Shown piece by piece: positions 1-64,000 of a DNA stretch of 64,000 bases. This DNA comes from Prolixibacteraceae bacterium. Lineage in GTDB: Bacteria > Bacteroidota > Bacteroidia > Bacteroidales > Prolixibacteraceae. The DNA is taken from contig JAIOZY010000020.1 of NCBI GenBank assembly GCA_021740385.1, positions 4,493-68,492 on the forward strand. The letters are read 5' to 3'. The notes under the pieces are model-generated. The model was given only the letters and a program-made list of their open reading frames with translations. It ran no database searches and was not told the origin of the DNA. Each line of letters starts with the position of its first letter. The first letter of the stretch is position 1. The translations under genes and the position numbers were made by a program.

Positions 1-1
1 T

Positions 2-313
2 ACCTCGCTCACTTTTCCTGAAATGATAAAGGGTGTTGCAGAGAGGTTAAAACCTTCCGGGTATTTTAGCCTGGTATTGCCTGCCGGAGAAGAAACCGAT
101 TTTATTGCAATAGCAGCCAACACCGGGCTTATACTAAATAGAATAACCCGTGTTATTCCCCGGCCGGGGCTTTTTCCTGTACGGGTTTTAATGGAATTTG
201 GTTTTGAAGAAACGGATGTGAAAGCGGATGAACTGGTACTTGAAACCGGCAACCGGCATGAGTATACGCCGGAAGCCGTTAAGTTATTAAAAGATTTTTA
301 TTTGAAGCTTTAA
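2..313 (+). CDS. C-terminal part of a SAM-dependent methyltransferase (tRNA m6A37 / TrmN6-YfiC-like); 5' end is outside the window
   Basis: The frame is open from the window edge (frame of ORF 23..313). The tail ...NRHEYTPEAVKLLKDFYLKL resembles Bacteroidota YfiC/TrmN6-type enzymes, recognised from memory only. Confidence 0.45.
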   Translation, partial: TSLTFPEMIKGVAERLKPSGYFSLVLPAGEETDFIAIAANTGLILNRITRVIPRPGLFPVRVLMEFGFEETDVKADELVLETGNRHEYTPEAVKLLKDFYLKL

Positions 314-321
314 AAAAGAAA

Positions 322-343
322 CCTGCCCCCTGAGGAGGGCAGG
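322..343. terminator. GC-rich hairpin between convergent genes
   Basis: CCTGCCC cctgagga GGGCAGG: 7-bp GC stem directly after the + strand stop and downstream of the - strand GH31 stop. Confidence 0.5.
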
Positions 344-423
344 ATCTAAAATAAACCTACTCGTTTATTAACCAAAACATGTATCTTATCTCTCCAGCCT
401 CACACAAATTATCCTGTGCAGTA

Positions 424-3240
424 TTATAATTTTATTGTTTGTTCTTCGCCGTTATATGTTACAACCTTATCGGATGCTGAAGAAATGCCAAGGCCGTTTC
501 CTTTGTTTTCGTCAACCAATACGACTTTGATTGTACGTGTTTTCAGCATACCCGGAAATTCGCCTTTGCGTTTGCCAATGGTGAGGGCTTTTACAGCATC
601 ATTCCAGGTAAATTCAATGGTTGCGTACAACCCTTTTTCGTAGTTGTAGTTGTCGTTTTCGTCTTCGTACAGTACGAACTGTCCGTTGGCTCCCGGGTAT
701 ACGCGCAGTTCAAGCGGGTCGGCCGGTTTTTCTGTGGCGTATTGCACAAATGGCCCCACAGGTACTATCGATCCGGCCTTAACCAAAACGGGCATCATGT
801 CTTTCGGTGTATCAAACATGATGGTTTGCCCGGCATCGAATTTTTTACCGGTCCAGAAATCGTACCACCCTTCGCACTCGGGCAGGTACACATCGCGGGT
901 CATTTCCACTTCAGCCTTTTCTTCTTCGGTTGCAAACATTTCGGGGGTTTTCCAGAAAAGTTTCATGCGGGCCGCACCGGTCTGGTTGTTTTCGGTTTCA
1001 ACAACAACATCGTATTCCTTGCCGGCTTCAAGGTTGATAAAATCGGTGTATTGTTCGGTACTGGTATACACAATGGGCAGGGTTTCGCCATCAATCTTAA
1101 TGCGCTTGCTGTCGAAACATTTAAAGTGGAACTGGTGCTTGCCGGATTGTAGCGGTATCAGTTTGCCTTCCCAGCGGATTGAATACATCGAGTCGGTCAC
1201 ATAATCGGGACGCCCGCCGTACCAGTTAATGTTAATGTTGGCATCGATCTGTTCTTTGCTCAGGTTTTTGTATGCTTTGTCTTTATAGTAACGGGCCAGC
1301 AGTCCGGGTTTACCGTCGTTGGTTTTGAAGCAGGCAGCCGGTACCAGCTCACTGGCCAACGGGGGTTGGTGGTACATAAATTCTGTTACAGGGCAGGCCA
1401 TAAGCGAGGGGCCAAACATAAACTGGTCGTCAATGTTATAGGTTTTCTTGTCGGCCGTGAAATCCATGGGTAACCCGCGCATGATGGTGTAATCTTCGCT
1501 GGTAACTTTCCAGGCCAGTGAATAAATGTAAGGCAACAGGCGGTAGCGCAGGTTGTCGAACTTGATGAGCGACTCGGTAAACTCGCCCATTTCCCATATT
1601 TCGCGTGGTGTTTCCGATCCGTGCGACCGGAATATCGGGGTAAAAGCACCCAGCTGGAACATGCGGCAGTAAAGTTCCTGGTAAGCAGGATCCTTGCCGC
1701 CTTCCATAAACACGCCGTCGTAGGCGCCCAGCACAAAAGCGCCAATGTCGAAAGTCCAGTACGGAATGCCCGACATGCTGTGGTTTAGCCCGGCCGAAAT
1801 CTGGTTACGGTAAACTTCCCAGTTGGCGCCAATATCGCCGCTCCAGGTTGTGGCGGCATTACGTTGTTGGCCGGCATAGCACGAACGGGTAAGGATGTAA
1901 GCCCTGCGGTCGGAGGTTTCTTCCCGCCAGAATTTGTGCAGGTGGTCGGTCATAACCAATGAAAAGGCGTTGAGGTAACGGGCGCACGAACCCAGGTGGT
2001 TACTGCCCATTTTTTTCATTTCGTATTCGGTAGCCTCTTTGGTGAGGGCATTGATCACGTCGGGCTCGGTCGAGTCGATCCACCAGCCGTCGAGCCCTTT
2101 CGAGTAAATCCCGTCGCGCAGGTATTTCCAGTACAGTTTGTTAGCCTCGGGAATAAACGCATCGTAATATTTAAATCCAGCCCAGCCAATGGGTTCGTAC
2201 AAAAAGCCGTGTTTTTCCATGTCGGCATAAATTTTTGTATTGGGTCCAAGCGCCGGCCATATCGATATGATGGCATGGTAATTCATGTCGTGCAGCTCGT
2301 CCATCATCTTTTTAGGTTCGGGAAACAGGGTTTTATCGAAAAACATGCCGCTCCAGTTTTCCGGGCCGTTCCAGTAGTCCCAGTCCTGTATCATGTTATC
2401 GATTGGGATTTTGAGCTTCCGGTATTTGCGTGCAACGCTCATGATCTCTTCCTGGGTGTCGTAGTGTTCTTTGCTTTGCCAGTATCCAAAGGCATACTTG
2501 CCGTACATCGGGGCAGTACCGGTAAGGTACCGGTACCCCGATATCACGTTGTCCATATTTGAGCCGCTTACAAAATAGTAGTCGATGTTGTCGCCCATGT
2601 CGGACCAGAGTGAGGCTCCGGTCAAATCGTCATGGAAAATTGTTTTTGAATAGTTGTCCCACAAAATGCCATAGTTTTGAGTTGAAACCAGGAAGGGGTT
2701 CACTGCATCGGTGTTCGATTGCACGAGCACAACTTCTTTATCGCGGTAGTTGAAATAACCGTACTGGTGCTGACCCAGGCCGTAAATTCCTTCGTCGGGC
2801 ATGAGTTCAAAATCCTGCTGAACCGTAAAGCCTGAATCACCGTCGTAAACCACCGGCTGGAACATAGCCTTGCCAATTTCTTTTAAAATGGTTGATTCTT
2901 CCGGGTCGAGGTAATCAATGTTCCCGGTTTTTTTATTGATTTTTACGGTTAGCGTTTCCGATTTCATTACAACTTCTTCAGGTCTTTCTTCAACGGAAAT
3001 ATCGAGTACCGGAATGGAATTCTGTATTACTGATAGTGATTTTTTTTCGTCAGTCCCGTTTGGTGTCCATTTCAGTACCCTTACAATGTCATCGGTGTAA
3101 AACTGGGCTTTCACGTATAGGTTGTCAAATTCGAGAACCACCCCGTTTTGAACCGGGTTTACACTGGCTGGTTTTTTCATGCAACCGTTAACTGTTGCCA
3201 ATAGCAGCAAAGCAGCTAATCCTTTTTGAAAATGTTTCAT
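424..3240 (-). CDS. GH31 family glycoside hydrolase (alpha-glucosidase/alpha-xylosidase type) with a PA14 domain after the catalytic barrel; lipoprotein-type signal peptide
   Basis: GH31 motifs: WQSKEHY..IPIDNMIQDWDYW, GWWIDSTEPD, TWSGDI..SGIPYWTFDIGAF. PA14-like stretch: YYKDKAYKNL...SIRWEGKL..GKHQFHF. Start moved to MKHFQKGLAALLLLATVNGC (3240), because the upstream 19 codons of the ORF run through a palindromic repeat. Confidence 0.85.
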   Translation of the reverse strand: MKHFQKGLAALLLLATVNGCMKKPASVNPVQNGVVLEFDNLYVKAQFYTDDIVRVLKWTPNGTDEKKSLSVIQNSIPVLDISVEERPEEVVMKSETLTVKINKKTGNIDYLDPEESTILKEIGKAMFQPVVYDGDSGFTVQQDFELMPDEGIYGLGQHQYGYFNYRDKEVVLVQSNTDAVNPFLVSTQNYGILWDNYSKTIFHDDLTGASLWSDMGDNIDYYFVSGSNMDNVISGYRYLTGTAPMYGKYAFGYWQSKEHYDTQEEIMSVARKYRKLKIPIDNMIQDWDYWNGPENWSGMFFDKTLFPEPKKMMDELHDMNYHAIISIWPALGPNTKIYADMEKHGFLYEPIGWAGFKYYDAFIPEANKLYWKYLRDGIYSKGLDGWWIDSTEPDVINALTKEATEYEMKKMGSNHLGSCARYLNAFSLVMTDHLHKFWREETSDRRAYILTRSCYAGQQRNAATTWSGDIGANWEVYRNQISAGLNHSMSGIPYWTFDIGAFVLGAYDGVFMEGGKDPAYQELYCRMFQLGAFTPIFRSHGSETPREIWEMGEFTESLIKFDNLRYRLLPYIYSLAWKVTSEDYTIMRGLPMDFTADKKTYNIDDQFMFGPSLMACPVTEFMYHQPPLASELVPAACFKTNDGKPGLLARYYKDKAYKNLSKEQIDANININWYGGRPDYVTDSMYSIRWEGKLIPLQSGKHQFHFKCFDSKRIKIDGETLPIVYTSTEQYTDFINLEAGKEYDVVVETENNQTGAARMKLFWKTPEMFATEEEKAEVEMTRDVYLPECEGWYDFWTGKKFDAGQTIMFDTPKDMMPVLVKAGSIVPVGPFVQYATEKPADPLELRVYPGANGQFVLYEDENDNYNYEKGLYATIEFTWNDAVKALTIGKRKGEFPGMLKTRTIKVVLVDENKGNGLGISSASDKVVTYNGEEQTIKL

Positions 3241-3266
3241 TCGTCTAAATTTAAAGATTTCAAAGG

Positions 3267-3290
3267 TGATCCCGATGTACATCGGGATCA
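3267..3290. repeat. 24-nt perfect palindrome TGATCCCGATGTACATCGGGATCA (class B palindrome)
   Basis: Self-complementary over 24 nt. A 21-nt identical copy lies at 58661-58681, and variants at 43909-43926 and 43850-43868. Confidence 0.9.
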
Positions 3291-3338
3291 TTCTCATATG
3301 TGATTGGCATAATCATGCTCGTTTCATGGTAATATTTT

Positions 3339-6170
3339 TTACTGAATGTTTAATACTTGTTTTTTCCCGTTGTAAATAGTGAACATATCGGGTTTATCGC
3401 TGGGAACAAACGGTCTTGCTTCATCTTTTTTGAACACGTAAATGTCGATTTTGCGTTTTTCGCTCATGCCCATATAATATCCTTTTCGATCGTTCAGGGT
3501 AAGGGTTTTTGTTTCTTCATCGTATTCGAAAACGATTTCAGAAAAATCGCCCTTTTCATAATTGTAATTGATCCCCTCGTCTTCATAAAGCGTAAAAGAT
3601 GCATCGGCGCCGGTGTATACCATCAGTTTCAGGTTCCCGCCTGTTGGTTGCATGGCGTACTGTATTTCCGGTCCCATGGGAATTATTGAACCTTCTTTCA
3701 CGAAAAGGGGAATGCGGTTAAGGGGTGCATCGGCCACAATGGTTTGCCCGCCCCCGAGGTATTTTCCCGATTTAAAGTCGTACCACCCGGTTCCTTCAGG
3801 CAGGTAAACACCGCGTTCGCGTTGTTTGTAGTAACCCACAGGGCATACCATGAGGGCTTTCCCAAACATGAACTGGTCGGCAATGTTTTTCACCTTGTTG
3901 TCGTGGGCAAAATCCATAATCAGCCCGCGCATAATCACGGCATTTTCGTGCCAGGCGGAAGCAGACCATGAATAGATATAGGGCATCAGCCTGTATCTGA
4001 GTTTATCGTAATATACCATCGATTTGTATTCGGTCGAATTTTCGGGGGCGAGGTTATAAATTTCGCGGTAGGGGTATTGGCCGTGTATGCGGAATAACGG
4101 GCAGAAAACACCAAACTGGTACCAGCGTGTGTTAATTTCGCGCCACTCTTTCAGGTCGGCCGGTGTAGGGTTCATGTAGCGGCTTTCGACCGAGAATCCG
4201 CCAATGTCGGTGGTCCAGTATGGAATGCCCGACAGTCCCATGTTGATACCTGCAGCAATCTGGTCGCGAAGGTCGTTCCAGCGGGTAACAATGTCGCCGC
4301 TCCAGGTGGCAGCGCCATATCGTTGTTGCCCGGCAAATGCCGAACGGGTAAGGATAAACACCCGTTTATCAGGCGCTGTTTCCCGTTGTCCTTCATATAC
4401 CCCTTTGGCTTGCAACAACGAGTATGTGTTGAAGTATTCTTCACCCGATCCAAAAAAGTTGGGTGTCATGGTCGATTTTCGTTCTTCAATTGTTACGTTT
4501 GAGTGCATGTCGGGTTCGGTTGCATCGAGCCACCAGGCATCGATGCCTTTGCTGAAAAGTTTTTTGTTGAGGCCTTTCCAGAAAGTTTTCCGGGCCTCGG
4601 GGTTGTAGGCATCGTAAAAGGTGTTGAGGTAGCCGGGCCCTACCCAGTCGAGGTGTCCCAGTTCGATGTTGTTCATAAAGAGCCAGCCGTTTTCCTTAAA
4701 CAGTTCGTAGTTTTCGGTGCCGTTGTAAAATTTTGGCCATACCGATATCATGATGTGGGCGTTCATATCGTGCACATCGTCGATCATTTTTTCCGGATCG
4801 GGCCAGAATTGCGGGTCAAAGTCGTGGTCGCCCCATTTGTCCTCGGGCCAGTATTGCCAGTCGAGAACAATATTGTCGAAAGGAATTTTGCGTTTGCGGT
4901 ATTCTTTAACCACATCGACCAGTTGTTGCTGGTTGCGGTAACGTTCGCGGCTTTGCCACAGCCCCATGGCCCATTTGGGCATGATGGGCGATTTGCCGGT
5001 GAGCTCGCGATAGCCCGAAATTACTTCATCGGCATTGTTGCCTTTTACAAAATAGTAATCGATTTGCTTCCCGGATTCAGAATAGAGTGAGAGTTTATCC
5101 TGTTTGTCGGCGTAACCGGTATCCTGGTATGTTATACCAATATACGATACATTTGCATCGGGTTTCCATTCAATTTTGAGGTGCATTTTTTCGTCTTTTT
5201 TCAGGTCGAGATAAAATTTGTTGTACCAGGGGTTCCAGCACTGGCGCCATTTGTCGAGGATGAGTTCACCGTTGGCCCATACTTTCCAGTATCCGGCCAC
5301 ATAAATTTTGAATTTATGTTTCCCGTTCATTTCGGGTTCAAGATAGCCTTCCCAAACCACTTTGCTTTCCGGGGTCATTTCAAATTCTTCGGGGAAATTG
5401 TCCATGTCGTCGAGGGTGTTGTAAGCAATGGCATTTTCGGTTTTTTGTACAGCAAGGTTGTTGCTGCTGTTGTAGTAACTGGCTGTTAAGCCGCCCGGTT
5501 TCTGATCTTTGTCGTAAAGTTTGAGCGAACCAATTTGCTTGTAATCGCGCGGATCGCCAAAACGCGTTATGGAATAGTTATCCCAAAGGATTCCGTAATT
5601 TTTGCTGGAGTATAAAAAAGGCACTACGGCAACAATGTTATGTTGCATCAGTTCAACATCGAGGCCTTTGTAGTTTACCTCGCCGTTTTGGTGCTGGCCC
5701 AACCCGTAAAATGCCTCATCGGTGGGCGATTCAAAAACCTGCTGAAAAGCCGTCTCGTCGGTCGACTCATCAATTTGTTTACCGTAATAACGGCCGCCCC
5801 CGGTTTCTTCCTGTAATATGATTTTCCCATCGTTGTCGGTGAATTTAATTTCACCGGTTTGGGTATTTACCGTTGCATTTATTTTGGCGGTTGACAGTGT
5901 AACAGCATTTTTATCATTTGTTGTTTCCCAGTGAATATCGTTGGCTGGTTTGAGTGTTGTAACAAGGCTTTCGTTTTCAAAAACGGGTAACCCGGGTTTC
6001 GACACGGTAACCCGTATTATGTCGTCGGCATAAACTTTTAAAGCCATTTTTTCGTTTGTTTGGCTTATGTCAACTATTATCCCATTGTCCGTTTTTTGAA
6101 TTGCCTGGTTGCTGCACGATATTAAGCCGGTTGCTAAAAGCAGTAAAGCAAGGGTTTTTCTTGTTTTCAT
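3339..6170 (-). CDS. GH31 family glycoside hydrolase with a PA14 domain inserted N-terminal to the catalytic barrel; lipoprotein signal
   Basis: Signal MKTRKTLALLLLATGLISC. PA14-like stretch: SYYNSSNNL...VVWEGYLEPEMNGKHKFKIY. GH31 motifs: WQSRERY..IPFDNIVLDWQYW, DAWWLDATEPD, TWSGDI..SGIPYWTTDIGGF. Confidence 0.85.
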   Translation of the reverse strand: MKTRKTLALLLLATGLISCSNQAIQKTDNGIIVDISQTNEKMALKVYADDIIRVTVSKPGLPVFENESLVTTLKPANDIHWETTNDKNAVTLSTAKINATVNTQTGEIKFTDNDGKIILQEETGGGRYYGKQIDESTDETAFQQVFESPTDEAFYGLGQHQNGEVNYKGLDVELMQHNIVAVVPFLYSSKNYGILWDNYSITRFGDPRDYKQIGSLKLYDKDQKPGGLTASYYNSSNNLAVQKTENAIAYNTLDDMDNFPEEFEMTPESKVVWEGYLEPEMNGKHKFKIYVAGYWKVWANGELILDKWRQCWNPWYNKFYLDLKKDEKMHLKIEWKPDANVSYIGITYQDTGYADKQDKLSLYSESGKQIDYYFVKGNNADEVISGYRELTGKSPIMPKWAMGLWQSRERYRNQQQLVDVVKEYRKRKIPFDNIVLDWQYWPEDKWGDHDFDPQFWPDPEKMIDDVHDMNAHIMISVWPKFYNGTENYELFKENGWLFMNNIELGHLDWVGPGYLNTFYDAYNPEARKTFWKGLNKKLFSKGIDAWWLDATEPDMHSNVTIEERKSTMTPNFFGSGEEYFNTYSLLQAKGVYEGQRETAPDKRVFILTRSAFAGQQRYGAATWSGDIVTRWNDLRDQIAAGINMGLSGIPYWTTDIGGFSVESRYMNPTPADLKEWREINTRWYQFGVFCPLFRIHGQYPYREIYNLAPENSTEYKSMVYYDKLRYRLMPYIYSWSASAWHENAVIMRGLIMDFAHDNKVKNIADQFMFGKALMVCPVGYYKQRERGVYLPEGTGWYDFKSGKYLGGGQTIVADAPLNRIPLFVKEGSIIPMGPEIQYAMQPTGGNLKLMVYTGADASFTLYEDEGINYNYEKGDFSEIVFEYDEETKTLTLNDRKGYYMGMSEKRKIDIYVFKKDEARPFVPSDKPDMFTIYNGKKQVLNIQ

Positions 6171-6310
6171 ATTTATTCGTTATTGTGTGAAATTACGGTA
6201 GCGAAAATAGGAATGTTTTTCTTCGGTTAAGTGTATTTATTGTATGCTAAAAGTTGGCAAAATGTCAATACCGGCTTTTCTACCATTTGTTTTGTGTGCG
6301 AGCATATATT

Positions 6311-9300
6311 TTACAACCTGGTATTGTTGTTTTGCGGTGCTTTAAAATATTTTTTCGCATATTGCGATGGGGTCATTTTGTATTCGTTTTTAAAGTGTTT
6401 TGTGAAATACCGGGGGTCGTTAAAACCAACTTTGTAGGCAATTTCCATCACGGTCAACTGGCTTTTTTCGAGTAGTTGGGCAGCCCGTCTGACCCGAAGT
6501 ATGCGGATGAATTCGATGGGGGTTTTGCCGGTAAGGGCTACCAGTTTGTTGTAAAGGTGCGCACGGCTTATACCAAATTCATTGCTTAGTTTTTCAACCG
6601 AAAAATCGGGCTCGTGCATGTTGTTTTCGGTGATGTCCTTGATTTTTTTCAGGAATTTTTCATCCAGTGAGGTAATATTAATTTCAGCGGGTTGCAGGTC
6701 GAAATTTTGCTGGTACAGTTTCCGCAGGGTTTTGCGTTGTTCAACGAGGTTTTTGATTTTTAATTCCAGTATTTCAAAATTGAACGGTTTTGTGATGTAG
6801 TCGTCGGCTCCGGTACCAAGTCCTTCAATTCGGTGTTGGTCGGTGGTACGTGCTGTAAGTAAAATAACGGGTACGTGCGATGTGCGGTTATCGGTTTTAA
6901 TTTTCCGGCAAAGCTCAATGCCATCCATCACGGGCATCATAATATCGCTCACAATCAAATCGGGCATTTCTTTCAGGGTTGTTTCCCATGCTTGCAGTCC
7001 GTTTGATGCTTCCATGATGGTGTAGTTTAACTTCAGATTGTCTTTCAGGTAGAAGCGGATGTCGGGATTGTCTTCCACCAGTAAAAGCTTAAAGTTACCC
7101 GTGCCTGCCGTTGGTTTTGCCCCCGGATGTTTTTCGCTTATCGGTTTTCCGGCCAGTAATTCTTTCGAAGGGCTTACCGTTTCAGTTTCAATGTGTTCCT
7201 TTACGGGTAGTGTTACTTTAAAACAACTTCCTTTGTCCACTTCGCTTTCTACGCTAATGTTGCCGCCGTGTAATTGGACAAATTCACGGGTTAGCGAAAG
7301 GCCAATACCGCTGCCCCTGTTAATTCCGGCATTTTCGGGTGCATTTTGTACAAAGCGTTCAAAAATAATTTCTTTTTTATCGGCAGGAATGCCAATGCCG
7401 GTGTCGCAAACCTGAATAATTACGTTTTGTTTTTCGGGGTCTTTTTTGTCATACAAAATGTTCACGTCAATTGTGCCGTTCCCGGGAGTAAATTTGAAAG
7501 CATTCGATAACAGGTTGAAAAGGATTTTTTCAATTTTGTCGAAGTCGAATGAAGCATTAAGTTCCTTAACATTCGAACTGAAATTTAACTCGATATTTCT
7601 CGATTCCGACAGGTCGGAAAACGAGGTTGTAACTTCGCGGCAAAATCCAATCAATTCATCTTCGCGAAGCACAAGCGATAGGCCCTGTACCTCGAGCCGC
7701 CTGAAGTCGAGCAACTGGTTTACAAGGTTAAGCAACCGCCTGCCGTTGTTTCTTACCCGCTGTAGTTGCTCCTTTGTTGTAACGTCTTTGGTTGTTTTAA
7801 TTATTTTTTCGAGGGGCGAAAGAATCAGGGTTAAGGGGGTGCGGAATTCGTGGCTTATATTGGTGAAAAACTTAATTTTCATCATGTCCATTTCATGCAC
7901 TTTGGCTGTTTCGATCCTTTCTTGTTGTATTAAAAATTTATTTCTTTCACGTTTGATAAAAAGCTGGATGGAGTAAAATATCACAAACAGAATTAAAATC
8001 AGGTAAATGGAGTAGGCCCATTTTGTTTTCCACAACGGGGGAGGAATGTTTATATGGAGCTGAATTTCTTTGCTTCGTACCAAATTGTCGGGGTCTGAGG
8101 CATAAACCCTGAAGGTGTATTCATCGGGGTGAAGGTTGGTGTATGTTGCTTCGCGCGAGGAAGAAGCCACTGTAGTCCACTCGGTGTTGAAACCTTCCAT
8201 TTTGTAGTGATACACTGTTTTTTCGGGAGTAAAATAATTGAGTGCCGCAAAAGAAATTGAAAAAGTTTTTTCGTAGTGTTTAAGGGTAATTTCGTCGACA
8301 TAATTGAGCGAAACCGGTAGCAATACCCGTTTGTTAATTTCTTCGCCCACTTTAACGGGTTTGTTTTGGATGCTCAGGTTGGATAAAACAATGTTGGGGT
8401 TATAAGGCAGTGAGCCCAGTTTTTCGGGCTGGAAAATGCAAAATCCGTCGGCGCCTCCAAAAACCAATTCCCCTTTACTGGTTTTCAGGGCAGCGTGTTC
8501 GTTGAATTCTTTACCATGCAGTCCGTCACGTTCGTCCCACACTTTAACCCTGAACGAGAGCTCATTGCCAATTTCCTCAATAATCAGGTTGCACAAACCC
8601 AAGGGGGTTCCCATCCAAATGTTCCCCTGGTCGTCTTCCAGTACCGTGAGAATGTTATTGTCGGGCAACCCGTCGTTTGTATTGAGTACCGTGAATTTTT
8701 GCGATTTTGGGTTGTACAGGTTAAGCCCGTCGCGTGTAGCAATCCAAACAAGCCCGCGGCTGTCGCAATAAATATCGAGGGTGGTGTTGCTGCTTATGCT
8801 GTTGGGCTCGTTGTTGCTGTAAAAGCGAATAAACCTGCCCGATTCTTTATCAAAAAGGTCGACCCCGTTAGCCGTTGCAAACCAAATGTTTCCGTCAATG
8901 TTTTCATCAATGGCCATGATGTAGTTTGAGTGGACTGAATTGGGCTTTTCGACATTGTAGTGGATGAAACGGTTGTTTTCGCGGTCGAATTTTTCAAGGC
9001 CACTGCCCAGGGTGCCAATCCAAATCTGGTTTTCTGAGTCTTCAAATACCGACCAAATTTCGTTGTCCGATATTGAATTGGGGTTGTTGGGGTCGTTCAG
9101 GTAGCGGGTGAAGTTTTTTCCGTCGAAATAATTTAAACCGCCGAGGTAGGTTCCAATCCAGAGCCCGCCTTCGTGGTCGATGCATAAATCGACAATGACA
9201 TCGTTGCCGAGGCTGTTTGGGTTGTTGGGGTTGTTTTTATATGTTTTAAAGGTGTTGTTTGTGCGGTTGAAATAGATCAGGCCCCCGCCATTGGTTCCAA

Positions 9301-10447
9301 TCCAAAGGTTTCCGAAACGGTCTTCAGCAAAGGTGTTTATATCCTCGTAGCTAAGCCAGTTAAGGCGGTATGGATGTTGGGTATAGGTTTCGAATTTAAA
9401 CAAATCGGGGTGGTAATACGATACCCCTTTTTTATAGGTCCCCAGCCAAATGATGTTTTCGTCGTCTTTATACATGCATGTAATGCTGTTTTGCGAAATG
9501 CTTTTCTCGTCGCCGGGGTCGTTGGTGTAATTCTTTACCGAAAAATTCTTTTTTGAAATAACAATCAGGCCCCCGTGGTCGGAGCCAACTGCAATGTTGC
9601 CATCAATGTCTTCGCGGGCACAGGTAATGATATTGCTGTTAATCGGGTGTGTTTTTGATCCGGTGCAAAAATGGACTGTTTTTTCCGTTTGGGGGTTGAA
9701 GTAGTAGATCCCATCGTTTTCATTACGCGAATAAACCCACAGGTTGTTATCCGAATCGGGAAGCAGGCTAAAGTTATATTCGCCGGGCTGTACGCGTGTT
9801 GTAAGGTGATTGTAACGTGCAATGACCGTTTGCGTTAGGGGGTTGAACTTTTCGAGCACAAAATTGCTGTGCAGTAACCAAAAATTGCCATCGGGGGCCC
9901 GTTCGCAACTTGTAAGCGGCGAATTTGACAGTCCTTCATCGCCGCCGGGTGCAAAAAGCCTGATGCTGTCTGTAGTGGCATCGCGCCTGTAAAGTCCGTC
10001 GATTTGGTTTATAATCCAGAAGTTGTTGCCATCATCTGCCAGGGTATTAATGATGTTGGTAGTTGGTACGGGAATGTTCAGGGGCATCAGTGAGTCGGGG
10101 TGGCTGAATGTTTCGGTTTCCGGATTGAAAATATCTAACCCCGATGATGTTACAATCCAGAGCTTTCCGTTGTTGTCTTCATGAATGTTCGAAACAAGAT
10201 TGTCGTTAATCGAATAAAGGGGGTTCGTGCCTTTGCGAAAAACCCGGCATTCGTATCCGTCAAAACGGTTCAGGCCGTTAACGGTACCAATCCAGATAAA
10301 GCCCCTTGAGTCTTTATAAATGGTGTTAATCTGATTGCTCGACAAACCACTGTTAACATCCAGTTTTTTAAACTGAAAGTTTTTTGTCTGGGCCGGAAGG
10401 GCCGAAACAATCAGTAACAGGAATATGTTAGCAGCGAGTTTGATCAT
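6311..10447 (-). CDS. Hybrid two-component system regulator (periplasmic beta-propeller/Y_Y_Y sensor, HisKA, HATPase, receiver, AraC-type HTH)
   Basis: Repeated ..IWIGT..GL..F propeller units and one TM segment. H-box FFTNISHEFRTPLT, G-boxes DTGIGI / GSGIGL, receiver LLLVEDNPD..DLIVSDIMMP, C-terminal AraC HTH. ATG at 10447; the track start at 10456 is TTG. Confidence 0.9.
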   Translation of the reverse strand: MIKLAANIFLLLIVSALPAQTKNFQFKKLDVNSGLSSNQINTIYKDSRGFIWIGTVNGLNRFDGYECRVFRKGTNPLYSINDNLVSNIHEDNNGKLWIVTSSGLDIFNPETETFSHPDSLMPLNIPVPTTNIINTLADDGNNFWIINQIDGLYRRDATTDSIRLFAPGGDEGLSNSPLTSCERAPDGNFWLLHSNFVLEKFNPLTQTVIARYNHLTTRVQPGEYNFSLLPDSDNNLWVYSRNENDGIYYFNPQTEKTVHFCTGSKTHPINSNIITCAREDIDGNIAVGSDHGGLIVISKKNFSVKNYTNDPGDEKSISQNSITCMYKDDENIIWLGTYKKGVSYYHPDLFKFETYTQHPYRLNWLSYEDINTFAEDRFGNLWIGTNGGGLIYFNRTNNTFKTYKNNPNNPNSLGNDVIVDLCIDHEGGLWIGTYLGGLNYFDGKNFTRYLNDPNNPNSISDNEIWSVFEDSENQIWIGTLGSGLEKFDRENNRFIHYNVEKPNSVHSNYIMAIDENIDGNIWFATANGVDLFDKESGRFIRFYSNNEPNSISSNTTLDIYCDSRGLVWIATRDGLNLYNPKSQKFTVLNTNDGLPDNNILTVLEDDQGNIWMGTPLGLCNLIIEEIGNELSFRVKVWDERDGLHGKEFNEHAALKTSKGELVFGGADGFCIFQPEKLGSLPYNPNIVLSNLSIQNKPVKVGEEINKRVLLPVSLNYVDEITLKHYEKTFSISFAALNYFTPEKTVYHYKMEGFNTEWTTVASSSREATYTNLHPDEYTFRVYASDPDNLVRSKEIQLHINIPPPLWKTKWAYSIYLILILFVIFYSIQLFIKRERNKFLIQQERIETAKVHEMDMMKIKFFTNISHEFRTPLTLILSPLEKIIKTTKDVTTKEQLQRVRNNGRRLLNLVNQLLDFRRLEVQGLSLVLREDELIGFCREVTTSFSDLSESRNIELNFSSNVKELNASFDFDKIEKILFNLLSNAFKFTPGNGTIDVNILYDKKDPEKQNVIIQVCDTGIGIPADKKEIIFERFVQNAPENAGINRGSGIGLSLTREFVQLHGGNISVESEVDKGSCFKVTLPVKEHIETETVSPSKELLAGKPISEKHPGAKPTAGTGNFKLLLVEDNPDIRFYLKDNLKLNYTIMEASNGLQAWETTLKEMPDLIVSDIMMPVMDGIELCRKIKTDNRTSHVPVILLTARTTDQHRIEGLGTGADDYITKPFNFEILELKIKNLVEQRKTLRKLYQQNFDLQPAEINITSLDEKFLKKIKDITENNMHEPDFSVEKLSNEFGISRAHLYNKLVALTGKTPIEFIRILRVRRAAQLLEKSQLTVMEIAYKVGFNDPRYFTKHFKNEYKMTPSQYAKKYFKAPQNNNTRL

Positions 10448-10494
10448 TCCTGCCAAAAATAGTATTTAATGATCAGAAAAATAAATTCAAAAAC

Positions 10495-11559
10495 TTAAAG
10501 CCACTTTTTTCGTCTGAAATAAACAATCATCACAATTGCCAGAATTGCCATTATTGCCAGCATAATGAAATAGCTGTATCTGAAACGAAGTTCGGGTATA
10601 TATTCAAAATTTGTACCGTAAATACCGGCAATAAAAGTGAGCGGGATGAAAATTGCGGCAAACATTGTAAGCACTTTCATCACGTCGTTAGCACGGTTGG
10701 CCAGGTTGGTGTTGTAAATGTTCAACTGGTCGCCAATCATTATGTAGTAAACGTCTGCTGTTTCGAGGGCGTGGTTAAGCAGGTCGTCGAGGTCGTTGAA
10801 ATAGGGGAGCGACGATTCTTCGATTAATTCAGAATCGGTGTTTTTTAGATTTTTGGTAATGTCGCGTACCGGCCTTATTGTTTTGCGCAGGTAGCTTATC
10901 TCGGTTTTTAACCTGAAAATTTCTTCTATAACCTGTTTGCCGTTTTTTGAAAGGATTTTTTCTTCGTTTGCTTCAACCTGTTCGCCAATTGAGCTGAGAC
11001 ACACGCTGTAATGGTCGACAATGGTATCGAGAATACGGTACATCAGGTAATCGGCATTGCTTTTGCGTAATTTACCGGTATTGTTGCGCAGGCGTTCCCT
11101 TATAGAGTTGAAAAATTCACCCGTTTTTTCCTGAAAGGATACGACATAATCGGGTCCGAGAATCAGCGTAATATGATCGGCAATAATGCTTTTCGACACT
11201 TCATTATAAACAAGCTGTTTCAGGAACAAAATGATGTTGTTGCCGTCTTCAAGGTATTTTGGGCGCTGGTCGGTGTTTACAATATCATCGAGCACCAGTG
11301 GCGATAAGCCAAAGGCTTTTCCAACCTCCGATATGGCAGTTGATTCGTGCAGCCCGTCAATGTTAATCCAGTTGATATGCCCCGGGGCCATGGCCGATAT
11401 CAGGTCACCGGTATTTTCGGTTTCCGTTTCCCTGATGTTTTCTTTGTTGTATGAAATGAGCCTGAACCTTGGCCTTTCCATCAATTTTTGGCCAATGAAC
11501 GTCAGTTCACCGGGCGCTTGTCCGATTAACTTTTTTCTGTTTTTAAAAAAACGAGCCAT
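10495..11559 (-). CDS. corA: CorA-family magnesium/cobalt transporter
   Basis: 354 aa, two C-terminal TM helices, YGTNF variant of the GMN-type motif (GIYGTNFEYIPEL). Confidence 0.8.
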   Translation of the reverse strand: MARFFKNRKKLIGQAPGELTFIGQKLMERPRFRLISYNKENIRETETENTGDLISAMAPGHINWINIDGLHESTAISEVGKAFGLSPLVLDDIVNTDQRPKYLEDGNNIILFLKQLVYNEVSKSIIADHITLILGPDYVVSFQEKTGEFFNSIRERLRNNTGKLRKSNADYLMYRILDTIVDHYSVCLSSIGEQVEANEEKILSKNGKQVIEEIFRLKTEISYLRKTIRPVRDITKNLKNTDSELIEESSLPYFNDLDDLLNHALETADVYYIMIGDQLNIYNTNLANRANDVMKVLTMFAAIFIPLTFIAGIYGTNFEYIPELRFRYSYFIMLAIMAILAIVMIVYFRRKKWL

Positions 11560-11561
11560 TG

Positions 11562-13799
11562 TTAAGTAATTTCTTTAATGTCCTGTGAATTTACGAAAAG
11601 TGTTGTTCCTATGCTGTCATACCCCGAAAAAAGTGCTTCCTTTTCGTGTTTCAGGGTTTCTTCCCTGAACCCGATCATGGTAAGTGCTGCGTTGGCAGAG
11701 CGGTCGTTAATTATTTTTTTGTACGAAATGTTTTCGGGCTGTTCAATAATTTCAATGTTCTGGGTGGTGATGGGCAGTCGCCCCGAAACAACCATTTTTT
11801 CTAAACGCTGCCTGACCTCTTCTATCTCAGACTTTTGACATATTTCAAAAATTTTGATGGTCGATTTTTTCCAGTCGGGGTGTCCCAGGATGATAAAACT
11901 TAAAAGGATCATGAGGTTTGCATTGTACTGGTCGCTCGATTTGATCCATACATGTATACCCTGTACAAACTCGATGTGTTTGCCGGTTGATGCCAGGATG
12001 CAAACGTCGAAATCACCCGAACGGACCATGGCAAAATTATCGATGATGTTGTTCAGGTTTTTACCCGACTGTTTGTCGTATTCAAAAATAACCATGTTGT
12101 TTTCCATGCCGGCAATGCCCGGCATTTGTATGGCCTGGGCAATGGCCGATGTATACGAGGGTGAAATAAGCGTGTCGATGTAAACGTGGTTTTCGATATG
12201 GTCGAAACGTTTAATGATTTGTTGAGTAATTTCTTTCGATTTTTCAAAGGTCGTTGTTGAATAATAGTCTTTTATTAAGTGCAGGAACGTGCCAAAACCA
12301 TACATGTACGAAATCCAGTTTAAAAACCGGAACACTTCGTTGCGCTCGAATGTGTCTTCTGAGATGCATATAGCGCTTGGCCGCCATTCATTAGCGCTTT
12401 CATTGTTGGTTTTCTGAAGGTAAACCTGAATGTTCCGGTTCATTTGGTAAATGGCATTGGCAAAAATCGACTGCAAGCCCTTACGCTCCTTGTTAACCCT
12501 GGCAATGTAAAGGTAAAGCAGCGACATGATAATGAAGGCTATAACGGCATATAGCGAATCGATTTTGAACATTACCCAAACAGCTACAATGAACCCAATA
12601 AGCGAAATAAACCACTTCGATTTAAACGAAGGCCGGTACGAGGGCGATGTACCAAAGTGGTTCAGGAACGATATGAGGCAGATGGATCCATACGTAACCA
12701 TGAAAAACATTGAAATAATGCTTGCTACAGCGTTAACATCGCCAAGGGCAACAAATACAAATGCAATAATAATGGTTAACAGCGATGCATTGCGGGGTTC
12801 TCCTTTATGTTCGGTAGCCAGCCAGCTATTGATTTTTTTAGTGGGAAACGATTTATCGGCAGCAAGCGCCTGCATGGTACGCGGGGCTACCATAACGGAC
12901 CCCAGGGCCGAAGAAAAGGTTGAAGCTGCCAGCCCCAGTGGAATAATAACCGAACCGCCAAGGGCAATTTTTGCCATTATCAGCTGGTTTGCAGTTAACT
13001 CTTCGGGTGTAACCGACATAGCCAGCTTGTAAACAATAAAGAAATAAATGATCATTCCCGAAAGGGTGGCAAGCGTAGTGCCCAGGGGGATCGATTTTGA
13101 GGGGTTTCGCAAATCGCCCGATAAGCCTACCCCGGCTGTCATTCCTGTAAAGGCCGGAAAAACAATGGCAAAAACCAGGAAAAAATCCTGGCCGTTCCGG
13201 AATTCGGCATTTGCCAGGCCAAAATCGCTGGTTGTTGCATGACCCGTTGTGCCCAAAAAAAACATGATGAGCGAAATGAACAATATGCCCACAACAATAT
13301 AAAGGGCTTTTACACCCATGCCGGCGCCTTTTTTCAAAATGAGGTAGGACAGTCCGGCCATAACGGGCAGGCTAATAACCTGGCGGGGTAAAACAAAGTC
13401 GAATTTATTGGCAATGAAATCGAAAAAAAACTGGAAGGCTTCGGTGAAGGCAATTACATAAAATGCAACACTGATGGCCTGCGAAAGGTATAAGGCAATG
13501 CCAATGGTAGCCCCAATGTTTAATCCAAACGAACGGGAAATAATGAAATATTCGCCCCCGCCCAAAACCCTTTTGTTCGTTGCAAGTTCCGAAATGGCCA
13601 GTGCTGTTGGAATGGTTACCAGGTGGCCAAGCAATATAATCAGTATTACGCCCCAAAACCCTAAGGTGCCAACGGCAAAGCCAAACCGTAAAAACAAAAT
13701 GGCTCCGAGTATGGTCGAAATGGCTGTAAAGAAAACGGGAGCAGTCCCAAACTTTTTTTGTAGCGGCATAGGTGTTGTGTTAAATTTTTCTCTGTTCAA
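11562..13799 (-). CDS. APC-superfamily permease with a large cytoplasmic C-terminal domain (SLC12 cation-chloride-cotransporter-like)
   Basis: About 12 hydrophobic segments over the first ~460 aa, then a ~280 aa soluble domain. The track start is TTG; an ATG alternative (MPLQKKFG) lies at 13769. Confidence 0.65.
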   Translation of the reverse strand: MNREKFNTTPMPLQKKFGTAPVFFTAISTILGAILFLRFGFAVGTLGFWGVILIILLGHLVTIPTALAISELATNKRVLGGGEYFIISRSFGLNIGATIGIALYLSQAISVAFYVIAFTEAFQFFFDFIANKFDFVLPRQVISLPVMAGLSYLILKKGAGMGVKALYIVVGILFISLIMFFLGTTGHATTSDFGLANAEFRNGQDFFLVFAIVFPAFTGMTAGVGLSGDLRNPSKSIPLGTTLATLSGMIIYFFIVYKLAMSVTPEELTANQLIMAKIALGGSVIIPLGLAASTFSSALGSVMVAPRTMQALAADKSFPTKKINSWLATEHKGEPRNASLLTIIIAFVFVALGDVNAVASIISMFFMVTYGSICLISFLNHFGTSPSYRPSFKSKWFISLIGFIVAVWVMFKIDSLYAVIAFIIMSLLYLYIARVNKERKGLQSIFANAIYQMNRNIQVYLQKTNNESANEWRPSAICISEDTFERNEVFRFLNWISYMYGFGTFLHLIKDYYSTTTFEKSKEITQQIIKRFDHIENHVYIDTLISPSYTSAIAQAIQMPGIAGMENNMVIFEYDKQSGKNLNNIIDNFAMVRSGDFDVCILASTGKHIEFVQGIHVWIKSSDQYNANLMILLSFIILGHPDWKKSTIKIFEICQKSEIEEVRQRLEKMVVSGRLPITTQNIEIIEQPENISYKKIINDRSANAALTMIGFREETLKHEKEALFSGYDSIGTTLFVNSQDIKEIT

Positions 13800-13898
13800 A
13801 TTTCATAAATATTTTTTATCCGAAGATACATTTCCTGAAAAAGTTTTTTACCGATAAAAAAAAGTCATCCCCCGATTGCAACCTTTTAATTTTTTTCA

Positions 13899-14393
13899 TT
13901 GTCTCTACCTTTAGCCTTGAAAACCCAAAGAAAGGTTTTGCTGCTTCCTGCCTGCATGGCATCAAATACCCGTTGTAAAGCAAAAAATGGGAAAATTGGG
14001 ATGACTTGCCAAAAATGTTCATCGGGTTGCAATGTTTCAAAAATTGTCGATGAAATGAGAAAACAAGGAGTGGAAACCTTAATATTTGAACATACATCGG
14101 ATTATATGAAATGGTTGAAGCCCCTGAATAACAGGAAAAACACAGGTCTGATTGGTACAGCTTGTGTGCCGAATTTGCTCTCGGGCGGTTTCGCGCTTAA
14201 AAGGATGAATATTCCCTCGCAATGCATATACCTTGATTACAGCGGCTGCAGCCGGCATTGGTGTAAAAACGATAGGCCAACAACAATAGTTCTTTCGAAG
14301 CTGAAAAGGCTTGTTGATGCTGAATTTATTGATTACAACCGGGTTGAAGTACTTGAAAAAATTGATGTGAAGGCAGAAACGACTGTAGCTTAA
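13899..14393 (+). CDS. Cys-rich DUF116-like protein
   Basis: LLLPACMA...C.A..G...CQKCSSGC pattern resembles the DUF116 family. The conserved stretch precedes the first ATG, so a TTG start (13899) is implied. Recognition is weak. Confidence 0.35.
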   Translation: MSLPLALKTQRKVLLLPACMASNTRCKAKNGKIGMTCQKCSSGCNVSKIVDEMRKQGVETLIFEHTSDYMKWLKPLNNRKNTGLIGTACVPNLLSGGFALKRMNIPSQCIYLDYSGCSRHWCKNDRPTTIVLSKLKRLVDAEFIDYNRVEVLEKIDVKAETTVA

Positions 14394-14651
14394 AATTTTT
14401 TTGCCTAAGGGCTTCAATACTGATGATTGTCATGTTTTTTAAAACAAGGTAAACGGGTAATAATATAACAATGGAATGAACAAATATTGCAAAATATTAA
14501 TAGAAATAATGGCCTAATCACAAATCAAAAATTGTAAGATGAAAACAAAAAATGTAATTAAAAAGCAAATTGCCAGTCGCTCGAAATACTGAAAGGGCAT
14601 ATATGTTCGAATTGTTCGCAAAACTGTGCAATATCAAAACTTTCGCTGGAA

Positions 14652-14933
14652 ATGAAAGATAAAGGCATTTATACGTTTATAGACAGGGACGAATCGGGCA
14701 TTGCCGGTTATTTGAATAAATGGGCAAATCAAAACGATGTTGGGATTATTGCCTCGGCACATTTAGTGGACCTTTTATCGGTGGCGTTCGAAATGGAAAG
14801 GTTGGATATGCCTGCACAGTGTGTTATTCTTGAAAACGGCATTTATAAAGAGCAGCTTTTCGGACCCGAAAAAGAAGCTGTTGCCATACAATTGCAAAAA
14901 CATCAAGAAAAAAGGCACGTTGCTTTTGCTTAA
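14652..14933 (+). CDS. Small hypothetical protein (93 aa)
   Basis: ORF with an ATG start, followed by a canonical hairpin plus T-run terminator at 14958-14992. No family recognised. Confidence 0.45.
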   Translation: MKDKGIYTFIDRDESGIAGYLNKWANQNDVGIIASAHLVDLLSVAFEMERLDMPAQCVILENGIYKEQLFGPEKEAVAIQLQKHQEKRHVAFA

Positions 14934-14957
14934 GCAAATAATTAGCAGAATGTTCGA

Positions 14958-14992
14958 AAAACCATGGCCAGATAAAGCCGTGGTTTTTTTTG
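14958..14992 (+). terminator. Rho-independent terminator
   Basis: AACCATGGC cagataaa GCCGTGGTT followed by TTTTTTTT. Confidence 0.7.
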
Positions 14993-15148
14993 TATCATTA
15001 CTTTTTCATTGTAAAATCCGGCTGTATATGCAGGCTTTGTGATTTAGCTCACCAATTAAATGTTTCCTTTTTCATAATTTTAATAATTATTGATTTTACT
15101 AAATGATTTTTGCGTTATATTGAACCATTAATTCACAAATAATTGCCG

Positions 15149-16315
15149 ATGAAATTGTATGAATATCAATCGAAAGCTTTACTGAAAAAAGCAACACTGC
15201 CTGTACCCGCCAGCATTCATGTATCGAAAGCCTCGGATGTACCTGCTGCACTGAAACAAACAGGTATTAAAACAGGCGTTGTTAAAGCACAGGCCTTTAC
15301 CGGGGGCAGGGGCAAGGCCGGTGGGGTGAAATTTTTCCGATCGGTTGATGAGGCCAAATCAATTGCTTCTGAAATGATTGGCATGAAACTGGTGACGAAA
15401 CAAACAGGTCCCGAAGGTGTAACCGTTAATTCGGTTTTACTGGAGGAGGCCAGCAACATTGAACGGGAATTTTATATGGCGCTTTTGCTCGACAGGTCGA
15501 AAGTAAACCCGGTTATTATGATTTCGCCCGATGGCGGGATGGAAATTGAAGTGGTGGCTGAAAAAACACCCGAACGTATTCTTCGCCTTTATCCTGAAAT
15601 TGGTCAGCCCCTTTCTGATAAATTAAAAAAAGAGGGAGCCGATTTTCTTGGCCTTACCGGTGAAAATGAAAAACAGTTTGGAGAAATTTTACAGAAACTG
15701 TATGGTGTTTACACTGAATATGATGCTTCGTTGCTTGAAATAAACCCGTTGGTTCTTGCAAAAGATAAAGGGTTAGCCATTCTCGATTGCAAATTCGATA
15801 TCGATGATAATGCCGTATTCCGACAGGCCGAAAGCGGGGGAAACCCAAATGCAGAAAAAACGGAAGCTGAAATTGAAGCCTCCAGCTACGGGTTAAATTA
15901 TATCTCGCTTCAGGGAAACATTGGTTGCATGGTAAATGGAGCAGGCCTTGCAATGGCAACCATGGATTCCATAAAATATTACGGCGGCGAACCAGCAAAC
16001 TTCCTCGATGTTGGCGGTTCGGCTTCCGAAGAAGCTGTTGCCAAGGCTTTTGAAATCATTACATCTGATGCCAAAGTTGAATGCATTCTGGTAAACATTT
16101 TTGGCGGGATTATGCAGTGCGATACCATTGCCCACGGAATTATTGCAGGCGTAAAAAAGAGTGAGCTTAAACTTCCGCTGGTTGTTAGGCTCGAAGGCAC
16201 GAATGTCGAAATTGGTAAAAAAATTATTCAGGAATCGGGATTAAACATTATCAGTGCTACCGACCTGGACGACGGGGCAAAAAAAGCGGTTTCAGTCATT
16301 TCAAAAAACAAGTAA
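15149..16315 (+). CDS. sucC: Succinate--CoA ligase (ADP-forming) beta subunit
   Basis: [13 protein letters not shown]-terminus, ATP-grasp region, [17 protein letters not shown] and NIFGGI motifs. It is followed 3 nt later by sucD. ATG at 15149. Confidence 0.9.
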
Positions 16316-16317
16316 TC

Positions 16318-17232
16318 ATGTCAATACTCGTAAATAAACATACAAAACTCATTACCCAGGGAATAACAGGCAAAGCCGGTTTATTTCATACCATGCAGTG
16401 CCGCGACTACGGCACAAACGTTGTTGGTGGTGTAAACCCAAAAAAAGCAGGTACCGAAGTTGAAGGTTTCCCGGTTTTTGGCTCGGTTAAAGAAGCCGTT
16501 GAAAAAACAGGTGCAAACACGTCAATGGTTTTTGTGCCGGCACATTTCGCGGGCAAAGCAATTGTTGAAGCGGCCGATGCCGGCATCGAACTGATTGTTG
16601 CCATTACCGAAGGTATTCCCGTGCGGGATATGCTGAATGTTCATCAATACCTGAAAGGAAGCAACTCAACACTGATTGGCCCTAATTGCCCGGGTGTGAC
16701 CACAGCCGATGTGGCTAAAGTGGGCATTGCCCCGGGATTCATCCATCGAAAAGGAAAAATCGGTGTTGTTTCACGGTCGGGTACCCTTACTTACGAAGCC
16801 GTTTACCAAACCACCCGCTCGGGGTTGGGGCAAACAACGGCTGTTGGCATTGGTGGCGACCCGGTTCACGGACTTAACCACATCGATGTAATTCGCATGT
16901 TTGAAGAAGATCCCGAAACCGAAGGAATAATTCTTATTGGTGAAATTGGCGGAAAAGATGAAGAACAGGCAGCCGAATACATAAAAAGCAACGTAACAAA
17001 ACCGGTTACGGCATTTATTGCCGGGGCAACAGCTCCCAAAGGAAAACGGATGGGACATGCCGGGGCAATAATTAGCGGCCCGGGAGGTACTGCTGCCAGT
17101 AAAGTTAAAGCCCTTGAAAATGCCGGGGTGTATGTTGCCAAAACCGCTGCCGATATTGGCCACATCATGTGTGTTGCCCTTCGCGAACAAACCGGCAGGT
17201 GCCAGTGCAATAACGATGAAGAGTGCAGGTAA
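16318..17232 (+). CDS. sucD: Succinate--CoA ligase alpha subunit, with an unusual Cys-rich C-terminal tail
   Basis: [22 protein letters not shown] and MGHAGAII motifs. The last ~20 aa ([20 protein letters not shown]) are additional. Confidence 0.9.
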
Positions 17233-17376
17233 CATACAAATCGTTAACGTCGGAATATTGTTGATGCCTCGAATTGTATTCAGAATGCAATAGAAGACTT
17301 TGGAAAGCAATTGAAAACTATTTAAAAAGTTGCTTTCAATTGTATTTATAGCTTTTTACCCCTAAAAACGCACCGA

Positions 17377-17470
17377 GCAACTTCATGATTTTATAGAAAT
17401 ATGTGAAGCCAACTTCATAAATTTAGCTTAATTTGTGAAGTTGGATTCATAAATTTGCTTAACTTTGTGA
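17377..17470. repeat. Three tandem ~30-32 nt direct repeats ending in TTGTGA/ATGTGA, containing a 9-bp inverted repeat
   Basis: Units at 17377-17406, 17407-17438 and 17439-17470 (..AACTTCATAAATTTAGCTTAATTTGTGA..). CCAACTTCA (17409-17417) is complementary to TGAAGTTGG (17436-17444). The repeats end 21 nt before the ATG at 17492. Confidence 0.8.
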
Positions 17471-17491
17471 GGTTGAAATAAGATATAACAG

Positions 17492-18622
17492 ATGCATTAT
17501 TCAAGAACGCTACTTCCTTTAATTCAGAAAAACCTCTATAAGGGAAAAGTTATCATCGTTTACGGGGCTAGGCGAACCGGGAAAACCACACTTGTTAAAG
17601 AATTGATAAAGATGAGTGAAGCAAAAGCCAGATATGTAAACTGTGATTTGCTTCAGTACAGAAAAATGATCGGAACAACCGATTTGATTCTGTTAAAAGA
17701 CTTTATTGGGAACAACAAGTTAGTTGTTTTTGACGAAGCTCAACAAATTGAAAATATTGGTTTGACGTTAAAAATTTTTGCCGATAATTTCCCTGATGTG
17801 CAAATAATTGCCACCGGATCGTCGAGTTTCGAATTGTTTAATCAAGTATCGGAACCCCTTACCGGGCGTTCGAGAAAATATCAGTTAATGCCCATTTCTA
17901 TTGAAGAACTTCATGGCGTTAATGATTTAGTAGCCATAAAATCAGCAATTTCGCAGTATCTGAAATATGGTTTATATCCACAAGTCCTTAATGCTTCTGG
18001 CGATGAGCGGACAGAAGAGATCAATGAAATCACATCGAATTATTTATTTCGGGATCTGTTAAAATTCGAAAACATAAAAAAACCCGATTTAATTCTTGAT
18101 TTGGTAAGGGCAATTGCCCTTCAGTTAGGCAGTGAATGTTCATATAACGAATTGGCTCAGTTAACCAACACAAATGTTCATACCGTAAAAAGGTACATTG
18201 AGTTACTCGAAAAATCTTTTGTGTTGTTTCGGCTCAGGTCATTTAGCCGGAATATCAGAAAGGAGATTAATAAAAGTCAGAAAATTTATTTTTATGATGT
18301 GGGTATCCGTAATTCAATCGTTCAGAATTTTAATGACACCTTTTTTCGGAACGATATCGGCGGATTGTGGGAAAATTTTTGTGTTGCTGAAAGGATTAAG
18401 TATAATGAAAATAACCGAAGGTTTGTAAACCATTATTTCTGGAGGACATACGACCAAAAAGAGATTGATTACATTGAAGAAAAGGACGGTTTATTAACCT
18501 GCTTTGAATTTAAATTCAGCTCCAAAAAACAGCAAAAAATACCCTGGGAATTTCAAAAAGCATATCCGAATTCGGTTTTTAAAACCATTACCCCCGAAAA
18601 CTTTTACGATTTAATAAGCTAA
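17492..18622 (+). CDS. AAA-type ATPase of the AAA_14/DUF4143 family
   Basis: Walker A GARRTGKTT, Walker B VVFDEAQ. The C-terminal region is typical of DUF4143 ATP-binding proteins. Confidence 0.75.
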   Translation: MHYSRTLLPLIQKNLYKGKVIIVYGARRTGKTTLVKELIKMSEAKARYVNCDLLQYRKMIGTTDLILLKDFIGNNKLVVFDEAQQIENIGLTLKIFADNFPDVQIIATGSSSFELFNQVSEPLTGRSRKYQLMPISIEELHGVNDLVAIKSAISQYLKYGLYPQVLNASGDERTEEINEITSNYLFRDLLKFENIKKPDLILDLVRAIALQLGSECSYNELAQLTNTNVHTVKRYIELLEKSFVLFRLRSFSRNIRKEINKSQKIYFYDVGIRNSIVQNFNDTFFRNDIGGLWENFCVAERIKYNENNRRFVNHYFWRTYDQKEIDYIEEKDGLLTCFEFKFSSKKQQKIPWEFQKAYPNSVFKTITPENFYDLIS

Positions 18623-18627
18623 TATTT

Positions 18628-19620
18628 ATGAAGTGGAAAACGATTAAGCGGTTTATACCCGATGGATTCATAATAGGAATCCTCACCATGATCCTTCTGG
18701 CTTACCTGTTTCCCGGGGTAGGGAAAGCGGGCAGCGCAGTTGAATTAAAAACCGTGATCAGGTATGGCATTATGCTGCTTTTCTTTTTTTACGGGTTGAG
18801 GTTAAGCCCCGAAAAGTTGAAAAGCGACCTTAAAAACTGGAAAATGCACCTCACAATCCAGTCGATCACTTTTTTATTATTTCCCATGCTGGTGCTAATA
18901 TCATACCCTTTTTTCAGGCATTCCGACTATTTTCAACTCTGGCTGGCCGTGTTTTTCCTGTCGGCTTTGCCCGGTACCGTTTCATCGTCGGTTGTAATGG
19001 TGTCCATTGCACGGGGAAACATTGGGGGGTCCATTTTTAATGCCAGCATTTCGGGCATTATTGGCATTGTGCTCACCCCGCTTTGGATGGGTTTTTTTCT
19101 CGATGCTTCAACTGAAAGTTTCGATTTTGCCCAAACCATTATCGATCTTGTTATCCAGATATTGCTGCCGCTTTCAGTTGGTTTGATTTTACAACGTTTT
19201 TTTGGGAAATGGGCCAACCGGAACAAGCGTTATTTAAGCCTCTTCGATAAAAGTGTGATCCTTACCATTGTTTACCGCAGTTTTGGTGATTCATTCAGCA
19301 ACGGTATTTTTTCCACTCTCCCAAACTGGACATTGCTGATTTTGGGAGCTGTTGTTATTGGATTGTTTTTCACCGTTTTTGGAATATCCGGAGTAATTTC
19401 ACGCTGGTTGCGTTTTAACCGCGAGGACCGGATCACGGTAATCTTTAACGGGTCGAAAAAGTCGTTGGTACACGGCTCGGTAATGGCCAGTGTTTTATTT
19501 GCCGGCAGCGCGGCAGGCAGCCTGTTCCTTGTTCCCATTATGATATACCATGCTTTTCAATTGTTTTATATCAGCCTGGTAGCACGGAGGTATGGGAAGG
19601 AGGAGCGGTCTCAATCATAA
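18628..19620 (+). CDS. Bile acid:sodium symporter family (SBF-like/YfeH-type) membrane transporter
   Basis: 330 aa, ~9-10 TM segments. N-terminal DGFIIGIL...FFFYGLRLSPEKL is typical of the SBF-like family. Confidence 0.7.
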   Translation: MKWKTIKRFIPDGFIIGILTMILLAYLFPGVGKAGSAVELKTVIRYGIMLLFFFYGLRLSPEKLKSDLKNWKMHLTIQSITFLLFPMLVLISYPFFRHSDYFQLWLAVFFLSALPGTVSSSVVMVSIARGNIGGSIFNASISGIIGIVLTPLWMGFFLDASTESFDFAQTIIDLVIQILLPLSVGLILQRFFGKWANRNKRYLSLFDKSVILTIVYRSFGDSFSNGIFSTLPNWTLLILGAVVIGLFFTVFGISGVISRWLRFNREDRITVIFNGSKKSLVHGSVMASVLFAGSAAGSLFLVPIMIYHAFQLFYISLVARRYGKEERSQS

Positions 19621-19621
19621 G

Positions 19622-19661
19622 GGCTTTAAAGTGCAGAAAGAGACATTGTTGTTTTAAAGCC
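19622..19661. terminator. Bidirectional hairpin between convergent genes
   Basis: GGCTTTAAA (19622-19630) pairs with TTTAAAGCC (19653-19661), between the + strand transporter stop and the - strand DUF5131 stop. Confidence 0.5.
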
Positions 19662-19675
19662 AAGAATTAGGAGAT

Positions 19676-20392
19676 TTAAATCAAATGTGGCATTTCATCG
19701 TAAATTTTTCCTTTTAGTAAACGTCCGTTTTTCTTTTTATTTGTGCCTCCCCATTGTTTAAAATAAAATGCTGTTGATTGATTTTTACATTGTTGCTGAA
19801 TGTTAAGCACCCATTCTTCTTTCATTGGCCTGGGTGTGCGCCCACTTTCCCCTCCAACGATAACCCAATCAATATTTTTAAAATTAAGATTAGGAAGGTT
19901 CGTTAAAAGAGGTTCACAGCTAAGAAATTTTACTTTTGCTCCAGTTTGTCTTAAAAAATCAATTCGTTTTATAACAGAATAATCCTCAACAGTTACTCCC
20001 ATCCAAATATTGTGAGTCCAATTTAGCCATCCTTCCATGTCGTAATAATGTAAAACATCGGCACGTTTTGTAAGTATTTGGAAAACATGTTGTGGATTGT
20101 CATTCATCACACTGAAAATTTGCTGAATATATTCAATTGGAACATCCTTATGGAATAGATCACTCATAGAGTTTACAAATATCACTTTAGGTTTTTTCCA
20201 ATTGTAAGGCTCATTTAATGTTTCAGGATGAAGGGTTAGTTTGAAACCATTTTGATATTTTATTTGCCCCATGGCTTTTAGTCGTTTTGCCATTATTTCT
20301 GCATAACAAAATTTGCATCCTGATGAAATTTTTGTACATCCCGTTATTGGGTTCCATGTACTTTCTGTCCATTCAATTTTTGATTTTACCAT
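19676..20392 (-). CDS. Phage Gp37/Gp68 family protein (DUF5131), three-Cys motif
   Basis: N-terminus KIEWTESTWNPITGCTKISSGCKFCYAE, plus NSMSDLFH, FQILTKR, FLSCEPLL, WVIVGGESG and FYFKQWGG. All are hallmarks of PF07505/DUF5131. Confidence 0.85.
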   Translation of the reverse strand: MVKSKIEWTESTWNPITGCTKISSGCKFCYAEIMAKRLKAMGQIKYQNGFKLTLHPETLNEPYNWKKPKVIFVNSMSDLFHKDVPIEYIQQIFSVMNDNPQHVFQILTKRADVLHYYDMEGWLNWTHNIWMGVTVEDYSVIKRIDFLRQTGAKVKFLSCEPLLTNLPNLNFKNIDWVIVGGESGRTPRPMKEEWVLNIQQQCKNQSTAFYFKQWGGTNKKKNGRLLKGKIYDEMPHLI

Positions 20393-21295
20393 TTAAATTG
20401 TTGTAATAATTTGTTTAGCAATTTTAACTGCATTTTGATTATTTGAAGCAAAAACAAAATGAAATATTGGCACATTTTTGGAATTAATTAACTTCATTGG
20501 TTTTTCAGTTACATACTTCCAAATTGTTTTTAATTGATCTACATAGATGTTTGAAATTTTTTTAATAGGATCATTCACCTTTTTTATTATTTCTTCTTCA
20601 CCAAAAAGTGTTGAATGATTTTCTTTTTTGTAAAAGTAGTTTTTTATCTCTTCTTCGCTTAATCCAAAAAATGATGTTAGCTTTTTTATTGATTTAAGTT
20701 CGCATTTTGAATCAAGTAGTCTATTTACAATTACACCTGTTGGAATCAAAATCCAAATGTCGCTTCGTGTGTCTTTTAATGAAGCAATTGAATCCCATCT
20801 GATTTGCATTCCAAACGGATCAAGTAATACTAATGCTGCATATTTATTGGAAGATTTCTTCATGGTTTCAGATAATTTTAAAAGCCATTGATTACAATCT
20901 CCTGATTTATATTGAAACTGATTTTGATATTTTATTTGAAAAGGATCAAGTCTTGTTTTTAGTTGATTCAATGATTCTTTTTTTAGGTCAATGAAATAGT
21001 GAAAATCGAAAGAAAGATTATTCGGTAAATTAAGAACCCGTTCTGCTGCGCCTTTATATACAAATTCTTCATTTTTACTAATGAAAAGTTGCTGAAAAAC
21101 AGGAGATTCGCATTTTGTGTTTCGGTTTCCATTCCCTGCAAAACCGTCAAAATATATTGTTTTCCAATATGAATGTTTCGTCATAATTGTAAGATATGCT
21201 GAAACATATTTTGAGAAAGCATCAAGTTTTCTTTTGGTCCAGAGACCGCCCCATGAAATTGAAGGCTCTTTGATGATTTGAGAGGAATTGTTCAT
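20393..21295 (-). CDS. tcmP: Three-Cys-motif partner protein TcmP
   Basis: WGGLWTKRKLDAFSKYVSAYL...IYFDGFAGNG matches the remembered TcmP (TIGR04474) N-terminal signature. Its stop directly abuts the DUF5131 start codon (20393/20392). Confidence 0.7.
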   Translation of the reverse strand: MNNSSQIIKEPSISWGGLWTKRKLDAFSKYVSAYLTIMTKHSYWKTIYFDGFAGNGNRNTKCESPVFQQLFISKNEEFVYKGAAERVLNLPNNLSFDFHYFIDLKKESLNQLKTRLDPFQIKYQNQFQYKSGDCNQWLLKLSETMKKSSNKYAALVLLDPFGMQIRWDSIASLKDTRSDIWILIPTGVIVNRLLDSKCELKSIKKLTSFFGLSEEEIKNYFYKKENHSTLFGEEEIIKKVNDPIKKISNIYVDQLKTIWKYVTEKPMKLINSKNVPIFHFVFASNNQNAVKIAKQIITTI

Positions 21296-21409
21296 TGTTA
21301 ACTTGTTCTTTAGAATATGCTAATATACAAATTTTTAAAGTCAAAATAATGAGAAATTATATAAAAAAACACCGTTTTCGCTGCCACCTTTTTTAACTTT
21401 GGCATCATA

Positions 21410-22426
21410 TTGTTGAATCGATTGATAAAACCATCCGTTTTGAAAAAAATAAACTGGGACGAACTTTACCGGAAAAATGCGCCGTTGTTGGTTGGGGTGT
21501 GCCGGAGGTATACCAGTAACGAGGCAGTAGCTCTTGACCTGGTGCAGGATACGTTTGTTACGGCCATGAATAAAATTGAGGATTACAAAGGAAAAGGTAA
21601 CATTGAGGGTTGGATACGCCGCATTGCCGTAAATAAAGCGTTGATGTATTTGCGTAGCCTGAAAACCAGTGAAATCCTTTCTGAAAAGATTGTCTCGAAT
21701 GTTCAAAATGAAACCGGAATGGAAACACCTGTCCATCATGTTCGATATGCAATTGAGAAAGCTTCGTTTACAACCGGCGAGTTGCTTGCCGTGATCGATG
21801 CATTGCCCACACACCATAAAACGGTATTCAACCTGCATGTAATTGACGGCTACAAGCACAAACAAATTGCACAATTGCTTGGGATTAGCCCCGGTACATC
21901 GAAATCGCACCTGGCCAGGGCGCGCAAAAAAGCGCAGGAACTGCTTTATTCCAGGGCTTTGGAAAAAGGGCCGGAAGAGAAGCGAAAGAATAGCCTGGTA
22001 TTTCTTCTGTTACTTTTGCCTAACAGGATTGATTCAATTTTCAGAAAAGGTTTTCGAAGTTATGAGCTTCCGGTGAATCCTTTTCCTCAAATGGGCAACT
22101 CAAGCGGAAATTCAATTGTTAAGCAAGGTATAACGCTTACCGGTAAACTTGTCATTTCAGGTATTGTCGCATCTTTTTTTGTCGCCGGTTTTTTTATTGT
22201 TCGCCTGGATTTTTCAAATGAAGCACTGCCTGAAAAACAGGAACTTTTAACGGGTATCGATACTGTTTTGAATATAGAGAAACAGGTTTTGCTTCCTGCA
22301 GAAACCGTTTCGGCTGAAAATGTTACAACTGATGCGGCAGGCAAAAACACTGTTGCACCGGTGATTGTAAAAAAGCAAATTGTAATCCATGATACCATCC
22401 GCCTTGAACGACCTGCTGAAAATTAA
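21410..22426 (+). CDS. ECF-type RNA polymerase sigma-70 factor fused to a ~158 aa C-terminal extension with a TM helix
   Basis: Region 2 (DLVQDTFVTAMNKI..GWIRRIAVNKALMYLR) and region 4 (KQIAQLLGISPGTSKSHLARARKKA) end near aa 180. The frame then stays open through a hydrophobic helix, LVISGIVASFFVAGFFIV (~22148-22205). Start codon is uncertain (TTG in the track). Confidence 0.75.
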   Translation: MLNRLIKPSVLKKINWDELYRKNAPLLVGVCRRYTSNEAVALDLVQDTFVTAMNKIEDYKGKGNIEGWIRRIAVNKALMYLRSLKTSEILSEKIVSNVQNETGMETPVHHVRYAIEKASFTTGELLAVIDALPTHHKTVFNLHVIDGYKHKQIAQLLGISPGTSKSHLARARKKAQELLYSRALEKGPEEKRKNSLVFLLLLLPNRIDSIFRKGFRSYELPVNPFPQMGNSSGNSIVKQGITLTGKLVISGIVASFFVAGFFIVRLDFSNEALPEKQELLTGIDTVLNIEKQVLLPAETVSAENVTTDAAGKNTVAPVIVKKQIVIHDTIRLERPAEN

Positions 22427-23381
22427 TCTTCTCTTGATCCTTCTTTTACCGGCAGCAATAGCAAAAGCACAGCCCGACACCATTGTCGTGTACGAATATA
22501 TACATAAAACCGATACGGTTTGGGTTGAACCCGAGCCGGTGCGAGATACGCTTGTTATTCAGCAGTTAGAATCGATTGAATGTGCAACACTTTATTTCGA
22601 TTCCATCCGGAAAAAAGCCGGTCTGGTAGTTTTTTCCAACGGTGCCAGTGCAACCATTCCCATTAACCGCATCATATTGGGTGGAAACAAAAACCAAACG
22701 GAAATGAAACAAAAAGGTTTTTTCACTTTACTGCTGTTTTCAATGCAAAGCATTTTGTGTGCGCAGCCAACGCTCGATTTTTACACGGGCACAACCAGCC
22801 ACTGGTTTCAGCACAATACAAGCACCATTAGCAACCCCATGTGGTTGGGCGCTCACATGGGAGCCGGAATTAACCTCCCGTTTAAAAACCCTAAATGGGA
22901 AATTTCAACAGGATTTGAATTGCACTTTGTATTCCCAACCGGTGACTACAAACAAATTAAAGCCATTGATGAAACACTCCCGTATATCGAACGCGACTTT
23001 GCCCAAATCCAAACCAACGTGATCATCAATGAACTGAACACGGGATTGTTTGAAAAGCCTTTTAAACAAGTTACTGTTCCGGTTAAACTTGGTTATAACC
23101 TTGGCAATTGGAAACCTTTTGCAGGCTTTGCATACAGTTACACATACTTTCTTTACAATACAAATGCAATAAGGGTGCGGACAAGGTCATTCCATGATTT
23201 TTCCCTTATGGCAGGTACAAGTTATTCCTTTTCTGATAAGCTTGGTTTGAAGTTGAGCCTTTACAAAGGGATTGCCGACAAATACAATGCCTTTGAAGAT
23301 TTTATCTCACCTACGGCTGGCATGAAAGAATACTACTTTCAATCGGTTTATGCTACACTCAGTTTTGTTTTCACCTTGTAA
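22389..23381 (+). CDS. Secreted/outer-membrane protein with two in-frame signal peptides (possible fusion, or an internal start at 22704)
   Basis: First signal peptide LLLILLLPAAIAKAQ. A second, in-frame signal MKQKGFFTLLLFSMQSILCAQ begins at 22704. The C-terminus ..ATLSFVFTL is beta-barrel-like. The ORF overlaps the sigma gene by 38 nt. Confidence 0.5.
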   Translation: MIPSALNDLLKINLLLILLLPAAIAKAQPDTIVVYEYIHKTDTVWVEPEPVRDTLVIQQLESIECATLYFDSIRKKAGLVVFSNGASATIPINRIILGGNKNQTEMKQKGFFTLLLFSMQSILCAQPTLDFYTGTTSHWFQHNTSTISNPMWLGAHMGAGINLPFKNPKWEISTGFELHFVFPTGDYKQIKAIDETLPYIERDFAQIQTNVIINELNTGLFEKPFKQVTVPVKLGYNLGNWKPFAGFAYSYTYFLYNTNAIRVRTRSFHDFSLMAGTSYSFSDKLGLKLSLYKGIADKYNAFEDFISPTAGMKEYYFQSVYATLSFVFTL

Positions 23382-23392
23382 AAAACGAAGTT

Positions 23393-24301
23393 ATGAAACG
23401 ATCAATTATATACTTTCTTACAATTGTTTTATTTTTCATCGCATCATGCGACGATACAATTTTAAAACCAGAGGTTGAACTCAAAGAGGGACTGAACATA
23501 CAAATTGGCAACAGCATTTTATTCACTGAAAAAGATATTGATTATTATGACCATTCTTCCCACTATTTTTATTTTAACAAGCCACTTAAACAAAGTCTTT
23601 CTAATTATGGAAATTCAAAGTTCTGGATTACAAACAGTAGCATCGTTATTTATGAAGGAATACTTAAAACTTCTGAATGCGGCTGTTTAGAAGGTGATTC
23701 CACTTTAATTTATGACAATTATGAACACGCTGATTTTGTTCTGAAATTAGGTCATTACCCGTGTTATAATTCATCAACCAACTTTGCAAACGATTATAGG
23801 GAAAGCAAAGCTTTTATTAATGAGCTTTCTCAATTGGGGTTTTTGCATCCCGGGCTTGAATGCATTGTCGATTCAATACAAATTATCGGCGATAAAAGAA
23901 TTAAAATGTATCATAAAATATGTAATTATGATACCTGGAATTACTACTTTCCTGATCCTGAAAGAATTCCTGAAAATAGTACATATGATCATAACCGTAG
24001 ATTGCGATTGTATGAAAAAAATACTCAAATGTATGCCCTATATCATTCACCCGAAGAAAGTACTTTACTTCGTGTCGGGAAGAAAGATACCAGTTTGCTC
24101 ATGCTTATCAAAGCCGGGGAATCGATATCACGTGTGACAGAATATTCCTTATCGAACAATATTTCCCCAGGGAACTATAAGATTTATTTGAAATTACCCG
24201 GACTTGGACAAGATATATCCTATCCGGAAGAAAGGGAATTAGCCCAAGGGAAAATATGGCTTGGAGAAATTTTAATGCATCAGGACATTGATATCAAATA
24301 A
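23393..24301 (+). CDS. Hypothetical lipoprotein
   Basis: Lipobox LFFIASC. 302 aa, no family recognised. Confidence 0.55.
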   Translation: MKRSIIYFLTIVLFFIASCDDTILKPEVELKEGLNIQIGNSILFTEKDIDYYDHSSHYFYFNKPLKQSLSNYGNSKFWITNSSIVIYEGILKTSECGCLEGDSTLIYDNYEHADFVLKLGHYPCYNSSTNFANDYRESKAFINELSQLGFLHPGLECIVDSIQIIGDKRIKMYHKICNYDTWNYYFPDPERIPENSTYDHNRRLRLYEKNTQMYALYHSPEESTLLRVGKKDTSLLMLIKAGESISRVTEYSLSNNISPGNYKIYLKLPGLGQDISYPEERELAQGKIWLGEILMHQDIDIK

Positions 24302-24303
24302 TT

Positions 24304-24996
24304 ATGAACTCAAAATTCTTCAAGATGAATAAAATAATATTACAGATACTAACTCTCCTTTTAATAAGCGGTCAGTTGTTCGCCCAAAAAGGCAACGGGT
24401 TTAATATTTCGTTTTTTACAAAAGGGAATTTCAATGCTTATTCAACGCATTATTTTGAGCTTGATCCATATTATGAATATAACAAGAATACTGAAATGGT
24501 TGGTGGGGCATTTAATGCCTCTCTGGGGATTGCCGGGAATATCCCTTTAAATAAACCATTTGCTTTTTACCCACGACTCGGATACACTAAACTTAGGGGA
24601 TTGCAATCAACAGCTTACAGATATTATTACCCTGATAAAACTGATCCTATTAATATTATAAGTAACATTGCCGAAACACGTTTCTATTTCATTTCTGCGG
24701 ATTTTCTCCTGAAATACTATCTGCCCCTTGGAAACGTGAAAAAATATTACATATATGGCGGCCTTCGCACCGACTTCCTTTTATGGGACGATGATGTATT
24801 GTACGACAATGAGCTGATATTTGAGGGCATGAACGATTTCAATCTCAACTACGTTGGCGGACTGGGCTTTGATTTCTGGAAAGGTTTTTATTTTAACCTC
24901 GAGTATTCAAACAACATAACCAACTTTATTAAAAACGACCGCTACCTGATAAGGTATTTTTCATTATCGGCCAGTTTGGGGATTTATGTATTTTGA
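24304..24996 (+). CDS. Small outer-membrane beta-barrel (porin-family-like) protein
   Basis: Signal peptide ..LLISGQLFAQ, alternating aromatic/hydrophobic strands, terminal ..LGIYVF. Confidence 0.5.
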   Translation: MNSKFFKMNKIILQILTLLLISGQLFAQKGNGFNISFFTKGNFNAYSTHYFELDPYYEYNKNTEMVGGAFNASLGIAGNIPLNKPFAFYPRLGYTKLRGLQSTAYRYYYPDKTDPINIISNIAETRFYFISADFLLKYYLPLGNVKKYYIYGGLRTDFLLWDDDVLYDNELIFEGMNDFNLNYVGGLGFDFWKGFYFNLEYSNNITNFIKNDRYLIRYFSLSASLGIYVF

Positions 24997-25055
24997 ATTG
25001 CATAATCCGTTTTTTTCACCTATTTTTTGGCAGGATAAATGACCGTATTTTCACA

Positions 25056-25937
25056 ATGTCAAAAGCCCGTTACATACCTGCGAAAACCATACTGTCGAAG
25101 GTGAAAAACGCACCCGACAAGTGGTTTGGGATAACCTACAACATGAACCTTTACCGGGGCTGCCAGCATCAGTGCATTTATTGCGATTCGCGCAGCGAGT
25201 GTTACCAACTGGGCGATCTGGCCGATATACGCATAAAAGAGAACGCCCTTCAAATTCTTGAACGGGAACTAAAAACAAAACGCAAACGGGCAACTGTAGG
25301 ATTTGGCAGTATGAACGACCCGTATATGCCGGTTGAAGCTCAGGAACAGTTAACACGTGGCGCATTAAAACTCCTTCTCAGGTACAATTACCCGGTGCAC
25401 ATGCTTACCAAAAGTGACCTGATTTTGCGGGATATCGATCTGTTGAAACAACTTTCGGTAAAGTATGCAGCCGCTTCGTTTACAATAACAACTGCCGATG
25501 ATACTTTGGCAAAAGTAATTGAACCGGGGGCGCCGATTTCTTCAAAAAGGTTTGAAGCCATTTCTCGCCTGGCTTCCGAAGGGATATATACAGGTGTAAT
25601 GTACATGCCCTTGCTGCCATTTATTAATGATAGCTGGGAAGAGGTTGAAAAAACAATCGTGAAGGCAAAAGAAGCAGGTGCCAAATACCTGCTATTCTGG
25701 CCTGGCTTGTCGCTCCGCCAGGGATCGAGGGAGTATTTTTACAAAAAGCTCGACCAACACTTCCCCGGTAAAAAACAAAAATATATCGAAACCTTTGGAG
25801 ATAGTTATATATGCAATTCGCCCAATGCCAATGAACTTTACCGGAAAGCTACACTGCTGCAAAAAAAGATTGACCTGCCGCAAAAAATGAATTTTTTTCA
25901 GGAAGATAGAGCAGAACAATTTCGATTGGATTTTTAA
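25056..25937 (+). CDS. Radical SAM protein of the SplB/COG1533 type
   Basis: CQHQCIYC (CxxxCxxC) in the context YNMNLYRGCQHQCIYCDSR. Start moved to MSKARYIP (25056). Confidence 0.75.
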   Translation: MSKARYIPAKTILSKVKNAPDKWFGITYNMNLYRGCQHQCIYCDSRSECYQLGDLADIRIKENALQILERELKTKRKRATVGFGSMNDPYMPVEAQEQLTRGALKLLLRYNYPVHMLTKSDLILRDIDLLKQLSVKYAAASFTITTADDTLAKVIEPGAPISSKRFEAISRLASEGIYTGVMYMPLLPFINDSWEEVEKTIVKAKEAGAKYLLFWPGLSLRQGSREYFYKKLDQHFPGKKQKYIETFGDSYICNSPNANELYRKATLLQKKIDLPQKMNFFQEDRAEQFRLDF

Positions 25938-26031
25938 TCTTTTCTCAATATTCAAATTTTTAAGTGTGGTAAACTTTGTATAGTTTTGTGCCTTTCAGAA
26001 AATTGACTGGTAATTAAAAATCTTTCAGAAA

Positions 26032-26988
26032 ATGGAAAAGGTAGCAATTGGTATTGATGTAGGCGGAACAAATACCGTTTTTGGGATAGTTGACAAGGAA
26101 GGGAAAGTGCTGGCAAATGGTAAAATTCCTACACCTAAAAAAAACGATGTCAATAAATATATTTCCGACATTACGGCAGGCATAAAAGATTTATTGGGAC
26201 AGCTCAACGGATACGAATGCCTCGGTATTGGTATTGGTGCACCCAACGGAAACATTAATAACGGCACAATTGAACACGCGACCAACCTTCCGTTTAAAGG
26301 CGTTGTTCCTTTTACTTCATTATTAAAGGAGAATTTTCCTGAGTGCAAAAACATCGTTTTAACCAACGATGCAAACGCGGCAGCCATTGGTGAGATGATT
26401 TATGGCGGCGCTAAAGAGATGAAAAACTTCATCATGATCACGCTCGGTACCGGTTTGGGCGGCGGCGTTGTCGTGAATGGCGAACTGGTTTACGGCCACG
26501 ATGGTTTTGCCGGCGAACTTGGACACATTACCGTTACCGCTGAAGGGCGTGAATGCGGTTGCGGGCAGTTTGGCCACCTCGAAACCTATTGTTCGGCAAC
26601 AGGTATGGTGCGTACTGCTTTTGAACTGCTTTCACACCACAATGCAACCGACAGCCTACTGGCTACCAAAACCTTTAGGGAACTAACATCGAAAGATATT
26701 TACGAGGCAGCTTTACAGGACGACCCGATTGCCCAGGCCGTTTTTGAAATCACCGGCGATATACTGGGCCATGCCCTGGCCGACTATGTACACATTTTCA
26801 GTCCCGAGGCCATATTCCTGTTTGGCGGGCCGGTTGCTTCAGGTGAATTGCTATTTAAGCACACACGCGAATCGATGGAAAGCCACCTGATGCCCGTGTT
26901 TAAAAACAAAGTTAAAATTTTGCCTTCGGAACTTAAAATGGGTACTGCCGCCATTGTTGGGGCAAGTGCGCTGGTGGCTATGAAGTAA
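26032..26988 (+). CDS. ROK-family glucokinase
   Basis: N-terminal IGIDVGGTN, GTGLGGG, and the ROK zinc motif GHITV...CGCGQFGHLETYCS. Confidence 0.85.
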   Translation: MEKVAIGIDVGGTNTVFGIVDKEGKVLANGKIPTPKKNDVNKYISDITAGIKDLLGQLNGYECLGIGIGAPNGNINNGTIEHATNLPFKGVVPFTSLLKENFPECKNIVLTNDANAAAIGEMIYGGAKEMKNFIMITLGTGLGGGVVVNGELVYGHDGFAGELGHITVTAEGRECGCGQFGHLETYCSATGMVRTAFELLSHHNATDSLLATKTFRELTSKDIYEAALQDDPIAQAVFEITGDILGHALADYVHIFSPEAIFLFGGPVASGELLFKHTRESMESHLMPVFKNKVKILPSELKMGTAAIVGASALVAMK

Positions 26989-26994
26989 AAGCCT

Positions 26995-27024
26995 CCCCTA
27001 ACCTCCGCCAGTTGGCGGAAGGGG
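26995..27024 (+). terminator. Hairpin after the glucokinase gene; a variant of the class A palindrome
   Basis: CCCCTaaCCTCCGCCAgtTGGCGGAAGGGG starts 7 nt after the stop codon. Confidence 0.5.
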
Positions 27025-27129
27025 AACCAAGGGCAAAGCATTATGGGGCGTTTATCCGTATTTTAAAATATCCCATAAACAAGAATGGAGTTCGTTATAA
27101 GTTGTTAAGCTAATACGAAAATTTTAACC

Positions 27130-28878
27130 CTATTCCAAAAAAGTAATTCTCAAATTGGAATCGAAATTTTCCCCTCCGAAGCTAAACGCTTCTGGATTAT
27201 CGGTCGTACCCATTGATTGCATAAACTTCAGAAAGCCATAACCCGCGCTGGCCGAACAAAAGATTTTTTTCCCATAGGTTTTTAATGGTATCTCGTACTC
27301 GAGCCCGCCAAAATAAAATTTCGATTTTTCAGAAATTAGAAGGCCATCACTTTCCAAATAAAGCAATTTTAAGTTTTTTGTCAACTTGTATTTTAATGCT
27401 ACCTCCAGATGAAGACTGTTTAAATCGTTTTCTGTATCAGTTGCGAATTTTAGCTGCCGTTCATCAGTCAGCTTTTGGTGCAAAAGGTAACTGCCCTTTC
27501 TGGTTGAAACGGGGTAAGCTGTTATATTGGTTTCAAATTCAAAACGTGAAATGATTTCCAGTATTTTACCAAGCACTTGTTGTTTCGATGGTTTATTTAC
27601 TTTTTTCAATAAACTGTCGGCTTGCTGCATATTCACAAAAGCAGTTTGTACCGATTCGTTTTCGAGTATGGTATAGTCTTTCCAGTTTGAAGTTTCATAT
27701 GCTTCTGCTTTTTCTGAAATAACTGTCGAAAGGGCTGCCTGTTCTTCATAGGGTATAGGATCTGCCCGATTGGCCGTTATTTTTGTTTGAACGTATTCCG
27801 ATGATATGTCGAGGAGATAGCCTGTTTTTTTATTATGGATAGCTTGTTTTGTGAAAGCTGATTTCAGGTAATATTTTCCATCGATTTCACTGTAGTTAAT
27901 GGTTTTCAGGTTATCCAAGAAAACAATCCCATTTATCGGATTCCCTTTTTCATTTTTTTCGATACTAACGTCGTTGCTACCGTTCTCAAATTTCAAATAG
28001 GCCAGTGATTCTTTATCGATATAAAATTTGCCGGTAATACCTTTTTTTAACTCATTTTTAGGCGAGAAAGAAATGCAATAAACTTCTTTTTCATTGTAAA
28101 TTTCTTTGCCTTTTAGCTCATATTTATATTTTTTTGAAGGTTTCAGAATTGAGGCACGTTTTTTTACCAGGTCGATATAATGCGGGTAATGTATTCCGCC
28201 ATAAAATCGAACCGGGTTGATTGTGTCGGAACCGGGGGCAATATTCTTCCGGCTTTTTACAATTTTTACCTGACCGGTTTCATCGTTTTTGTACGATGTT
28301 TTGTAAACATCGAGAATCGCTTCGGAAATATACAAGTACCTGGCATCCTTCTGTTTTACACATTCTCGAAAAAAGCCGTTGCTGCGTGTAGGATAATCGG
28401 GGTAATTTTCAGGGATTTTTTCGTATGCCCTTTTAAGCAATGTCCTCAGGGTGCTGTCGGGCATAACAGTAACCTCGCCAATCAGGTAATCGGCAGGGAT
28501 CATCTTAACCGTAAAATTACTTGATATTTCGCTTATTGGAATAGACTTGCTTTTATACCCGATTGCACTGAACGAAATGGAATTGTTGTATAATCTGTCC
28601 GGGATTACCAGTTTGAAACCGCCATTACCGTTGCTCACCGTTCCGTAATATGTGCCTTCGACAGCTACGTTGACATAAGCAAGCGGATTGTTTGTTTTGC
28701 TGTTTAGGATCGTTCCTTTAATTGTTTGATTATTACCTGAAACGGTCACTGGAATTGTAAAGATTAAAAACAGTAAGCACTTAAAAAGTGATTTAAAAGA
28801 AACGTAACGATTGTCTTTCTGCAGGCGGTAATTACTGGATGTTTTAAGCAGGGAATTAGCTTCATTAAATACTCTCAT
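27130..28878 (-). CDS. Carboxypeptidase-regulatory-like (CarboxypepD_reg) domain protein, function unknown
   Basis: After the signal-anchor: TIKGTILNSKTNNPLAYVNVAVEGTYYGTVSNGNGGFKL, typical of the CarbR fold. ATG at 28878. Confidence 0.6.
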   Translation of the reverse strand: MRVFNEANSLLKTSSNYRLQKDNRYVSFKSLFKCLLFLIFTIPVTVSGNNQTIKGTILNSKTNNPLAYVNVAVEGTYYGTVSNGNGGFKLVIPDRLYNNSISFSAIGYKSKSIPISEISSNFTVKMIPADYLIGEVTVMPDSTLRTLLKRAYEKIPENYPDYPTRSNGFFRECVKQKDARYLYISEAILDVYKTSYKNDETGQVKIVKSRKNIAPGSDTINPVRFYGGIHYPHYIDLVKKRASILKPSKKYKYELKGKEIYNEKEVYCISFSPKNELKKGITGKFYIDKESLAYLKFENGSNDVSIEKNEKGNPINGIVFLDNLKTINYSEIDGKYYLKSAFTKQAIHNKKTGYLLDISSEYVQTKITANRADPIPYEEQAALSTVISEKAEAYETSNWKDYTILENESVQTAFVNMQQADSLLKKVNKPSKQQVLGKILEIISRFEFETNITAYPVSTRKGSYLLHQKLTDERQLKFATDTENDLNSLHLEVALKYKLTKNLKLLYLESDGLLISEKSKFYFGGLEYEIPLKTYGKKIFCSASAGYGFLKFMQSMGTTDNPEAFSFGGENFDSNLRITFLE

Positions 28879-28995
28879 CGTATTTTGTTTAGGGTACACC
28901 TATTAAAATGTTTAAAGTAAATAAGTGTTTAAAAGTATAAAATTGAGAGGAAAAACCTAAAAATTATTACCAGGTACTAATAAATTGTGAGCATA

Positions 28996-29026
28996 GAAAA
29001 AAATTGGCTACCTTTTGAAGATAGCC
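28996..29026 (-). terminator. Rho-independent terminator downstream of the GH13 gene
   Basis: On the - strand: GGCTATCTTCAAAAGGTAGCC followed by AATTTTTTTC. Confidence 0.6.
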
Positions 29027-29097
29027 CCCTTTATATATTGCACCTCTGAAACAAAATCCAAATACTACTATTTCTTCAAAAAAGAATCTGAATTTAA

Positions 29098-31863
29098 TTA
29101 TTCCTTTAAAAAACTTCCTCCGGAAACGATTTTATCAGTAGTGATGCATTGAATGATGTACAATCCTGCTTTTAACCCTTCAATAGAAATTGTGGCATTC
29201 TGAACCGGCTTTTCCCATGAATAAGATTTTACTCTGTGCCCGTTTATGTCAAAAACAACCAATGTGTTTATCGACTCGCCGTTTATGCTTATTTCACTTT
29301 CAGCCGGGTTTGGATAAACTTTCAGTTTCTGTTCATTCAGCCTGGTTCCTTCAATTGAAGAAATCGAGATTTCAGGATGTTCAAACTCCCGTGTCGAAAG
29401 TAAAAGGTATTCCCCTGCTGCAAGGGTAATATCCATGGTCTCTTCACTGACATTAAATTCCGATCCTTCAAAATAGTTATACCAGGTGCCGGTTTTTGGG
29501 AAAGTAACTGATATGCTTGCTTCTTCGAGTGCAAAATTACCAACGGCCACTACATGTTTATCACCGCTTGTCAGTGCATATTTTTTTTGTGCCCCGTTTA
29601 AAGAATAGCTAAAATCGGTGGTTGAAAATTCTTCGTAATTGTGTTTTAAAAAATTCAGCGAAGCCATTACCCTGAAAAGGTTGGCCCGGTTGGCATTATT
29701 GCGGTAGTTCCATTTTATGGGTTTCATGGCCAGGCGGCAGTCGTCGCTTATTGTAACCCCGTTTTCACAGGTGTTGATGGAATAATCGTAGCCCAGTTCG
29801 CCAAACTGCCAGATCATTTTTGGCCCGGGAAGCGGGATATGGAATACGGCATTTAATTCCATTCGTTTTAATGCTGTTTCAAGTTCGGAAGTATTGTAAT
29901 CACCTGAAGCATCGCCCCAGGTGAGGCATTTGTAGGTGAGGCGTTCTTCGTCGTGGCTTTCCTGGTAAGTGACCAAGTTGGGCGAATCCCATGCGCGTTG
30001 TTTGTAAACACCCCACGAAAGGTTGGAGTTGCTGCCCTGTACGTAGCCCATGGCGGCTTCGCCGTAATTATGGTTAATGTTTCCCCACAAAAGCAGTCCG
30101 TGGTTTGCCAGCTCTTTTTCTTCGGTATTATCGGCCAAATGCTCACATATTACCAGCGAGCCGGGTTTGCGTTTCCACATTTCATCGGCCATTCGTTTTA
30201 AAATGGCAATGCGTGGGGCATCGTAGTTCCAGCCATCGCCGGGGGTGTTGGTAAAGCCTTTGGTAAAGTCGAAACGGAAACCATCCACCTTGTACTCGCT
30301 CATCCAAAAGCTGTTTACGCTATCCACCAGTTCGCGGGTATATTCGCTGTCGTGGTTAAAATCGTAGCCCCACGAGTAAGTTTGGTTTGGCGAAGTTTCA
30401 TTATACCAAGGGTTATTGGCAGCGGGCCTGTCGGCGCTTTCGTTCCAATACATGCGAACAAAGGGGCTTTGTCCGTAGCTGTGGTTCAAAACCATATCGA
30501 TCACAACAGCCATGCCCCGTTTATGGCACTCGTCAATCAGCTTTTTCAGGTCGTTTTTAGATCCGTAATATTTATCGGGGGCGAAGTAAAACGCAGGGTT
30601 ATAGCCCCAACTGTTGTTCCCCTCAAATTCGTTTACCGGCATCAGTTCAAGTACGTTAACGTTAAGTTGTTCAAGGTGGTCAAGCTTGTCGATTACCGAT
30701 TGGTAGGAATGTTCGCTGGCAAAATCACGGATGAGCAGTTCGTAAATAACAAGGTTTTCCTGTGGCGGCATTTCAAAGTTTTCAATTTCCCAGGCAAAAG
30801 GTTCCTGGCCGGGTTGCAATACCGAGGCAATGCCTTCGGTTTTTCCTTCGGGATAAGCAATTAAGCCGGGATAAGTCGATGAAGATATGTCATCATCGTT
30901 CCATGGGTCACTAATTTTCTCAGCATACGGGTCGGCAATGCGTATTTCGCCATCGATAAAATACTGGAAGATGTATTCTTTTCCGCTTTCAAGCCCGGTG
31001 AGTTCATGCCAGAAATAATCCCCGTCTTTTTTCATCATGTACCGGTTTTGTGGCCTCCAGTCGTTAAAATCACCAAGCAGGAAAACGAAGTCTTTTCCGG
31101 GTGCAAACAATACAAGCCGTGCCGATTCATCGTCGGGGTAAGCAATGCCTTTTCGGTATCCGGAAGGCAGTGCTGCTAATTCGGGTTCCCCTTTCACACA
31201 AATGAAAGTTGAATCGGCAAGATGCTGACCTGCTTCAGTTTCTGCAGTAACCTTTACAATATGGTCACCCGGTTCATCAAATGAAACATCAACCTCGATA
31301 GTTTCTCCGGTTGTTTCGCCAATGGGTTCATCATCAATAAAAAACGAGAGCGTTGCCGCACTGCTCGATTGTGCCGAAAAGGTATACGTTTTATCGGTTT
31401 CGAGGATGGCATTTAAGGTTGGGAATGTAAAACTAAGATTTAACCCGGTTTCGTACACATCAACGAAAAGGTTGTTGGTTTGTTGTTTACTGTCCGACGA
31501 GCGGAACACAAACGACATGTTGATGATTTTTTCGCCGGCAGGAACATTGTAAAACGAATAGATATCGGGTGAGATCAGTAACTCGTAAATGCCATCGCCC
31601 AGGTAGGTGAGCATGGGTTGAGTTTCGTTGTTTCCCCAGCCTTCAATCACATATTGCCAATTGCCGTTACTTTCGGTACTCACGCCGGTATGTGCGTACA
31701 GGTCCTGGGTATAATATCCCAACCGGCTGTCTTCGTTCGAATCGAAAATAATCCGTACTGCTTCATTGGTAACCGGGAAAGCCGGTTCAGTTGTGATTTG
31801 TGCCCATAATTCAACGGATATTAGGATTAAAATTATTCCTGCTAAGTATCGAAAAATCTTCAT
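29098..31863 (-). CDS. GH13 alpha-amylase/pullulanase-type enzyme with a T9SS C-terminal sorting domain
   Basis: GH13 regions VIDMVLNHS, GFRFDFTKG, VICEHL and YQESHDEER. C-terminal ~80 aa (KVYPNPAESEISING...GLYIIQCITTDKIV) resemble a type A Por/T9SS CTD. N-terminal signal peptide present. Confidence 0.85.
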   Translation of the reverse strand: MKIFRYLAGIILILISVELWAQITTEPAFPVTNEAVRIIFDSNEDSRLGYYTQDLYAHTGVSTESNGNWQYVIEGWGNNETQPMLTYLGDGIYELLISPDIYSFYNVPAGEKIINMSFVFRSSDSKQQTNNLFVDVYETGLNLSFTFPTLNAILETDKTYTFSAQSSSAATLSFFIDDEPIGETTGETIEVDVSFDEPGDHIVKVTAETEAGQHLADSTFICVKGEPELAALPSGYRKGIAYPDDESARLVLFAPGKDFVFLLGDFNDWRPQNRYMMKKDGDYFWHELTGLESGKEYIFQYFIDGEIRIADPYAEKISDPWNDDDISSSTYPGLIAYPEGKTEGIASVLQPGQEPFAWEIENFEMPPQENLVIYELLIRDFASEHSYQSVIDKLDHLEQLNVNVLELMPVNEFEGNNSWGYNPAFYFAPDKYYGSKNDLKKLIDECHKRGMAVVIDMVLNHSYGQSPFVRMYWNESADRPAANNPWYNETSPNQTYSWGYDFNHDSEYTRELVDSVNSFWMSEYKVDGFRFDFTKGFTNTPGDGWNYDAPRIAILKRMADEMWKRKPGSLVICEHLADNTEEKELANHGLLLWGNINHNYGEAAMGYVQGSNSNLSWGVYKQRAWDSPNLVTYQESHDEERLTYKCLTWGDASGDYNTSELETALKRMELNAVFHIPLPGPKMIWQFGELGYDYSINTCENGVTISDDCRLAMKPIKWNYRNNANRANLFRVMASLNFLKHNYEEFSTTDFSYSLNGAQKKYALTSGDKHVVAVGNFALEEASISVTFPKTGTWYNYFEGSEFNVSEETMDITLAAGEYLLLSTREFEHPEISISSIEGTRLNEQKLKVYPNPAESEISINGESINTLVVFDINGHRVKSYSWEKPVQNATISIEGLKAGLYIIQCITTDKIVSGGSFLKE

Positions 31864-31886
31864 TTTAAATAGATTGATAACTGGTT

Positions 31887-31925
31887 AAAAAAAACAGCGC
31901 ACCCTTTAAGAGGGATACGCTGTTT
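31887..31925 (-). terminator. Strong Rho-independent terminator between susD-like and GH13 genes
   Basis: On the - strand: AAACAGCGtatCCCTcttaaAGGGtgCGCTGTTT followed by TTTTTTTT. Confidence 0.75.
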
Positions 31926-31973
31926 ATGACTGGTAATTATAAAATCCCCTGTTCTATAGCAATTTCAATTTTT

Positions 31974-33563
31974 TTATTGCCCGTAACCCGGGTTTTGTTG
32001 TAACTGGCCGTCCGAAGCTTCGATTGCTGTTTGAGGAATTGGCATGAGCAATGCTGTTTCGGGCGATGTAAAATCCTTGTTGGTTTTAGGCAAAAGGAAT
32101 GTGCCAAACCGTATCATATCCTGGCGGCGGTGCCCTTCCCAGTAAAGTTCGCGCCCACGTTCGTCAAGGATATCAAGTAGTTCGATGCTGGCCAGTTCAG
32201 GTGCTTCCCTTTTTCTTCTGAGTTGGTTAACCAGGTTCAGTGCACCGTTCATATCGCCCTTACGGGCCAGGCATTCGGCTTTCATAAGCAGCGCATCGGC
32301 ATACCGCCAGATGATAAAATCGTTTGGTGTGCGTGCAACATTAACCGGCTGGTTGCGGGGGTGGTATTTCAGCACGCGTACCCCTTGATTTTCAGCGGCG
32401 CCGTCGAGCGGGCATTCAAAAGTAAATACCAGCGGTTCACCTCCACGGGTTTTGAGGGTATCGCCATTCGTGTCGAACTGCATGCCGTGATTAAACCCGT
32501 TCACCACGGCCATTACCGGGTAAATGGTACTGTCAGCCCAGCGTACATCGGATGTAATGTCGGTACCTTCTATCCAGCATTCGTTCAGGTATCCCTCGGG
32601 TGCCATGCATCCGTTCCAGTTCGATGGATAATCGCCCATCAGGTGCTGGCTGTAGTGGAACGTGTGAGCAATCCAAATAACCTGGTTGTCGAGGCCATAG
32701 TCGTCGGCATCGTCAAGCCCGGCAACAAAAATGGCTTCATCGTCGGGGTTACGGTAATTCAAGTGATTGTCGGGGCCAAACATGTTAAAATAGTTGTCGG
32801 CCAGTTGAAAAGTTCCCGGATCGATGATCTGGTTCAGGTAAATGAGGGATGAATCCCATGCTGCCTGTCCGGTATACACTTCCTTGTTGATGTACATTTT
32901 TGCAAGGAACATACGTACGGCTTCCTTGTTAGGCACACCGTAATCGGCTACGGCCCTGTCGGGCATATCTTCCAAAATGGATTTCAGGTCGTTAACAATA
33001 AAGTTGAAGGCCTCGGTACGCGACATGTACGAAGGGTCTTTGGTGTAGTCGAGGTCGAAGGGGTCGCGATAAGGGGCTACGCCGTACAAATCGATCAGGT
33101 AGTACATGTAGAAATTCCTGAGGAATCGAAGCATTCCGCGGTAACCTTTTACTTCCTCCGAAACCTCTTCTTCGGTTCCCAGTACCGATATTCCGAAGTT
33201 TGCGGCTGCAATACCTTCGTTCAGTTTGTTCCATGTTCCGCCAACATCGCGGTGCACCGGTGTCCACTGGTGTAGCCATTGTTCCTGCCATACGCCCCCG
33301 TCGTACCAGTCGGTTCCACGGGTGGGGAAGCACAATTCATCGGAGTTGCTTTCCTGCATGCCCCATACGTTTTCCCTGTACCAAAGTCCCCTGAGGTGCC
33401 CCAGGGCGGGAGCAATAAGGTTCGGTATCAACTCAGGGTCCTGTATCAATACGTCCGATGTTACTTTATCCTGGGGATGTTCTTCAAGATCGGTACATGA
33501 AGTGAACATCAGGCTGCCGGTTAGAAGGGCAGCTATTACCGTATATTTAATTAGATTTTTCAT
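31974..33563 (-). CDS. SusD/RagB-family nutrient-binding outer-membrane lipoprotein
   Basis: Lipobox LMFTSC. C-terminal ..RGRELYWEGHRRQDMIRFG.. is typical of SusD homologues. Lies directly downstream of a SusC-like gene. ATG at 33563. Confidence 0.9.
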   Translation of the reverse strand: MKNLIKYTVIAALLTGSLMFTSCTDLEEHPQDKVTSDVLIQDPELIPNLIAPALGHLRGLWYRENVWGMQESNSDELCFPTRGTDWYDGGVWQEQWLHQWTPVHRDVGGTWNKLNEGIAAANFGISVLGTEEEVSEEVKGYRGMLRFLRNFYMYYLIDLYGVAPYRDPFDLDYTKDPSYMSRTEAFNFIVNDLKSILEDMPDRAVADYGVPNKEAVRMFLAKMYINKEVYTGQAAWDSSLIYLNQIIDPGTFQLADNYFNMFGPDNHLNYRNPDDEAIFVAGLDDADDYGLDNQVIWIAHTFHYSQHLMGDYPSNWNGCMAPEGYLNECWIEGTDITSDVRWADSTIYPVMAVVNGFNHGMQFDTNGDTLKTRGGEPLVFTFECPLDGAAENQGVRVLKYHPRNQPVNVARTPNDFIIWRYADALLMKAECLARKGDMNGALNLVNQLRRKREAPELASIELLDILDERGRELYWEGHRRQDMIRFGTFLLPKTNKDFTSPETALLMPIPQTAIEASDGQLQQNPGYGQ

Positions 33564-33590
33564 ACTATTATAATTGTTTGTTTTCAAAGG

Positions 33591-33606
33591 TCCGCCAGCT
33601 GGCGGA
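33591..33606. repeat. 16-nt perfect palindrome TCCGCCAGCTGGCGGA (class A palindrome)
   Basis: Self-complementary. Related copies at 43817-43832, 52004-52015 and 27003-27020 (variant). Confidence 0.9.
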
Positions 33607-33687
33607 TGGAACTCGCATGCATTTTAATCATACTCTTGGGTGTAATTTTTTCATATGCTCGTTTCATACTACTCATTCTTTTTCAAA

Positions 33688-36600
33688 TTAAAAAGTAACA
33701 TTTAAACCAAACATGAAAGTCCTGGCTTTTGGATAATTGGTAATGTCGATACCCAGTGAACGTACGCCGTTCATATCGGCTGAGGAAGAAACATCGGGGT
33801 CGTAGCCCGAGTATTTTGTAAAGAGCAGGAGGTTTGAGCCTGAAGCAAACACTTTCAGGTTTTCAATCCAGCTAATCTTTTTAACATCGAAGGTATATCC
33901 AATTGAAACATTCGACAGCCTCACGTATGATCCATCCTCGAGGTACCTGTCCGAAACTTTGGTCGAGTTTGTGTACCCGGCTTCGTCATATGCATATTGG
34001 CGTAAGGAATTTTTCGATTGTTTCAGGTTTGTTTTATCAAGCAAAAGGGCGGTGTTGTTGAATATTTTGTTGCCGTGAACACCATCGATGAAAAAGCTGA
34101 TATCGAAATTCTTAATCCTGATGGTATTGTTCAGCCCCCAGGTGAATGAAGGGAGGGCCGACCCGAGGAACATAAGCGAGTCGCCGCCGCTTTCTTTTTT
34201 AAGGTACTGAATACGTCCGCGGTGATCTATCGAGTCGAAAACCAGCATGTAGAACGAAGCCATGGTCCGGTTATTGGCATAGGCCTGTGCATAGGCTCCG
34301 GTTAAACCTTGTCCCCTGACCTGCCCGGTTGGAATAATTGAGGCATCATCGTCGAGGATATCAACGGCTGTATTTTTAATTGAAGTGCAGTTGAAGTTAA
34401 CGGTCCAGTTAACATTTTTGGTGTTTACGATAATCCCGTTCAGCCCAAGTTCTATCCCGTCGTTTTTAATGTAACCGTCTTCAATGTTGGAAACAAACGT
34501 GCTGGTTGGCGATAGTGCTTTGGTAGGTTGTTCAACCAACAAGTCGGTTGTGAGTTTTCGGAACAGGTCGACCGAACCCGACAAGCGCCCGTCGAAGAAA
34601 CCAAAATCAAGACCAATGTTGGTCGATGTTGTGGTTTCCCAGTGCAAATCGGGCTGCGGTGTTTTGTCAATTTTAAAACCGGTAATGGGCACATTGTTGA
34701 TGATGGCCGTTGCCCCTGCATCGGGTTTGAGCAGGAATGTTGAATTGTCGGCACCAATTTCCGAATTCCCGGTCATACCCCAACCCAAACGGAGTTTAAG
34801 GTTGTTAAAAACGTTCAGGTTTTTAATGAACTCTTCCTGCGACATGCGCCAGCCGGCAGCAATGGAAGGAAAGTTACCGTATTTACGGTTTGCTCCGAAT
34901 TTTGACGAACCATCGCGGCGGAAAGTGGCTGTTACCAGGTATTTCTCGTCGAGGTTATAATTGATACGCCCGAAAAACGATTGCAACTCTTCGGGGGTGT
35001 TGGCCCACGAGGAAATTTGCCGGTAGGCCGGATCGCCTTCCTGCATCTGGTTTATGTAATCGATTTTATCGGTTGTAAAATAGCCGGCCTGTTGGTTGTA
35101 TCCTGTTCGTTCAATGTGTTGGAACGAATAACCGGCCAGGGCATCAATGGTATGTTTTCCAAATGTTTTATTGTAGCTTACGATATGTTCAATAACGTAG
35201 TTCATCAACTCTTTGGTGTTGATTTGTGCGCGGCCCTGTTCTGCCCTCATGTACGACAATTCCTGGCTTTGGGCAATTTTTCTTATCGCATTGGTATAAT
35301 CAATTCCGAAGTTGGCTTTATATTTCAATCCGGTAAAAATGTTTACCGTGGCAGCGCCCCCGCCAAGAATGCGTGTTGTACGGGTAAGGTCATCGGTATA
35401 TTCAAGCATGGCAATGGGGTTGCGCTCTTCGGCCGAAATGGTCTGGAAAGGTACCCCGGTTGAATCGTACACCGGCCAGGTGGGGTTTGTTTTAAGCGCG
35501 TTTAACAGCAAATCGCCTTCGAATCCCAGTGCACCAACGGGCACGCGGTTTTCCATAATTTGCGATGCCGTAACATTGGCTTCAAGTAGAAGGCGGTCGT
35601 TAAAAGCATGTTGTGTAAGGTTCAGTCGGCTGACATACTTTTTTAACGAAGACTTTTCGATGATCCCGTTCTGATCGAGGTAGTTGAACGAAACCCTGTA
35701 TGAATTATTTTTTGAGCCGCCCGATAACGATAAGCTGTGCGACTGGCTTACTGCCGTGCGGAATATTTCATCCTGCCAGTCGGTTTCGTACCCGTAGTGG
35801 TTTTCATTGCCTTCATCAATGCCAAGGGAATCGATCCTGAGGGCGAGCCATTCCGATGCGCTTAAAACATCGAGTTTACGGGGCAATTGTGAAACGCTCA
35901 TGTAGGCTGAATATTCAATGTTGCTTTTCCCCTCTTTTCCTTTTTTTGTTGTGATGAGGATTACACCGTTGGCACCCCGTGAACCGTATATGGCGGTTGC
36001 CGAGGCATCTTTCAGGATGTCGAACGATTCAATATCGTTGGGGTTGATAAAGTTCAGCGGGTTTGTGGCCGGGGCGCCGCCCATACCGGCAGCAGAAACC
36101 CCGTCGGGTGAGGTTGTCGACATGTCGAGTGGGACACCGTCGATTACATACAGCGGTTGCTGGCTTGAACGGATGGTACTCGCGCCACGGATGCGGATTT
36201 GTGCTCCGGCACCGGGCTCCCCGTTGTTTTGGGTTATTTGTACACCGGCTATCCTGCCTTGTATCAATTGCTCGGGAGTTGCAGCCGTTGTGCGGTTAAA
36301 ATCTTCTTCTTTAACCGAACCAACAGCTCCGGTCAGGTCACTTTTTTTCGAAACACCGTAGCCCACAACAACTACTTCGCCCAGGTCCATTAAATCTTGT
36401 TCAAGTTCAATGGTTAGCTTACTGACTCCTTTTACCGGTAGCTTTTGTGGTGTGTAACCGATGTAGGAAAAGGAAAGAAAGGCATCTTCTCCGGGAACAT
36501 TAACCGAGAAGTTGCCGTCAATGTCGGTAACCGTTCCTAATGTAGTACCTTCTACAACAACGGTTACACCTGGCAGTGGTTCTGATGTTCCTTTATCGGT

Positions 36601-36702
36601 TACTACTCCGGTAACCGTTTTTTTCTGGGCATAGGTAACGGTTGCAAAGGCTATTGCAATTATTACCAAAACAATGCGCATTAAGTTAGATTTGAATTTC
36701 AT
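33688..36702 (-). CDS. SusC/RagA-family TonB-dependent outer-membrane transporter
   Basis: Signal peptide, CarbR-like N-terminal domain (VTGVVTDKGTSEPLPGVTVVVEGT), plug motifs (DASATAIYGSRGANGVILITTKKG), 1004 aa, terminal ..FGLNVTF. Confidence 0.95.
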   Translation of the reverse strand: MKFKSNLMRIVLVIIAIAFATVTYAQKKTVTGVVTDKGTSEPLPGVTVVVEGTTLGTVTDIDGNFSVNVPGEDAFLSFSYIGYTPQKLPVKGVSKLTIELEQDLMDLGEVVVVGYGVSKKSDLTGAVGSVKEEDFNRTTAATPEQLIQGRIAGVQITQNNGEPGAGAQIRIRGASTIRSSQQPLYVIDGVPLDMSTTSPDGVSAAGMGGAPATNPLNFINPNDIESFDILKDASATAIYGSRGANGVILITTKKGKEGKSNIEYSAYMSVSQLPRKLDVLSASEWLALRIDSLGIDEGNENHYGYETDWQDEIFRTAVSQSHSLSLSGGSKNNSYRVSFNYLDQNGIIEKSSLKKYVSRLNLTQHAFNDRLLLEANVTASQIMENRVPVGALGFEGDLLLNALKTNPTWPVYDSTGVPFQTISAEERNPIAMLEYTDDLTRTTRILGGGAATVNIFTGLKYKANFGIDYTNAIRKIAQSQELSYMRAEQGRAQINTKELMNYVIEHIVSYNKTFGKHTIDALAGYSFQHIERTGYNQQAGYFTTDKIDYINQMQEGDPAYRQISSWANTPEELQSFFGRINYNLDEKYLVTATFRRDGSSKFGANRKYGNFPSIAAGWRMSQEEFIKNLNVFNNLKLRLGWGMTGNSEIGADNSTFLLKPDAGATAIINNVPITGFKIDKTPQPDLHWETTTSTNIGLDFGFFDGRLSGSVDLFRKLTTDLLVEQPTKALSPTSTFVSNIEDGYIKNDGIELGLNGIIVNTKNVNWTVNFNCTSIKNTAVDILDDDASIIPTGQVRGQGLTGAYAQAYANNRTMASFYMLVFDSIDHRGRIQYLKKESGGDSLMFLGSALPSFTWGLNNTIRIKNFDISFFIDGVHGNKIFNNTALLLDKTNLKQSKNSLRQYAYDEAGYTNSTKVSDRYLEDGSYVRLSNVSIGYTFDVKKISWIENLKVFASGSNLLLFTKYSGYDPDVSSSADMNGVRSLGIDITNYPKARTFMFGLNVTF

Positions 36703-37014
36703 CTAATTAAGTTTAAATTTTTCTAAAATATTAGATGGAACTTGTCACGAATATTCGTAACGCGTTTCATTCATGTAAAAACATTTAAAATTATTGTCTG
36801 GCTTTTGGCACTAAGACTTCGGTTATGAACTGCGAAGCATTCCTCTTTTTACAGAGCAGACAATAAAATCAGAACCTTTTTTCAGGTTCATGTTGCAAAC
36901 AAATTCGTTTCTGTAAAAAAGCTTCTTTATATTTATACTGAAATGAATCTAAAGCAAATTACGCCTTTTTTGTATACGTTTTCCACTTTTTTGAGGTGTT
37001 TGGCAGAAAAAATG

Positions 37015-37065
37015 ACCGCAAACGATTGCGAAACCGTTTGCAGAAAACATGTTTTAAAACATGTT
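37015..37065. promoter_or_regulatory. Candidate LacI-family operator cluster upstream of the first (33688-36702) susC-like gene
   Basis: ACCGCAAACGATTGCG (37015-37030) overlaps TGCGAAACCGTTTGCA (37027-37042). It is followed by the palindrome AAAACATGTTTT (37044-37055) and a second AAAACATGTT. Confidence 0.5.
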
Positions 37066-37073
37066 ATAAAAAG

Positions 37074-37101
37074 AAAAGCCATCCTTAAAAAGATGGCTTT
37101 T
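37074..37101 (-). terminator. Rho-independent terminator after the SusE/F-like gene
   Basis: On the - strand: AAAAGCCATCtttttaagGATGGCTTTT followed by CTTTTTAT, 27 nt after the stop at 37128. Confidence 0.7.
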
Positions 37102-37127
37102 GCATTTCTGAAAAATGAATATTTGTT

Positions 37128-38237
37128 TTAAGCTCCCGGTTCGGTTATTTCCAGTGAATTGTTTCGTAAGTCTAAACGGACGTGATACGTTCCCGAGGGC
37201 TTCAAAAACTGCCAGTTCGGATCGTCGTGTCCTTCCATTTCATCAATATATTCCGTGTTATAGTTTACAATCACATCCCATCCGTAGCTGTCGGGGCCCC
37301 AGTCTTTTTGCGGGAACAGCCTGAATGCTTCGTTCTGTACAAATTCCACGTCGCCTTCCCATATTTTGTAACCGACCCAGAAAATTTCGGTAACCGGTTC
37401 GTCCCAGTCCCATCCATGGGTGGCCGTTCCGGTAAGGTACATAACGGGCTTGTTAACCGAGTTCATTGTGATAGTTCCGGCCGATTGATCAACAAAAAGT
37501 TCGTACCATCCGTTTTCGCCGATGAAATTAAAGTTTGGGTCGTCGTCGCCGGTTGCCGGTTCGAGCAGGTCGGACGGGTAGCTTGTGAAAATATCGTAAC
37601 CCCCCATTGAGGCACCCAAGTCAGGGGCTGTAAAGAACCTGAAGTTGGTACCTTCCGTGGTGTTGAATTCAACTATTGTAGTATACTGGTAAGCATCGCC
37701 GGTTGATACAACCTCAACAGCCTTGTTGGGATCCCAGCCGCCTGTACATGCGCCAATCATATATATTGACGGGAATGTTGATGAGAACAGTGTAATGTTC
37801 AGGTTTACTGACCCTGAGCTGAGTGTCTCAACATCATCGCTTACCGAAGCCAGGACCCTTAATTCAATGTTGGTTGGCTCGAGTACTTCAAGCCCGAAGG
37901 CGAGCAGTTTTTCATTGAGCGACTCTTGTGTTATGGTTGTCGTTGTATCGTTGGTTGTTGCCAGAATTAACGGGCTGGCAAAACTGTTGCCTGCCAGGTC
38001 GAGTTCCAGGGTATAAGTTGTCGCACTGGGGAATCCAAAATCGGCTTTTGTCCATGCAAATTGCACGGTGTTTTCATCGGCCCCCAGTTTCTCCAGTACA
38101 ATGGTTGTTCCCGCTGACGGGCTTGAAATTGATGGTGCATCGCCTGGTTTTACCACGGGTTCCCATTCGGCTTTTTCGCAGGCAATAAGCAACGAAAATG
38201 CCAGGAGAATATTGAATATGTTTCTTATATTTTTCAT
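37128..38237 (-). CDS. SusE/SusF-like starch-binding outer-membrane lipoprotein
   Basis: Lipobox LLIAC. Repeated G(A/T)xTxGWDxxx...FR(F/L)F modules typical of SusE/F carbohydrate-binding domains. Lies downstream of a SusC/D pair. Confidence 0.7.
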   Translation of the reverse strand: MKNIRNIFNILLAFSLLIACEKAEWEPVVKPGDAPSISSPSAGTTIVLEKLGADENTVQFAWTKADFGFPSATTYTLELDLAGNSFASPLILATTNDTTTTITQESLNEKLLAFGLEVLEPTNIELRVLASVSDDVETLSSGSVNLNITLFSSTFPSIYMIGACTGGWDPNKAVEVVSTGDAYQYTTIVEFNTTEGTNFRFFTAPDLGASMGGYDIFTSYPSDLLEPATGDDDPNFNFIGENGWYELFVDQSAGTITMNSVNKPVMYLTGTATHGWDWDEPVTEIFWVGYKIWEGDVEFVQNEAFRLFPQKDWGPDSYGWDVIVNYNTEYIDEMEGHDDPNWQFLKPSGTYHVRLDLRNNSLEITEPGA

Positions 38238-38256
38238 CTTGTTTTATTTTTTGCGG

Positions 38257-40461
38257 TTAATAACCGGGTGTTGGCGATAAATTTGGATTAGCAATGATAT
38301 CCGATGCCGGTAAAGGATACAGGTTGAATTTTTCGTCAATCGATTTTCCTTCCATTACGCCGCCTTTCCAAGGCCATAAATAAGCATCGCCGGTAAGCTT
38401 CCCGAAACGGATAAGGTCGGTACGCCGGTGGCACTCCCAGTAAAGCTCACGTGCGCGCTCGTCAAGGATGAAATCGAGCGTTAGTTCGTCTGCGGTAATG
38501 TTTCCCGATTCGCTGGTATATGCCCTTGTCCTGATTTTATTCACATATTCAAGGGCCAGGTTTAAATCGCCGCCTCCCTGTAAAGCTGCTTCGGCATATA
38601 TTAAATACGCTTCGGCAATTCGGAACATCGGAAAATCGGTATCGACAAAAACAGGATCCGAACCAGATGTACCATCGGAAGTTACATTTTTCCATTTGGT
38701 AACGGCGTACCCGTTGCTGAAATCGGTCACGATTTCGATGTCGAGGGTTTGCCCGTCGGTGTGGAAAAGTGCCCGTTCGTCGGAGCTGAATTTTTCGATG
38801 CTGTAAGTATAATCGGCACCGGTAAGTACGAGGGTAACGCGGTATTTTCCGGGCTCGGTAATTGCTATGTCTGAACCGTCGGGCTCAAGTATGCCGTCGG
38901 CATCATTATCGCCGAGGTTAATTGGCCAGTCGTTATTTGCACGGAATTTGAGCGGGCCTGCAACTAACCGGGCTTCAATGGTCCATGTGCCATCTGCATT
39001 CAAATCCATATCCATATCTGAATCCCATCCGTTGGGTGTTGCATCGCCAATGATGCCCCATTCGGTTTTTGTTACGGAGTAGGTCATTGAGTCGAGATTG
39101 GCGTTGATTTTATAGAAGCCTGCTTCTTCAACGGTAATGTCGCTGCCGCCCGGGTCAAGGGTGCCATCGGGTTCATTGTCGCCGTAGTTCTCTGACCAAT
39201 CGCCGTACATGTCGAATTTAAAGGCCGTTTCGTCTTCGGTGAAGTACAGGTAACCTTCGTATTTGTTATCGCTGTTTCGTGAATAAATTACGGTGCTGTC
39301 GTTAAGTGCATCCCAGCCCTGGTAAGAGCCCGGGCAGCGCAGGAACGGGTAGTCGTTCGCGCTTTTCAAATTGAGTGAAACACTTTTCTCAGGTGCGTAC
39401 TGTGGAAATTTTTCAACAAAAGCACGGGTTGCCCTGTGTCCGGCCCAGCTTTCCTGAACGCCAAAGTCGGCCGGATCCATGGTGCCTCCAATGGCGCCAT
39501 CGATAATAAATGTTGTACCACCGTAAGTTTTTGAGTGAATGCCGTTGAAGGGTACGCCAAAAATGATTCCCTTTGCTGTGTGGTTATCAGCTAAAAACAG
39601 GTTTTGATATGCCGGGTCGAGCGAATAGCCTGCATCAATCACTTTTTTGGCATAATTTGCTGCTTCGGTGTATTTTGCCGATTCGATATATACTTCAGCA
39701 TTCAGGTATAACTTTGCCAGGAGCATCCATGCTGCAGCTCTGTCGGCACGGCCGTATTCGTTGGTTTGAGGCTCGGCCATCATGCTTTCAATTTCGAGCA
39801 GTTCTTTTTCAATAAAATCGAATAGCCCGGCAGGTTCAATGGGTTCGGGCAGGAAAGAGCCTACTCCGTCTTCCTCTGTAATAAAGGGCACTATTCCAAA
39901 CATGTCCAAAGCATGCCAGTAACTCATGGCACGTAAAAAACGGGCTTCCGTCTGGTATAACTTAATGGTCTCTTTTTCGCTATCGGAAACGCCCCGTTCA
40001 TTTAATTTCTCTTCGGCAGTTTCGCGTATCAATTCGTTGGTTAACGCAATTTGATAAAATACCCGGTAATAAAAGGCTTTAACAAAGTCGTTGTTCGAAG
40101 TCCAGTTATGGTCGTGAAGGTCCAAAAGGCCATCGTCGCCCGACCATGCTGTTATGGCCTCATCGGTTGGCAATTCCTGTAAATTCCAATATCCCCTCAG
40201 GTAAGATGAAAACCCTTCGTCGATACCGCCAATATCGCCCTGGCCTGCAGGTCCTTCCTGGCCGGTTGTTACCAGCCCGGCATAGCATTTTGCCAAAACC
40301 TGGCGATAGGCTTCCGGTTCGTTGTAAACAGTTGCGCTTGTTGTTACTTCATCGTCGAGGGGTATGGTGTTTAAGTCGTCTAAGCACGAGGTAAGTGCAA
40401 ACAATAGTGCTATTACAAAAACACCCGCAATATTTATTTTATTCGTATTCATATTTCTCAT
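38257..40461 (-). CDS. SusD/RagB-family lipoprotein carrying an internal ~200 aa insertion of two starch-binding-like beta-sandwich modules
   Basis: Lipobox LFALTSC, with canonical SusD N- and C-terminal halves (..ERARELYWECHRRTDLIRFG..). The insert (~38770-39370) contains WGIIGDATPNGWD...LKFRANNDWPINLG and a related upstream module. ATG at 40461, 11 nt after the susC stop. Confidence 0.85.
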   Translation of the reverse strand: MRNMNTNKINIAGVFVIALLFALTSCLDDLNTIPLDDEVTTSATVYNEPEAYRQVLAKCYAGLVTTGQEGPAGQGDIGGIDEGFSSYLRGYWNLQELPTDEAITAWSGDDGLLDLHDHNWTSNNDFVKAFYYRVFYQIALTNELIRETAEEKLNERGVSDSEKETIKLYQTEARFLRAMSYWHALDMFGIVPFITEEDGVGSFLPEPIEPAGLFDFIEKELLEIESMMAEPQTNEYGRADRAAAWMLLAKLYLNAEVYIESAKYTEAANYAKKVIDAGYSLDPAYQNLFLADNHTAKGIIFGVPFNGIHSKTYGGTTFIIDGAIGGTMDPADFGVQESWAGHRATRAFVEKFPQYAPEKSVSLNLKSANDYPFLRCPGSYQGWDALNDSTVIYSRNSDNKYEGYLYFTEDETAFKFDMYGDWSENYGDNEPDGTLDPGGSDITVEEAGFYKINANLDSMTYSVTKTEWGIIGDATPNGWDSDMDMDLNADGTWTIEARLVAGPLKFRANNDWPINLGDNDADGILEPDGSDIAITEPGKYRVTLVLTGADYTYSIEKFSSDERALFHTDGQTLDIEIVTDFSNGYAVTKWKNVTSDGTSGSDPVFVDTDFPMFRIAEAYLIYAEAALQGGGDLNLALEYVNKIRTRAYTSESGNITADELTLDFILDERARELYWECHRRTDLIRFGKLTGDAYLWPWKGGVMEGKSIDEKFNLYPLPASDIIANPNLSPTPGY

Positions 40462-40471
40462 CTTTATCGAT

Positions 40472-43423
40472 TTAAAAATCAACTGACACACCAAACATAA
40501 AAGTCCGTGGCCGTGGGTAAATGTTGTTATCAATACCGCCACTGATTTCGGGGTCGAGGCCTTCGTATTTGGTTATTACCAATGCATTTTGTACCGAGGC
40601 GGTCAGCCTTACGCTGCTTTTCCCGGCATCAATGTTGTAGCCTAAAGTAACATGGTCGATGCGCAAAAACGATGCATCCCTTATATAGTAGTCGGAAAAG
40701 AGCTGAATTGTTTTGAACCGTGTATTTAAAATATCTACCGGCAGGTTGTTCAGGTATTTGGTTGACCAGTAAATGTTGCCCAAAAAGCTGTTGCTCGATA
40801 CAACGTTGTTGTATACATAATTTCCGATATTGGCACGGGCCCCCAGGCTGGCATCAAAATTTTTGTAGCTGAATTTGGTTGAAAAGCCCAAGTAAACGTC
40901 AGCATCGGGTGTTTTGTAACGGTAACGGTCATCGTTGGTGATTTGTCCGTCTCCGTTACGGTCTACATATAGCCCTTCAATTGGTTTGCCTCCTTCGGTG
41001 TACACCTGTTCAAACACAAAGAATGCGTTTTTCGGGTAGTCTACACTGTGTATTTGTATGTTGTTTCCAACACCACCCGAAATGCCGCCTGTTTCTACCC
41101 CCAGGTATGTGGAGTCGTCGGAAAGGGTTAAACGGGTTATTTTATTTTCGTTGTAGGTGATGTTAAATCCCAGTTCCCAGAACACATCATTGGTTGAAAC
41201 GGGTATTGTGGTAACAGAGAATTCAATTCCCTTGTTGGTCATATCGCCCACATTGGTTAAAATTTCGTTGGTAAAGTTGGTTCCGGCAGCAACAGGCACA
41301 ACATTCAGCAGGTCTTTGGTATCGCGCTGGTACAAGTCGATGTTACCGGTAATGCGGTTGTTGGCAAAACCATAATCGAGGCCAATATTGTATGTGGTTG
41401 TCTCTTCCCATTTAATGTTGGCATCGTACCCGTCGGGGCGCAAAGTACGTACAAAGGAGTCGCCAAACTGGTATGCAGCATTTTCCTGGCTAAGTGTATA
41501 ACGTGCCAGATAGGGGTAATCGCCCTGCCCGATATTTTGCTGCCCGGTAACTCCCCAGCCCAAACGCAGCTTGAGGTCCGATACGGCTTTAACATCTTTC
41601 AGAAACGATTCTTGTTTAATTTTCCAGGCCAAAGCAACCGAGGGGAAAAGCCCCCAGCGTGTTTCGGGCGAAAAGCGGGAGGTTCCGTCATTCCTGAGTG
41701 TAAATGTAAGTAAATACCTGTTTTTTAAGGTGTAGTTGAGCCGCCCGAAGAATGAAATGAGGTAATATTCAGTTGGGTCGGTATTAGCCAGGTACAAGTC
41801 TTTTGTACCGGCAACGTTGGTTGCCACGGCAAAATTTTCGCGAAAGAAATGCTGCCACGAGTAACCGGCCATAACATCTAAGCGGCTGGCTATGGCATCG
41901 ATATCTTTTGCGTAGTTCAGGTAAAAGTCGAGCAGTTGGTTCGATTTTGTTTGTGAATATTCACGGTCTTCACCACCGCCGTTTAAGTTGTCGAACATCC
42001 ACGGGGCATTTTCAGGGATATCAATTGTTCCGTTACTGTTCGAATAGTCGTATCCCAGGTTGAGGTTGGCCCTCAGTTCGGGCAGCATGTGAAATTTGTA
42101 ATCGAACTGGATATTCCCCAGGCTGCGGAGCACGGTTGATAAATCGTGACGCATTTCGAGCAGTGCCAGCGGGTTTGTGGGGGCTACCGTGTTGGGGTTG
42201 CCGTTGGGCTGTGTCCAGGTAAAATACCCGCCGTAGGGGCTCTCTTCGTCATATACCGGTTTTGTGGGATCGAAAACAATGGCACTGCCAATGGCGCCCT
42301 GGTTTGCAAAACGGTTATTGATGTACATTCCTTTGATGCTGGCATTCAATTTCAGGTGCCTGTCAAAAAATTCGGGGTTGAGGTTCAAGGCTCCGGTAAA
42401 CCGTTCAAGGCTTGAGGTTTTCAATATTCCCCGCTGGTTTGAATAGCCTACCGATACACGGAAAGGAACATCAAATATTCCGCCGGAAAGGTTGATGTTG
42501 TGATCGGTTCCAATGGCTGGCTGGAAAATTTCATTTTGCCAGTTTGTGCTCGTTTCCCCAACCAGGTCATTTGCCAGTTTGGCTGTTTCAATTTCCTGGA
42601 TAATTTCCCTGAACTGGCTTGTATCAAGCACCTCGATTTGGCCGGTACGCATACCCACCGAAACTTTTCCGTTGTAATTAACTTTAAGGCCTTCGGCTGA
42701 ATTGCCCTTTTTGGTGGTGATAATTACTACGCCGTTCGAAGCACGTGATCCATAAATGGCTGTTGCCGAGGCATCTTTGAGTACGGTAAAGGTTTCAATG
42801 TCGTTTGGGTTGATGGTGTTCAGCGGGTTGCGCATCCCCGAAATTCCCTCATTATCAACCGGTACGCCGTCAATAACAACAAGCGGGTCGTTACTGGCCG
42901 AAAGCGATGAACCACCCCTGATTCGTATTGTTGAACCGGAGCCGGGTGCACCGCCACCCGATGTAATTTGAACACCGGCAATTTTACCGGTCACAAGTTC
43001 CTGGGGGGAAGTAATTGAACCCTGGTTGAAATCATCCGATTTGATGGCTGCCACTGAGCCGGTTGCATCGTCTTTTTTAACCGTTCCGTAGCCAATTACC
43101 ACCACTTCTCCCAAATCTTCAAGGGTTATTTTCATGCGTATGTTTATCTCGGCCTGATCCTGAATGAGTACCGACTGAGGTTCATACCCGATGTAAGAGA
43201 ATAAAAGGGTTTGTCCTTTTGGTACATCCAGTGAGTAACGGCCGTTGTAATCGGTAACGGTGCCAACGGTGGTACCTTCAATTACAACGGTTACCCCGGG
43301 GAGAGGTTCCCCCGTTAAATCATCGGTAACCAATCCTGTAAGTGCATTTTCCTGGGCAAACAGCAGTTGCGAAGCAAAAAATATTGCTGTCAGAAAAAAT
43401 GCACGTAGTGTAATTTTATTCAT
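40472..43423 (-). CDS. SusC/RagA-family TonB-dependent outer-membrane transporter
   Basis: Signal peptide, LTGLVTDDLTGEPLPGVTVVIEGT, DASATAIYGSRASNGVVIITTKKG, 983 aa, terminal ..FGVSVDF. Confidence 0.95.
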   Translation of the reverse strand: MNKITLRAFFLTAIFFASQLLFAQENALTGLVTDDLTGEPLPGVTVVIEGTTVGTVTDYNGRYSLDVPKGQTLLFSYIGYEPQSVLIQDQAEINIRMKITLEDLGEVVVIGYGTVKKDDATGSVAAIKSDDFNQGSITSPQELVTGKIAGVQITSGGGAPGSGSTIRIRGGSSLSASNDPLVVIDGVPVDNEGISGMRNPLNTINPNDIETFTVLKDASATAIYGSRASNGVVIITTKKGNSAEGLKVNYNGKVSVGMRTGQIEVLDTSQFREIIQEIETAKLANDLVGETSTNWQNEIFQPAIGTDHNINLSGGIFDVPFRVSVGYSNQRGILKTSSLERFTGALNLNPEFFDRHLKLNASIKGMYINNRFANQGAIGSAIVFDPTKPVYDEESPYGGYFTWTQPNGNPNTVAPTNPLALLEMRHDLSTVLRSLGNIQFDYKFHMLPELRANLNLGYDYSNSNGTIDIPENAPWMFDNLNGGGEDREYSQTKSNQLLDFYLNYAKDIDAIASRLDVMAGYSWQHFFRENFAVATNVAGTKDLYLANTDPTEYYLISFFGRLNYTLKNRYLLTFTLRNDGTSRFSPETRWGLFPSVALAWKIKQESFLKDVKAVSDLKLRLGWGVTGQQNIGQGDYPYLARYTLSQENAAYQFGDSFVRTLRPDGYDANIKWEETTTYNIGLDYGFANNRITGNIDLYQRDTKDLLNVVPVAAGTNFTNEILTNVGDMTNKGIEFSVTTIPVSTNDVFWELGFNITYNENKITRLTLSDDSTYLGVETGGISGGVGNNIQIHSVDYPKNAFFVFEQVYTEGGKPIEGLYVDRNGDGQITNDDRYRYKTPDADVYLGFSTKFSYKNFDASLGARANIGNYVYNNVVSSNSFLGNIYWSTKYLNNLPVDILNTRFKTIQLFSDYYIRDASFLRIDHVTLGYNIDAGKSSVRLTASVQNALVITKYEGLDPEISGGIDNNIYPRPRTFMFGVSVDF

Positions 43424-43653
43424 AGTAGATTTTTTTGTTTATAGCTATACATTCTTTTTTTTAAAATATGATATTTTGTTGGAGTTTATTGATAAATAAA
43501 ATAATCCAATCGTTAATCAAACACTTATAATTCATGCCTTCTTTGTAATTAAACTTTGCTGAATAAATGTTGAATCAGATGTAATATATGGTTTTTTAAA
43601 CAAATAAAGCAGATTAAATATCAGTTATTTAGGCAAAAAATCATGCAATCGAA

Positions 43654-43692
43654 ACCGCAAACGTTTGCAATAAAACAAATGCAAACATGTTT
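43654..43692. promoter_or_regulatory. Candidate LacI-family operator (perfect palindrome GCAAACGTTTGC) plus a second palindrome AAACATGTTT
   Basis: ACCGCAAACGTTTGC at 43654-43668 (12-nt perfect palindrome 43657-43668). AAACATGTTT at 43683-43692. Located in the divergent region between susC-like (43423) and lacI-like (44153). Confidence 0.55.
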
Positions 43693-43802
43693 TTTTCTGT
43701 TTAATGATTTTTTATCGAAGGAATAAATGACAAGAACATTCATTTTTCTCCGCTGTAATTTTTTTAATAATTTAACCTGAACTATTCATAAATTATAAAA
43801 AC

Positions 43803-43953
43803 ATGAATAAAGTTCATTCGCCAGCTGGCGAACCGACTTAGATAGCTTGTCCCGAACTTGATTCGGGAAAGTTTAACTTTTTAAAAAAGTTTTACTGAAT
43901 CTTAGTCGTCCCGATATCCATCGGGAGAGATAGGGATTATTCGTGAATAATCC
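43803..43953. repeat. Cluster of five consecutive short hairpins, including class A and class B palindromes
   Basis: ATGAAtaaagTTCAT (43803-43817); TTCGCCAGCTGGCGAA (43817-43832); TCCCGAActtgaTTCGGGA (43850-43868); TCCCGATatccATCGGGA (43909-43926); GGATTATTcgtgAATAATCC (43934-43953). Confidence 0.85.
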
Positions 43954-44152
43954 GGGTTAGGTTATGACACCCATTTATAATTAACCATAATAAACTTAAT
44001 CGTTAGCATTGATGTTCGGTTTTCGGATGAAACCGGGATACACATGCAAGGTTTTTTTATCAATTTTGAAAAAATGATAATCACTTCAATGAAGTTTTAC
44101 ACGATAAGCGCCCGATTTTTGTTAACTTTATTTTTCATTTTTTACAAAAAGT

Positions 44153-45166
44153 ATGAGAAGTAATCAGGTTACCATAAAGGACATTGCAAGGAGGTTAGGG
44201 ATTTCACCGTCAACTGTATCGAGGGCATTGAAAGACCACCCTGATATTAGCACCGATACAAAAAAAGCCGTAACACAACTTGCCCGTGAACTGAACTACC
44301 AGCCCAATGCAATAGCTTTAAGCCTGAAACATTCGCGGTCGTTTACCATCGGTGTGATTATTCCGGAAACGGTTCATTACTTTTTTTCCTCGGTTATTAG
44401 CGGTATTGAAGATGTGGCTTACGAGGCCGGGTACAATATTATGATATGCCAAAGCAACGAAATGTACGACCGTGAGGTTTCGAATGCACAAATGCTTTAT
44501 TCAAACCGTGTTGACGGCCTGCTTGTGTCGTTGGCCAAACAAACCGAAAACTTCGACCATTTGAAATTTTTTCAGGATAACAATATTCCCGTGGTTTTCT
44601 TCGACAGGGGTACCAATGCCTTTTCGAGCGACCAGGTTTTAATTAATGATTACAAAGCTGCTTATAAGGCTACAAAATACTTAATTGACCGGGGGCATAA
44701 AAAACTGGTTCACCTGGCTGCCCCGCAAAACCTGCTAATTGGGAAAAAACGCTACCAGGGTTTCATTGATGCTTTAAAGGAAAACAAAATTAAACCCCTT
44801 TATACAAACATGTACCTTGCCGATCAGTTTGATATGGCTCAAAATGTTGTAGGCAGGTTGGTACAAGACGGAAATATACCCGAAGGCATTTTTGCCGTAA
44901 ACGACCTTACGGCCCTGGGCGCCATGAAAGCCCTTAAAAACGCCAATATTTCCATTCCCCAACAAACAGGGATTGTTGGTTTTGGCAACGGACAGAATGC
45001 CACGTTAACAGACCCCCCGCTAACAACCATCGACCAAAATGGTTATATAATGGGCACAACGGCTGCAAAAACATTATTAAAAAGAATTAGCGGAGGAATG
45101 GAAAATTTTGAGCCGGAAAAACACATTATCGACACCGAACTTATCGTCAGGGCATCAACCCTTTAA
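44153..45166 (+). CDS. LacI-family transcriptional regulator
   Basis: N-terminal HTH VTIKDIARRLGISPSTVSRALKD, followed by a periplasmic-binding-protein-like sugar-binding fold. 337 aa. Confidence 0.9.
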   Translation: MRSNQVTIKDIARRLGISPSTVSRALKDHPDISTDTKKAVTQLARELNYQPNAIALSLKHSRSFTIGVIIPETVHYFFSSVISGIEDVAYEAGYNIMICQSNEMYDREVSNAQMLYSNRVDGLLVSLAKQTENFDHLKFFQDNNIPVVFFDRGTNAFSSDQVLINDYKAAYKATKYLIDRGHKKLVHLAAPQNLLIGKKRYQGFIDALKENKIKPLYTNMYLADQFDMAQNVVGRLVQDGNIPEGIFAVNDLTALGAMKALKNANISIPQQTGIVGFGNGQNATLTDPPLTTIDQNGYIMGTTAAKTLLKRISGGMENFEPEKHIIDTELIVRASTL

Positions 45167-45284
45167 AAGTTTTACCGTTTTTTCCGAATAAACCGGATAA
45201 TATAGTCACCCATTCTATTTATTTAATGCACTAACTACGTACATTTAAAGAACCGGGATAAATATTTTCATTTTTTTCACATTA

Positions 45285-45299
45285 ACCGCAAACGTTTGA
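45285..45299. promoter_or_regulatory. Third copy of the candidate LacI operator, upstream of the MFS/pgmB/GH65 operon
   Basis: ACCGCAAACGTTTGA shares ACCGCAAACG.TTG with the sites at 43654 and 37015. It lies 211 nt before the ATG at 45510. Confidence 0.5.
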
Positions 45300-45330
45300 A
45301 ACGGGGCTTTTCTTGTAAAAGCCCCGTTTC
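45298..45330. other. Perfect 14-bp stem-loop overlapping the operator edge
   Basis: GAAACGGGGCTTTT cttgt AAAAGCCCCGTTTC. No T-run follows on either strand. Confidence 0.7.
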
Positions 45331-45509
45331 AGCGGGCTTCAGAAAATGGTAAAAAGTTGCAAATTATTTTTTCAATGTGTAGCTTTGGTTTGTAATTAAG
45401 CTTCTTTTTAAAGGATTTTTTTTCCTTTCTGAATACTGTTGAATCGATAACAGAACGTTGCCGGTTTTTTCGTGCATGGCAACATTTGTATCACTTAATA
45501 ATTGTAAAA

Positions 45510-47030
45510 ATGAAAAAAAAGCCAAGGCTTAGTTTTTTACAAATCTGGAACATGAGTTTCGGGTTTTTGGGCATCCAGTTTGGTTTTGCCCTGCAAAATG
45601 CAAACGTAAGCCGCATTTTTCAAACCCTCGGGGCCGAGATCGACAATTTGGCCATACTGTGGATAGCCGCACCCATTACCGGCCTGATAATACAACCCAT
45701 TATCGGCCATTACAGTGATAAAACCTGGACCCGGCTGGGTCGCCGGAGGCCCTACTTTTTAGCCGGGGCAATATTGGCATCCATTGCATTGTTTATTATG
45801 CCCAACTCACCCGCTTTGTGGATAGCCGCCGGGATGCTATGGATTATGGATGCATCGATCAATATTTCAATGGAACCCTTCAGGGCCTTTGTGGGCGATT
45901 TGTTGCCAAATTCGCAGCGTACAATGGGTTTTGCCATGCAAAGTTTCTTTATTGGTATTGGAGCTGTTGTTGCTTCGGCGTTGCCTTACGTGCTTACCAA
46001 CTGGTTTAACATACCAAACACCGCACCCGAAGGGATGATACCCCCATCGGTAAAATGGGCTTTTTACATTGGTGGCGGTGTTTTTTTCAGTACAGTACTG
46101 GTAACCATTATTACTACCAAAGAATATTCGCCCGAACAACTGGCCGAATTTGACAAAGCCAAAGATAACGCTAAGCAAACTGCCGGTACCCACATGAACG
46201 ACAGTCTGGCGGAAAATGGAGCTTTCATTAAATTGGGGTTGATATTGAGTATTTTGGGGGCTATTCTCACCATTATTACTTTTTATTTCTCGCTCGAAAA
46301 AGAGATGTACATTGTTGGTTTTATTTTGCTTTTTGCCGGCATACTCATGTTTTTTTCGGTGTTCCTGAAAAAAAGGGGATACGAAAAAAATGCCTTGGTT
46401 GAAGTATTTTCTGACTTGCTGAAAATGCCAAAAACAATGCAGCAGCTTGCAATCGTTCAGTTTTTTACATGGATGGCCCTTTTCTCGATGTGGATTTATA
46501 CAACTGCCGGTGTAACAAGCCATATATTAAAAACAACCGATACCATGTCGGTAATTTACAACGAAGGCGCCGATTGGGTTGGCGTACTGTTTGGTATTTA
46601 CAGCGGTGTTGCCGCGCTGGTTGCTTTTCTGTTACCCGTTTTGGCCAAATATACAAGCCGAAAATTTACCCACTTTGTATGTTTAATGCTGGGTGCCGCA
46701 GGGCTTACGTCCATATACCTGTTTAAATCGACCGGGCCGCTGTGGATTCCCATGATTGGTATTGGCATTGCCTGGGCTTCCATTTTATCAATGCCTTATG
46801 CCATTCTTACCGGGTCGCTTCCCGAACATAAAATGGGCATTTACATGGGTATTTTCAACTTCTTTATCGTGATACCGCAAATATTGGCTGCAACCATTCT
46901 GGGCTTTTTGGTTAAAGACGTTTTCGGTAACCAGCCCATTTTCGCGCTTGTATTTGGTGGTTGTTCAATGGCAGTGGCTGCAATTGCAGTGCTGTTCGTA
47001 AAAGATGTTGCAGCCCCTGAAAAACTATAA
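45510..47030 (+). CDS. MFS sugar transporter (SLC45/GPH-like; probable maltose/maltodextrin importer)
   Basis: 12 TM pattern, with the RLGRRRPYFLAG loop typical of SLC45/GPH symporters. First gene of the pgmB-GH65 operon. ATG at 45510. Confidence 0.8.
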   Translation: MKKKPRLSFLQIWNMSFGFLGIQFGFALQNANVSRIFQTLGAEIDNLAILWIAAPITGLIIQPIIGHYSDKTWTRLGRRRPYFLAGAILASIALFIMPNSPALWIAAGMLWIMDASINISMEPFRAFVGDLLPNSQRTMGFAMQSFFIGIGAVVASALPYVLTNWFNIPNTAPEGMIPPSVKWAFYIGGGVFFSTVLVTIITTKEYSPEQLAEFDKAKDNAKQTAGTHMNDSLAENGAFIKLGLILSILGAILTIITFYFSLEKEMYIVGFILLFAGILMFFSVFLKKRGYEKNALVEVFSDLLKMPKTMQQLAIVQFFTWMALFSMWIYTTAGVTSHILKTTDTMSVIYNEGADWVGVLFGIYSGVAALVAFLLPVLAKYTSRKFTHFVCLMLGAAGLTSIYLFKSTGPLWIPMIGIGIAWASILSMPYAILTGSLPEHKMGIYMGIFNFFIVIPQILAATILGFLVKDVFGNQPIFALVFGGCSMAVAAIAVLFVKDVAAPEKL

Positions 47031-47038
47031 TTTTCAAT

Positions 47039-47695
47039 ATGGAAATTGAAGCTTGCATATTCGACCTCGACGGGGTTATTGTTGATACAGCGAAGTACCA
47101 TTACCTGGCATGGAAAGAACTTGCTGCCGGACTGGGTTTTGAATTCACCCGGGCAGATAATGAACGGCTTAAAGGTGTAAGCCGCATGACTTCGCTTAAC
47201 ATCCTGATCGAGATAGGTGGCATTACCCTTAATGATGAACAAAAAGAGAAACTGGCTGCACAAAAAAATGCACAATATGTTTCGTATATCCGCAAAATGT
47301 CGCCGGATGAAATTTTGCCCGGCGTAACAAGGTTTCTTGATGAGTTGAAAGCAGCAGGAATTAAAACCGCTGTTGGTTCGGCCAGTAAAAATACCCCGCT
47401 GATATTGGAACGGCTTAAACTTATCGGCTATTTCGATGCCGTGGTTGATGGCAACAAGGTTTCGAAAGCAAAACCCGATCCGGAAGTATTCCTGAAGGGG
47501 GCTGAAGAATTGGCTGTTCATCCGAAAAACTGTGTGGTATTCGAAGATGCTCCGGCTGGTGTTAAGGCAGCCCTGAACGCCGGCATGGAATGTATTGGAA
47601 TTGGTTTACCGGAAAACCTGCCCGGGGCAAAAAAAGTAATACCGGGCTTTGATAATTTTCAGCTATCCGATTTGAAGAAAATTGTGCATGAATGA
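47039..47695 (+). CDS. pgmB: Beta-phosphoglucomutase (HAD superfamily)
   Basis: DLDGVIVDT nucleophile motif, cap-domain residues and GSASKN. Sits immediately upstream of a GH65 phosphorylase. Confidence 0.85.
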   Translation: MEIEACIFDLDGVIVDTAKYHYLAWKELAAGLGFEFTRADNERLKGVSRMTSLNILIEIGGITLNDEQKEKLAAQKNAQYVSYIRKMSPDEILPGVTRFLDELKAAGIKTAVGSASKNTPLILERLKLIGYFDAVVDGNKVSKAKPDPEVFLKGAEELAVHPKNCVVFEDAPAGVKAALNAGMECIGIGLPENLPGAKKVIPGFDNFQLSDLKKIVHE

Positions 47696-47794
47696 GGGAG
47701 AGATATTGACTTATGGAACAGAAATGACACGTTTTTTACAAATTTCAATAATAGGAAAACAGGAAAAGATCAGAAATAGAAAAGGTTTCATAGT

Positions 47795-50113
47795 ATGAAG
47801 AATTATTTGCTTCACCACGAGTGGAGAATTATAGAGGAAGGATTTCATCCTGAACATAACCGTATGTCGGAAAGTATTTTCAGCCTGGGCAACGGACGTC
47901 AGGGGGGCCGGGGTAACTTTGAAGAGCATTATTCGGGCGATTCGTTGCAGGGTAATTACATTGCCGGCATATATTACCCCGATAAAACACGGGTAGGCTG
48001 GTGGAAAAACGGTTACCCCGAGTATTTTGCCAAAGTGTTAAATGCGGCTAACTGGATCGGAATCGGAATTTCCATCGATGGGGAAGTGCTCGACCTTGCG
48101 AAAATGGAAATCGACTCATTCCGCCGTGAACTGAACATGAAAGAAGGAACACTCAGCCGTACTTTCAGTGCTTTGTTGAAAAATGGAAAAAAAGTGGAAG
48201 TGTCGGCGAAACGTTTTTTGAGCATTGTTCAGCCCGAAATCGGGGTCATCAGGTATACAATTAAACTGTTGAATTCAAATGCAAAAATTGAAGCAACACC
48301 CTTTGTCGATTTCGAGGTGGAGAATGAAGATTCAAACTACGATGAAAAATTTTGGGTGGGTGAATACCTCGAAAACCTTGGCAACGAGGGGTATGTTTCG
48401 GCATACACGAAAAAAACGGAATTTCTGGTCTGCTCCGGGATGAAATTTAATGCAATTACCAATGGGAAGGAACATGTGCTGAATATTACAAACGAATCGC
48501 GTGAAAAGTATATCGAATCGTCATTTTCAATCGGATTAAAAAAGGGCCAGGAACTTACCATTTATAAGTATGGGGTTAACACATCGTCGGAATATTTCAG
48601 AAAAGCAGATTTAACTGCAAAAACTAAAGAGCTGTTAAACGATGCCTTTGAAACGGGTTTCGACAAATTGTATGAAGAACACCGGGCTGCCTGGGAACGA
48701 AAGTGGGAAACCAGCGACATTGTGATTGAAGACGATGTGGCGGCTCAACAAGGTATCCGATTCAATATATTCCAGTTGAACCAAACCTATACCGGCGATG
48801 ATGACCGGCTAAACATAGGGCCCAAAGGCTTCACCGGCGAAAAATATGGAGGTTCGACCTACTGGGACACCGAAGCTTTTTGCCTTCCTTTTTACCTCGC
48901 AACAAGCAATCCCATTGTGGCCAAAAATCTGCTGTTATATCGTTACAAGCATTTGTCTAAAGCGATCGAAAATGCCGGAAAACTTGGCTTTAAAGCAGGG
49001 GCAGCCCTGTATCCAATGGTAACCATGAACGGCGAAGAGTGCCACAATGAATGGGAAATAACGTTTGAAGAGATTCACCGGAACGGGGCCATTGCTTATG
49101 CCATTTCCGACTACATTAACTATACCGGCGACCACGGTTACCTGGCGCCCTATGGAATAGAGGTTCTGTTGGGCATTTCGCGCTTCTGGAGCCAGCGCGT
49201 AAACTGGTCGGACCATAAACAGGCTTTTGTAATGCTTGGCGTTACCGGGCCCAACGAGTATGAAAACAACGTGAACAACAACTGGCATACCAACAACATT
49301 GCCGTTTGGACCCTGAAATATACTCTTGAATCAGTTCAATGGTTAAAACAAAAACATCCCGATGTTTGGCTTGCTGTTAAAGAAAAGACCCGTTTCAACG
49401 AAAAAACCGAAATTGCAAAGTGGAAAGATGTAATTGAAAAAATGTACTTTCCGTGGGATGATGAACGAAAAATAGCCCTGCAGCAGGATGGATTTCTCGA
49501 TAAGGAACTGGAACCGGCGTCAACAATTAATCCGTCGGAAAGGCCCATAAGCCAGCACTGGTCGTGGGACCGTATTTTGCGTTCGCCCTACATTAAACAG
49601 GCCGACGTGTTGCAAAGCCTCTACATGTTCGAGCAAGAGTACGACAAAGCATATATTCGCCGCCACTTCGATTTTTATGAACCACTCACTGTTCACGAAT
49701 CTTCGTTATCGTCGTGCATACATACCATTCTTGCAGCCTCGGTCGGGAAACCCGAAAAAGCCTATGAACTCTACCTGCGCACGGCCCGCCTCGACCTCGA
49801 CGATTACAACAACGACACCTCCGACGGATTGCACATAACCAGTATGGGCGGAACCTGGATGGCCGTGGTTAAAGGCTTTGGCGGAATGCGTGTTATTGAT
49901 AACGCATTGCATTTAAACCCAATCCTTCCCGAAAAATGGGAATCGTATTGTTTCCGGGTTAACTTCCGTGGAAGCCAACTGCAGATTAAAGTCAAATCTG
50001 AAGCCGTTGAAATTACCAACCATTCAAATGGAAATTTATCACTTTTTGTTTCAGGAGAATCTGTAACTTTAGTAAAAAATCAAACATCTGTTATCCAACT
50101 TTCAATCAAATAA
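47795..50113 (+). CDS. GH65 maltose phosphorylase-type glycoside hydrolase
   Basis: 772 aa. N-terminal W.IIEEGF....SESIFSLGNG..G.RGNFEE and the central (alpha/alpha)6 region with HITSMGGTW are typical of GH65. Paired with pgmB. Confidence 0.85.
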   Translation: MKNYLLHHEWRIIEEGFHPEHNRMSESIFSLGNGRQGGRGNFEEHYSGDSLQGNYIAGIYYPDKTRVGWWKNGYPEYFAKVLNAANWIGIGISIDGEVLDLAKMEIDSFRRELNMKEGTLSRTFSALLKNGKKVEVSAKRFLSIVQPEIGVIRYTIKLLNSNAKIEATPFVDFEVENEDSNYDEKFWVGEYLENLGNEGYVSAYTKKTEFLVCSGMKFNAITNGKEHVLNITNESREKYIESSFSIGLKKGQELTIYKYGVNTSSEYFRKADLTAKTKELLNDAFETGFDKLYEEHRAAWERKWETSDIVIEDDVAAQQGIRFNIFQLNQTYTGDDDRLNIGPKGFTGEKYGGSTYWDTEAFCLPFYLATSNPIVAKNLLLYRYKHLSKAIENAGKLGFKAGAALYPMVTMNGEECHNEWEITFEEIHRNGAIAYAISDYINYTGDHGYLAPYGIEVLLGISRFWSQRVNWSDHKQAFVMLGVTGPNEYENNVNNNWHTNNIAVWTLKYTLESVQWLKQKHPDVWLAVKEKTRFNEKTEIAKWKDVIEKMYFPWDDERKIALQQDGFLDKELEPASTINPSERPISQHWSWDRILRSPYIKQADVLQSLYMFEQEYDKAYIRRHFDFYEPLTVHESSLSSCIHTILAASVGKPEKAYELYLRTARLDLDDYNNDTSDGLHITSMGGTWMAVVKGFGGMRVIDNALHLNPILPEKWESYCFRVNFRGSQLQIKVKSEAVEITNHSNGNLSLFVSGESVTLVKNQTSVIQLSIK

Positions 50114-50116
50114 TTT

Positions 50117-51961
50117 ATGAAAAAAATTGTGTCTGTTTTCCTGCTGCTTACCCTGTGTTTTTTTGTGACAAGGGCTGAAGTTAACCGCATTGACCCGCCA
50201 AACTGGTGGACAGGTTTCAACAATAACGAATTGCAGCTTATGGTTTATGGTGACGATATTTCGCACCTGGAACCAATTATTAAACATAAAGGCGTTTCAA
50301 TTCATTCGGTCACCATTCCGCAAAGTGATAATTACCTTTTCATTAACCTCGTTATTAATGCCGATGCCGAGCCGGGTACATTCGAAATTGTTTTTAAACG
50401 AAACAATGAAACCGTCGATGTGTATGCATACGAACTGAAAGACCGTGATAAAAATTCGGCATACCGGGGTAGTTTCGATAACAGCGATGTGTTGTACCTG
50501 CTTTTCCCCGACCGCTTTGCAAACGGCGATCCGTCGAATGACTTGGTTGACGGACTGACAGACAAAGCTGACCGGGATGATCCGTTTGGCCGCCACGGTG
50601 GCGACATCAGGGGGATACTCGACAACCTCGATTATTTGCAGGAACTGGGCGTTACAACCATCTGGACAACACCCCTTCTCGAAGATAACCAGCCACGGGC
50701 TTCGTACCACCATTATGCCACAACCGATTATTACCGGGTCGATCCGCGTTTTGGAACAAACAGCGAGTACAAACAACTGGTGGATGCGTGCCACAACAGG
50801 GGCATGAAGGTAATAATGGACATGATCCCCAACCACTGTGGAAGCGCACATCCCTGGATGGACGACCTTCCTTTCGACGATTGGATAAACGGAGGAACGA
50901 CATACACCCAAACCAATTACCGTATAGCTACAACCAACGATCCCTATGTTTCGGCCAGCGATGCCAACCTGAATTTTAACGGGTGGTTTGTACGTGAAAT
51001 GCCCGACCTGAACCAAAATAACTCGTTTATGCTTACTTACCTGAAACAGTTTGCAATATGGTGGCTCGAATATACCGGGCTCGATGGCATACGGGTTGAC
51101 ACGTATCCTTACAACGACCCGTGGAAAGCCGCCGACTGGACTTATGCCATACGGGAAGAATTTCCGGGATTGAATATTGTTGGCGAATGCTGGCAGCATA
51201 GCCCTGCCGAGGTGGCTTACTGGCAAAGTGGAACGTTAAACCATGATGGTTACGACTCGGGGCTCCCGTCGTTAATGGACTTTGCTTTGCACGATGCCGT
51301 TTCGGTGGCGTTTAACGAAAATGAACAAGGCTGGGACAGGGGCGTAGGCCAATTGTGGAACACGCTTGCGCAAGACTATTTTTATGCCGATCCGTATAAC
51401 CTGGTTACCCTGCTCGAGAACCACGATACCCAGCGTTTCAGCACCCAGGTGGGCAATAACATGGAAAATTACAAACTGGGTTACACCTTCCTGCTTACAA
51501 CGCGCGGAATACCGCAAATATATTACGGCGGGGAAATAATGATGGGGGGCGACAAAGCCAAAGGCGATGGCGATATACGCCGCGAAATGCCCGGGGGCTG
51601 GGCCAACCATCAACGTTCGGTTTTTGACCCGGCACAACGCACCGACTCCGAAAATGAAGTTTTCAACCACATTGCCAAACTAATCCGTTTCAGAAAAGAG
51701 AACCCGGTAATGCAAACCGGCAGCTTACTCCATTTCATTCCTGAAAACAATGTGTACACCTATTTCAGAATGAATGAAGAACAAACAGTAATGGTCATTC
51801 TGAATAACAACCCCGAAGAACAAAACCTCGACCTTTCGCGTTTTGCTGAGGGAATTGGCGCGCATGCTTCTGGAAAAAATGTGCTAACCGGCAATAGTTT
51901 TTCTTTGGCAGGAACACTGACTATTGATGGAAAAACGGCCATGGTACTTGAATTGAAATAA
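50117..51961 (+). CDS. GH13 cyclomaltodextrinase/neopullulanase-type alpha-amylase (SusA-like, periplasmic)
   Basis: Signal peptide, then a cyclomaltodextrinase N-terminal domain (RIDPPNWWTGF). GH13 regions VIMDMIPNH, GIRVDTYPY, VGECW and LLENHDTQR. Confidence 0.85.
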   Translation: MKKIVSVFLLLTLCFFVTRAEVNRIDPPNWWTGFNNNELQLMVYGDDISHLEPIIKHKGVSIHSVTIPQSDNYLFINLVINADAEPGTFEIVFKRNNETVDVYAYELKDRDKNSAYRGSFDNSDVLYLLFPDRFANGDPSNDLVDGLTDKADRDDPFGRHGGDIRGILDNLDYLQELGVTTIWTTPLLEDNQPRASYHHYATTDYYRVDPRFGTNSEYKQLVDACHNRGMKVIMDMIPNHCGSAHPWMDDLPFDDWINGGTTYTQTNYRIATTNDPYVSASDANLNFNGWFVREMPDLNQNNSFMLTYLKQFAIWWLEYTGLDGIRVDTYPYNDPWKAADWTYAIREEFPGLNIVGECWQHSPAEVAYWQSGTLNHDGYDSGLPSLMDFALHDAVSVAFNENEQGWDRGVGQLWNTLAQDYFYADPYNLVTLLENHDTQRFSTQVGNNMENYKLGYTFLLTTRGIPQIYYGGEIMMGGDKAKGDGDIRREMPGGWANHQRSVFDPAQRTDSENEVFNHIAKLIRFRKENPVMQTGSLLHFIPENNVYTYFRMNEEQTVMVILNNNPEEQNLDLSRFAEGIGAHASGKNVLTGNSFSLAGTLTIDGKTAMVLELK

Positions 51962-51967
51962 ATATAC

Positions 51968-52020
51968 ATGAAACGATCCCACCCTGGCGGGAGAAATTCC
52001 ATACGCCAGCTGGCGGACCA
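51968..52020 (+). repeat. Intercistronic module: ATGAAACGA, imperfect hairpin, then class A palindrome CGCCAGCTGGCG followed by GACC
   Basis: ATGAAACGA at 51968-51976; CCCACCCTGGCGGG hairpin; CGCCAGCTGGCG at 52004-52015. The next gene's ATG lies 26 nt after GGCGGA. Confidence 0.8.
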
Positions 52021-52043
52021 ATTGAAATTAAAAATTTAATCGT

Positions 52044-54392
52044 ATGAAACGCTTTACATTCGTTCTGTTCGCGATTCTGGTTTCATTATTTAGCCCGGCC
52101 CAAACCACCCTTTCACAAAATGATGAAACCGGAACAGTTCGCCTTGAGAGCACGGGTGTAGCAATAACCTTTATGGCTTATGCGCCAAACATTATTTGTA
52201 TAACGCATAATGATGATAACCAGATTGTTTCAACCTCTGCAATTGCCCTTGAGCCTGATGGTTCTGGTTTTAAAATTGAAGAAAATAACCGGCACTGGGT
52301 TTTAAAAACCGATTCCCTTTTTCTGATAATTGATAAGAAAAACCTCCACATCGATTTTAAAAACTACCGAAAGCATTCGATTGCTTTACACGAGGGGTTT
52401 TTCAGCGATTCGGTTAATTCAGGGTTTCGTTTTAGTCTTGCTGCAGGCGAAAAAATATTTGGCGGAGGCGAAGGTGCCATTCCGCTTAACCGCAGGGGGT
52501 ACAGGTTAAACCTGAACAATGAGCCTCACTGGGGGTATGGCTGGGGCGAAGAAAACCTGAACTTCTCGGTACCCCATTTTATCTCATCTTCAAATTATTC
52601 GGTTTTCTTTAACAACGGGGCAATCGGTTATGCCGACATTGGCAAATCGAAAAACTCATTGCTTGAAGTTGCTTCAGTAGGTGGGCAAAACCAATATTTC
52701 TTTCTGTACAATACAACACTACAAGATTTACAAAAATCGTTTGCCCGGCTTACAGGCACCCAGCCCATGCCACCACGTTGGGCACTGGGTAACCTGATGA
52801 GCCGTTTTGGTTACCAAACCGAAAAGGAAGCCCGTGAAAAACTCGACAGCATGTTGGATGCCGGATACCCTGTCGATGCCATTATACTCGACCTTTACTG
52901 GTTTGGCCTTGGCCCCGATGGTTGGATGATGGGTGACCTTGACTGGTACAAGCCCAACTGGCCAACACCCGGTAAAATGATCAACGATTTTAAGCAGAAA
53001 GGCGTGAATACCATTCTTATTACAGAGCCCTATGTGCTCGAAACTTCAAAAAATTTTGCTGAAGCTGACAGCCTGGGCTATTTTGCCACCGATTCGACAG
53101 GAAAAACCAACATTGTTGAAGATTTCTTCTTTGGCCGGGCAGGTCTGATTGATCTGTTTAACCCCGATGCCTGCAACTGGTACTGGCAGTTTTATCAAAA
53201 GCAGGTTGAACTGGGCGTTGCCGGATGGTGGGGTGACTTGGGCGAACCTGAAAAATTTCACGACGATTTGACATTTAGCGGATCGATGGGGCCATCGGTA
53301 CGAAACCTTTATGGCCATTACTGGAGCAAAATGCTGTATGACAAGTACAGTAAGTTGTATCCTGACAAACGGCTTTTCCATCTTAACCGTGCTGGTTTTG
53401 CCGGATCTCAGCGATTCGGATCTTATCCATGGTCGGGCGATGTATCGCGCACCTGGGGAGGCTTTATGGCCCAGTTGCCCAACATGCTTTCAATGAGTTT
53501 GTCGAACATTCCATACGCCCATTCCGACCTGGGCGGATTTTGCGCCGAACCCATGAATGAAGAACTGTACCTGCGTTGGCTTCAGTTTGGGGCATTCAAT
53601 CCCGTTTTCAGGCCACACAGCGAAATCGTGCCGTCGGAACCCATCTATTACAGCGACTCAATTCAGCAATTGGTAAAACCATTTTTTGAATTACGGTACA
53701 GGCTTTTACCCTATAATTACACACTGGCCTGGCGGCAGGAACAATTTGGTGAACCACTGGCCTCGCCACTTTTTGTAAAAACGGCGCTGCCAAAAATGAT
53801 GTGGGGCATGTGGGACGAATATTTCTGGGGCGATGCGTTTTTGGTTGCACCCGTCCTCGAGGCCGGACAAAAAGAAAAACAGGTGTTTTTACCACATGGA
53901 ATATGGTTTGACTTTTTTACAGAAAAGCGGTTCCTCGGAAACAGTTTTTTACAGGTTGAAATCACACCCGACCACATACCTGTTTATGTTAAAGCCGGAA
54001 GTTTTATTCCCATGATAGCACCAATACCAAATACATCGGCCTATGACCCTACGCAGATTGAAATCCATTACTATTACGATAAAACTATAAATGGGGCAAA
54101 CTATGCCATGTATGACGACGACGGAGAAACACGCGATGCCTACGGGAAAAATAAATTTGAGCTGATAAATTTTTCTTTTTATGAATCGGAGGGAAAGCTG
54201 ATTTTTACGATTACAAACAATGGAAACGATTACCCCGGCAGGCCTGAAAAACGTGAAATTGAACTGGTGGTACACAACTATCCCGAAAATGTGTTTTCGG
54301 AAGAAATTGAGAAAGTAAACACCACAGGAAGCGTAAAGCTGGAACTGAAGAAAGATGGGTCGGTTAAATTTGAAATCATTAAAATAAAATAA
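52044..54392 (+). CDS. GH31 alpha-glucosidase/alpha-transglucosylase-type enzyme
   Basis: Signal peptide, then DAIILDLYWFG, GWWGDLGEPE and PWSGDV..IPYAHSDLGGF. Confidence 0.85.
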   Translation: MKRFTFVLFAILVSLFSPAQTTLSQNDETGTVRLESTGVAITFMAYAPNIICITHNDDNQIVSTSAIALEPDGSGFKIEENNRHWVLKTDSLFLIIDKKNLHIDFKNYRKHSIALHEGFFSDSVNSGFRFSLAAGEKIFGGGEGAIPLNRRGYRLNLNNEPHWGYGWGEENLNFSVPHFISSSNYSVFFNNGAIGYADIGKSKNSLLEVASVGGQNQYFFLYNTTLQDLQKSFARLTGTQPMPPRWALGNLMSRFGYQTEKEAREKLDSMLDAGYPVDAIILDLYWFGLGPDGWMMGDLDWYKPNWPTPGKMINDFKQKGVNTILITEPYVLETSKNFAEADSLGYFATDSTGKTNIVEDFFFGRAGLIDLFNPDACNWYWQFYQKQVELGVAGWWGDLGEPEKFHDDLTFSGSMGPSVRNLYGHYWSKMLYDKYSKLYPDKRLFHLNRAGFAGSQRFGSYPWSGDVSRTWGGFMAQLPNMLSMSLSNIPYAHSDLGGFCAEPMNEELYLRWLQFGAFNPVFRPHSEIVPSEPIYYSDSIQQLVKPFFELRYRLLPYNYTLAWRQEQFGEPLASPLFVKTALPKMMWGMWDEYFWGDAFLVAPVLEAGQKEKQVFLPHGIWFDFFTEKRFLGNSFLQVEITPDHIPVYVKAGSFIPMIAPIPNTSAYDPTQIEIHYYYDKTINGANYAMYDDDGETRDAYGKNKFELINFSFYESEGKLIFTITNNGNDYPGRPEKREIELVVHNYPENVFSEEIEKVNTTGSVKLELKKDGSVKFEIIKIK

Positions 54393-54394
54393 CA

Positions 54395-55774
54395 ATGAAA
54401 GCAATAACATTAGGGATTTATGTATTGGCTTTATTGGCGCTGGTATCATGCAACCCAAAAGCAAATAAGGATGTTGAGAAGCAAACAACACCCAACCAAT
54501 CGGAGGCATTTTTTCCCGAATGGTCGGACGATGCCGTAATTTATGAAGTTAACGTTCGCCAGTATACACCTCAGGGTACATTCAAGGCATTTCAGCAACA
54601 CCTTCCCCGCTTGAAGGAACTGGGCGTTGAAATCTTATGGTTCATGCCCATTCACCCCATATCGGAAAAGAACCGGAAAGGCACACTGGGATCGTATTAT
54701 GCCGTTCAGGATTACAAAAAAGTGAACCCTGAATTTGGCACCCTCGACGATTTTAAACACCTGGTTGAAGCCTGCCACCAACTGGGTTTTAAGGTATTGC
54801 TCGACTGGGTGGCCAATCACACCGGATGGGACAATGTTTGGATTGAGGAACACCCCGAATGGTACACGACCGATTCTACCGGCACCATTGTTTCGCCGGT
54901 TGCCGATTGGAGTGACGTTGCCGGCCTGAACTACGAAAACAGTGAAATGCGTGCAGCCATGATTGATGCACTGGAATACTGGGTTGAAGAGGCAAATATT
55001 GATGGTTACCGTTGCGATGTAGCCGGTATGGTTCCGGTCGATTTTTGGGAAGATGCCCGTGCTGCCCTCGACAGCATTAAGCCTGTGTTTATGCTGGCTG
55101 AAGACGAAGCTGTAAAAGATTTACTCAACAATGCTTTCAACATGAATTACGGTTGGCATTTCCATCACATCATAAACCAGATTGCAAAAGGTGAAGCCGG
55201 TGTTGCCGAGGTGAAAGATTACTTTGCCGTGGTCGATTCGACCTACCCTTTAGGAAGTTACCCCATGCAATTTACCAGCAACCACGACGAAAACAGTTGG
55301 AACGGAACCGTTTATGATCGCCTCGGCAATGCTGCAAAAACCATGGCCGCCCTTACGTTTACCGTAGCGGGTATGCCCCTTATTTATACCGGACAGGAAA
55401 CCGGAAACACCAAGAGCCTTGAATTTTTCGAAAAGGATGAAGTGGAGTGGGGCGATTCCGAAATGCACGAATTTTATGCAACCCTCATCGATTTGAAGCA
55501 GGAAAACACCGCGCTTTGGAATGGCGAAGCCGGGGCGCCAATTCGTTTTTTGAAAACCACGGGCGAAAGCAGCTTGCTGGCCTTTACCCGCGAAAAAGAT
55601 GAGAACAATGTTGTAGCCCTTTTTAACCTGAGTGCAAACCCGGTTCAGGATACAATTGTTTGTGAAACATTAACGGGAACCTACACCGATGCTTTTAACG
55701 GCAAAGAATGGACGTTTGAAGAATCGAGCCCGGTAAGCCTTAAAGGCTGGGAATATCGGATTTTGGCGGAATAA
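54395..55774 (+). CDS. GH13 alpha-amylase (compact, lipoprotein signal)
   Basis: Lipobox LALVSC. GH13 regions VLLDWVANH, GYRCDVAGM, MLAEDE and FTSNHDEN. Confidence 0.85.
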   Translation: MKAITLGIYVLALLALVSCNPKANKDVEKQTTPNQSEAFFPEWSDDAVIYEVNVRQYTPQGTFKAFQQHLPRLKELGVEILWFMPIHPISEKNRKGTLGSYYAVQDYKKVNPEFGTLDDFKHLVEACHQLGFKVLLDWVANHTGWDNVWIEEHPEWYTTDSTGTIVSPVADWSDVAGLNYENSEMRAAMIDALEYWVEEANIDGYRCDVAGMVPVDFWEDARAALDSIKPVFMLAEDEAVKDLLNNAFNMNYGWHFHHIINQIAKGEAGVAEVKDYFAVVDSTYPLGSYPMQFTSNHDENSWNGTVYDRLGNAAKTMAALTFTVAGMPLIYTGQETGNTKSLEFFEKDEVEWGDSEMHEFYATLIDLKQENTALWNGEAGAPIRFLKTTGESSLLAFTREKDENNVVALFNLSANPVQDTIVCETLTGTYTDAFNGKEWTFEESSPVSLKGWEYRILAE

Positions 55775-56018
55775 TGGCTTTGTCTTATTTTTCAATTTAT
55801 TTACAGTTGGTTTTTTTTGTCTCCCCAATAACTTTTACAAAGTATTACTATTTGCTGAAGGTTTGTTGTATTTTTAGGGTTTGTATTTTTAAACAGGCAA
55901 CCTCATAAATGGAAACAGACTTTATAAAAAGCCCTTCAACCCTATGCTAAAGCCTTATTTGCTAATGAGCAACAGGCAAAAGTGAGATTGGGAGGGCATA
56001 AACAAAATGTAAGCTAAT

Positions 56019-56850
56019 ATGCCACAGAAAAAAAGACCCATGTTAAAAGTATATCACCGATTCTTGGATGAATCGGGCGATACTACTTTTTATGGTAAAA
56101 AGAAGCGGATAATTGTTGGTGATAATGGAGTCTCAAAAAACATTTATTCTGGGCATGGTTAAGTTTAAAACAAAACTTGAACCAATACGGGAACATATTA
56201 TTAAAATGCAACAAGAAGTTGCCAAAGATGAATTTTATAAAGATGTGCCAAGCATTAAAAAGAAAGTAAACAAAAACGGATATTTCTTTCATGCAAAAGA
56301 TGATATTCCTGAGGTACGAGAAAAATTCTTCAGGTTCATAAAAACGATTAATTGTTCATTTGAAGCGGTAGTAGCTCGCAAATTACCAGATTTGTACGAA
56401 ACAAAACATAAAGGGAACGAAGCATGGTTTTATGCCGATTTGCTTTCGCATCTGCTAAAAAATAAATTCACCAACCACGATAAGATGGTGCTGAACATTG
56501 CTAGCAGAGGTAAATCAACCAAAAATCAAAACCTGGATTTAGCTTTGGCAAAAGCTAAGGAACGTTTTTATGCAGCCAATCCTGAAAAGGAATTGAAAAC
56601 AAAAGTGGTTTTTAATGTTTTGGAACAAACAGGAGAACCTTTGCTAAATGTTGCCGATTATTTTTGTTGGTGCATTCAAAATGTATTTGAAAGGGGACAA
56701 ATGCGGTATTATAATTTTATGAAAGATCAAATATCAACAGTTGTAGATTTGTATGATTTTGATAGTTATGGAAAGAAAGGCTGGCCGAATTATTATGGGA
56801 AAAACAATCCGTTAACGACTATAAATGAAATAAGCCCACTTTCACACTAA
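56019..56850 (+). pseudogene. DUF3800-family gene interrupted by a +1 frameshift in an A6 run
   Basis: Frame A (56019-56162) encodes MPQKKRPMLKVYHRFLDESGDTTFYGKKKRIIVGDNGVSK and then stops. Frame B (ORF 56113..56850) continues TFILGMVKF... Removing one A from AAAAAA (56135-56140) joins them. DESGD and the late ..VADYF.. motif fit DUF3800. Confidence 0.65.
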
Positions 56851-57083
56851 GACGAGTTTTAACTTGTCAATGGCATGGAGCCAACGTTCATGTGATGCAG
56901 ACTTACGAATACAAATATACGGAATTTTATAATAAAAGCAAGCAGACAAATAATATCAACACGAACGTTTTTTTATTGGCAGATATGTTTGTTTTCATAT
57001 TGAATTGAGAAAATGAATTTGTTAAAATGCATGTTTATTAATGAAAAATATTTCAAGGCCATAATAAAAAAAGGGAATAAATC

Positions 57084-58376
57084 ATGCGTATAATTTATTT
57101 ATTACTTATTGTTACAATGAGTTTTTCGTTGCCGGCCCGGTCGCAGGGCAATACGAACAAAAATATATCTGACCCCCGTGGGGAAATGGTGCCATGGGAA
57201 ACCGGTGCATGGAAAACCGGTAAATACCGCAACCTTTTTCTTGAAGCCGGATATGAAGAGGGGGCAATTGATGTAAAACTGGAGAAAGCTTATGTCGATT
57301 TATTTGAAGGCCCCAACCGGGTTTACTTTGAAGTGGGTGATTCGATGGGCTATGTATCCGACCTGAAAAACCACGATGCACGTACCGAAGGCCTTTCGTA
57401 CGGGATGATGATAGCCGTTCAGCTTAATAAAAAAGAGGTGTTCGACCGTATTTGGCGCTGGTCGAAACATTACCTGCAACACAAGGGCGGTCCGCGCGAT
57501 GGGTACTTCGCCTGGTCGGCCAACCCGAAAACGGGCGAACATAATTCAGCGGGAACGGCTTCAGATGGTGAGTTGTATTATGTTACGGCTTTGCTCTTTG
57601 CATCAAACCGATGGGGCAACGATACCGGTATTGATTATTACGCCGAAGCCCGCCGCATTCTCGATGCCATGTGGAGCAAAGACGGTAGTGAAGGGATCAA
57701 CAACATCCTGAATGTGGAGCACAAGCAGATCAGTTTTGTGCCCGAATCGGAACGTTATCACCTTACCGACCCGTCGTACCACCTGCCAGCATTTTTTGAA
57801 ATATGGGCTGAATATGCCAGCGATGGCCACGAACAGTTTTACCGCGACTGTGCCGACACATCGCGTGCATACCTGCACCGGGTGTGCCATCCAATAACCG
57901 GGTTGAATCCCGATTACAGCGAGTACAGCGGTAAACTTTCAGAAAGGCACCCGTTCAGGGCCGCGTTCCGGTACGATTCGTGGCGGGTTCCCATGAACAT
58001 TGCCATGGATTACTCGTGGTATTGCAAGGATGCCGAATGGCAACAAGATTACTGCCGACGGATACAAAATTTCCTCTATAGCCGCGGAATGGATACCTTT
58101 GAAGATCAGTTTAACATGGACGGTACTTTGCCCGAATGGATACTGCCTGCGGGTGGGTATCAAAAACTGCGTCACTCCCTTGGGCTGATTTCTACTTCGG
58201 GGGCCGCTTCGTTAATGAGTACCGAAGCCCTGGGCTGGAAGTTTGTCGATAAGGTTTGGAATGCCCGGCTGGAACCATACGACGATGGCTATTTCGACCC
58301 CTATTACGACGGATTGCTATACTTATTTAGTTTGATGCACCTCAGTGGAAACTACCGCATCATTACACCCCAATAG
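57084..58376 (+). CDS. GH8 family glycoside hydrolase (reducing-end exo-oligoxylanase-like)
   Basis: Signal peptide. ARTEGLSYGMMIAV and ASDGELYYVTALLFASNRW fit the GH8 signature region. Confidence 0.65.
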   Translation: MRIIYLLLIVTMSFSLPARSQGNTNKNISDPRGEMVPWETGAWKTGKYRNLFLEAGYEEGAIDVKLEKAYVDLFEGPNRVYFEVGDSMGYVSDLKNHDARTEGLSYGMMIAVQLNKKEVFDRIWRWSKHYLQHKGGPRDGYFAWSANPKTGEHNSAGTASDGELYYVTALLFASNRWGNDTGIDYYAEARRILDAMWSKDGSEGINNILNVEHKQISFVPESERYHLTDPSYHLPAFFEIWAEYASDGHEQFYRDCADTSRAYLHRVCHPITGLNPDYSEYSGKLSERHPFRAAFRYDSWRVPMNIAMDYSWYCKDAEWQQDYCRRIQNFLYSRGMDTFEDQFNMDGTLPEWILPAGGYQKLRHSLGLISTSGAASLMSTEALGWKFVDKVWNARLEPYDDGYFDPYYDGLLYLFSLMHLSGNYRIITPQ

Positions 58377-58499
58377 TGAAAAAAGGTGTCCATATTCGTG
58401 ATAGTGCACAGTTAGTAACGATTTTAATTAAATAGTAAAATTTTCTTCAACAGGAATCAATCTGCAATTTTTATATCCAACCACCTTTTAAGCGTGAAA

Positions 58500-58681
58500 A
58501 CAGGAAGGCTGGTCTCTGGTCGCCAGGTGCTGTTCACTCGATGCCGGATGCTGGCATCGCCCGCCGTAGCCTGCGACACCATTAAAGCTTTAGCGACACC
58601 CGGTTGGCGAAGGTGGAGCATCGCCCGCCATGGTTATTACACAGGTTGTTCGAAGCATTTGATCCCGATGTACATCGGGAT
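58500..58681. repeat. GC-rich non-coding block built of hairpins and short direct repeats, ending in a class B palindrome
   Basis: GATGCCggatgctGGCATC (58540-58558); GCATCGCCCGCC twice (58553-58564 and 58618-58629); GCGACACC twice; CACCCGGTTGGCGAAGGTGG (a class A-like variant); GATCCCGATGTACATCGGGAT (58661-58681). Confidence 0.75.
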
Positions 58682-58682
58682 T

Positions 58683-58710
58683 GGAATTTGAAATTTGGAA
58701 TTTGAAATTT
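58683..58710. repeat. Tandem repeat (GGAATTTGAAATTT) x2, i.e. four 7-nt units
   Basis: Direct reading of ggaatttgaaatttggaatttgaaattt. Confidence 0.9.
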
Positions 58711-58957
58711 AATTTATAGTTTAGAAGTCTGAAACCAATACAAGTAAAGCGCCGGTGCATCAAAAACCCGTCATTCCGCTAATGCCCGCTTTTCACAGGA
58801 ATAAGTCTGTTGTATTATTGAAGTTTGAAAAACATAAAAACCCTTTTAATGATTTTGATATATGAAACAAAACCTGAACATATCCAACAAATATCGTTCG
58901 ATATATTCGAAAAACATGAACATATAAACAAGTTCTCGGTAATTTAAAAAGAACAAT

Positions 58958-59755
58958 ATGGAAATAATAAACTTAATAAAATGGCCAATTACTATTCTTA
59001 TTGGATGGTTGATTACGCTTTTGGTTTTTAGAAAAAAATTGAAAAAGTTGTCTTTCAACTGGGATAAAAAAGAAGGAAACTTGGATTTATCTGGAAATTA
59101 CGACCAAGGGCCAAGACTTGTAACAAAAACGAAAACTGGAGAACTTCAAAATTTAAGTAATGATGATATTAGAAGAACTTCAGAATTGATTGTAAATAAA
59201 GACAGTAGTAAATACTTCAAGTTCTCTGATAAACTTGAACGTTTCTTGATTGATGAAGATGGTGCAAAAATTAGAAACCTACGTTTTCGCCTTGGAGTTC
59301 AACAAAAAGGATTAAAAATATTAAGTATAAACTTAAAGGGATATCTGATAGTCTCGAAAATAATTAGAAACCCTAATGATAATGTTGGTTGGGGGAGTAA
59401 TTGGCCAGAACTAAAACTCGATAAAGATTTCCTCCCAGCCTTGACGGATTATTGGTCAATAGACCATGAAATTGACACTGAAGATTCAACTTCTCCATTC
59501 AACAAAATGGACAATACAGATGATATTATCAAAATGACAATAAAGATTTATGCAACTGGATTCTTAGAATCTGGCAAAAAAATCTTTGGTAGCCAACAAT
59601 ATGATTTAGATGAAAATAGCTGTATATATGGAAGATTTAAGCTACGTGAGCTTGGAGAGAAAACAATTTCTAATGAGGCTTTCAATGAAATAATTACTGC
59701 GAAAGAAGAAGGAGATTGGAGTTTTATAAGAAAAACTACCGAGAACACGCAATAA
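58958..59755 (+). CDS. Hypothetical protein with an N-terminal TM anchor (cassette 1)
   Basis: 265 aa, WPITILIGWLITLLVF anchor, no family recognised. Confidence 0.5.
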   Translation: MEIINLIKWPITILIGWLITLLVFRKKLKKLSFNWDKKEGNLDLSGNYDQGPRLVTKTKTGELQNLSNDDIRRTSELIVNKDSSKYFKFSDKLERFLIDEDGAKIRNLRFRLGVQQKGLKILSINLKGYLIVSKIIRNPNDNVGWGSNWPELKLDKDFLPALTDYWSIDHEIDTEDSTSPFNKMDNTDDIIKMTIKIYATGFLESGKKIFGSQQYDLDENSCIYGRFKLRELGEKTISNEAFNEIITAKEEGDWSFIRKTTENTQ

Positions 59756-59788
59756 AAAACATAGGACGTAAAGCTCTAAATTTGAACG

Positions 59789-59871
59789 ATATAACATTTA
59801 ATAAACGGCTTGGTAACTTGATAGGTAGGAGCTACGAAATGCCCTACGTTTTTTATTGCCATCCGTTGTGC
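59789..59871 (+). other. attC-like site 1 (weakest of the four)
   Basis: ATATAAC ... GTTGTGC. Internal pairing AATAAA/TTTATT and GGC/GCC. An alternative fold, TAAAAAAC (59753-59760) with GTTTTTTA (59848-59855), encloses a bulged stem. Confidence 0.35.
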
Positions 59872-59924
59872 GGCATTGTCAAAACCCTTAATCCAAAGTT
59901 GTAACCAATAAAATTAAAGCAAAT

Positions 59925-60632
59925 ATGAAATCGAAACCAAAATGGTACTATAATGAGGCTTCGCATTCAGGAATTAACTATTCCAACCAAGAGATTGTAG
60001 AAGATTATGATAATCAACATACGAGATTTAGGAACTACAAAACCGAAGCTGACAAGATTTCACAAGCCTTAGGGTTAAAGGAAAATGACGTAATTATTGA
60101 CATGGGGTGTGGAAGTGGTGAATTATCAATTGAATTGTCAGAGAAATGCAAAAAAATATATACTGTTGACATCTCACAGCAGATGATTGACTTATGCAAA
60201 AATAAAATTTCAAAAAACGAGATTGATAATATTATTCCTATTTGTGCTGGATTATTGACATATCAACATAATGACGAACCTGTTGATGCTGTAATCTCAA
60301 ATGTTGTATTGCATCACTTGCCTGACTTTTGGAAAATGATTGCTTTAAAGAACATATATAATATTTTGAAACCAGGGGGCAGATTTTTTTTATTCGACAT
60401 TGTATTTTCATTCCCTGTTGAAAATCATGAAGAATATATTTCTAACTGGTTGACCATGATGAAAGAAAAGGCTGGAGAGAAAATGATGGAAGAGTCAGTT
60501 GTTCACATTAGAGATGAGTTTAGCACCTATGATTGGATTTTAGAAAAAATGATTGAATTAACTGGTTTTAAAATCATGCATATTGCGGACGAAATGCCGA
60601 ATACGAAAGCATTTATTTGTATTAAAGAGTGA
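59925..60632 (+). CDS. Class I SAM-dependent methyltransferase (cassette 2)
   Basis: Motif I VIIDMGCGSGELS, post-I YTVDIS, motif IV-like ISNVVLHH. Confidence 0.75.
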   Translation: MKSKPKWYYNEASHSGINYSNQEIVEDYDNQHTRFRNYKTEADKISQALGLKENDVIIDMGCGSGELSIELSEKCKKIYTVDISQQMIDLCKNKISKNEIDNIIPICAGLLTYQHNDEPVDAVISNVVLHHLPDFWKMIALKNIYNILKPGGRFFLFDIVFSFPVENHEEYISNWLTMMKEKAGEKMMEESVVHIRDEFSTYDWILEKMIELTGFKIMHIADEMPNTKAFICIKE

Positions 60633-60692
60633 GCAGAATAAAAATAATAGTACCCTTTTGAAAACAACGAATTGACAATAAATACAACGACC

Positions 60693-60820
60693 GCACAACA
60701 AGGCATCAAACCCAATAGCCGCGGGTGTTTCATAGGATACTGATGTGGATAATTGAAAATTTTGTACTTTTATGAAAAGACAGTGGAAGCGGCTACTGGG
60801 TTTATGCCCGAACGTTATAA
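60693..60820 (+). other. attC-like site 2
   Basis: GCACAAC-aa-GGCATCAAACCCAATAGCCGC (60702-60722) pairs with GCGGCTACTGGGTTTATGCC (60789-60808), 19 of 21 positions, then cgaac-GTTATAA (60814-60820). Confidence 0.5.
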
Positions 60821-60832
60821 AACATTGTAAAA

Positions 60833-61894
60833 ATGGAACATATAATAAACATAGTAAAATCATTATTTGAACCAGTAGGTATATTATTGACATTGATTAT
60901 TCTTTTAATATTGAATACATGGATATTTAAAAGGATGAAATCAGTTACATCAGATGGTAATATTGCCAAGAGGTCTATTTCATTTTCTATTATACTTATT
61001 GGTGTACTTGTATTTATTTTATCTCTACCTATCGACAAATCACTTAAAGGACAGATAATGAGTTTTCTGGCCATAATAATAAGTGCTGGAATTGCGTTAA
61101 GTTCAACCACCATATTAGGTAACCTTATTGCTGGATTCATGAATAATTCAATGAACCGCTTTAGGAATGGAGACCTTATAAAAATTGGAGACCTTCAAGG
61201 CAGAGTTACTAAAAAAAGTATCTTCCATACCGAAATTCAACTTGAAGACAGTAATTTTATCACGATACCTAATCTATACATTGCTAATAATCCTGTCAAG
61301 TTAACTCGTAAAACAAATACGGTAATATCCACATCTGTTTCATTGGGCTATGACGTATCACGGATTCGAATTGAAGAAACCCTGAAAGAAGCTGCTATTT
61401 TAACTGGATTAACGGACCCCTATGTTTATATTACAGACTTGGGAGATTTTTCAGTCGCTTATAAAATACATGGATTTCTTGATGATAGTAATAAGTTTTT
61501 TAGCACTCAGTCTCTATTGAATGGCAACGTAATGGATAATCTTCATAAAAAAGGAATAGAGATTGTTTCACCAACTTTTATGAACCAGAGAAGAGTAGAT
61601 GAAAAGGAATTTATTCCAACGAAAGATGTTAAAAAATCAATTCCTAAAAATGAATCTTCCCCAGAACAATTAATTTTTTCTGAAGCAATCGAATCGGGGA
61701 AAATTGAGAAAAAGAAAGATTACCTTAAAGAGATAGATAAAAAACAGGAATTGCTAAAGGAAGAACTAAAGCAATTAAAGGATAAAAAGGAGATTGAGAG
61801 AGCCAAAGCTACTATTAGCCGAAATGATGAGTTGAAAGCAAAAATTGAAAAAAATATTGAAGAACAAATCAACAAAAATAAGGACTCTGCATAA
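60833..61894 (+). CDS. MscS-family mechanosensitive channel with a Lys/Glu-rich coiled-coil tail (cassette 3)
   Basis: Three TM segments, then the pore-lining helix GNLIAGFMN and beta-domain GDLIKIGDLQGRVTKKSIFHTEIQ. The C-terminal ~90 aa are KE-rich. Confidence 0.75.
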   Translation: MEHIINIVKSLFEPVGILLTLIILLILNTWIFKRMKSVTSDGNIAKRSISFSIILIGVLVFILSLPIDKSLKGQIMSFLAIIISAGIALSSTTILGNLIAGFMNNSMNRFRNGDLIKIGDLQGRVTKKSIFHTEIQLEDSNFITIPNLYIANNPVKLTRKTNTVISTSVSLGYDVSRIRIEETLKEAAILTGLTDPYVYITDLGDFSVAYKIHGFLDDSNKFFSTQSLLNGNVMDNLHKKGIEIVSPTFMNQRRVDEKEFIPTKDVKKSIPKNESSPEQLIFSEAIESGKIEKKKDYLKEIDKKQELLKEELKQLKDKKEIERAKATISRNDELKAKIEKNIEEQINKNKDSA

Positions 61895-61902
61895 GAAACA
61901 AC

Positions 61903-62039
61903 GTTTTATAACACACAATATAAAACAGTTGGGGTTCAGTGGTTTGCGAGTGTTTGGTTCTCGCCTCAACTTTTTCCAACGGTGGATAGGAACGAGCTCC
62001 GAAAACCCAACCGTTTCATATTGTCAAACGTTGTGTGCC
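61903..62039 (+). other. attC-like site 3
   Basis: GTTTTATAAC, then ACAATATAAAACAGTTGGGGTT (61915-61936) pairing with AAAACCCAACCGTTTCATATTGT (62002-62024), then caaac-GTTGTGTGCC (62030-62039). Confidence 0.5.
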
Positions 62040-62791
62040 AAATCAAAAAAAACGGGTAACACACAATTTATCAGGGCGATGAGAAAGTATTTCAGTTCTG
62101 TGCATTCAACTTAATATCCAGATTAGATTTCTGACTCGTTCTTTCATTTTTCAGGAGTAAAAGGATTTTTAAATATTTGTACAAGGATTTGCAGAATAAC
62201 GATTTGATTTTTTTGTTCTATGATTTATTGATGAAATTATATTTTATCCGGATTGGCTAAAAGATTCTTTCTTAAACTTTTTTTCGTTCGGACTAAAAAT
62301 ATTTGCCGTCACGATTGGAGTGTTTCGCTAAGAAAAAGGGATTTTTAGGTTTTGTAATTATTCTCAGGAGTCAAAAGGATTATTGATTTTTAGTTGCGGT
62401 TCTGGTTGACTAAAAAAAAGTCCGCTTTTCAAACTTAGATTTGAAAAAATAATAATAAAATATTACCGTATCAGATTGATTATTTGAAACATAAAGCAAG
62501 GATTTAATGAAACGTTTGTTTGAAAAGATTGCTCATTTGAGTAACGTCACGGGCGGATTAAAATTCTGTCCGATTTTGGGATTTGATTACTTAAAAACAT
62601 GAGAGAGCCAACGAATAAAATGTAAAAAACATCTCAAACTGTTTGAGAAAAATAATTACTGATATGATTAGTTCTAAAATAAATTGTTTAATTTCAGGAC
62701 TTTGATTTATAAAACAAGCGATAGAAACTGTGCAAACGGTACTGGTTTGTGTGTTTGACTTTTTCTTCGATAAAGACAAGAAATTAAATTC

Positions 62792-62927
62792 GGCACACAA
62801 CAATGTGTAAAATTAATCGCGGGTATAGTGCTAATTTTCAGCTTACTGCCCCGCTTCAAATTCGGTGTGTATGCGGACTGGAACGATGCACGAAAACCGC
62901 GCCTAATCTTACACGTAAACGTTAGCG
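62792..62927 (+). other. attC-like site 4
   Basis: GGCACACAAC-aat-GTGTAAAATTAATCGCGGGTATAGTGC (62805-62831) pairs with GCACGAAAACCGCGCCTAATCTTACAC (62888-62914), then gtaaac-GTTAGCG (62921-62927). Confidence 0.5.
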
Positions 62928-62935
62928 GCAAAATA

Positions 62936-63571
62936 TTAAGAAGCTTCGTCTATATAATAATCGATAGAATTTTTGAGATTTAGATTAACGTCCTTATATC
63001 GTTGATTTAAAATTTTCCTTATTAGCCAAGGTGTAATAAATAGCAAAAAACTGAAAATAAATAGCAGACTTGATAGATTTGTTGAAATAGCCCAGGCTTT
63101 TATGCCACCAATATTCAGAAATAATCCGAGTAGAAAAAATATCCCCATTGAATAGAATAAGGCTAAATAGATAATAAAATCAATTTTAATAATTTTTGCA
63201 AGTCTTTCACCAAAATAAATACCTGCTTCCTTAATTGGGAGATTGTCCATTTGATTATTTAATATACTATACCGAACAATCTCAGAACTTGATTTAAATA
63301 TAAGAAATAACCCAGCAAACATAAATGGCAGCACAATAGCTGTTGATAATTCGATTTTTAGATATATAAACCCATAAATAACAAGCCCGATTAAAGTTAG
63401 TAGGCTGGTTGAATAAATGAATATCTTAAGTTTAATTTCTTTCATGATTTTTGAAAAACCGCTACTATGAGATTTGCGTATGATTGATTGTATATAATCT
63501 TGATTATTCAAATTATAAGCTTTCGATTCATGTGCAAGTTTCCAAATTGATTTTAAGCTATTTTGATTCAT
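62936..63571 (-). CDS. Multi-pass membrane protein downstream of, and overlapping, an ECF sigma gene (possible anti-sigma partner)
   Basis: 211 aa with four hydrophobic segments. Its start overlaps the sigma gene's end by 14 nt. Confidence 0.45.
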   Translation of the reverse strand: MNQNSLKSIWKLAHESKAYNLNNQDYIQSIIRKSHSSGFSKIMKEIKLKIFIYSTSLLTLIGLVIYGFIYLKIELSTAIVLPFMFAGLFLIFKSSSEIVRYSILNNQMDNLPIKEAGIYFGERLAKIIKIDFIIYLALFYSMGIFFLLGLFLNIGGIKAWAISTNLSSLLFIFSFLLFITPWLIRKILNQRYKDVNLNLKNSIDYYIDEAS

Positions 63572-64000
63572 ATCTATTAGAAATTTTAATTAGTTTATTC
63601 TTGATTCTATTAATTTTGACGCCAACATTACTTGTTGAAATACCTATGGTTCTAGCAATATCTTCATAGGAAAATTCATCTAAATACATAAGTATAATTG
63701 CTTTCTCATTGATGTTGAGCTCATTGATGATTGAGTAAAGCTTATTCTTTTCTTCTGATTCAGTAAAGCTAAAAGAAACAGGAATTTCATATTCATTTTT
63801 AGATAGTTCAGTATGTACAGGTTGAATACTAAGTTTTCTAATTATATCAATGGCAGAGTTTATCGCGACTCTGTACATCCAAGTAGAAAAACTTGATTGA
63901 TGTTTAAAATTCGGAAATGCTCTCCATAATCGGATAAGGATTTCTTGAAAATAATCTTCCCAGTACGGGTTTTTGAAAAAGTATGAATTGCAAACCTTAT
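63558..64000 (-). CDS. ECF-type sigma-70 factor, N-terminus outside the window
   Basis: The frame stays open above the track's internal Met: ..WEDYFQEILIRLWRAFPNFKHQSSFSTWMYRVAINSAID (region 2). Region 4: SYEDIARTIGISTSNVGVKINRIKNKL. Confidence 0.8.
   Translation of the reverse strand, partial: KVCNSYFFKNPYWEDYFQEILIRLWRAFPNFKHQSSFSTWMYRVAINSAIDIIRKLSIQPVHTELSKNEYEIPVSFSFTESEEKNKLYSIINELNINEKAIILMYLDEFSYEDIARTIGISTSNVGVKINRIKNKLIKISNRYESK

Follow-up and report, generated by a model that had tools for sequence, protein, structure and literature searches.

The locus described here raises the question of what two abutting, AT-rich genes, tcmP and a DUF5131 gene, are doing in the chromosome of a Prolixibacteraceae bacterium between the genes for an SBF transporter and an ECF sigma factor, as the definitions of their families (TIGR04474 and PF07505) carry no biochemical function. 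The window, by which we mean the whole stretch of 64,000 nucleotides that was analysed, contains the following features at this site:

20393..21295, minus strand: tcmP, encoding a three-Cys-motif partner protein of 300 aa (PADLOC PDC-M41A)
19676..20392, minus strand: DUF5131 (Gp37/Gp68) gene, encoding a protein of 238 aa (PADLOC PDC-M41B/M30B)
21296..21409, minus strand: upstream spacer of the pair, 114 nt, 25% GC (0.254)
19622..19661, no strand assigned: 9-bp inverted repeat (GGCTTTAAA/TTTAAAGCC, loop of 22 nt), located between the stop codons of the SBF and DUF5131 genes, which converge here
19608..21380, no strand assigned: lineage-specific low-GC segment of approximately 1.77 kb, GC 0.304, delimited by a break in blastn homology

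Layout and composition of the locus

The preliminary description of this DNA had reported two abutting minus-strand genes in an AT-rich islet, and both observations hold. The TAA stop codon of tcmP (20395-20393) is followed by the ATG of the DUF5131 gene (20392-20390) with a gap of 0 nt, and the pair has a GC content of 30.7% (28.8% for tcmP and 33.1% for the DUF5131 gene, with GC3 values of 0.21 and 0.24, respectively) as compared to 44.4% for the SBF transporter gene, 42.5% for the ECF sigma factor gene and 41.9% for the whole genome. Among the 2,736 genome ORFs of at least 200 aa, tcmP ranks in the lowest 1% for GC content and the DUF5131 gene in the lowest 4%. The low-GC segment at 19608..21380 contains these two genes and short spacers only.

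The AT-rich spacer of 114 nt that had been placed upstream of the pair is likewise present; its minus strand shows ...TTGACTTTAAAAATTTGTATATTAGCAT... approximately 35 nt ahead of the ATG, and a sigma-70-like TTGACT-16-TAGCAT arrangement is found at 21344-21317, the count of such sites being not above that in shuffled sequences. Judging from its sequence, the spacer is probably the pair's own promoter, divergent from the ECF sigma gene. At the other end of the pair, the bidirectional hairpin that was previously considered to bound the genes proved not to be significant: the inverted repeat folds at -7.7 kcal/mol (z -1.82), an energy that 11 of 200 shuffled sequences also reach, it is without a T-run, and a terminator scan of the locus returned no terminator-like site, so that it represents a weak terminator at best. 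Flanking target-site repeats were also considered and rejected, as the 12-nt near-repeat which brackets the pair is accompanied by 20 comparable repeat families in these AT-rich 2 kb.

A cassette that moves as a unit

The window copy is a solitary, horizontally acquired copy of a mobile cassette composed of tcmP and DUF5131. The pair is missing from all 40 relatives examined, and blastn homology to two genomes of the same genus (G002 and G001) stops at 19607 and 19596, respectively, to restart at 21381 and 21363. A clean empty site could not be demonstrated in these two genomes; in both, the left block (sucCD-SBF) and the right block (the ECF sigma gene and the genes downstream of it) are not adjacent, which places the pair at a breakpoint of synteny. 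The closest relative of the pair (locus L014) has different flanking genes, and similarity to the closest relatives elsewhere is restricted to 19689-21253. The horizontal acquisition proposed earlier is thus supported by the absence from these relatives, the homology break around the pair and its extreme-outlier composition.

The same preliminary description had also called the genes phage-derived, and for the window copy this is not borne out. Its nearest relatives, at 65-72% identity, are bacterial cassettes, most of them inside restriction-modification (R-M) operons, while identity to the DUF5131 copies of phages does not exceed 52%, and among 50,697 phage records the sequence of this TcmP detects a counterpart in no more than 2. 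The pairing itself persists in phages: gp43 of a Gordonia phage is a TcmP (109 bits), and both genes occur in a Synechococcus phage. In a Gordonia phage the TcmP gene comes immediately after that of the immunity repressor, on its downstream side. The gp43/44 genes of Gordonia phage CarolAnn, considered as a further TcmP-DUF5131 pair, are RexAB-like and unrelated.

The two genes form an obligate, co-evolving unit and are predicted to be co-transcribed. In all 78 loci that could be evaluated, DUF5131 follows TcmP at a distance of 5-42 bp, which extends the tight two-gene coupling noted for the window across the family, and co-evolution of the two proteins is evident from a Mantel r of 0.59, a value reached in none of 999 permutations. 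TcmP diverges faster than its partner (24% as compared to 67% identity).

The association with defence genes that had been anticipated was recovered in a survey of neighbourhoods. The pair resides inside type I R-M operons at 36 of 76 loci, with HsdR, HsdS or HsdM genes on the same strand at gaps of -4 to 15 bp; at 31 loci it is located between hsdR and hsdS, with reading frames that overlap or nearly do so. Other occupants of these hsd slots are RhuM, Schlafen/AlbA_2, YhcG and PDDEXK nucleases, Fic and TIR genes, and further loci neighbour R-M, TIR, Fic, PLD or RhuM genes. About half of the surveyed loci, the window copy included, are without an R-M neighbour, and many of these solitary copies stand among housekeeping genes, for which reason a role outside defence would also fit. 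On its tree the cassette has switched between the embedded and the solitary state at least 17 times; its two genes travel together, frequently into the hsdR-hsdS slot and also into unrelated chromosomal sites. Co-regulation of TcmP with hna has been described in S. meliloti (PMC12445080).

At the window locus no R-M gene flanks the pair; HsdM and HsdS genes are found on other contigs of the genome, and an HsdR of the EcoEI/EcoAI type, the usual partner family, was sought in the genome and not found. The only defence-candidate neighbour of the window copy is the unrelated PDC-S01, two genes away. This DUF4143/PDC-S01 ATPase was rejected as a part of the system, as a conserved SBF gene intervenes and it co-occurs with the pair at 1 of 80 loci. 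A second pair in the same genome belongs to PDC-M30 and forms a fusion with a type IIG R-M enzyme, and its PDC-M30A paralogue of TcmP bears a weak wHTH.

The pair is not new, having already been catalogued in PADLOC as PDC-M41, one of 145 phage defence candidates that were recognised by their position within restriction operons (Payne, Hughes, Fineran, Jackson 2024, bioRxiv 10.1101/2024.01.29.577857). Both proteins of the window pair fit the PDC-M41 models over the full length (350 bits for A and 412 bits for B), and the gene order and type I R-M embedding of the PDC-M41/M30 candidates are reproduced among the relatives of the window pair, whereas the window copy itself lies outside any defence system. 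The existing catalogue entry was missed in the preliminary description. As PDC systems are candidates only, filing the pair among them provides a label, not a function, and no experimental test of the TcmP-DUF5131 pair was found in the literature library that was searched.

Folds and motifs of TcmP and DUF5131

Both family assignments were upheld by HMM searches. TcmP matches TIGR04474 at 130.4 bits (curated cut-off 53), and DUF5131 matches PF07505 at 325.6 bits (gathering threshold 28.9) over profile positions 1-243 of 243; with both models above their curated cut-offs, adjacent genes and the Cx6Cx2C motif present, the pair is a typical member that shows no difference from these families. TcmP scores 349.7 bits on the PDC-M41A model and only 37.6 on M30A, while the score of 412.4 bits for DUF5131 comes from a PDC-M41B model which does not separate M41 from M30. 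The TcmP family is large, its profile finding 2,938 clusters at 50% identity.

In fold, TcmP belongs to the class I SAM methyltransferases, and within these to the exocyclic-amine (RsmD/RlmJ) type, methyl transfer being a putative activity. Its AF2 model (pLDDT 79, pTM 0.78) has exclusively SAM methyltransferases as top Foldseek matches in PDB and BFVD, with KsgA, TYW4, TrmR and cap methyltransferases among its fold matches, and the only profile-level matches in the PDB are the RsmD-like 2fhp (E 0.005) and the RlmJ/DUF519 protein 2oo3. The motifs expected of such a fold could be assigned as motif I D50-G-F-A-G54-x-G56, the motif II acid D103, motif III G132-D133-x-N135 and motif IV D159-P-F-G162. 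D159 is the sole invariant residue in 114 diverse homologues, in which D50, G54, G56 and N135 are conserved at 90% or more; D103 and D133 reach this level in 120 close homologues, and the diverse consensus retains FIE and GDAN at these positions. The statement that TcmP is defined only by its adjacency to DUF5131 thus no longer applies, given this fold and the conserved SAM and catalytic motifs.

The RsmD/RlmJ (DUF519) methyltransferases are the families that TcmP matches best in the PDB, both by sequence profile and by fold. It has their class I fold and motifs I-III, together with a motif IV of the Asp-Pro kind where β4 ends, and it differs from them in several respects. TM-scores are only 0.3-0.4, a 28-residue insert of low confidence follows the G-loop, and an extra C-terminal β/α region terminates in a conserved H-x-V-F-A-S-N motif. 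In motif IV, conservation exceeds 90% for P160 and G162 beside the invariant D159, and the motif reads DPFG (DQFG in the PDC-M30A paralogue) instead of DPP(Y/F) or, more generally, (D/N)PP(Y/F/W); owing to this departure from the canonical form TcmP may bind without methylating. The nearest solved relatives methylate rRNA rather than DNA, so the substrate could be RNA. A close relationship to the type I methylase was rejected, as an hhalign comparison with an HsdM alignment matched motif I only (E 0.06).

The DUF5131 protein carries the motif GCTKISSGCKFCYAE (C19-x6-C26-x2-C29), and the three-Cys motif to which attention had been drawn earlier did not vary among 120 close homologues or among 64 diverse ones. 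C202, E160 and G180-G-E-S-G184 are also invariant, and C159, at the mouth of the barrel, is near-invariant. The cluster motif is non-canonical, being Cx6Cx2C rather than CxxxCxxC. The AF2 model (pLDDT 78) is a β/α barrel with six β/α units, in which the cluster loop is of low confidence; its best Foldseek matches are TIM barrels, with the radical-SAM epimerase EpeE at rank 43. A comparison with TIGR04471 (radical SAM mobile pair protein A) gave an E value of 1.9e-26, with a score below the cut-off of that model. An hhalign comparison of diverse profiles aligned DUF5131 with Rv2578c/PA0069-type radical-SAM proteins over 238 columns (E 2.5e-4, probability 43%), superposing Cx6Cx2C on CxxxCxxC with a 3-residue insertion, together with two strand-end motifs. 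A low-diversity DUF5131 alignment (Neff 1.5) compared with the single Rv2578c-type radical-SAM protein of the window gave no significant match, PDB searches with the single proteins and low-diversity profiles of the pair gave nothing meaningful, and a PDB search with the diverse DUF5131 profile gave no match. RadicalSAM.org places DUF5131 in megacluster 5-2, beside spore photoproduct lyase (SPL) and the MJ0683/'DNA repair photolyase' group (PMC9477430). From these comparisons we regard DUF5131, with moderate confidence, as a putative compact β/α-barrel member of the radical-SAM superfamily. It resembles the SPL/Rv2578c/PA0069/MJ0683 group in its barrel, its neighbouring megacluster and its superposed Cys triad, and differs in the Cx6Cx2C spacing, in being shorter (238 aa as compared to about 300-340) and in having an obligate methyltransferase-fold partner.

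Candidate functions of the pair

The pair is most likely a two-enzyme, SAM-dependent, nucleic-acid-base-modifying and defence-associated module, of which both the chemistry and the phenotype are predictions. The fuller reading, to which we give an even chance of being correct, is that of a solitary, mobile PDC-M41 cassette that encodes a putative two-SAM enzyme acting on a nucleic-acid base, with a role in conflict. TcmP and DUF5131 would act jointly on the base, most likely in DNA: TcmP would bind SAM, hold a flipped base within the pocket of its motif IV and possibly methylate the amine of that base, after which DUF5131 would use a [4Fe-4S]-generated 5'-deoxyadenosyl radical for a second chemical step on the base or its adduct. 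The biological role would lie in phage-host or mobile-element conflict, as self-marking or as defence, and the pair would be autonomous, needing no restriction enzyme in cis. The conflict role draws on the R-M operons around related copies, the type IIG fusion in this genome, the co-regulation with hna in S. meliloti and the place of TcmP beside a phage immunity repressor; the autonomy draws on the loci without an R-M neighbour and on the lack of the partner HsdR family in this genome.

Other explanations draw on parts of the same evidence. An RNA-modifying pair, directed at rRNA or tRNA by RlmN/Cfr-like logic or by an RsmD/RlmJ enzyme coupled to a radical step, would alter translation and could still serve defence or resistance; the profile-level matches of TcmP to RsmD- and RlmJ-type structures and its fold matches to KsgA, TYW4, TrmR and cap methyltransferases are consistent with such a role, but a class I methyltransferase fold does not tell RNA from DNA substrates, and the DNA-acting SPL/Rv2578c neighbourhood of DUF5131, the DNA-directed R-M enzymes that are the genomic partners of the pair and the weak wHTH of the PDC-M30A paralogue make it unlikely, if not negligibly so. 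PrrC sits embedded in a type I R-M operon, and relatives of the pair occupy positions among hsd genes like those of the restriction-linked PrrC and RloC genes, whose protein families are unrelated to those of the pair. By analogy, the pair could be a restriction guard or abortive-infection module that lies latent until a phage knocks out the type I R-M enzyme next to it, and then inflicts radical damage on host or phage nucleic acid. The 31 loci between hsdR and hsdS and the other genes found in the same slots argue for this, yet it appears rather unlikely in view of the solitary state of about half of the loci, the window copy among them and in this respect different from PrrC, the repeated interchange of embedded and solitary states, a genome without the partner HsdR family and the lack of a recognisable toxin or nuclease domain in TcmP or DUF5131.

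A DNA-repair pair without a defence role, in which TcmP would recognise a base lesion or adduct and DUF5131 would reverse it by radical chemistry in the manner of SPL, is unlikely to a similar degree. SPL employs a Cys as H-atom donor, and the near-invariant extra C159 at the barrel mouth could be of this kind; the clustering of DUF5131 beside SPL and the 'DNA repair photolyase' group, its alignment with Rv2578c/PA0069-type proteins and the two Peptidase_S24 (LexA/UmuD-like) proteins among the neighbours at related loci also point towards repair. Against it stand the sporadic distribution and foreign composition of the pair, its embedding in R-M operons and phage lysogeny modules, and the fast divergence of TcmP relative to DUF5131, all of which are traits of conflict genes and not of housekeeping repair. 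Finally, a solitary copy of foreign composition, at a synteny breakpoint and without obvious partner genes, may suggest an inert hitch-hiker, a selfish or decaying passenger without current function in this genome; both reading frames are nevertheless intact and full length, every family-invariant residue is retained, the abutting stop and start are kept and the AT-rich upstream spacer has promoter-like hexamers, which renders this a very improbable explanation.

A bolder reading, and an unlikely one, is that TcmP-DUF5131 represents a new kind of sequence- or base-directed DNA radical enzyme. An RsmD/RlmJ-like base-flipping subunit would hand the base, either as such or as its N-methyl adduct, to the second subunit, a minimal radical-SAM protein related to SPL; this second subunit would either install an undescribed DNA modification or break DNA via hydrogen abstraction. 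If true, this would constitute an oxygen-independent 'radical restriction/modification' without a conventional nuclease, and would explain how the cassette can work both inside R-M operons and alone.

The window locus in itself adds little, being one further, solitary instance of the cassette. It is useful nonetheless, as the cassette has stayed intact here and kept an upstream region of its own in the absence of a restriction partner, and it would make a compact construct of 1.7 kb. The wider interest lies in a pair of proteins that is present in bacteria and phages and recurrent in restriction operons. A radical-SAM enzyme with an obligate methyltransferase-fold partner would point beyond the nucleic-acid chemistry of the R-M, Dnd, Dpd and BREX systems.

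Gene content and acquisition of the pair

The TcmP and DUF5131 genes abut on the - strand, with the ATG of DUF5131 directly following the TAA stop codon of TcmP, and a second pair is present on another contig (C20) of the same genome:

20393..21295, - strand: TcmP, ORF of 300 aa
19676..20392, - strand: DUF5131, ORF of 238 aa with a Pfam PF07505 match
Contig C20 (locus L011, 1869-7409): second TcmP/DUF5131 pair, PDC-M30 type, joined to a type IIG restriction-methyltransferase

In a Pfam profile search PF07505 covers the 238-aa protein over its full length (325.6 bits, threshold 28.9), and its motif GCTKISSGCKFCYAE, C19-x6-C26-x2-C29, is invariant in 120 close homologues and in 64 homologues from two clades at ~50% identity. 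The GC content of the pair is 30.7% (GC3 0.21-0.24) as compared to 41.9% for the genome; among 2,736 long ORFs TcmP belongs to the bottom 1% and DUF5131 to the bottom 4%, while the 114-nt spacer toward the divergent ECF sigma gene has 25% GC. The abutting genes, AT-rich composition, AT-rich spacer and three-Cys motif of the preliminary description are thereby confirmed, and its interpretation is partly supported. The bidirectional hairpin proposed to bound the pair (19622-19661) consists of inverted repeat arms of 9 bp around a 22-nt loop (z = -1.8); a terminator scan gave no candidate site, and the element is not convincing.

The suggestion of horizontal acquisition was borne out by this low GC content, by a six-frame search in which TcmP was found in none of 40 relatives, two of them congeneric genomes (G001 and G002), and by a break in DNA homology around the pair. 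Homology to G002 and G001 stops at 19607 and 19596, respectively, shortly before the stop codon of the SBF transporter gene, and restarts at 21381 and 21363, shortly before the sigma factor gene, thereby delimiting a lineage-specific segment of ~1.77 kb with the pair as its sole gene content. The pair is located at a synteny breakpoint: in G001 histidine kinase genes follow the sucC-sucD-SBF block, and trpS (G002) or a PorP-like gene (G001) lies ahead of the sigma-factor block, a clean empty site being demonstrable in neither genome. The closest relative elsewhere, in a Prolixibacteraceae MAG (L014), has 72% protein identity and different flanking genes, nucleotide similarity being restricted to the two ORFs. 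No significant flanking repeats were found around the pair; a 12-nt near-repeat, TTTTAAAG(C/T)CAA, at 19652-19663 and 21333-21344 on either side of it is probably due to chance, as 20 comparable repeat families occur in the same AT-rich 2 kb.

A second, independent variable slot lies ~1 kb from the pair. It holds a DUF4143/AAA_14 ATPase gene (17492-18622, + strand, 35% GC) matching PADLOC candidate PDC-S01 at 482 bits. In G001 this gene is absent from the interval separating sucD from SBF, and in G002 a 461-aa MCP-like gene takes its place; the ATPase and the pair occur together in only 1 of 80 loci.

An obligate, mobile pair recurrent in restriction operons

TcmP, a protein with a SAM-methyltransferase fold, and DUF5131, a probable member of the radical-SAM superfamily, constitute an obligate, mobile and co-evolving pair that recurs in restriction operons. 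A scan across 185,579 species genomes yielded 426 confirmed matches to the TcmP subtype of the window, and in 78 of the 80 loci fetched DUF5131 is located 5-42 bp downstream of TcmP, the contig ending there in the remaining 2. Clustering of 529 neighbouring proteins gave three dominant families, all co-oriented with the pair, namely HsdR (EcoEI_R_C/EcoAI-like; 30 loci), HsdS (29 loci) and HsdM (25 loci), at least one of which is present within five genes in 36 of 76 loci, in line with the defence-related neighbourhood envisaged earlier. Upstream hsdR characterizes 24 of these 36 embedded loci, 12 with the exact order hsdR-TcmP-DUF5131-hsdS; 7 have hsdS-TcmP-DUF5131-(x)-hsdR and 5 other layouts, with usual gaps of -4 to 15 bp. 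Among the other 37 loci some adjoin further genes of R-M or defence type (N6_Mtase, HsdS, Eco57I, RhuM, YhcG, TIR, Fic, PLD) and many lie amid housekeeping genes. The pair-carrying type I R-M operons often hold extra cargo between hsdS and hsdM (RhuM, Schlafen/AlbA_2 with HTH, YhcG/DUF1016 nuclease, PDDEXK_3, IS200 transposase).

In a concatenated-pair tree the window copy falls within a 13-member clade (SH-aLRT 98), 10 members of which lie inside R-M operons. Across the 67 tips at least 17 switches between embedded and solitary placement are required, and the distance matrices of TcmP and DUF5131 correlate with each other (Mantel r = 0.59, matched by 0 of 999 permutations), which together indicate that the pair moves as a unit, entering and leaving R-M operons.

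In the pair of contig C20, the gene for a 384-aa TcmP comes after that for a type IIG restriction-methyltransferase (1,223 aa; REase_MTase_IIG 818 bits), the stop and start codons of the two overlapping, and precedes DUF5131. This TcmP matches TIGR04474 (129 bits) and PDC-M30A (407 bits), with a weak GMT-wHTH match at its C-terminus. The two genomic copies share 67% identity in DUF5131 and 24% (E 0.03) in TcmP, and pairwise comparisons inside the M41 subtype show DUF5131 as the better-conserved partner in 77% of cases, an asymmetry that would fit DUF5131 as a conserved catalytic subunit and TcmP as a fast-evolving recognition subunit.

Of 50,697 phage records, 181, mostly from actinophages, contain DUF5131, with identities reaching ~52% at most, and the window TcmP retrieved just 2 of the 50,697, at 22% identity. 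The pairing persists in phages, and the family is common to phages and bacteria: gp43 of Gordonia phage Fairfaxidum (NC_048185.1, 32933-34874), a TcmP (TIGR04474, 109 bits) that carries the annotation 'methyltransferase', immediately follows the immunity repressor and converges with DUF5131 gp42, and a Synechococcus phage likewise has a convergent, not co-directional, pair. CarolAnn gp43/44, considered as a further pair, was rejected as RexAB-like. The earlier description of the window copy as phage-derived is unsupported, as its nearest relatives are bacterial R-M cassettes.

Both proteins match PADLOC-DB candidate PDC-M41 (A 350 bits, B 412 bits), and the window copy is an ordinary solitary member of this already catalogued family. 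The 145 candidate phage-defence systems of the PDC set were drawn from genes located within operons of BREX, DISARM and type I R-M systems (Payne et al. 2024, bioRxiv 10.1101/2024.01.29.577857). A literature search found no published experimental test of the pair; in S. meliloti the TcmP SMa2243 is assigned to the same putative transcription unit as the Hna defence gene, with which it is co-upregulated (PMC12445080).

Folds and conserved residues

The TcmP model (pLDDT 79, pTM 0.78; low confidence at residues 1-16 and 54-81) matched only class I SAM methyltransferases in PDB and BFVD, including EgtD, the DUF519/RlmJ-family 2oo3, TYW4, SpeE, KsgA and cap methyltransferases, with E-values as low as 5e-5 and TM-scores of 0.3-0.4. 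Across 114 diverse homologues (20-60% identity) just one residue is invariant, D159 in 'LDPFG', which closes β4 at the motif IV position; D50, F52-A-G54 and G56 of motif I, N135 of the motif III 'GDAN' and P160/G162 are at least 90% conserved, a level that D103 and D133 reach among 120 close homologues. The diverse consensus retains 'FIE' at the end of β2 as well as 'GDAN', and its profile aligned from β2 to '…LDP' with the RsmD-like methylase 2fhp (E 0.005) and with RlmJ/DUF519 2oo3 (E 0.64). Both families methylate exocyclic amines on nucleic-acid bases.

DUF5131 was modelled as a β/α barrel (pLDDT 78) with a low-confidence Cys loop. Its match to TIGR04471, 'radical SAM mobile pair protein A' (E 1.9e-26), falls under that model's cut-off, and the DUF5131 family is listed at RadicalSAM.org as a radical-SAM subgroup (megacluster 5-2) neighbouring MJ0683-like proteins (5-1) and spore photoproduct lyase (SPL; 5-3) (PMC9477430). 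Against 13 Rv2578c/PA0069-type radical-SAM proteins, the reference family for homology, a diverse DUF5131 profile aligned over 238 columns (E 2.5e-4, probability 43%), superposing C19…C26xxC29 on CxxxCxxC with a 3-residue insertion and 'SMSDLFH'/'LTKR' on 'G-x-x-D-x-Y'/'TKS'. C202, E160 and GGESG (180-184) are invariant in DUF5131 and C159 nearly so. One of the 13 is encoded in the window itself (24993-25937, + strand), a canonical CxxxCxxC protein of this 'DNA repair photolyase' type that is kept in the genus (87% identity in G002).

Proposed mechanism and autonomy

TcmP would bind SAM together with a flipped base, which it may methylate, and DUF5131 would carry out a 5'-deoxyadenosyl-radical step on the same base or adduct. 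DNA is the probable substrate, owing to the kinship with SPL and Rv2578c and to the R-M partners; RNA is a less likely alternative, suggested by the rRNA methyltransferases among the relatives of TcmP. The pair could also be thought of as a PrrC-like guard dependent on an R-M host, as its embedding might imply, but approximately half of the surveyed copies are solitary and the usual partner HsdR family is absent from the source genome, which argues against such dependence. The TcmP/DUF5131 pair should therefore act autonomously, and its role may lie in phage-host or mobile-element conflict.

Follow-up and report, generated by a model that had tools for sequence, protein, structure and literature searches.

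Why should three spacers between neighbouring, co-directional glycan genes on one contig be built alike, and what are they? In the window (by which we mean the whole 64,000-nt stretch analysed here, C32:4493-68492 of a genome of 4.89 Mb in 113 contigs with 41.9% GC), the genes that flank these spacers encode, according to Pfam, a SusC-like and a SusD-like protein, three members of family GH31 and one of family GH13. The initial annotation had described a common order of elements in the susC-susD, GH31-GH31 and GH13-GH31 spacers, and this description is accurate. ATGAAACGA follows the upstream stop codon after 20, 11 and 6 nt, respectively, one and the same 13-mer, ATGAAACGAGCAT, occupies 33655-33667 and 3315-3327, and CCGCCAGCTGGCGG, TGATCCCGATGTACATCGGGATCA and CGCCAGCTGGCGG (Table 1) are perfect palindromes, each of which continues into CCTTTGAAA or CCAATTGAAA, with the next ATG 26-27 nt beyond the palindrome. 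The conclusion that this is a reused structured element rather than chance is borne out by motif counts that genome-wide lie far above expectation, and the likening to dispersed REP-type repeats was apt. Judged from their sequence, the spacers are copies of a dispersed, gene-less, hairpin-forming repeat that sits on the ATGAAA starts of all kinds of genes, and we think it likely, with a probability of roughly 0.7, that this repeat belongs to a non-coding, structured, insertion-type family which is widespread in the class Bacteroidia.

Three rounds of nhmmer searches seeded with nine canonical copies retrieved 82 copies of the unit from the genome, and a covariance model recovered at least 53. 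Against the numbers expected from composition, ATGAAACGAGCAT occurs 26 times instead of 0.2, CGCCAGCTGGCG 39 times instead of 0.07 and CCCGATGTACATCGGG 19 times where about 0 would be expected. A unit typically measures 70-130 nt, and a long form of about 95-160 nt and a short form of about 67-80 nt follow one and the same plan. The unit opens with ATGAAACGAG and closes with ATGAA(A), the start codon of the downstream gene; from 5' to 3' ATGAAACGA(G/T) is succeeded by a variable hairpin domain, by (G)CGAG or AGAAG and by the anti-start strand TT(C/A)CAT; then come five variable bases, for which a palindrome may stand in, about 22 nt rich in A, the same five bases in reverse complement, and ATGAA(A). 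The A-rich stretch, which forms a loop, resembles a Bacteroidia initiation region. Likeness among the copies extends from the first ATG exactly to the last ATGAA and ceases beyond these limits, and every copy is flanked by ATGAA(A). Only on the gene side does the sixth base vary, ATGAAT and ATGAAC starts being found there, which identifies ATGAA as the unit that is duplicated or targeted. Tandem copies that belong to different subfamilies share a common ATGAAA junction (C34:20316/20238 and C63:83919/83824), and one copy, C9:3135-3385, is interrupted by another repeat of 190 nt.

Table 1. Copies of the repeat and their parts in the window (bit scores and E-values from the covariance model)
Feature	Position	Strand	Remarks
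Copy 1, susC-susD spacer	33558..33667	-	Long form with palindrome module; from 5' ATGAAACGAGCAT to the susD start ATGAAA (33558-33563); 57.9 bits, E 2e-8
Copy 1, anti-start strand TTCCAT	33606..33611	-	Complementary to ATG-AA, middle C unpaired
Copy 1, palindrome module CCGCCAGCTGGCGG	33592..33605	-	In place of the 5-nt 5' arm of P3
Copy upstream of susC	36697..36770	-	Short form, P3 intact (CATCTAAT/ATTAGATG); terminates in the start codon of susC (assigned by Pfam), ATG 36702-36700; 55.8 bits, E 5e-8
Copy 2, GH31-GH31 spacer	3235..3327	-	5' end, palindrome TGATCCCGATGTACATCGGGATCA (3267-3290), A-rich loop, ATGAAA (3235-3240); 34.5 bits
Copy 3, GH13-GH31 spacer	51968..52049	+	Short form; ATGAAACGA, hairpin TCCCACCCTGGCGGGA (51977-51992), TTCCAT (51997-52002), palindrome CGCCAGCTGGCGG (52004-52016), A-rich loop, ATCGT, ATGAAA (52044-52049, GH31 start); 26.7 bits
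Fifth copy, degenerate, weak match	60682..60777	+	5' ATG gone (ATACAACGACC), anti-start strand TTTCAT (60728-60733), ends in ATGAAA; 28.5 bits, E 0.0055

In the window itself the covariance model finds five copies (Table 1), two of which, the one upstream of susC and the degenerate one, are additional to those of the initial annotation. Copy 2 is without a canonical anti-start strand and is, by its sequence, a deletion derivative of the form present at C27:5282 and C89:37590 that has lost this strand.

Two helices organise the unit. P1, which has the form AAAC-GA-stem ... stem'-GA-GTT, closes the variable 5' hairpin domain by pairing AAAC..G-C-A-U(-G) with (C-)A-U-G-C..GUU across a tandem G.A/A.G. 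In P3 the anti-start CAU together with five nt pairs with five nt together with AUG; as the complement of the five-nt arm lies directly before ATGAA, this helix pairs the new AUG with the anti-start strand. Both helices are supported by covariation. In an alignment of 22 copies from the genome itself 86.6% of the cells are paired and 10 of the 16 pairs have changed on both sides; none of 500 shuffles was as good, and slid controls reached 15-38% pairing. For 41 copies from 22 other genomes, drawn from several families and orders, the corresponding values are 92.6% and 11 of 16 pairs (0/500 shuffles), in an alignment that was fitted to the model and hence leans towards the structure. The pair C7-G56 is replaced by U-A in other orders (ATGAAATGAGC...GCGAATTCCAT), and the G.A tandem has given way to Watson-Crick pairs in two families (CACC/GGTG and CATC/GATG). 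The arms of P3 read ACGAT/ATCGT, ACTAT/ATAGT, CTTAT/ATAAG, GTGTT/AACAC or CTAAT/ATTAG, with further variants, some of which contain a tandem G.A.

Canonical copies are predicted to fold into P1 and P3, with z-scores of -3.8 and -3.1. The median predicted AUG pairing is 0.82 for plain copies as compared to 0.55 for other genes with an ATGAAA start (p = 3e-4); palindrome-bearing copies, with a median of 0.54, cannot be told apart from the controls. On these predictions P3 should mask the AUG in the mRNA. From its sequence, TTCCAT is also able to pair with the unit's own 5' AUGAA, which makes a single strand complementary to both ends. The mismatches in P3 comprise four G.T as opposed to eight A.C, and the only asymmetric class are the G.A tandems (29 versus 6 C.T), which is at most a faint hint of strand-specific folding.

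The palindrome is not the core of the module but an optional insert that takes the place of the 5' arm of P3 or of the tip of P1 and is also found in unrelated repeats. Of 66 scorable copies, 20 have CCGCCAGCTGGCGG where the five-nt 5' arm of P3 would be; others have it at the tip of P1, and most copies are devoid of a palindrome. Only 17 of the 39 CGCCAGCTGGCG sites and 5 of the 19 CCCGATGTACATCGGG sites lie inside the family, the remaining ones being located in another repeat family whose units measure about 190 nt, at other hairpin tips and in two tRNA-Asn pseudo-copies. Since most palindrome sites thus lie outside the family, CCGCCAGCTGGCGG and CCCGATGTACATCGGG are independent nested hairpin modules. 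In copy 1 the palindrome occupies the position of the P3 5' arm, and the susD start codon is therefore predicted to be unpaired. More generally, where a palindrome replaces this arm, as in the susC-susD and GH13-GH31 spacers, the predicted pairing of the start codon does not exceed that of ordinary genes, so that the three copies first noticed are atypical members of the family with start codons predicted open. A functional spacing of 26-27 nt between palindrome and ATG is likewise not supported: the distance is constant because both are internal to a repeat which is closed by the start codon itself.

Which genes carry the unit, and what does it do to their starts? The terminal ATG opens a long ORF in about 60 of the 82 copies, and of the others most are followed by a further copy in tandem or lie before short ORFs. 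In ten host proteins scanned against Pfam (acetate kinase, adenylosuccinate synthetase, NAD epimerase, TrkA, low-molecular-weight phosphatase, aldehyde dehydrogenase, rhamnose isomerase, AICARFT/IMPCHase, DNA polymerase III delta and a BlaI-type repressor) the family alignments begin at residues 1-7. The host genes include ackA, purA, purH, holA, trkA, rhaA and those of many lipoproteins, and gene starts account for only about 797 of the 9318 ATGAAA sites in the genome. The frequency of A at positions -11 to -13 of the element is 0.54-0.63, close to the 0.64-0.68 of real gene starts as opposed to 0.33 for all ATGAAA sites, and the GC content of the 25 nt 5' of the element is 0.236, compared with 0.238 for gene starts and 0.39 for all ATGAAA sites. 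Owing to this genuine A-rich initiation context upstream of it, the left ATGAA(A) looks like the original start codon of the host gene, the right copy being the start now in use.

Comparison with relatives shows sites of this kind both filled and empty. In four relatives with 54-77% SusD identity the orthologous susC-susD spacer measures 13-25 nt and is followed by a single ATGAAA; an exact look-up of the window's own SusD protein gave no record. At ackA the element is absent from a genome of the same genus (G002) and from 11 further aligned genomes, while in two more rows of the alignment (G012 and G004) the start lies outside the aligned stretch. The most extensive series is provided by lpxD in 29 species of one genus of another order, where 11 sites are filled, 4 decayed and 14 empty. 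The empty site reads ...gtcgcaATGAAATTTACA, or ...tatatttttgtcgcaATGAAATTTACAGCA as found in the 14 species, with one ATGAA(A). The filled site reads ...gtcgcgATGAAA, about 96 nt, ATGAAATTTACA; in the 11 species it runs ...tatatttttgtcgcgATGAAA, then an insert of about 96 nt that begins with CGAACC... and ends with ...AATAAGATGAAA, then TTTACAGCA. These states are interleaved on the lpxD tree, where branches with good support require at least five changes and where one of two sister species is in some cases filled and the other empty. In two species the interior of the element is 90% identical as compared to 32% identity at the 4-fold sites of lpxD, which argues for recurrent gain or transfer. 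Between sister species, the end and helix segments are identical at 84 of 90 positions versus 78 of 117 in the P1 interior and 111 of 219 4-fold sites (p = 2.5e-6 and 5e-14, respectively). As far as can be judged from the alignments, this conservation would fit either selection on the hairpins at the level of the host or conservation in the pool of active elements; in some of the lpxD species pairs the gene is older than the element, so that recurrent gain is inseparable from host-level selection.

In the window's genus, copies at different loci of G000 and G002 are 94% identical, whereas the susC/susD DNA of the two genomes can be matched in a single short stretch only, with 77% identity. Copies in another genus share 92-95% identity between species with unalignable flanks. 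Of 41 relatives 24 carry between 1 and 53 copies each, and matches reach other orders of the class Bacteroidia. Among the species-level genomes compared, in which species of the same genus are too diverged, there was no near-identical empty/filled pair at the nucleotide level, and the empty-site junction patterns of susD and ackA had 0 matches in metagenome contigs; such pairs came from the lpxD series of the other genus instead.

Could the unit nevertheless be a cis-regulatory leader RNA, for instance a thermosensor or a protein-binding site, that evolved in its hosts, spread by duplication and was kept by selection without being mobile? We consider this unlikely. Such an RNA would account for the covariation of both helices, for the predicted masking of the AUG, for the presence of the family throughout the class and for lpxD helix and end segments that are far better conserved than synonymous sites, but it would have to serve host genes that are functionally unrelated and to vary from 0 to 53 in copy number among relatives. 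It would also have to fill or vacate the same site in an order interleaved on the tree, and to be more alike at different loci of different species than the surrounding genes are. Tandem copies, a copy split by another repeat and decayed copies likewise speak against it.

There is little to recommend the reading of the initial annotation, in which the spacers hold an operon-internal RNA element, a processing or stability hairpin or a partial terminator, by which the susC:susD or enzyme stoichiometry of PULs would be determined, like REP in malE-malF. Three of the five window copies do lie between co-directional glycan genes, and the GC-rich palindromes are predicted to fold stably, yet neither PULs nor intercistronic positions are enriched for the unit. 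PUL zones, crudely delimited as susC/susD pairs +/- 8 kb, hold 6 of the 82 copies where 4.5-4.9% would be expected (p = 0.19-0.30), and a co-directional upstream neighbour within 150 nt is found for 55.6% of 81 scorable copies as compared to 54.7% of all genes with an ATGAAA start (Fisher p = 0.91). With 82 copies genome-wide, and hosts such as ackA, purA and holA, the supposed restriction to co-transcribed glycan genes does not hold, and even in the window one copy precedes susC, with which the susC-susD pair begins. The partial terminators fare no better, as sites with a hairpin followed by a T-run number 0 in the three spacers and the palindrome is missing from most copies. Control of PUL stoichiometry is not indicated. 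A promoter reading of CCTTTGAAA was rejected, as a scan of the three spacers showed no consistent sigma-70-type pair, and a reading of the sequence no consistent Bacteroidetes-type TTTG/TAnnTTTG pair.

That the unit encodes a small leader peptide (MKRACK...) as its functional product is highly improbable. The 5' ATG does have a good initiation context, and in 37-41 of 57 copies no stop interrupts the frame from there to the end of the anti-start strand. Frame 2, however, is nearly as open as frame 0, a stop at codon 5 (ATGAAACGAGCATGA) is present in copy 2 and in whole subfamilies, the sequence in other orders is ATGAAATGA, and the interior is the least conserved part of the unit. Of the 57 copies, 37 have an ORF from the left ATG that terminates within the P3 loop or at the ATG, and 16 have an early stop. 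As a coding feature this upstream ORF was rejected for want of conservation among the copies, and translational coupling by way of it is conceivable for some copies only.

How, then, would an insertion-type repeat come to lie on so many start codons? We propose that insertion takes place at ATGAA or on its 3' side. Because the unit ends in ATGAA and carries its own initiation region, a gene struck at its start codon would remain intact; it would keep a start and gain an A-rich initiation region, and selection would then leave copies mostly on start codons. TTCCAT may guide the recognition of end and target in single-stranded DNA, as in IS200/IS605, and in the mRNA it may form a hairpin that masks the start codon and modulates translation. 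If the unit is mobile, the excised junction would read ...NNNNNATGAA joined directly to ACGAG.... The fixed flanking ATGAA(A) would fit a target-site duplication and a targeted insertion next to ATGAA equally well. In its sequence outcome an insertion of the IS200/IS605 type would be no different from a 5-bp ATGAA target duplication or from site-specific recombination at an ATGAA core, and the link to single-strand transposition of this type, drawn by analogy, is a putative one.

Going further, the unit may represent a new class of mobile element, a protein-free "start-codon homing" cassette of about 100 nt. In such a cassette TT(C)CAT would pair with both ends and with the target ATGAA and so direct a putative host or trans-acting nuclease. 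As it would bring along a portable initiation region and a masking hairpin, each insertion would rewire the translation of the host gene instead of destroying the gene. We put this forward tentatively and regard it as possible but doubtful.

A mobilising enzyme was not found, nor was an autonomous parent or a long unit with the same ends found in the genome. Three orphan 5' ends (C2:18135, C61:48121 and C58:37531) that were considered as autonomous parents are truncated fragments rather than long elements. The genome has four or five Y1 (HUH) genes, all told flanked by other repeats. Over 41 genomes, and with the Y1 subclasses pooled, the numbers of Y1 genes and of elements are not correlated (Spearman 0.18, p = 0.25); one genome that is 98% complete (G011) contains 16 copies and 0 Y1 genes, and several genomes contain many Y1 genes and no copies. 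The foreign repeats in their flanks and the uncorrelated counts speak against Y1 transposases as the mobiliser. Rfam gave no match in the window at gathering thresholds and, at E <= 1, none on the elements of 19 loci from several orders, where two weak matches fall elsewhere in the loci; a ribozyme or a known RNA motif was rejected on this ground. A full-text search of the literature returned no description of a repeat that abuts start codons in Bacteroidetes, and the family is apparently undescribed.

If our reading is true, many 5' leaders and intercistronic spacers of Bacteroidia are one inserted cassette and not gene-specific regulators. Among the roughly 80 copies in this genome are those on susC, on susD and on GH31 genes in a starch-type PUL, and others on housekeeping genes. 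For annotation this means that starts may be mis-called into the element, as exemplified by a GH31 ORF of 957 rather than 938 aa, that spurious short upstream ORFs arise, and that "conserved leader motifs" may be misread as regulons. The family would also offer a natural experiment on initiation, with the same A-rich loop and AUG-masking hairpin placed before unrelated genes in a phylum in which initiation proceeds without Shine-Dalgarno pairing. Were a nuclease tied to the unit, its apparent rule of inserting at ATGAA and rebuilding it, combined with a strand complementary to both ends, would amount to an unusual way of targeting that avoids harm and may be directed by a guide. Should the homing cassette be real, a sizeable share of Bacteroidia 5' leaders, including those of PUL genes such as susC and susD described here, would be derived from the element.

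With which known systems does the unit compare? A Bacteroidetes subclass of TnpA_REP has been described in which atypical structured repeats flank the gene (PMC6006769). By their sequence, repeats of this type match the other repeats of the genome and not the start-codon element. With REP, BIME and REPIN sequences the unit shares that it is short, dispersed, extragenic and hairpin-forming, of mosaic and modular build, and long-lasting in its lineages. It differs from them in that the GTAG or CGTC tag is missing, ATGAAACGAG and GAGTTCCAT being present instead, in that its copies do not flank the genome's Y1 genes as in the REP/RAYT system, and in that it occupies start codons in sense orientation rather than 3' or convergent spacers. 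Like MITEs such as the Correia element of Neisseria, it measures about 100 nt, is gene-less, occurs in many copies, varies in presence between relatives and may alter the expression of its neighbour. Unlike them, it has no terminal inverted repeats, its 5' ATGAAACGAGC and 3' ...NNNNNATGAAA being direct, its flanking direct repeat is fixed in sequence (ATGAA), and no parent IS was found.

RNA thermometers and translational-coupling hairpins resemble the unit in that an AUG is paired with an upstream strand across an A-rich loop, the predicted pairing being raised here as well; but in the present case the hairpin is part of a dispersed repeat before unrelated genes, and the analogy is a functional one only. 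Rickettsia palindromic elements are small repeats that insert in frame without destroying genes, and mycobacterial MIRUs contain small ORFs that overlap the flanking stop and start codons. The unit is likewise a small repeat that is tolerated in or between genes, yet here it is the start codon itself that is hit and rebuilt together with an initiation region, and the repeat contains two covarying helices.

Closer parallels exist with PATE, a non-autonomous derivative of IS200/IS605 that likewise has no terminal inverted repeats, hairpins at both ends (here P1 and P3, both supported by covariation) and a fixed tetra- or pentanucleotide, in our case the ATGAA that adjoins the left end and closes the right end. 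In IS608, guide sequences base-pair with the ends of the element. These guides are resembled by the internal strand of the unit, which can pair with both ends. The IS200/IS605 family, however, employs one guide per end as opposed to one guide-like strand for both ends, and the unit shows no linkage or co-variation with Y1 transposase genes. What sets it apart from this family is also its target, for it is start codons that are hit, and the element brings with it a replacement initiation region.

Since susC too begins where a short-form copy of the start-codon element ends, the leaders of both susC and susD derive, judged by their sequence, from this dispersed hairpin repeat, whose terminal ATGAA(A) is the start of its host gene. 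The short-form copy has a perfect 8-bp start-codon hairpin (CATCTAAT/ATTAGATG). When the longest ORF is called, roughly ten host genes, in the window at 424-3297 (-) and at other loci, gain a 5' extension that reaches into the element; the ORF at 424-3297, for example, has 957 aa, versus 938 aa for the GH31 protein that begins at 3240. Automatic annotation is likely to misplace the start codons of such genes.

At lpxD, which in a genus of another order has sites with and without the element (upstream regions L092-L121, loci extracted for comparison), the empty sites carry a conserved box, tatatttttg, only ~6 nt upstream of the ATG. Should this box correspond to the -7 promoter element of Bacteroidetes (TAnnTTTG), the lpxD mRNA of empty sites would be nearly leaderless, and the entire 5' leader of filled sites would then be made of the element.

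The palindromes nested in some copies of the element also occur elsewhere. CGCCAGCTGGCG lies at the centre of a second dispersed repeat family, with a unit of ~190 nt and other hairpins on its sides. This family, like the start-codon element, looks in sequence like an inserted element, because one of its copies interrupts the start-codon element at C9:3135-3385. Upstream of a tRNA-Asn(GTT) gene lie, at a spacing of 106 nt, two pseudo-copies of its 5' two-thirds; in both, the palindrome CCCGATGTACATCGGG stands in place of the anticodon arm's 5' portion. Such substitution suggests that CCCGATGTACATCGGG lands in hairpins already present.

Coordinates of repeats and associated genes (C, contigs of the genome that holds the window; L, extracted locus)
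Feature	Location	Strand	Remark
Short-form start-codon element	window 36697-36770	-	3' end = susC start
Degenerate start-codon element	window 60682-60777	+	5' ATG lost
~190-nt repeat	window about 43730-43920		CGCCAGCTGGCG at 43819-43830
~190-nt repeat, further copies	C14:42890, C57:49864, C64:38903, C72:49298, C78:30338, C78:102789, C86:2334, C94:108403, C96:11950, C99:31511		
tRNA-Asn(GTT) gene and pseudo-copies	C67:53190-53478		L091 290-579
Y1 transposase genes	C59:48968-49306, C53:12119-12463, C51:165809-166153, C90:38564-38905		

The genome encodes four intact Y1 (IS200/RAYT-like) transposases. None of the repeats around these genes, namely a structured ~110-nt repeat in two copies, on either side of the C59 gene, and other small palindromic repeats bracketing the C53 gene, is akin to the start-codon element. 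The C59 gene and its bracketing repeats form a REPtron-like arrangement.

Follow-up and report, generated by a model that had tools for sequence, protein, structure and literature searches.

The last part of the window analysed here (the whole stretch of DNA, 64,000 nucleotides long), from position 58932 to position 64000, contains at least five integron-type cassettes. Neither a tyrosine recombinase nor any remnant occurs in the 64-kb window (the first-pass annotation had likewise seen no integrase), and the evidence supports reading the region as a cassette array without a recombinase, i.e., a CALIN. This term is defined by Cury et al. (2016) as a cluster of attC sites lacking an integrase. 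Either a CALIN or a distal segment of a chromosomal integron had been proposed from the first reading, and all the tests named with that proposal that were run gave favourable results. The attC-like sites of the array belong to an apparently undescribed family, which probably represents a new integron variant. Its sites adjoin, in Ignavibacteria genomes, a recombinase devoid of the domain supposed to define integron integrases. As a whole, the best explanation, which we hold to be highly probable, is a CALIN with folding sites of about 130 nt and a 278-aa Xer-like recombinase as cognate enzyme. Integrons are rare among Bacteroidetes genomes (PMC9024848), in agreement with the rarity in Bacteroidota initially supposed.

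The AT-rich turn at about 58.7 kb corresponds to a GC content of 0.43 in window positions 1-58700 and 0.32 in 58933-64000. The features of the array are as follows, with scores from a hairpin scanner and from a covariance model, R3.

58932..58941, + strand: left array junction, GTTCTCGGTA; crossover between G 58932 and T 58933
58933..59865, + strand: cassette 1, 933 nt, ORF 58958-59755
59740..59871, + strand from R'' to R', with the - strand as folding (bottom) strand: attC1, 132 nt; scanner 15
59866..60814, + strand: cassette 2, 949 nt, ORF 59925-60632; junction GTTGTGCGG / CCGCACAAC
60693..60820, + strand: attC2, 128 nt; scanner 16.5; R3 48.0 bits, E 8e-10
60815..62030, + strand: cassette 3, 1216 nt, ORF 60833-61894
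61906..62036, + strand: attC3, 131 nt; scanner 16; R3 75.8 bits, E 1e-16
62031..62921, + strand: cassette 4, 891 nt, ORF-less
62795..62927, + strand: attC4, 133 nt; scanner 12; R3 69.6 bits, E 3.5e-15
62922..64000, + strand: cassette 5, cut off by the window end; genes on the - strand, attC from about 64137, outside the window

The first three cassettes each carry one ORF on the same strand, with the contents first described. The cassette 1 protein (265 aa) has an N-terminal TM segment, and matches no Pfam family; only three homologues were found among 5.8 billion proteins, one of which (L086) likewise follows a family attC. The second ORF encodes a class I SAM-dependent methyltransferase (Pfam Methyltransf_25/11, E 1e-19 to 1e-20) and the third an MscS-like channel (Pfam MS_channel_2nd and MS_channel_3rd). 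Cassette 4 has no ORF longer than 31 aa on the + strand; ORFs of 70 and 74 aa on the - strand both overlap an attC. On its - strand, cassette 5 carries an ECF sigma factor gene (63558 to about 64049, Pfam Sigma70_r4_2) and, at 62936-63571, a gene for a membrane protein of 211 aa, which only its position makes anti-sigma-like. Both genes are present on the Logan contig L001, together with 79 nt of a fifth site that begins about 137 nt outside the window end and, thus truncated, scores 28.5 bits with R3.

The junctions follow a strict logic. In all five cassettes, the first 9-10 bases after G/TT (the slash marks the crossover) form a perfect reverse complement to the cassette's own R'' box. The exact pairs are GTTGTGCGG at 59865 and CCGCACAAC at 60691 for the methyltransferase cassette, GTTATAAAAC at 60814 and GTTTTATAAC at 61903 for the MscS cassette, and GTTGTGTGCC at 62030 and GGCACACAAC at 62792 for the ORF-less one. 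In cassette 1, GTTCTCGGTA (58932-58941) is the reverse complement of TACCGAGAAC (59737-59746). In cassette 5, GTTAGCGGC (62921-62929) pairs with GCCGCTAAC at the window equivalent of 64137-64145 on L001. Besides the fixed GTT/AAC, 33 bases match over the five junctions, for which we calculate a chance of about 4^-33. Three of the four bracketing pairs first reported are thus exact, and longer than stated, whereas the fourth, a weaker pair at 58809/59789, was wrong. Since the true partner of the first site is 58932-58941, the array starts at 58932 and not at 58809, and it extends past 62927, where it had been thought to end. To the left of it, positions 58700-58931 have no family attC, no R3 match and no similarity to the conserved family attI.

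A long imperfect hairpin with ..AAC and GTT.. flanks comes directly after each of the three ORFs, as first seen. The four complete window sites measure 128-133 nt each, instead of about 80-140 nt, and the first is not confined to 59789-59871: it overlaps the stop codon of its ORF. Within the family, length is nearly constant (128-134 nt) despite differing sequences. The R box, closed by AAC/GTT, has 9-10 bp in the circular cassette; it is followed by a short, unpaired and asymmetric central spacer (2-3 nt against 5-6 nt on the opposite side), a stem of 18-20 bp with conserved G·T wobbles, and a variable loop of 60-70 nt. The scanner, calibrated on 17 real class-1 attCs (scores 5.5-15), gives no score of 15 or more in the remaining 58.7 kb of the window, and three in 1.36 Mb of control loci. 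R3, built from 13 sites that all come from other loci or genomes, matches exactly the four window sites on the expected strand, with 48-76 bits and E from 1e-16 to 8e-10 (attC1: 72.8 bits, E 6e-16, - strand); a covariance-model check had been proposed initially. The next-best match inside the window reaches 10.6 bits, and nothing significant is found in 1.41 Mb of control DNA (best 16.8 bits, E 0.95). R1 and R2, surrogate models of classical attCs, match none of the window sites; they miss long classical attCs too.

The structure is kept across 26 distinct sites as the sequence diverges. Paired cells amount to 91.1% vs. 63% in shuffles, compensatory changes occur at 16/18 stem pairs, and covariation is 0.614 vs. 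0.166 in shuffled alignments (0/500 shuffles), with slid controls at 0.08-0.13. On the bottom strand, G·T is conserved at two positions, in 22/24 and 23/24 sequences. The pairs are 59864/59747 and 59847/59761 in attC1, and 62029/61913, 62017/61922 and 62012/61927 in attC3. The folding-energy preference for the bottom strand is modest (18/24 sites, mean -1.25 kcal/mol, p 0.02); attC3 folds with -23.8 kcal/mol on this strand vs. -17.9 on the top strand, and the bottom strand of attC2 with -20 kcal/mol (z -3.25). Among the four window sites, only attC2 has a bulged base (60708); the basal part of this site resembles the class 1 arr-3 attC.

These features are close to those of classical cassettes and CALINs. 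The first cassettes lie on the same strand, each ends with an imperfect inverted repeat whose length lies between 57 and 141 nt, the ..AAC and GTT.. ends are invariant, the central spacer is unpaired and structure rather than sequence is conserved. In both, crossover occurs at G/TT, and hence each cassette starts with bases complementary to its R''. Both also include ORF-less and reversed cassettes, and the array shares with CALINs that no integrase is within reach. The first reading is supported, with the refinement that these are not textbook attCs: 22/26 family members have no extrahelical base (4/26 have a bulge) and two conserved bottom-strand G·T wobbles instead. In contrast to classical attC sites, moreover, the family R box comprises 9-10 bp instead of 7 in the circular form, the two sides of the spacer differ strongly in length, site length is nearly fixed and, as first remarked, the RYYY/RRRY portion of the core agrees only in part.

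The MscS cassette recurs in two further contexts, and its homology breaks exactly at G/TT. In L110, it is flanked by SnoaL and baeRF cassettes and shares 73.6% nucleotide identity with the window over cassette and attC. In L105-L108, it lies outside any array, with 94.8% identity covering exactly 60815-61913; the homology begins at the first T after G/TT (window 60815). One cassette is thus found in three contexts, with the junction-precise variation that the first-pass annotation had named as a test.

In Ignavibacteria, including Ignavibacterium album JCM 16511, the arrays are headed by a conserved attI beside the gene of the 278-aa Xer-like recombinase, so that recombinase, attI and cassettes are linked in these genomes. 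The motif ..ACGCAATATTGCGTAAAGAAYTWT/GTT lies upstream of this gene in L110, L112, L114, L118, L129 and I. album (L192), 93-97 nt from its start where measured (L110, L118, L129). All six loci diverge directly past GTT; L118 and L129, for instance, are 91.8% identical up to the attI GTT and unrelated past it. In 4/6 loci, what follows GTT is complementary to the R'' of the first family attC detected downstream. As a point against the preferred explanation, R3 indicates sparse arrays near the recombinase, often with one match per 4-6 kb. As in class 1 integrons or the Vibrio cholerae superintegron, L110, L118, L129 and I. album thus combine a recombinase gene in divergent orientation, an attI some 95 nt from its start and cassettes at G/TT. 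Unlike in complete integrons, the attI contains a 14-bp perfect palindrome, ACGCAATATTGCGT.

The recombinase, 278 aa in every case and 70-86% identical across genera, aligns end to end with IntI1 (E 4e-47), with about 42 residues absent; compared with VchIntIA (2a3v), 15 aa stand in place of residues 183-240. The IntI-specific insertion, supposed to define integron integrases, is thus absent from it. It scores 206.9 against TIGR02249, below the cut-off of 265, and the intI_Cterm criterion would not call it IntI. By the standard definition, the recombinase used by the complete platforms of this family is not an IntI. Its best family match is NF040815 (XerA; 226.8 bits, cut-off 220), and its best structure match PDB 5hxy (133 bits, no large gaps).

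Other readings must be weighed against these data. The hairpins are positioned 3' of each ORF and their conserved wobble pairs are confined to one strand, as might be expected if they acted mainly as RNA, either as terminators or attenuators of each gene or as antisense structured RNAs with G·U as an RNA feature. However, they have no downstream T-run, Rfam gave no match, and the wobble strand is antisense to the genes, so that the mRNA has A×C mismatches instead. Unit starts of 9-10 bases complementing their own hairpin foot, and homology between genomes that ends exactly at G/TT, are also left without account. We consider this reading very improbable, and the junction data contradict an RNA-only function. 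Scattered copies of a palindromic repeat (REP/BIME or MITE) would equally appear as long intergenic palindromes of similar length. Yet the four stems share nearly no sequence, compensatory changes keeping their pairing, none is found elsewhere in the window (59 kb), and each hairpin travels with its gene; the idea is contradicted on all these points and is likewise very improbable.

It is possible, if rather doubtful, that the array is real but foreign to the Prolixibacteraceae chromosome, the MAG contig being chimeric near 58.7-58.9 kb and the source being an AT-rich Ignavibacteria-like genome of the same sample. The GC step leads to values found in Ignavibacteria loci (0.32-0.39), the names in the recombinase family come from Ignavibacteria only, no synteny with relatives is available, and an independent Logan assembly of the same run stops at 58744 and restarts at 58863. 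However, Logan unitigs break within attC1, attC3, attC4 and attC5 as well, so that breaks at such repeats are expected anyway. Cassettes gained by horizontal transfer are usually richer in AT than their host, a further AT-rich island lies at 55.8-57.0 kb in the undisputed part of the contig, and MscS genes of this family are native to Marinilabiliales, where homologues of 66-79% identity occur in core-like contexts. Finally, a classical CALIN could be served by an ordinary IntI, with its I2 insertion, encoded elsewhere; the Xer-like gene would then ensure housekeeping dimer resolution and the neighbouring "attI" be a mere insertion target. The high conservation, fixed length and core-gene-like character of the recombinase would suit a housekeeping Xer, complete integrons have been reported from Ignavibacteriae (PMC9024848), and, according to a preprint, IntI can place cassettes at genomic sites other than att (bioRxiv 10.1101/2022.09.11.507474). 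We nevertheless find this unlikely: six independent loci have the conserved site upstream and differing cassettes from exactly G/TT, the distance to the gene start is narrow in the three measured loci, no insertion-bearing integrase occurs up to 10 kb from any family attC in 90 loci (all family-attC loci included), and the sites are devoid of the extrahelical bases that I2 reads.

Under the preferred explanation, a CALIN with a cognate Xer-like recombinase, the bottom (-) strand, when single-stranded, would fold into R box, spacer, stem and loop. A tyrosine recombinase would cut this folded strand inside AAC, i.e., at the top-strand G/TT, and exchange single strands between the attC and a second attC or an attI; through such an exchange, cassettes could be excised as circles and re-inserted. 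The window has no recombinase and thus gives no direct word on the acting enzyme, most likely the 278-aa protein; the array may be silent, or mobilised in trans. We infer catalysis by this protein, the single-strand mechanism and a role of the wobbles. In classical integrons, the IntI-specific insertion (I2 helix region) reads the extrahelical bases, and a recombinase without this region would fit sites in which G·T wobbles replace them.

Xer-type systems offer partial parallels. CTX phage and other IMEX integrate at dif by means of a Xer without I2 helix, which joins a folded ssDNA hairpin to a double-stranded site by one strand exchange, resolved by replication. By analogy, the array may share with them this type of recombinase, the folded single-stranded hairpin, the adjacent double-stranded partner site and the replication-resolved exchange of one strand; however, IMEX are whole phages or islands at a dimer-resolution site, whereas small single-gene cassettes here lie in tandem with a hairpin each. 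In pdif (dif) modules of Acinetobacter plasmids, small gene units are likewise moved by Xer-type recombinases, but their sites are 28-bp double-stranded XerC/XerD sites in alternating orientation, vs. a folding site of about 130 nt at one end. Archaeal XerA, the closest family (NF040815 is named "site-specific tyrosine recombinase/integron integrase"), resolves chromosome dimers at dif and is not known to have associated cassette arrays. Unlike XerA, the family recombinase ends with a C-terminal tail, ..KSPFD, that resembles the ..RSPLD tail of IntI.

From about 58.7 kb, GC content steps down from 0.43 (1-58700) to 0.32 (58933-64000), which bears out the AT-rich turn noticed in the first-pass annotation. 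This end of the window is an integron cassette array by its function and anatomy, and a cluster of attC sites lacking an integrase (CALIN) by operational definition. The three same-strand ORFs of the initial reading were found on the + strand. The MscS-like gene unit is followed by 890 nt devoid of ORF, and then by two genes on the other strand. In the following, attC1-attC4 are the four attC-like sites of the window, and each of the cassettes 1-5 is a unit ending at its own site.

Genes and attC-like sites at the end of the window, with scores from the hairpin scanner
58958-59755, + strand, ORF1, 265 aa, no Pfam family
59740-59871, attC1, 132 nt, score 15
59925-60632, + strand, class I SAM methyltransferase ORF
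60693-60820, attC2, 128 nt, score 16.5
60833-61894, + strand, MscS-like ORF
61906-62036, attC3, 131 nt, score 16
62795-62927, attC4, 133 nt, score 12
after the ORF-less stretch, - strand, 211-aa membrane protein and ECF sigma factor, the ECF gene running past the window end

The units stand in tandem, each with a structurally conserved folding site, and crossovers fall at G|TT. Indeed, each of the five cassettes opens, after G|TT, with 9-10 nt that are perfectly reverse-complementary to its own R'' box. We know of no process other than G|TT recombination between successive attC sites that yields such junctions. Because of this complementarity, the array begins at 58932, and not at 58809 as had been proposed, and it continues past the window end.

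Cassette starts and their own R'' boxes
Cassette 1: start GTTCTCGGTA at 58932; R'' TACCGAGAAC at 59737
Cassette 2: start GTTGTGCGG at 59865; R'' CCGCACAAC at 60691
Cassette 3: start GTTATAAAAC at 60814; R'' GTTTTATAAC at 61903
Cassette 4: start GTTGTGTGCC at 62030; R'' GGCACACAAC at 62792
Cassette 5: start GTTAGCGGC at 62921; R'' GCCGCTAAC at window-equivalent 64137 (Logan contig L001)

The same junction complementarity occurs in six other loci, L110, L116, L118, L127, L129 and L192 (Ignavibacterium album JCM 16511); in L127 (8378-10840) the layout is "inverted". Locus L041 was considered as a further array, but its 9-nt junction match lies within coding sequence and is negative with the covariance model R3 of non-window sites; it was taken as chance.

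Cassettes have been exchanged between genomes, and the arrays are linked to one recombinase-attI module. The MscS cassette is found in three settings: the window, L110, and four contigs from other samples (L105-L108). Between the window and L105-L108 (94.8% identity), homology runs from 60815, the first T past the crossover G, to 61913, directly after the AAC of R''. In these contigs (L105 2290-3388, also L106, L107 and L108), the cassette is bounded by TT.../...AAC without the rest of the attC, and it adjoins a fragment (143 aa) of an IS110-family transposase. Junction-precise variation, by which the first-pass annotation proposed to recognize cassettes, is thus present, the homology of the MscS cassette breaking at G|TT. 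In L110, a contig of 3.87 Mb, the entire MscS cassette with its attC is homologous (73.6%) and the neighbours are different. The MscS homologue encoded there, 76% identical, belongs to a run of + strand cassettes headed by a divergently transcribed tyrosine recombinase; after each cassette comes a site of 131-134 nt, and the junctions are complementary over 9-10 nt. Homologues of the MscS protein are numerous in Marinilabiliales and other Bacteroidales, at 66-94% identity. For ORF1, only three homologues were retrieved from 5.8 billion proteins. In one of their loci, L086, a 132-nt site of the same geometry precedes the gene; upstream of that attC (4280-4540), a GACAC(A/T)GTT(A/C)GA-like motif recurs about seven times. 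No attC was seen with the Marinifilum homologue (L085). A further orphan array, at 2444-4566 of L106, is located 3 kb upstream of the MscS gene and has three attCs of the same family after AbiEii, alpha/beta-hydrolase and HAD-hydrolase genes.

An attC site spans 57-141 nt. It is an imperfect inverted repeat in which R'' (..AAC) and R' (GTT..) boxes go together with a central spacer that stays unpaired and a loop that varies. We scanned for imperfect hairpins between ..AAC(N0-7) and (N0-8)GTT.., after calibration on 17 bona fide attC sites from plasmid class-1 integrons (scores 5.5-15). The four neighbouring sites reach or exceed the top of the scanner's background range. No score of at least 15 occurs in the other 58.7 kb of the window, and the three found in 1.36 Mb of control loci lack the geometry common to the four sites. 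This geometry follows integron attC architecture: invariant AAC/GTT, a spacer of 2-3 nt unpaired after AAC and 5-6 nt before GTT, a stem of 18-20 bp and a total of 128-133 nt. The hairpin initially drawn at 59789-59871 is merely the inner part of attC1, which overlaps the stop codon of ORF1. The attC core consensus is RYYYAAC/GTTRRRY. The R'' boxes read CGAGAAC, GCACAAC, TTATAAC and ACACAAC, and the R' boxes GTTGTGC, GTTATAA, GTTGTGT and GTTAGCG; as noticed at first sight, the fit is partial, the AAC/GTT part matching and the RYYY/RRRY part matching incompletely. Classical attCs also carry two or three extrahelical bases in the R''-L'' arm of the folded bottom strand. Such bases, which the first-pass annotation suggested looking for, are reduced among the window sites to one bulged base in attC2 (60708).

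Two more ordinary kinds of hairpin were considered. Intrinsic terminators are short G+C-rich hairpins with a T-run; the present hairpins, of about 130 nt with loops of 60-70 nt, end in ..C|GTT and the T-run is absent. REP or MITE repeats, dispersed copies with a common sequence, were likewise rejected, as the stem sequences differ and no further copies are present in the 64-kb window.

The sites were then compared at the level of structure. R3 was built via an RNAalifold consensus from alignment A7, which holds 13 sites and excludes the window (seven from L110, and L086, L116, L117, L118, L119 and L129). It was run on the whole window with filters off.

Matches of R3 in the window
61903-62039, - strand, 75.8 bits, E 1e-16
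59737-59874, - strand, 72.8 bits, E 6e-16
62792-62930, - strand, 69.6 bits, E 3.5e-15
60690-60823, - strand, 48.0 bits, E 8e-10

All four lie on the - strand, as expected with + strand cassettes, and the next-best match in the window has 10.6 bits (E 1.6). The fifth site, of which 79 nt are present in L001, gives a truncated match of 28.5 bits. R3 scores no higher than 16.8 bits (E 0.95) on control DNA, which totals 1.41 Mb and comprises 80 Bacteroidota-type and 7 class-1 integron loci. Class-1 attCs are not matched by R3; the attCs of this array type (family attCs) and those of class 1 are distinct at the model level. Conversely, two surrogate classical models, R1 and R2, made from 4 and 10 class-1 attCs, find no match in the window, but as they also miss the known long attCs of arr-3 and aac(6')-29a, this result is not counted against the sites.

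In A8, a model-guided alignment of 26 distinct sites, structure is conserved and sequence has diverged. Paired cells amount to 91.1% vs. 63.0% in shuffles, and in 16 of the 18 stem pairs both partners have changed. Covariation scores 0.614 vs. 0.166 in shuffles, of which 0/500 reach the observed value, and the score drops to 0.08-0.13 with partners slid by 1-3 columns. Two bottom-strand G·T pairs recur, one next to the R box (AAC-G with T-GTT; 23/24 sequences) and one twelve base pairs into the stem (22/24). They are A×C mismatches on the top strand, and they occupy positions comparable to those of extrahelical bases; a bulged base occurs in only four of the 26 family sites, attC2 included. 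Folding with DNA parameters favours the bottom strand over the top in 18 of 24 sites (mean difference -1.25 kcal/mol, Wilcoxon p 0.02). The loop of family sites is not fully variable: on the bottom strand, attC1, attC3, attC4 and the L086 site have in common, just inside the stem, the motif TTTCG.AGCTC..T.CCTATC, and other members share GTGCT-rich blocks. To judge from their sequence, these loop motifs suggest common descent of the family sites.

The L110 recombinase, used as query in a metagenome scan, gave 80 loci. Upstream of the recombinase gene, ..ACGCAATATTGCGTAAAGAAYTWT|GTT is found in L110, L112, L114, L118, L129 and I. album (L192, CP003418), the six loci being those that show the site and have a recombinase at least 69% identical to that of L110. 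In L110, L118 and L129, 93-97 nt separate this upstream GTT junction from the start codon of the recombinase gene. Directly after GTT the sequences diverge (GTTAGCGGTA, GTTGTGAGTA, GTTATCAGAC, GTTAGCAGCA, GTTAGTGGCA, GTTGGCGGCA). In four of the six loci, these bases complement R'' of the first family attC detected downstream, R3 detecting just part of the cassettes in complete platforms. Moreover, L118 and L129 are 91.8% identical across gene start and site, and unrelated beyond. Because of the shared site, the divergence after GTT, the complementarity and the L118/L129 break, the conserved site, judged by sequence comparison, behaves as an attI. In I. album (L192 6495-9905), a single 3.3-kb unit between attI and a 98-bit family attC carries natural-transformation genes, dprA and a ComF-like helicase, and looks like a single large cassette.

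The family recombinase, a Xer-like protein of Ignavibacteria, always has 278 aa, and its representatives in Ignavibacterium, Stygiobacter, Rosettibacter and many MAGs share 70-86% identity. It passes the cut-off of NF040815 (XerA/"integron integrase"; 226.8 bits, cut-off 220) and misses that of TIGR02249 (integron integrase; 206.9, cut-off 265). It aligns with IntI1 end to end (E 4e-47), including the ..SP(F/L)D tail, with about 42 IntI1 residues absent. Residues 183-240 of VchIntIA (PDB 2a3v) correspond to 15 residues, and XerA (5hxy) aligns without large gaps. No protein with the IntI insertion was found in the 90 loci searched, including every family-attC locus. In the window, tblastn with IntI1 and the family recombinase (E up to 10 and up to 1) gave no tyrosine recombinase, and none of ten mid-sized ORFs checked is a recombinase.

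A CALIN has two or more attC sites, spaced by under 4 kb, and no integron integrase nearby (Cury et al. 2016; IntegronFinder 2 default). Here, four sites are 0.8-1.2 kb apart, a fifth lies just past the window, and the window has no recombinase; the CALIN proposed at first is thus supported, the observation being real and its boundaries corrected. The array shares with integron gene cassettes the G|TT crossover and the exchange of cassettes between contexts. It differs in that family sites are mostly without the extrahelical bases of classical attCs. A complete integron has, beside the array, an IntI with the IntI-specific domain and an attI; in related platforms the recombinase is without this domain, and the attI, absent from the left junction in the window, is present in the six loci. 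The sites belong to a coherent, widely distributed attC family, unlike classical attCs and tied to a recombinase devoid of I2, the helix region of the IntI-specific insertion. Cury et al. described, close to one or two attC sites, a small number of recombinases "intermediate between IntI and Xer", which they did not regard as IntI. For Bacteroidetes proper, Néron et al. reported In0 elements alone and subsequently a single complete integron (PMC9024848). In a limited library, we found no link between integrons and Marinilabiliales and no account of this recombinase-attI module; the IntegronFinder-paper supplements searched do not mention Ignavibacterium.

The high conservation of the family recombinase would also suit a housekeeping Xer with a neighbouring site that is exploited. 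On balance, we lean slightly toward an Ignavibacteria/Bacteroidota integron lineage whose Xer-like recombinase never had or has lost I2 and whose attCs have their reactive strand marked by G·T wobbles. The array of the window would be an orphan of this lineage, either carried by a Prolixibacteraceae genome or assembled with one. The MAG contig may be a chimera joined where GC steps down, the array then coming from an Ignavibacteria-like genome. The flanking GH8 gene was used as an anchor for orthologous loci, and its best relatives are 79% identical, with synteny absent.

In the classical paradigm, according to PMC7790495 (for MacDonald 2006) and PMC2727003, attC recombines as bottom strand. 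By analogy, the - strand of the site would fold, the recombinase, a putatively active enzyme, would cleave within AAC and swap one strand, and replication would resolve the product. The I2 region of IntI recognizes extrahelical bases (PMC7790495); in the lineage that we favour, an I2-less enzyme would be matched by sites without them, and strand choice would come from the G·T wobbles, which are invariant and read A×C on the opposite strand. With no enzyme in cis, the window array would be inert or moved in trans.

If such an I2-less lineage exists, its platforms fail the IntI criterion of integron-finding software and would be filed as CALINs or missed, and integrons in Bacteroidota would be under-counted by current surveys. 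Recombinases without the I2 region near attC sites have been set aside in surveys as "not IntI" (PMC4889954). The acquisition of I2 is presented as the innovation that enabled folded single-stranded attC recombination, with extrahelical bases as landmarks (PMC7790495). The lineage would then be a living relative of a pre-I2 integron ancestor, or a second way of recognizing single-stranded sites. A conserved I2-less recombinase with its own attI, stacked cassettes and bulge-less attCs would make integron origin directly testable, and one carrier, I. album JCM 16511, is a cultured type strain. For the present genome, the last 5 kb of the window would be horizontally acquired, exchangeable genes.

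Upstream of the array lies a polysaccharide-utilisation region with SusE, GH31, GH13 and GH8 genes. Close homologues of the GH8 gene (60-80% identity; L004-L083) are in MAGs assigned to many phyla, with neighbours not conserved. Within the glycoside-hydrolase cluster, a second AT-rich island (55750-57050, GC 0.33) encodes a 245-aa ORF (56113-56850) of no Pfam family, and family attCs are absent near it. A tRNA scan gave none, and Rfam nothing relevant (whole window at gathering threshold; 58.3-64 kb by E-value).

At the left junction of the array, comparison with the conserved attI revealed no family attI. For a candidate degenerate attC ending at 58938, top scanner scores are 6.5-7 and R3 is negative. 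Directly left of the junction, 58824-58931 carries direct repeats AAAAC(C/A)TGAACATAT at 58869 and 58911, and TT(T/C)GAAAAACAT(A/G)AA at 58824 and 58906. They may be the remains of a decayed attC, or a foreign attI; the hairpin scanner and R3 both fail to recognize a site there. Between the GH8 stop and the array, a GC-rich non-coding element (58486-58708), without match in Rfam, has GCATCGCCCGCC twice, 64 nt apart (58554, 58618); after these repeats come a perfect 10+10 palindrome (58662-58681) and a tandem TTGGAATTTGAAAT x2. Finally, the Logan assembly of run SRR12088348, an independent one from the same sample (L001, L002, L003, L084), breaks at window-equivalent 58744, 58863, 59804/59820, 61937, 62895 and 64213. 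These breaks fall within attC1, attC3, attC4 and attC5 or close to the left junction, a pattern to be expected from shared k-mers or varying neighbours.
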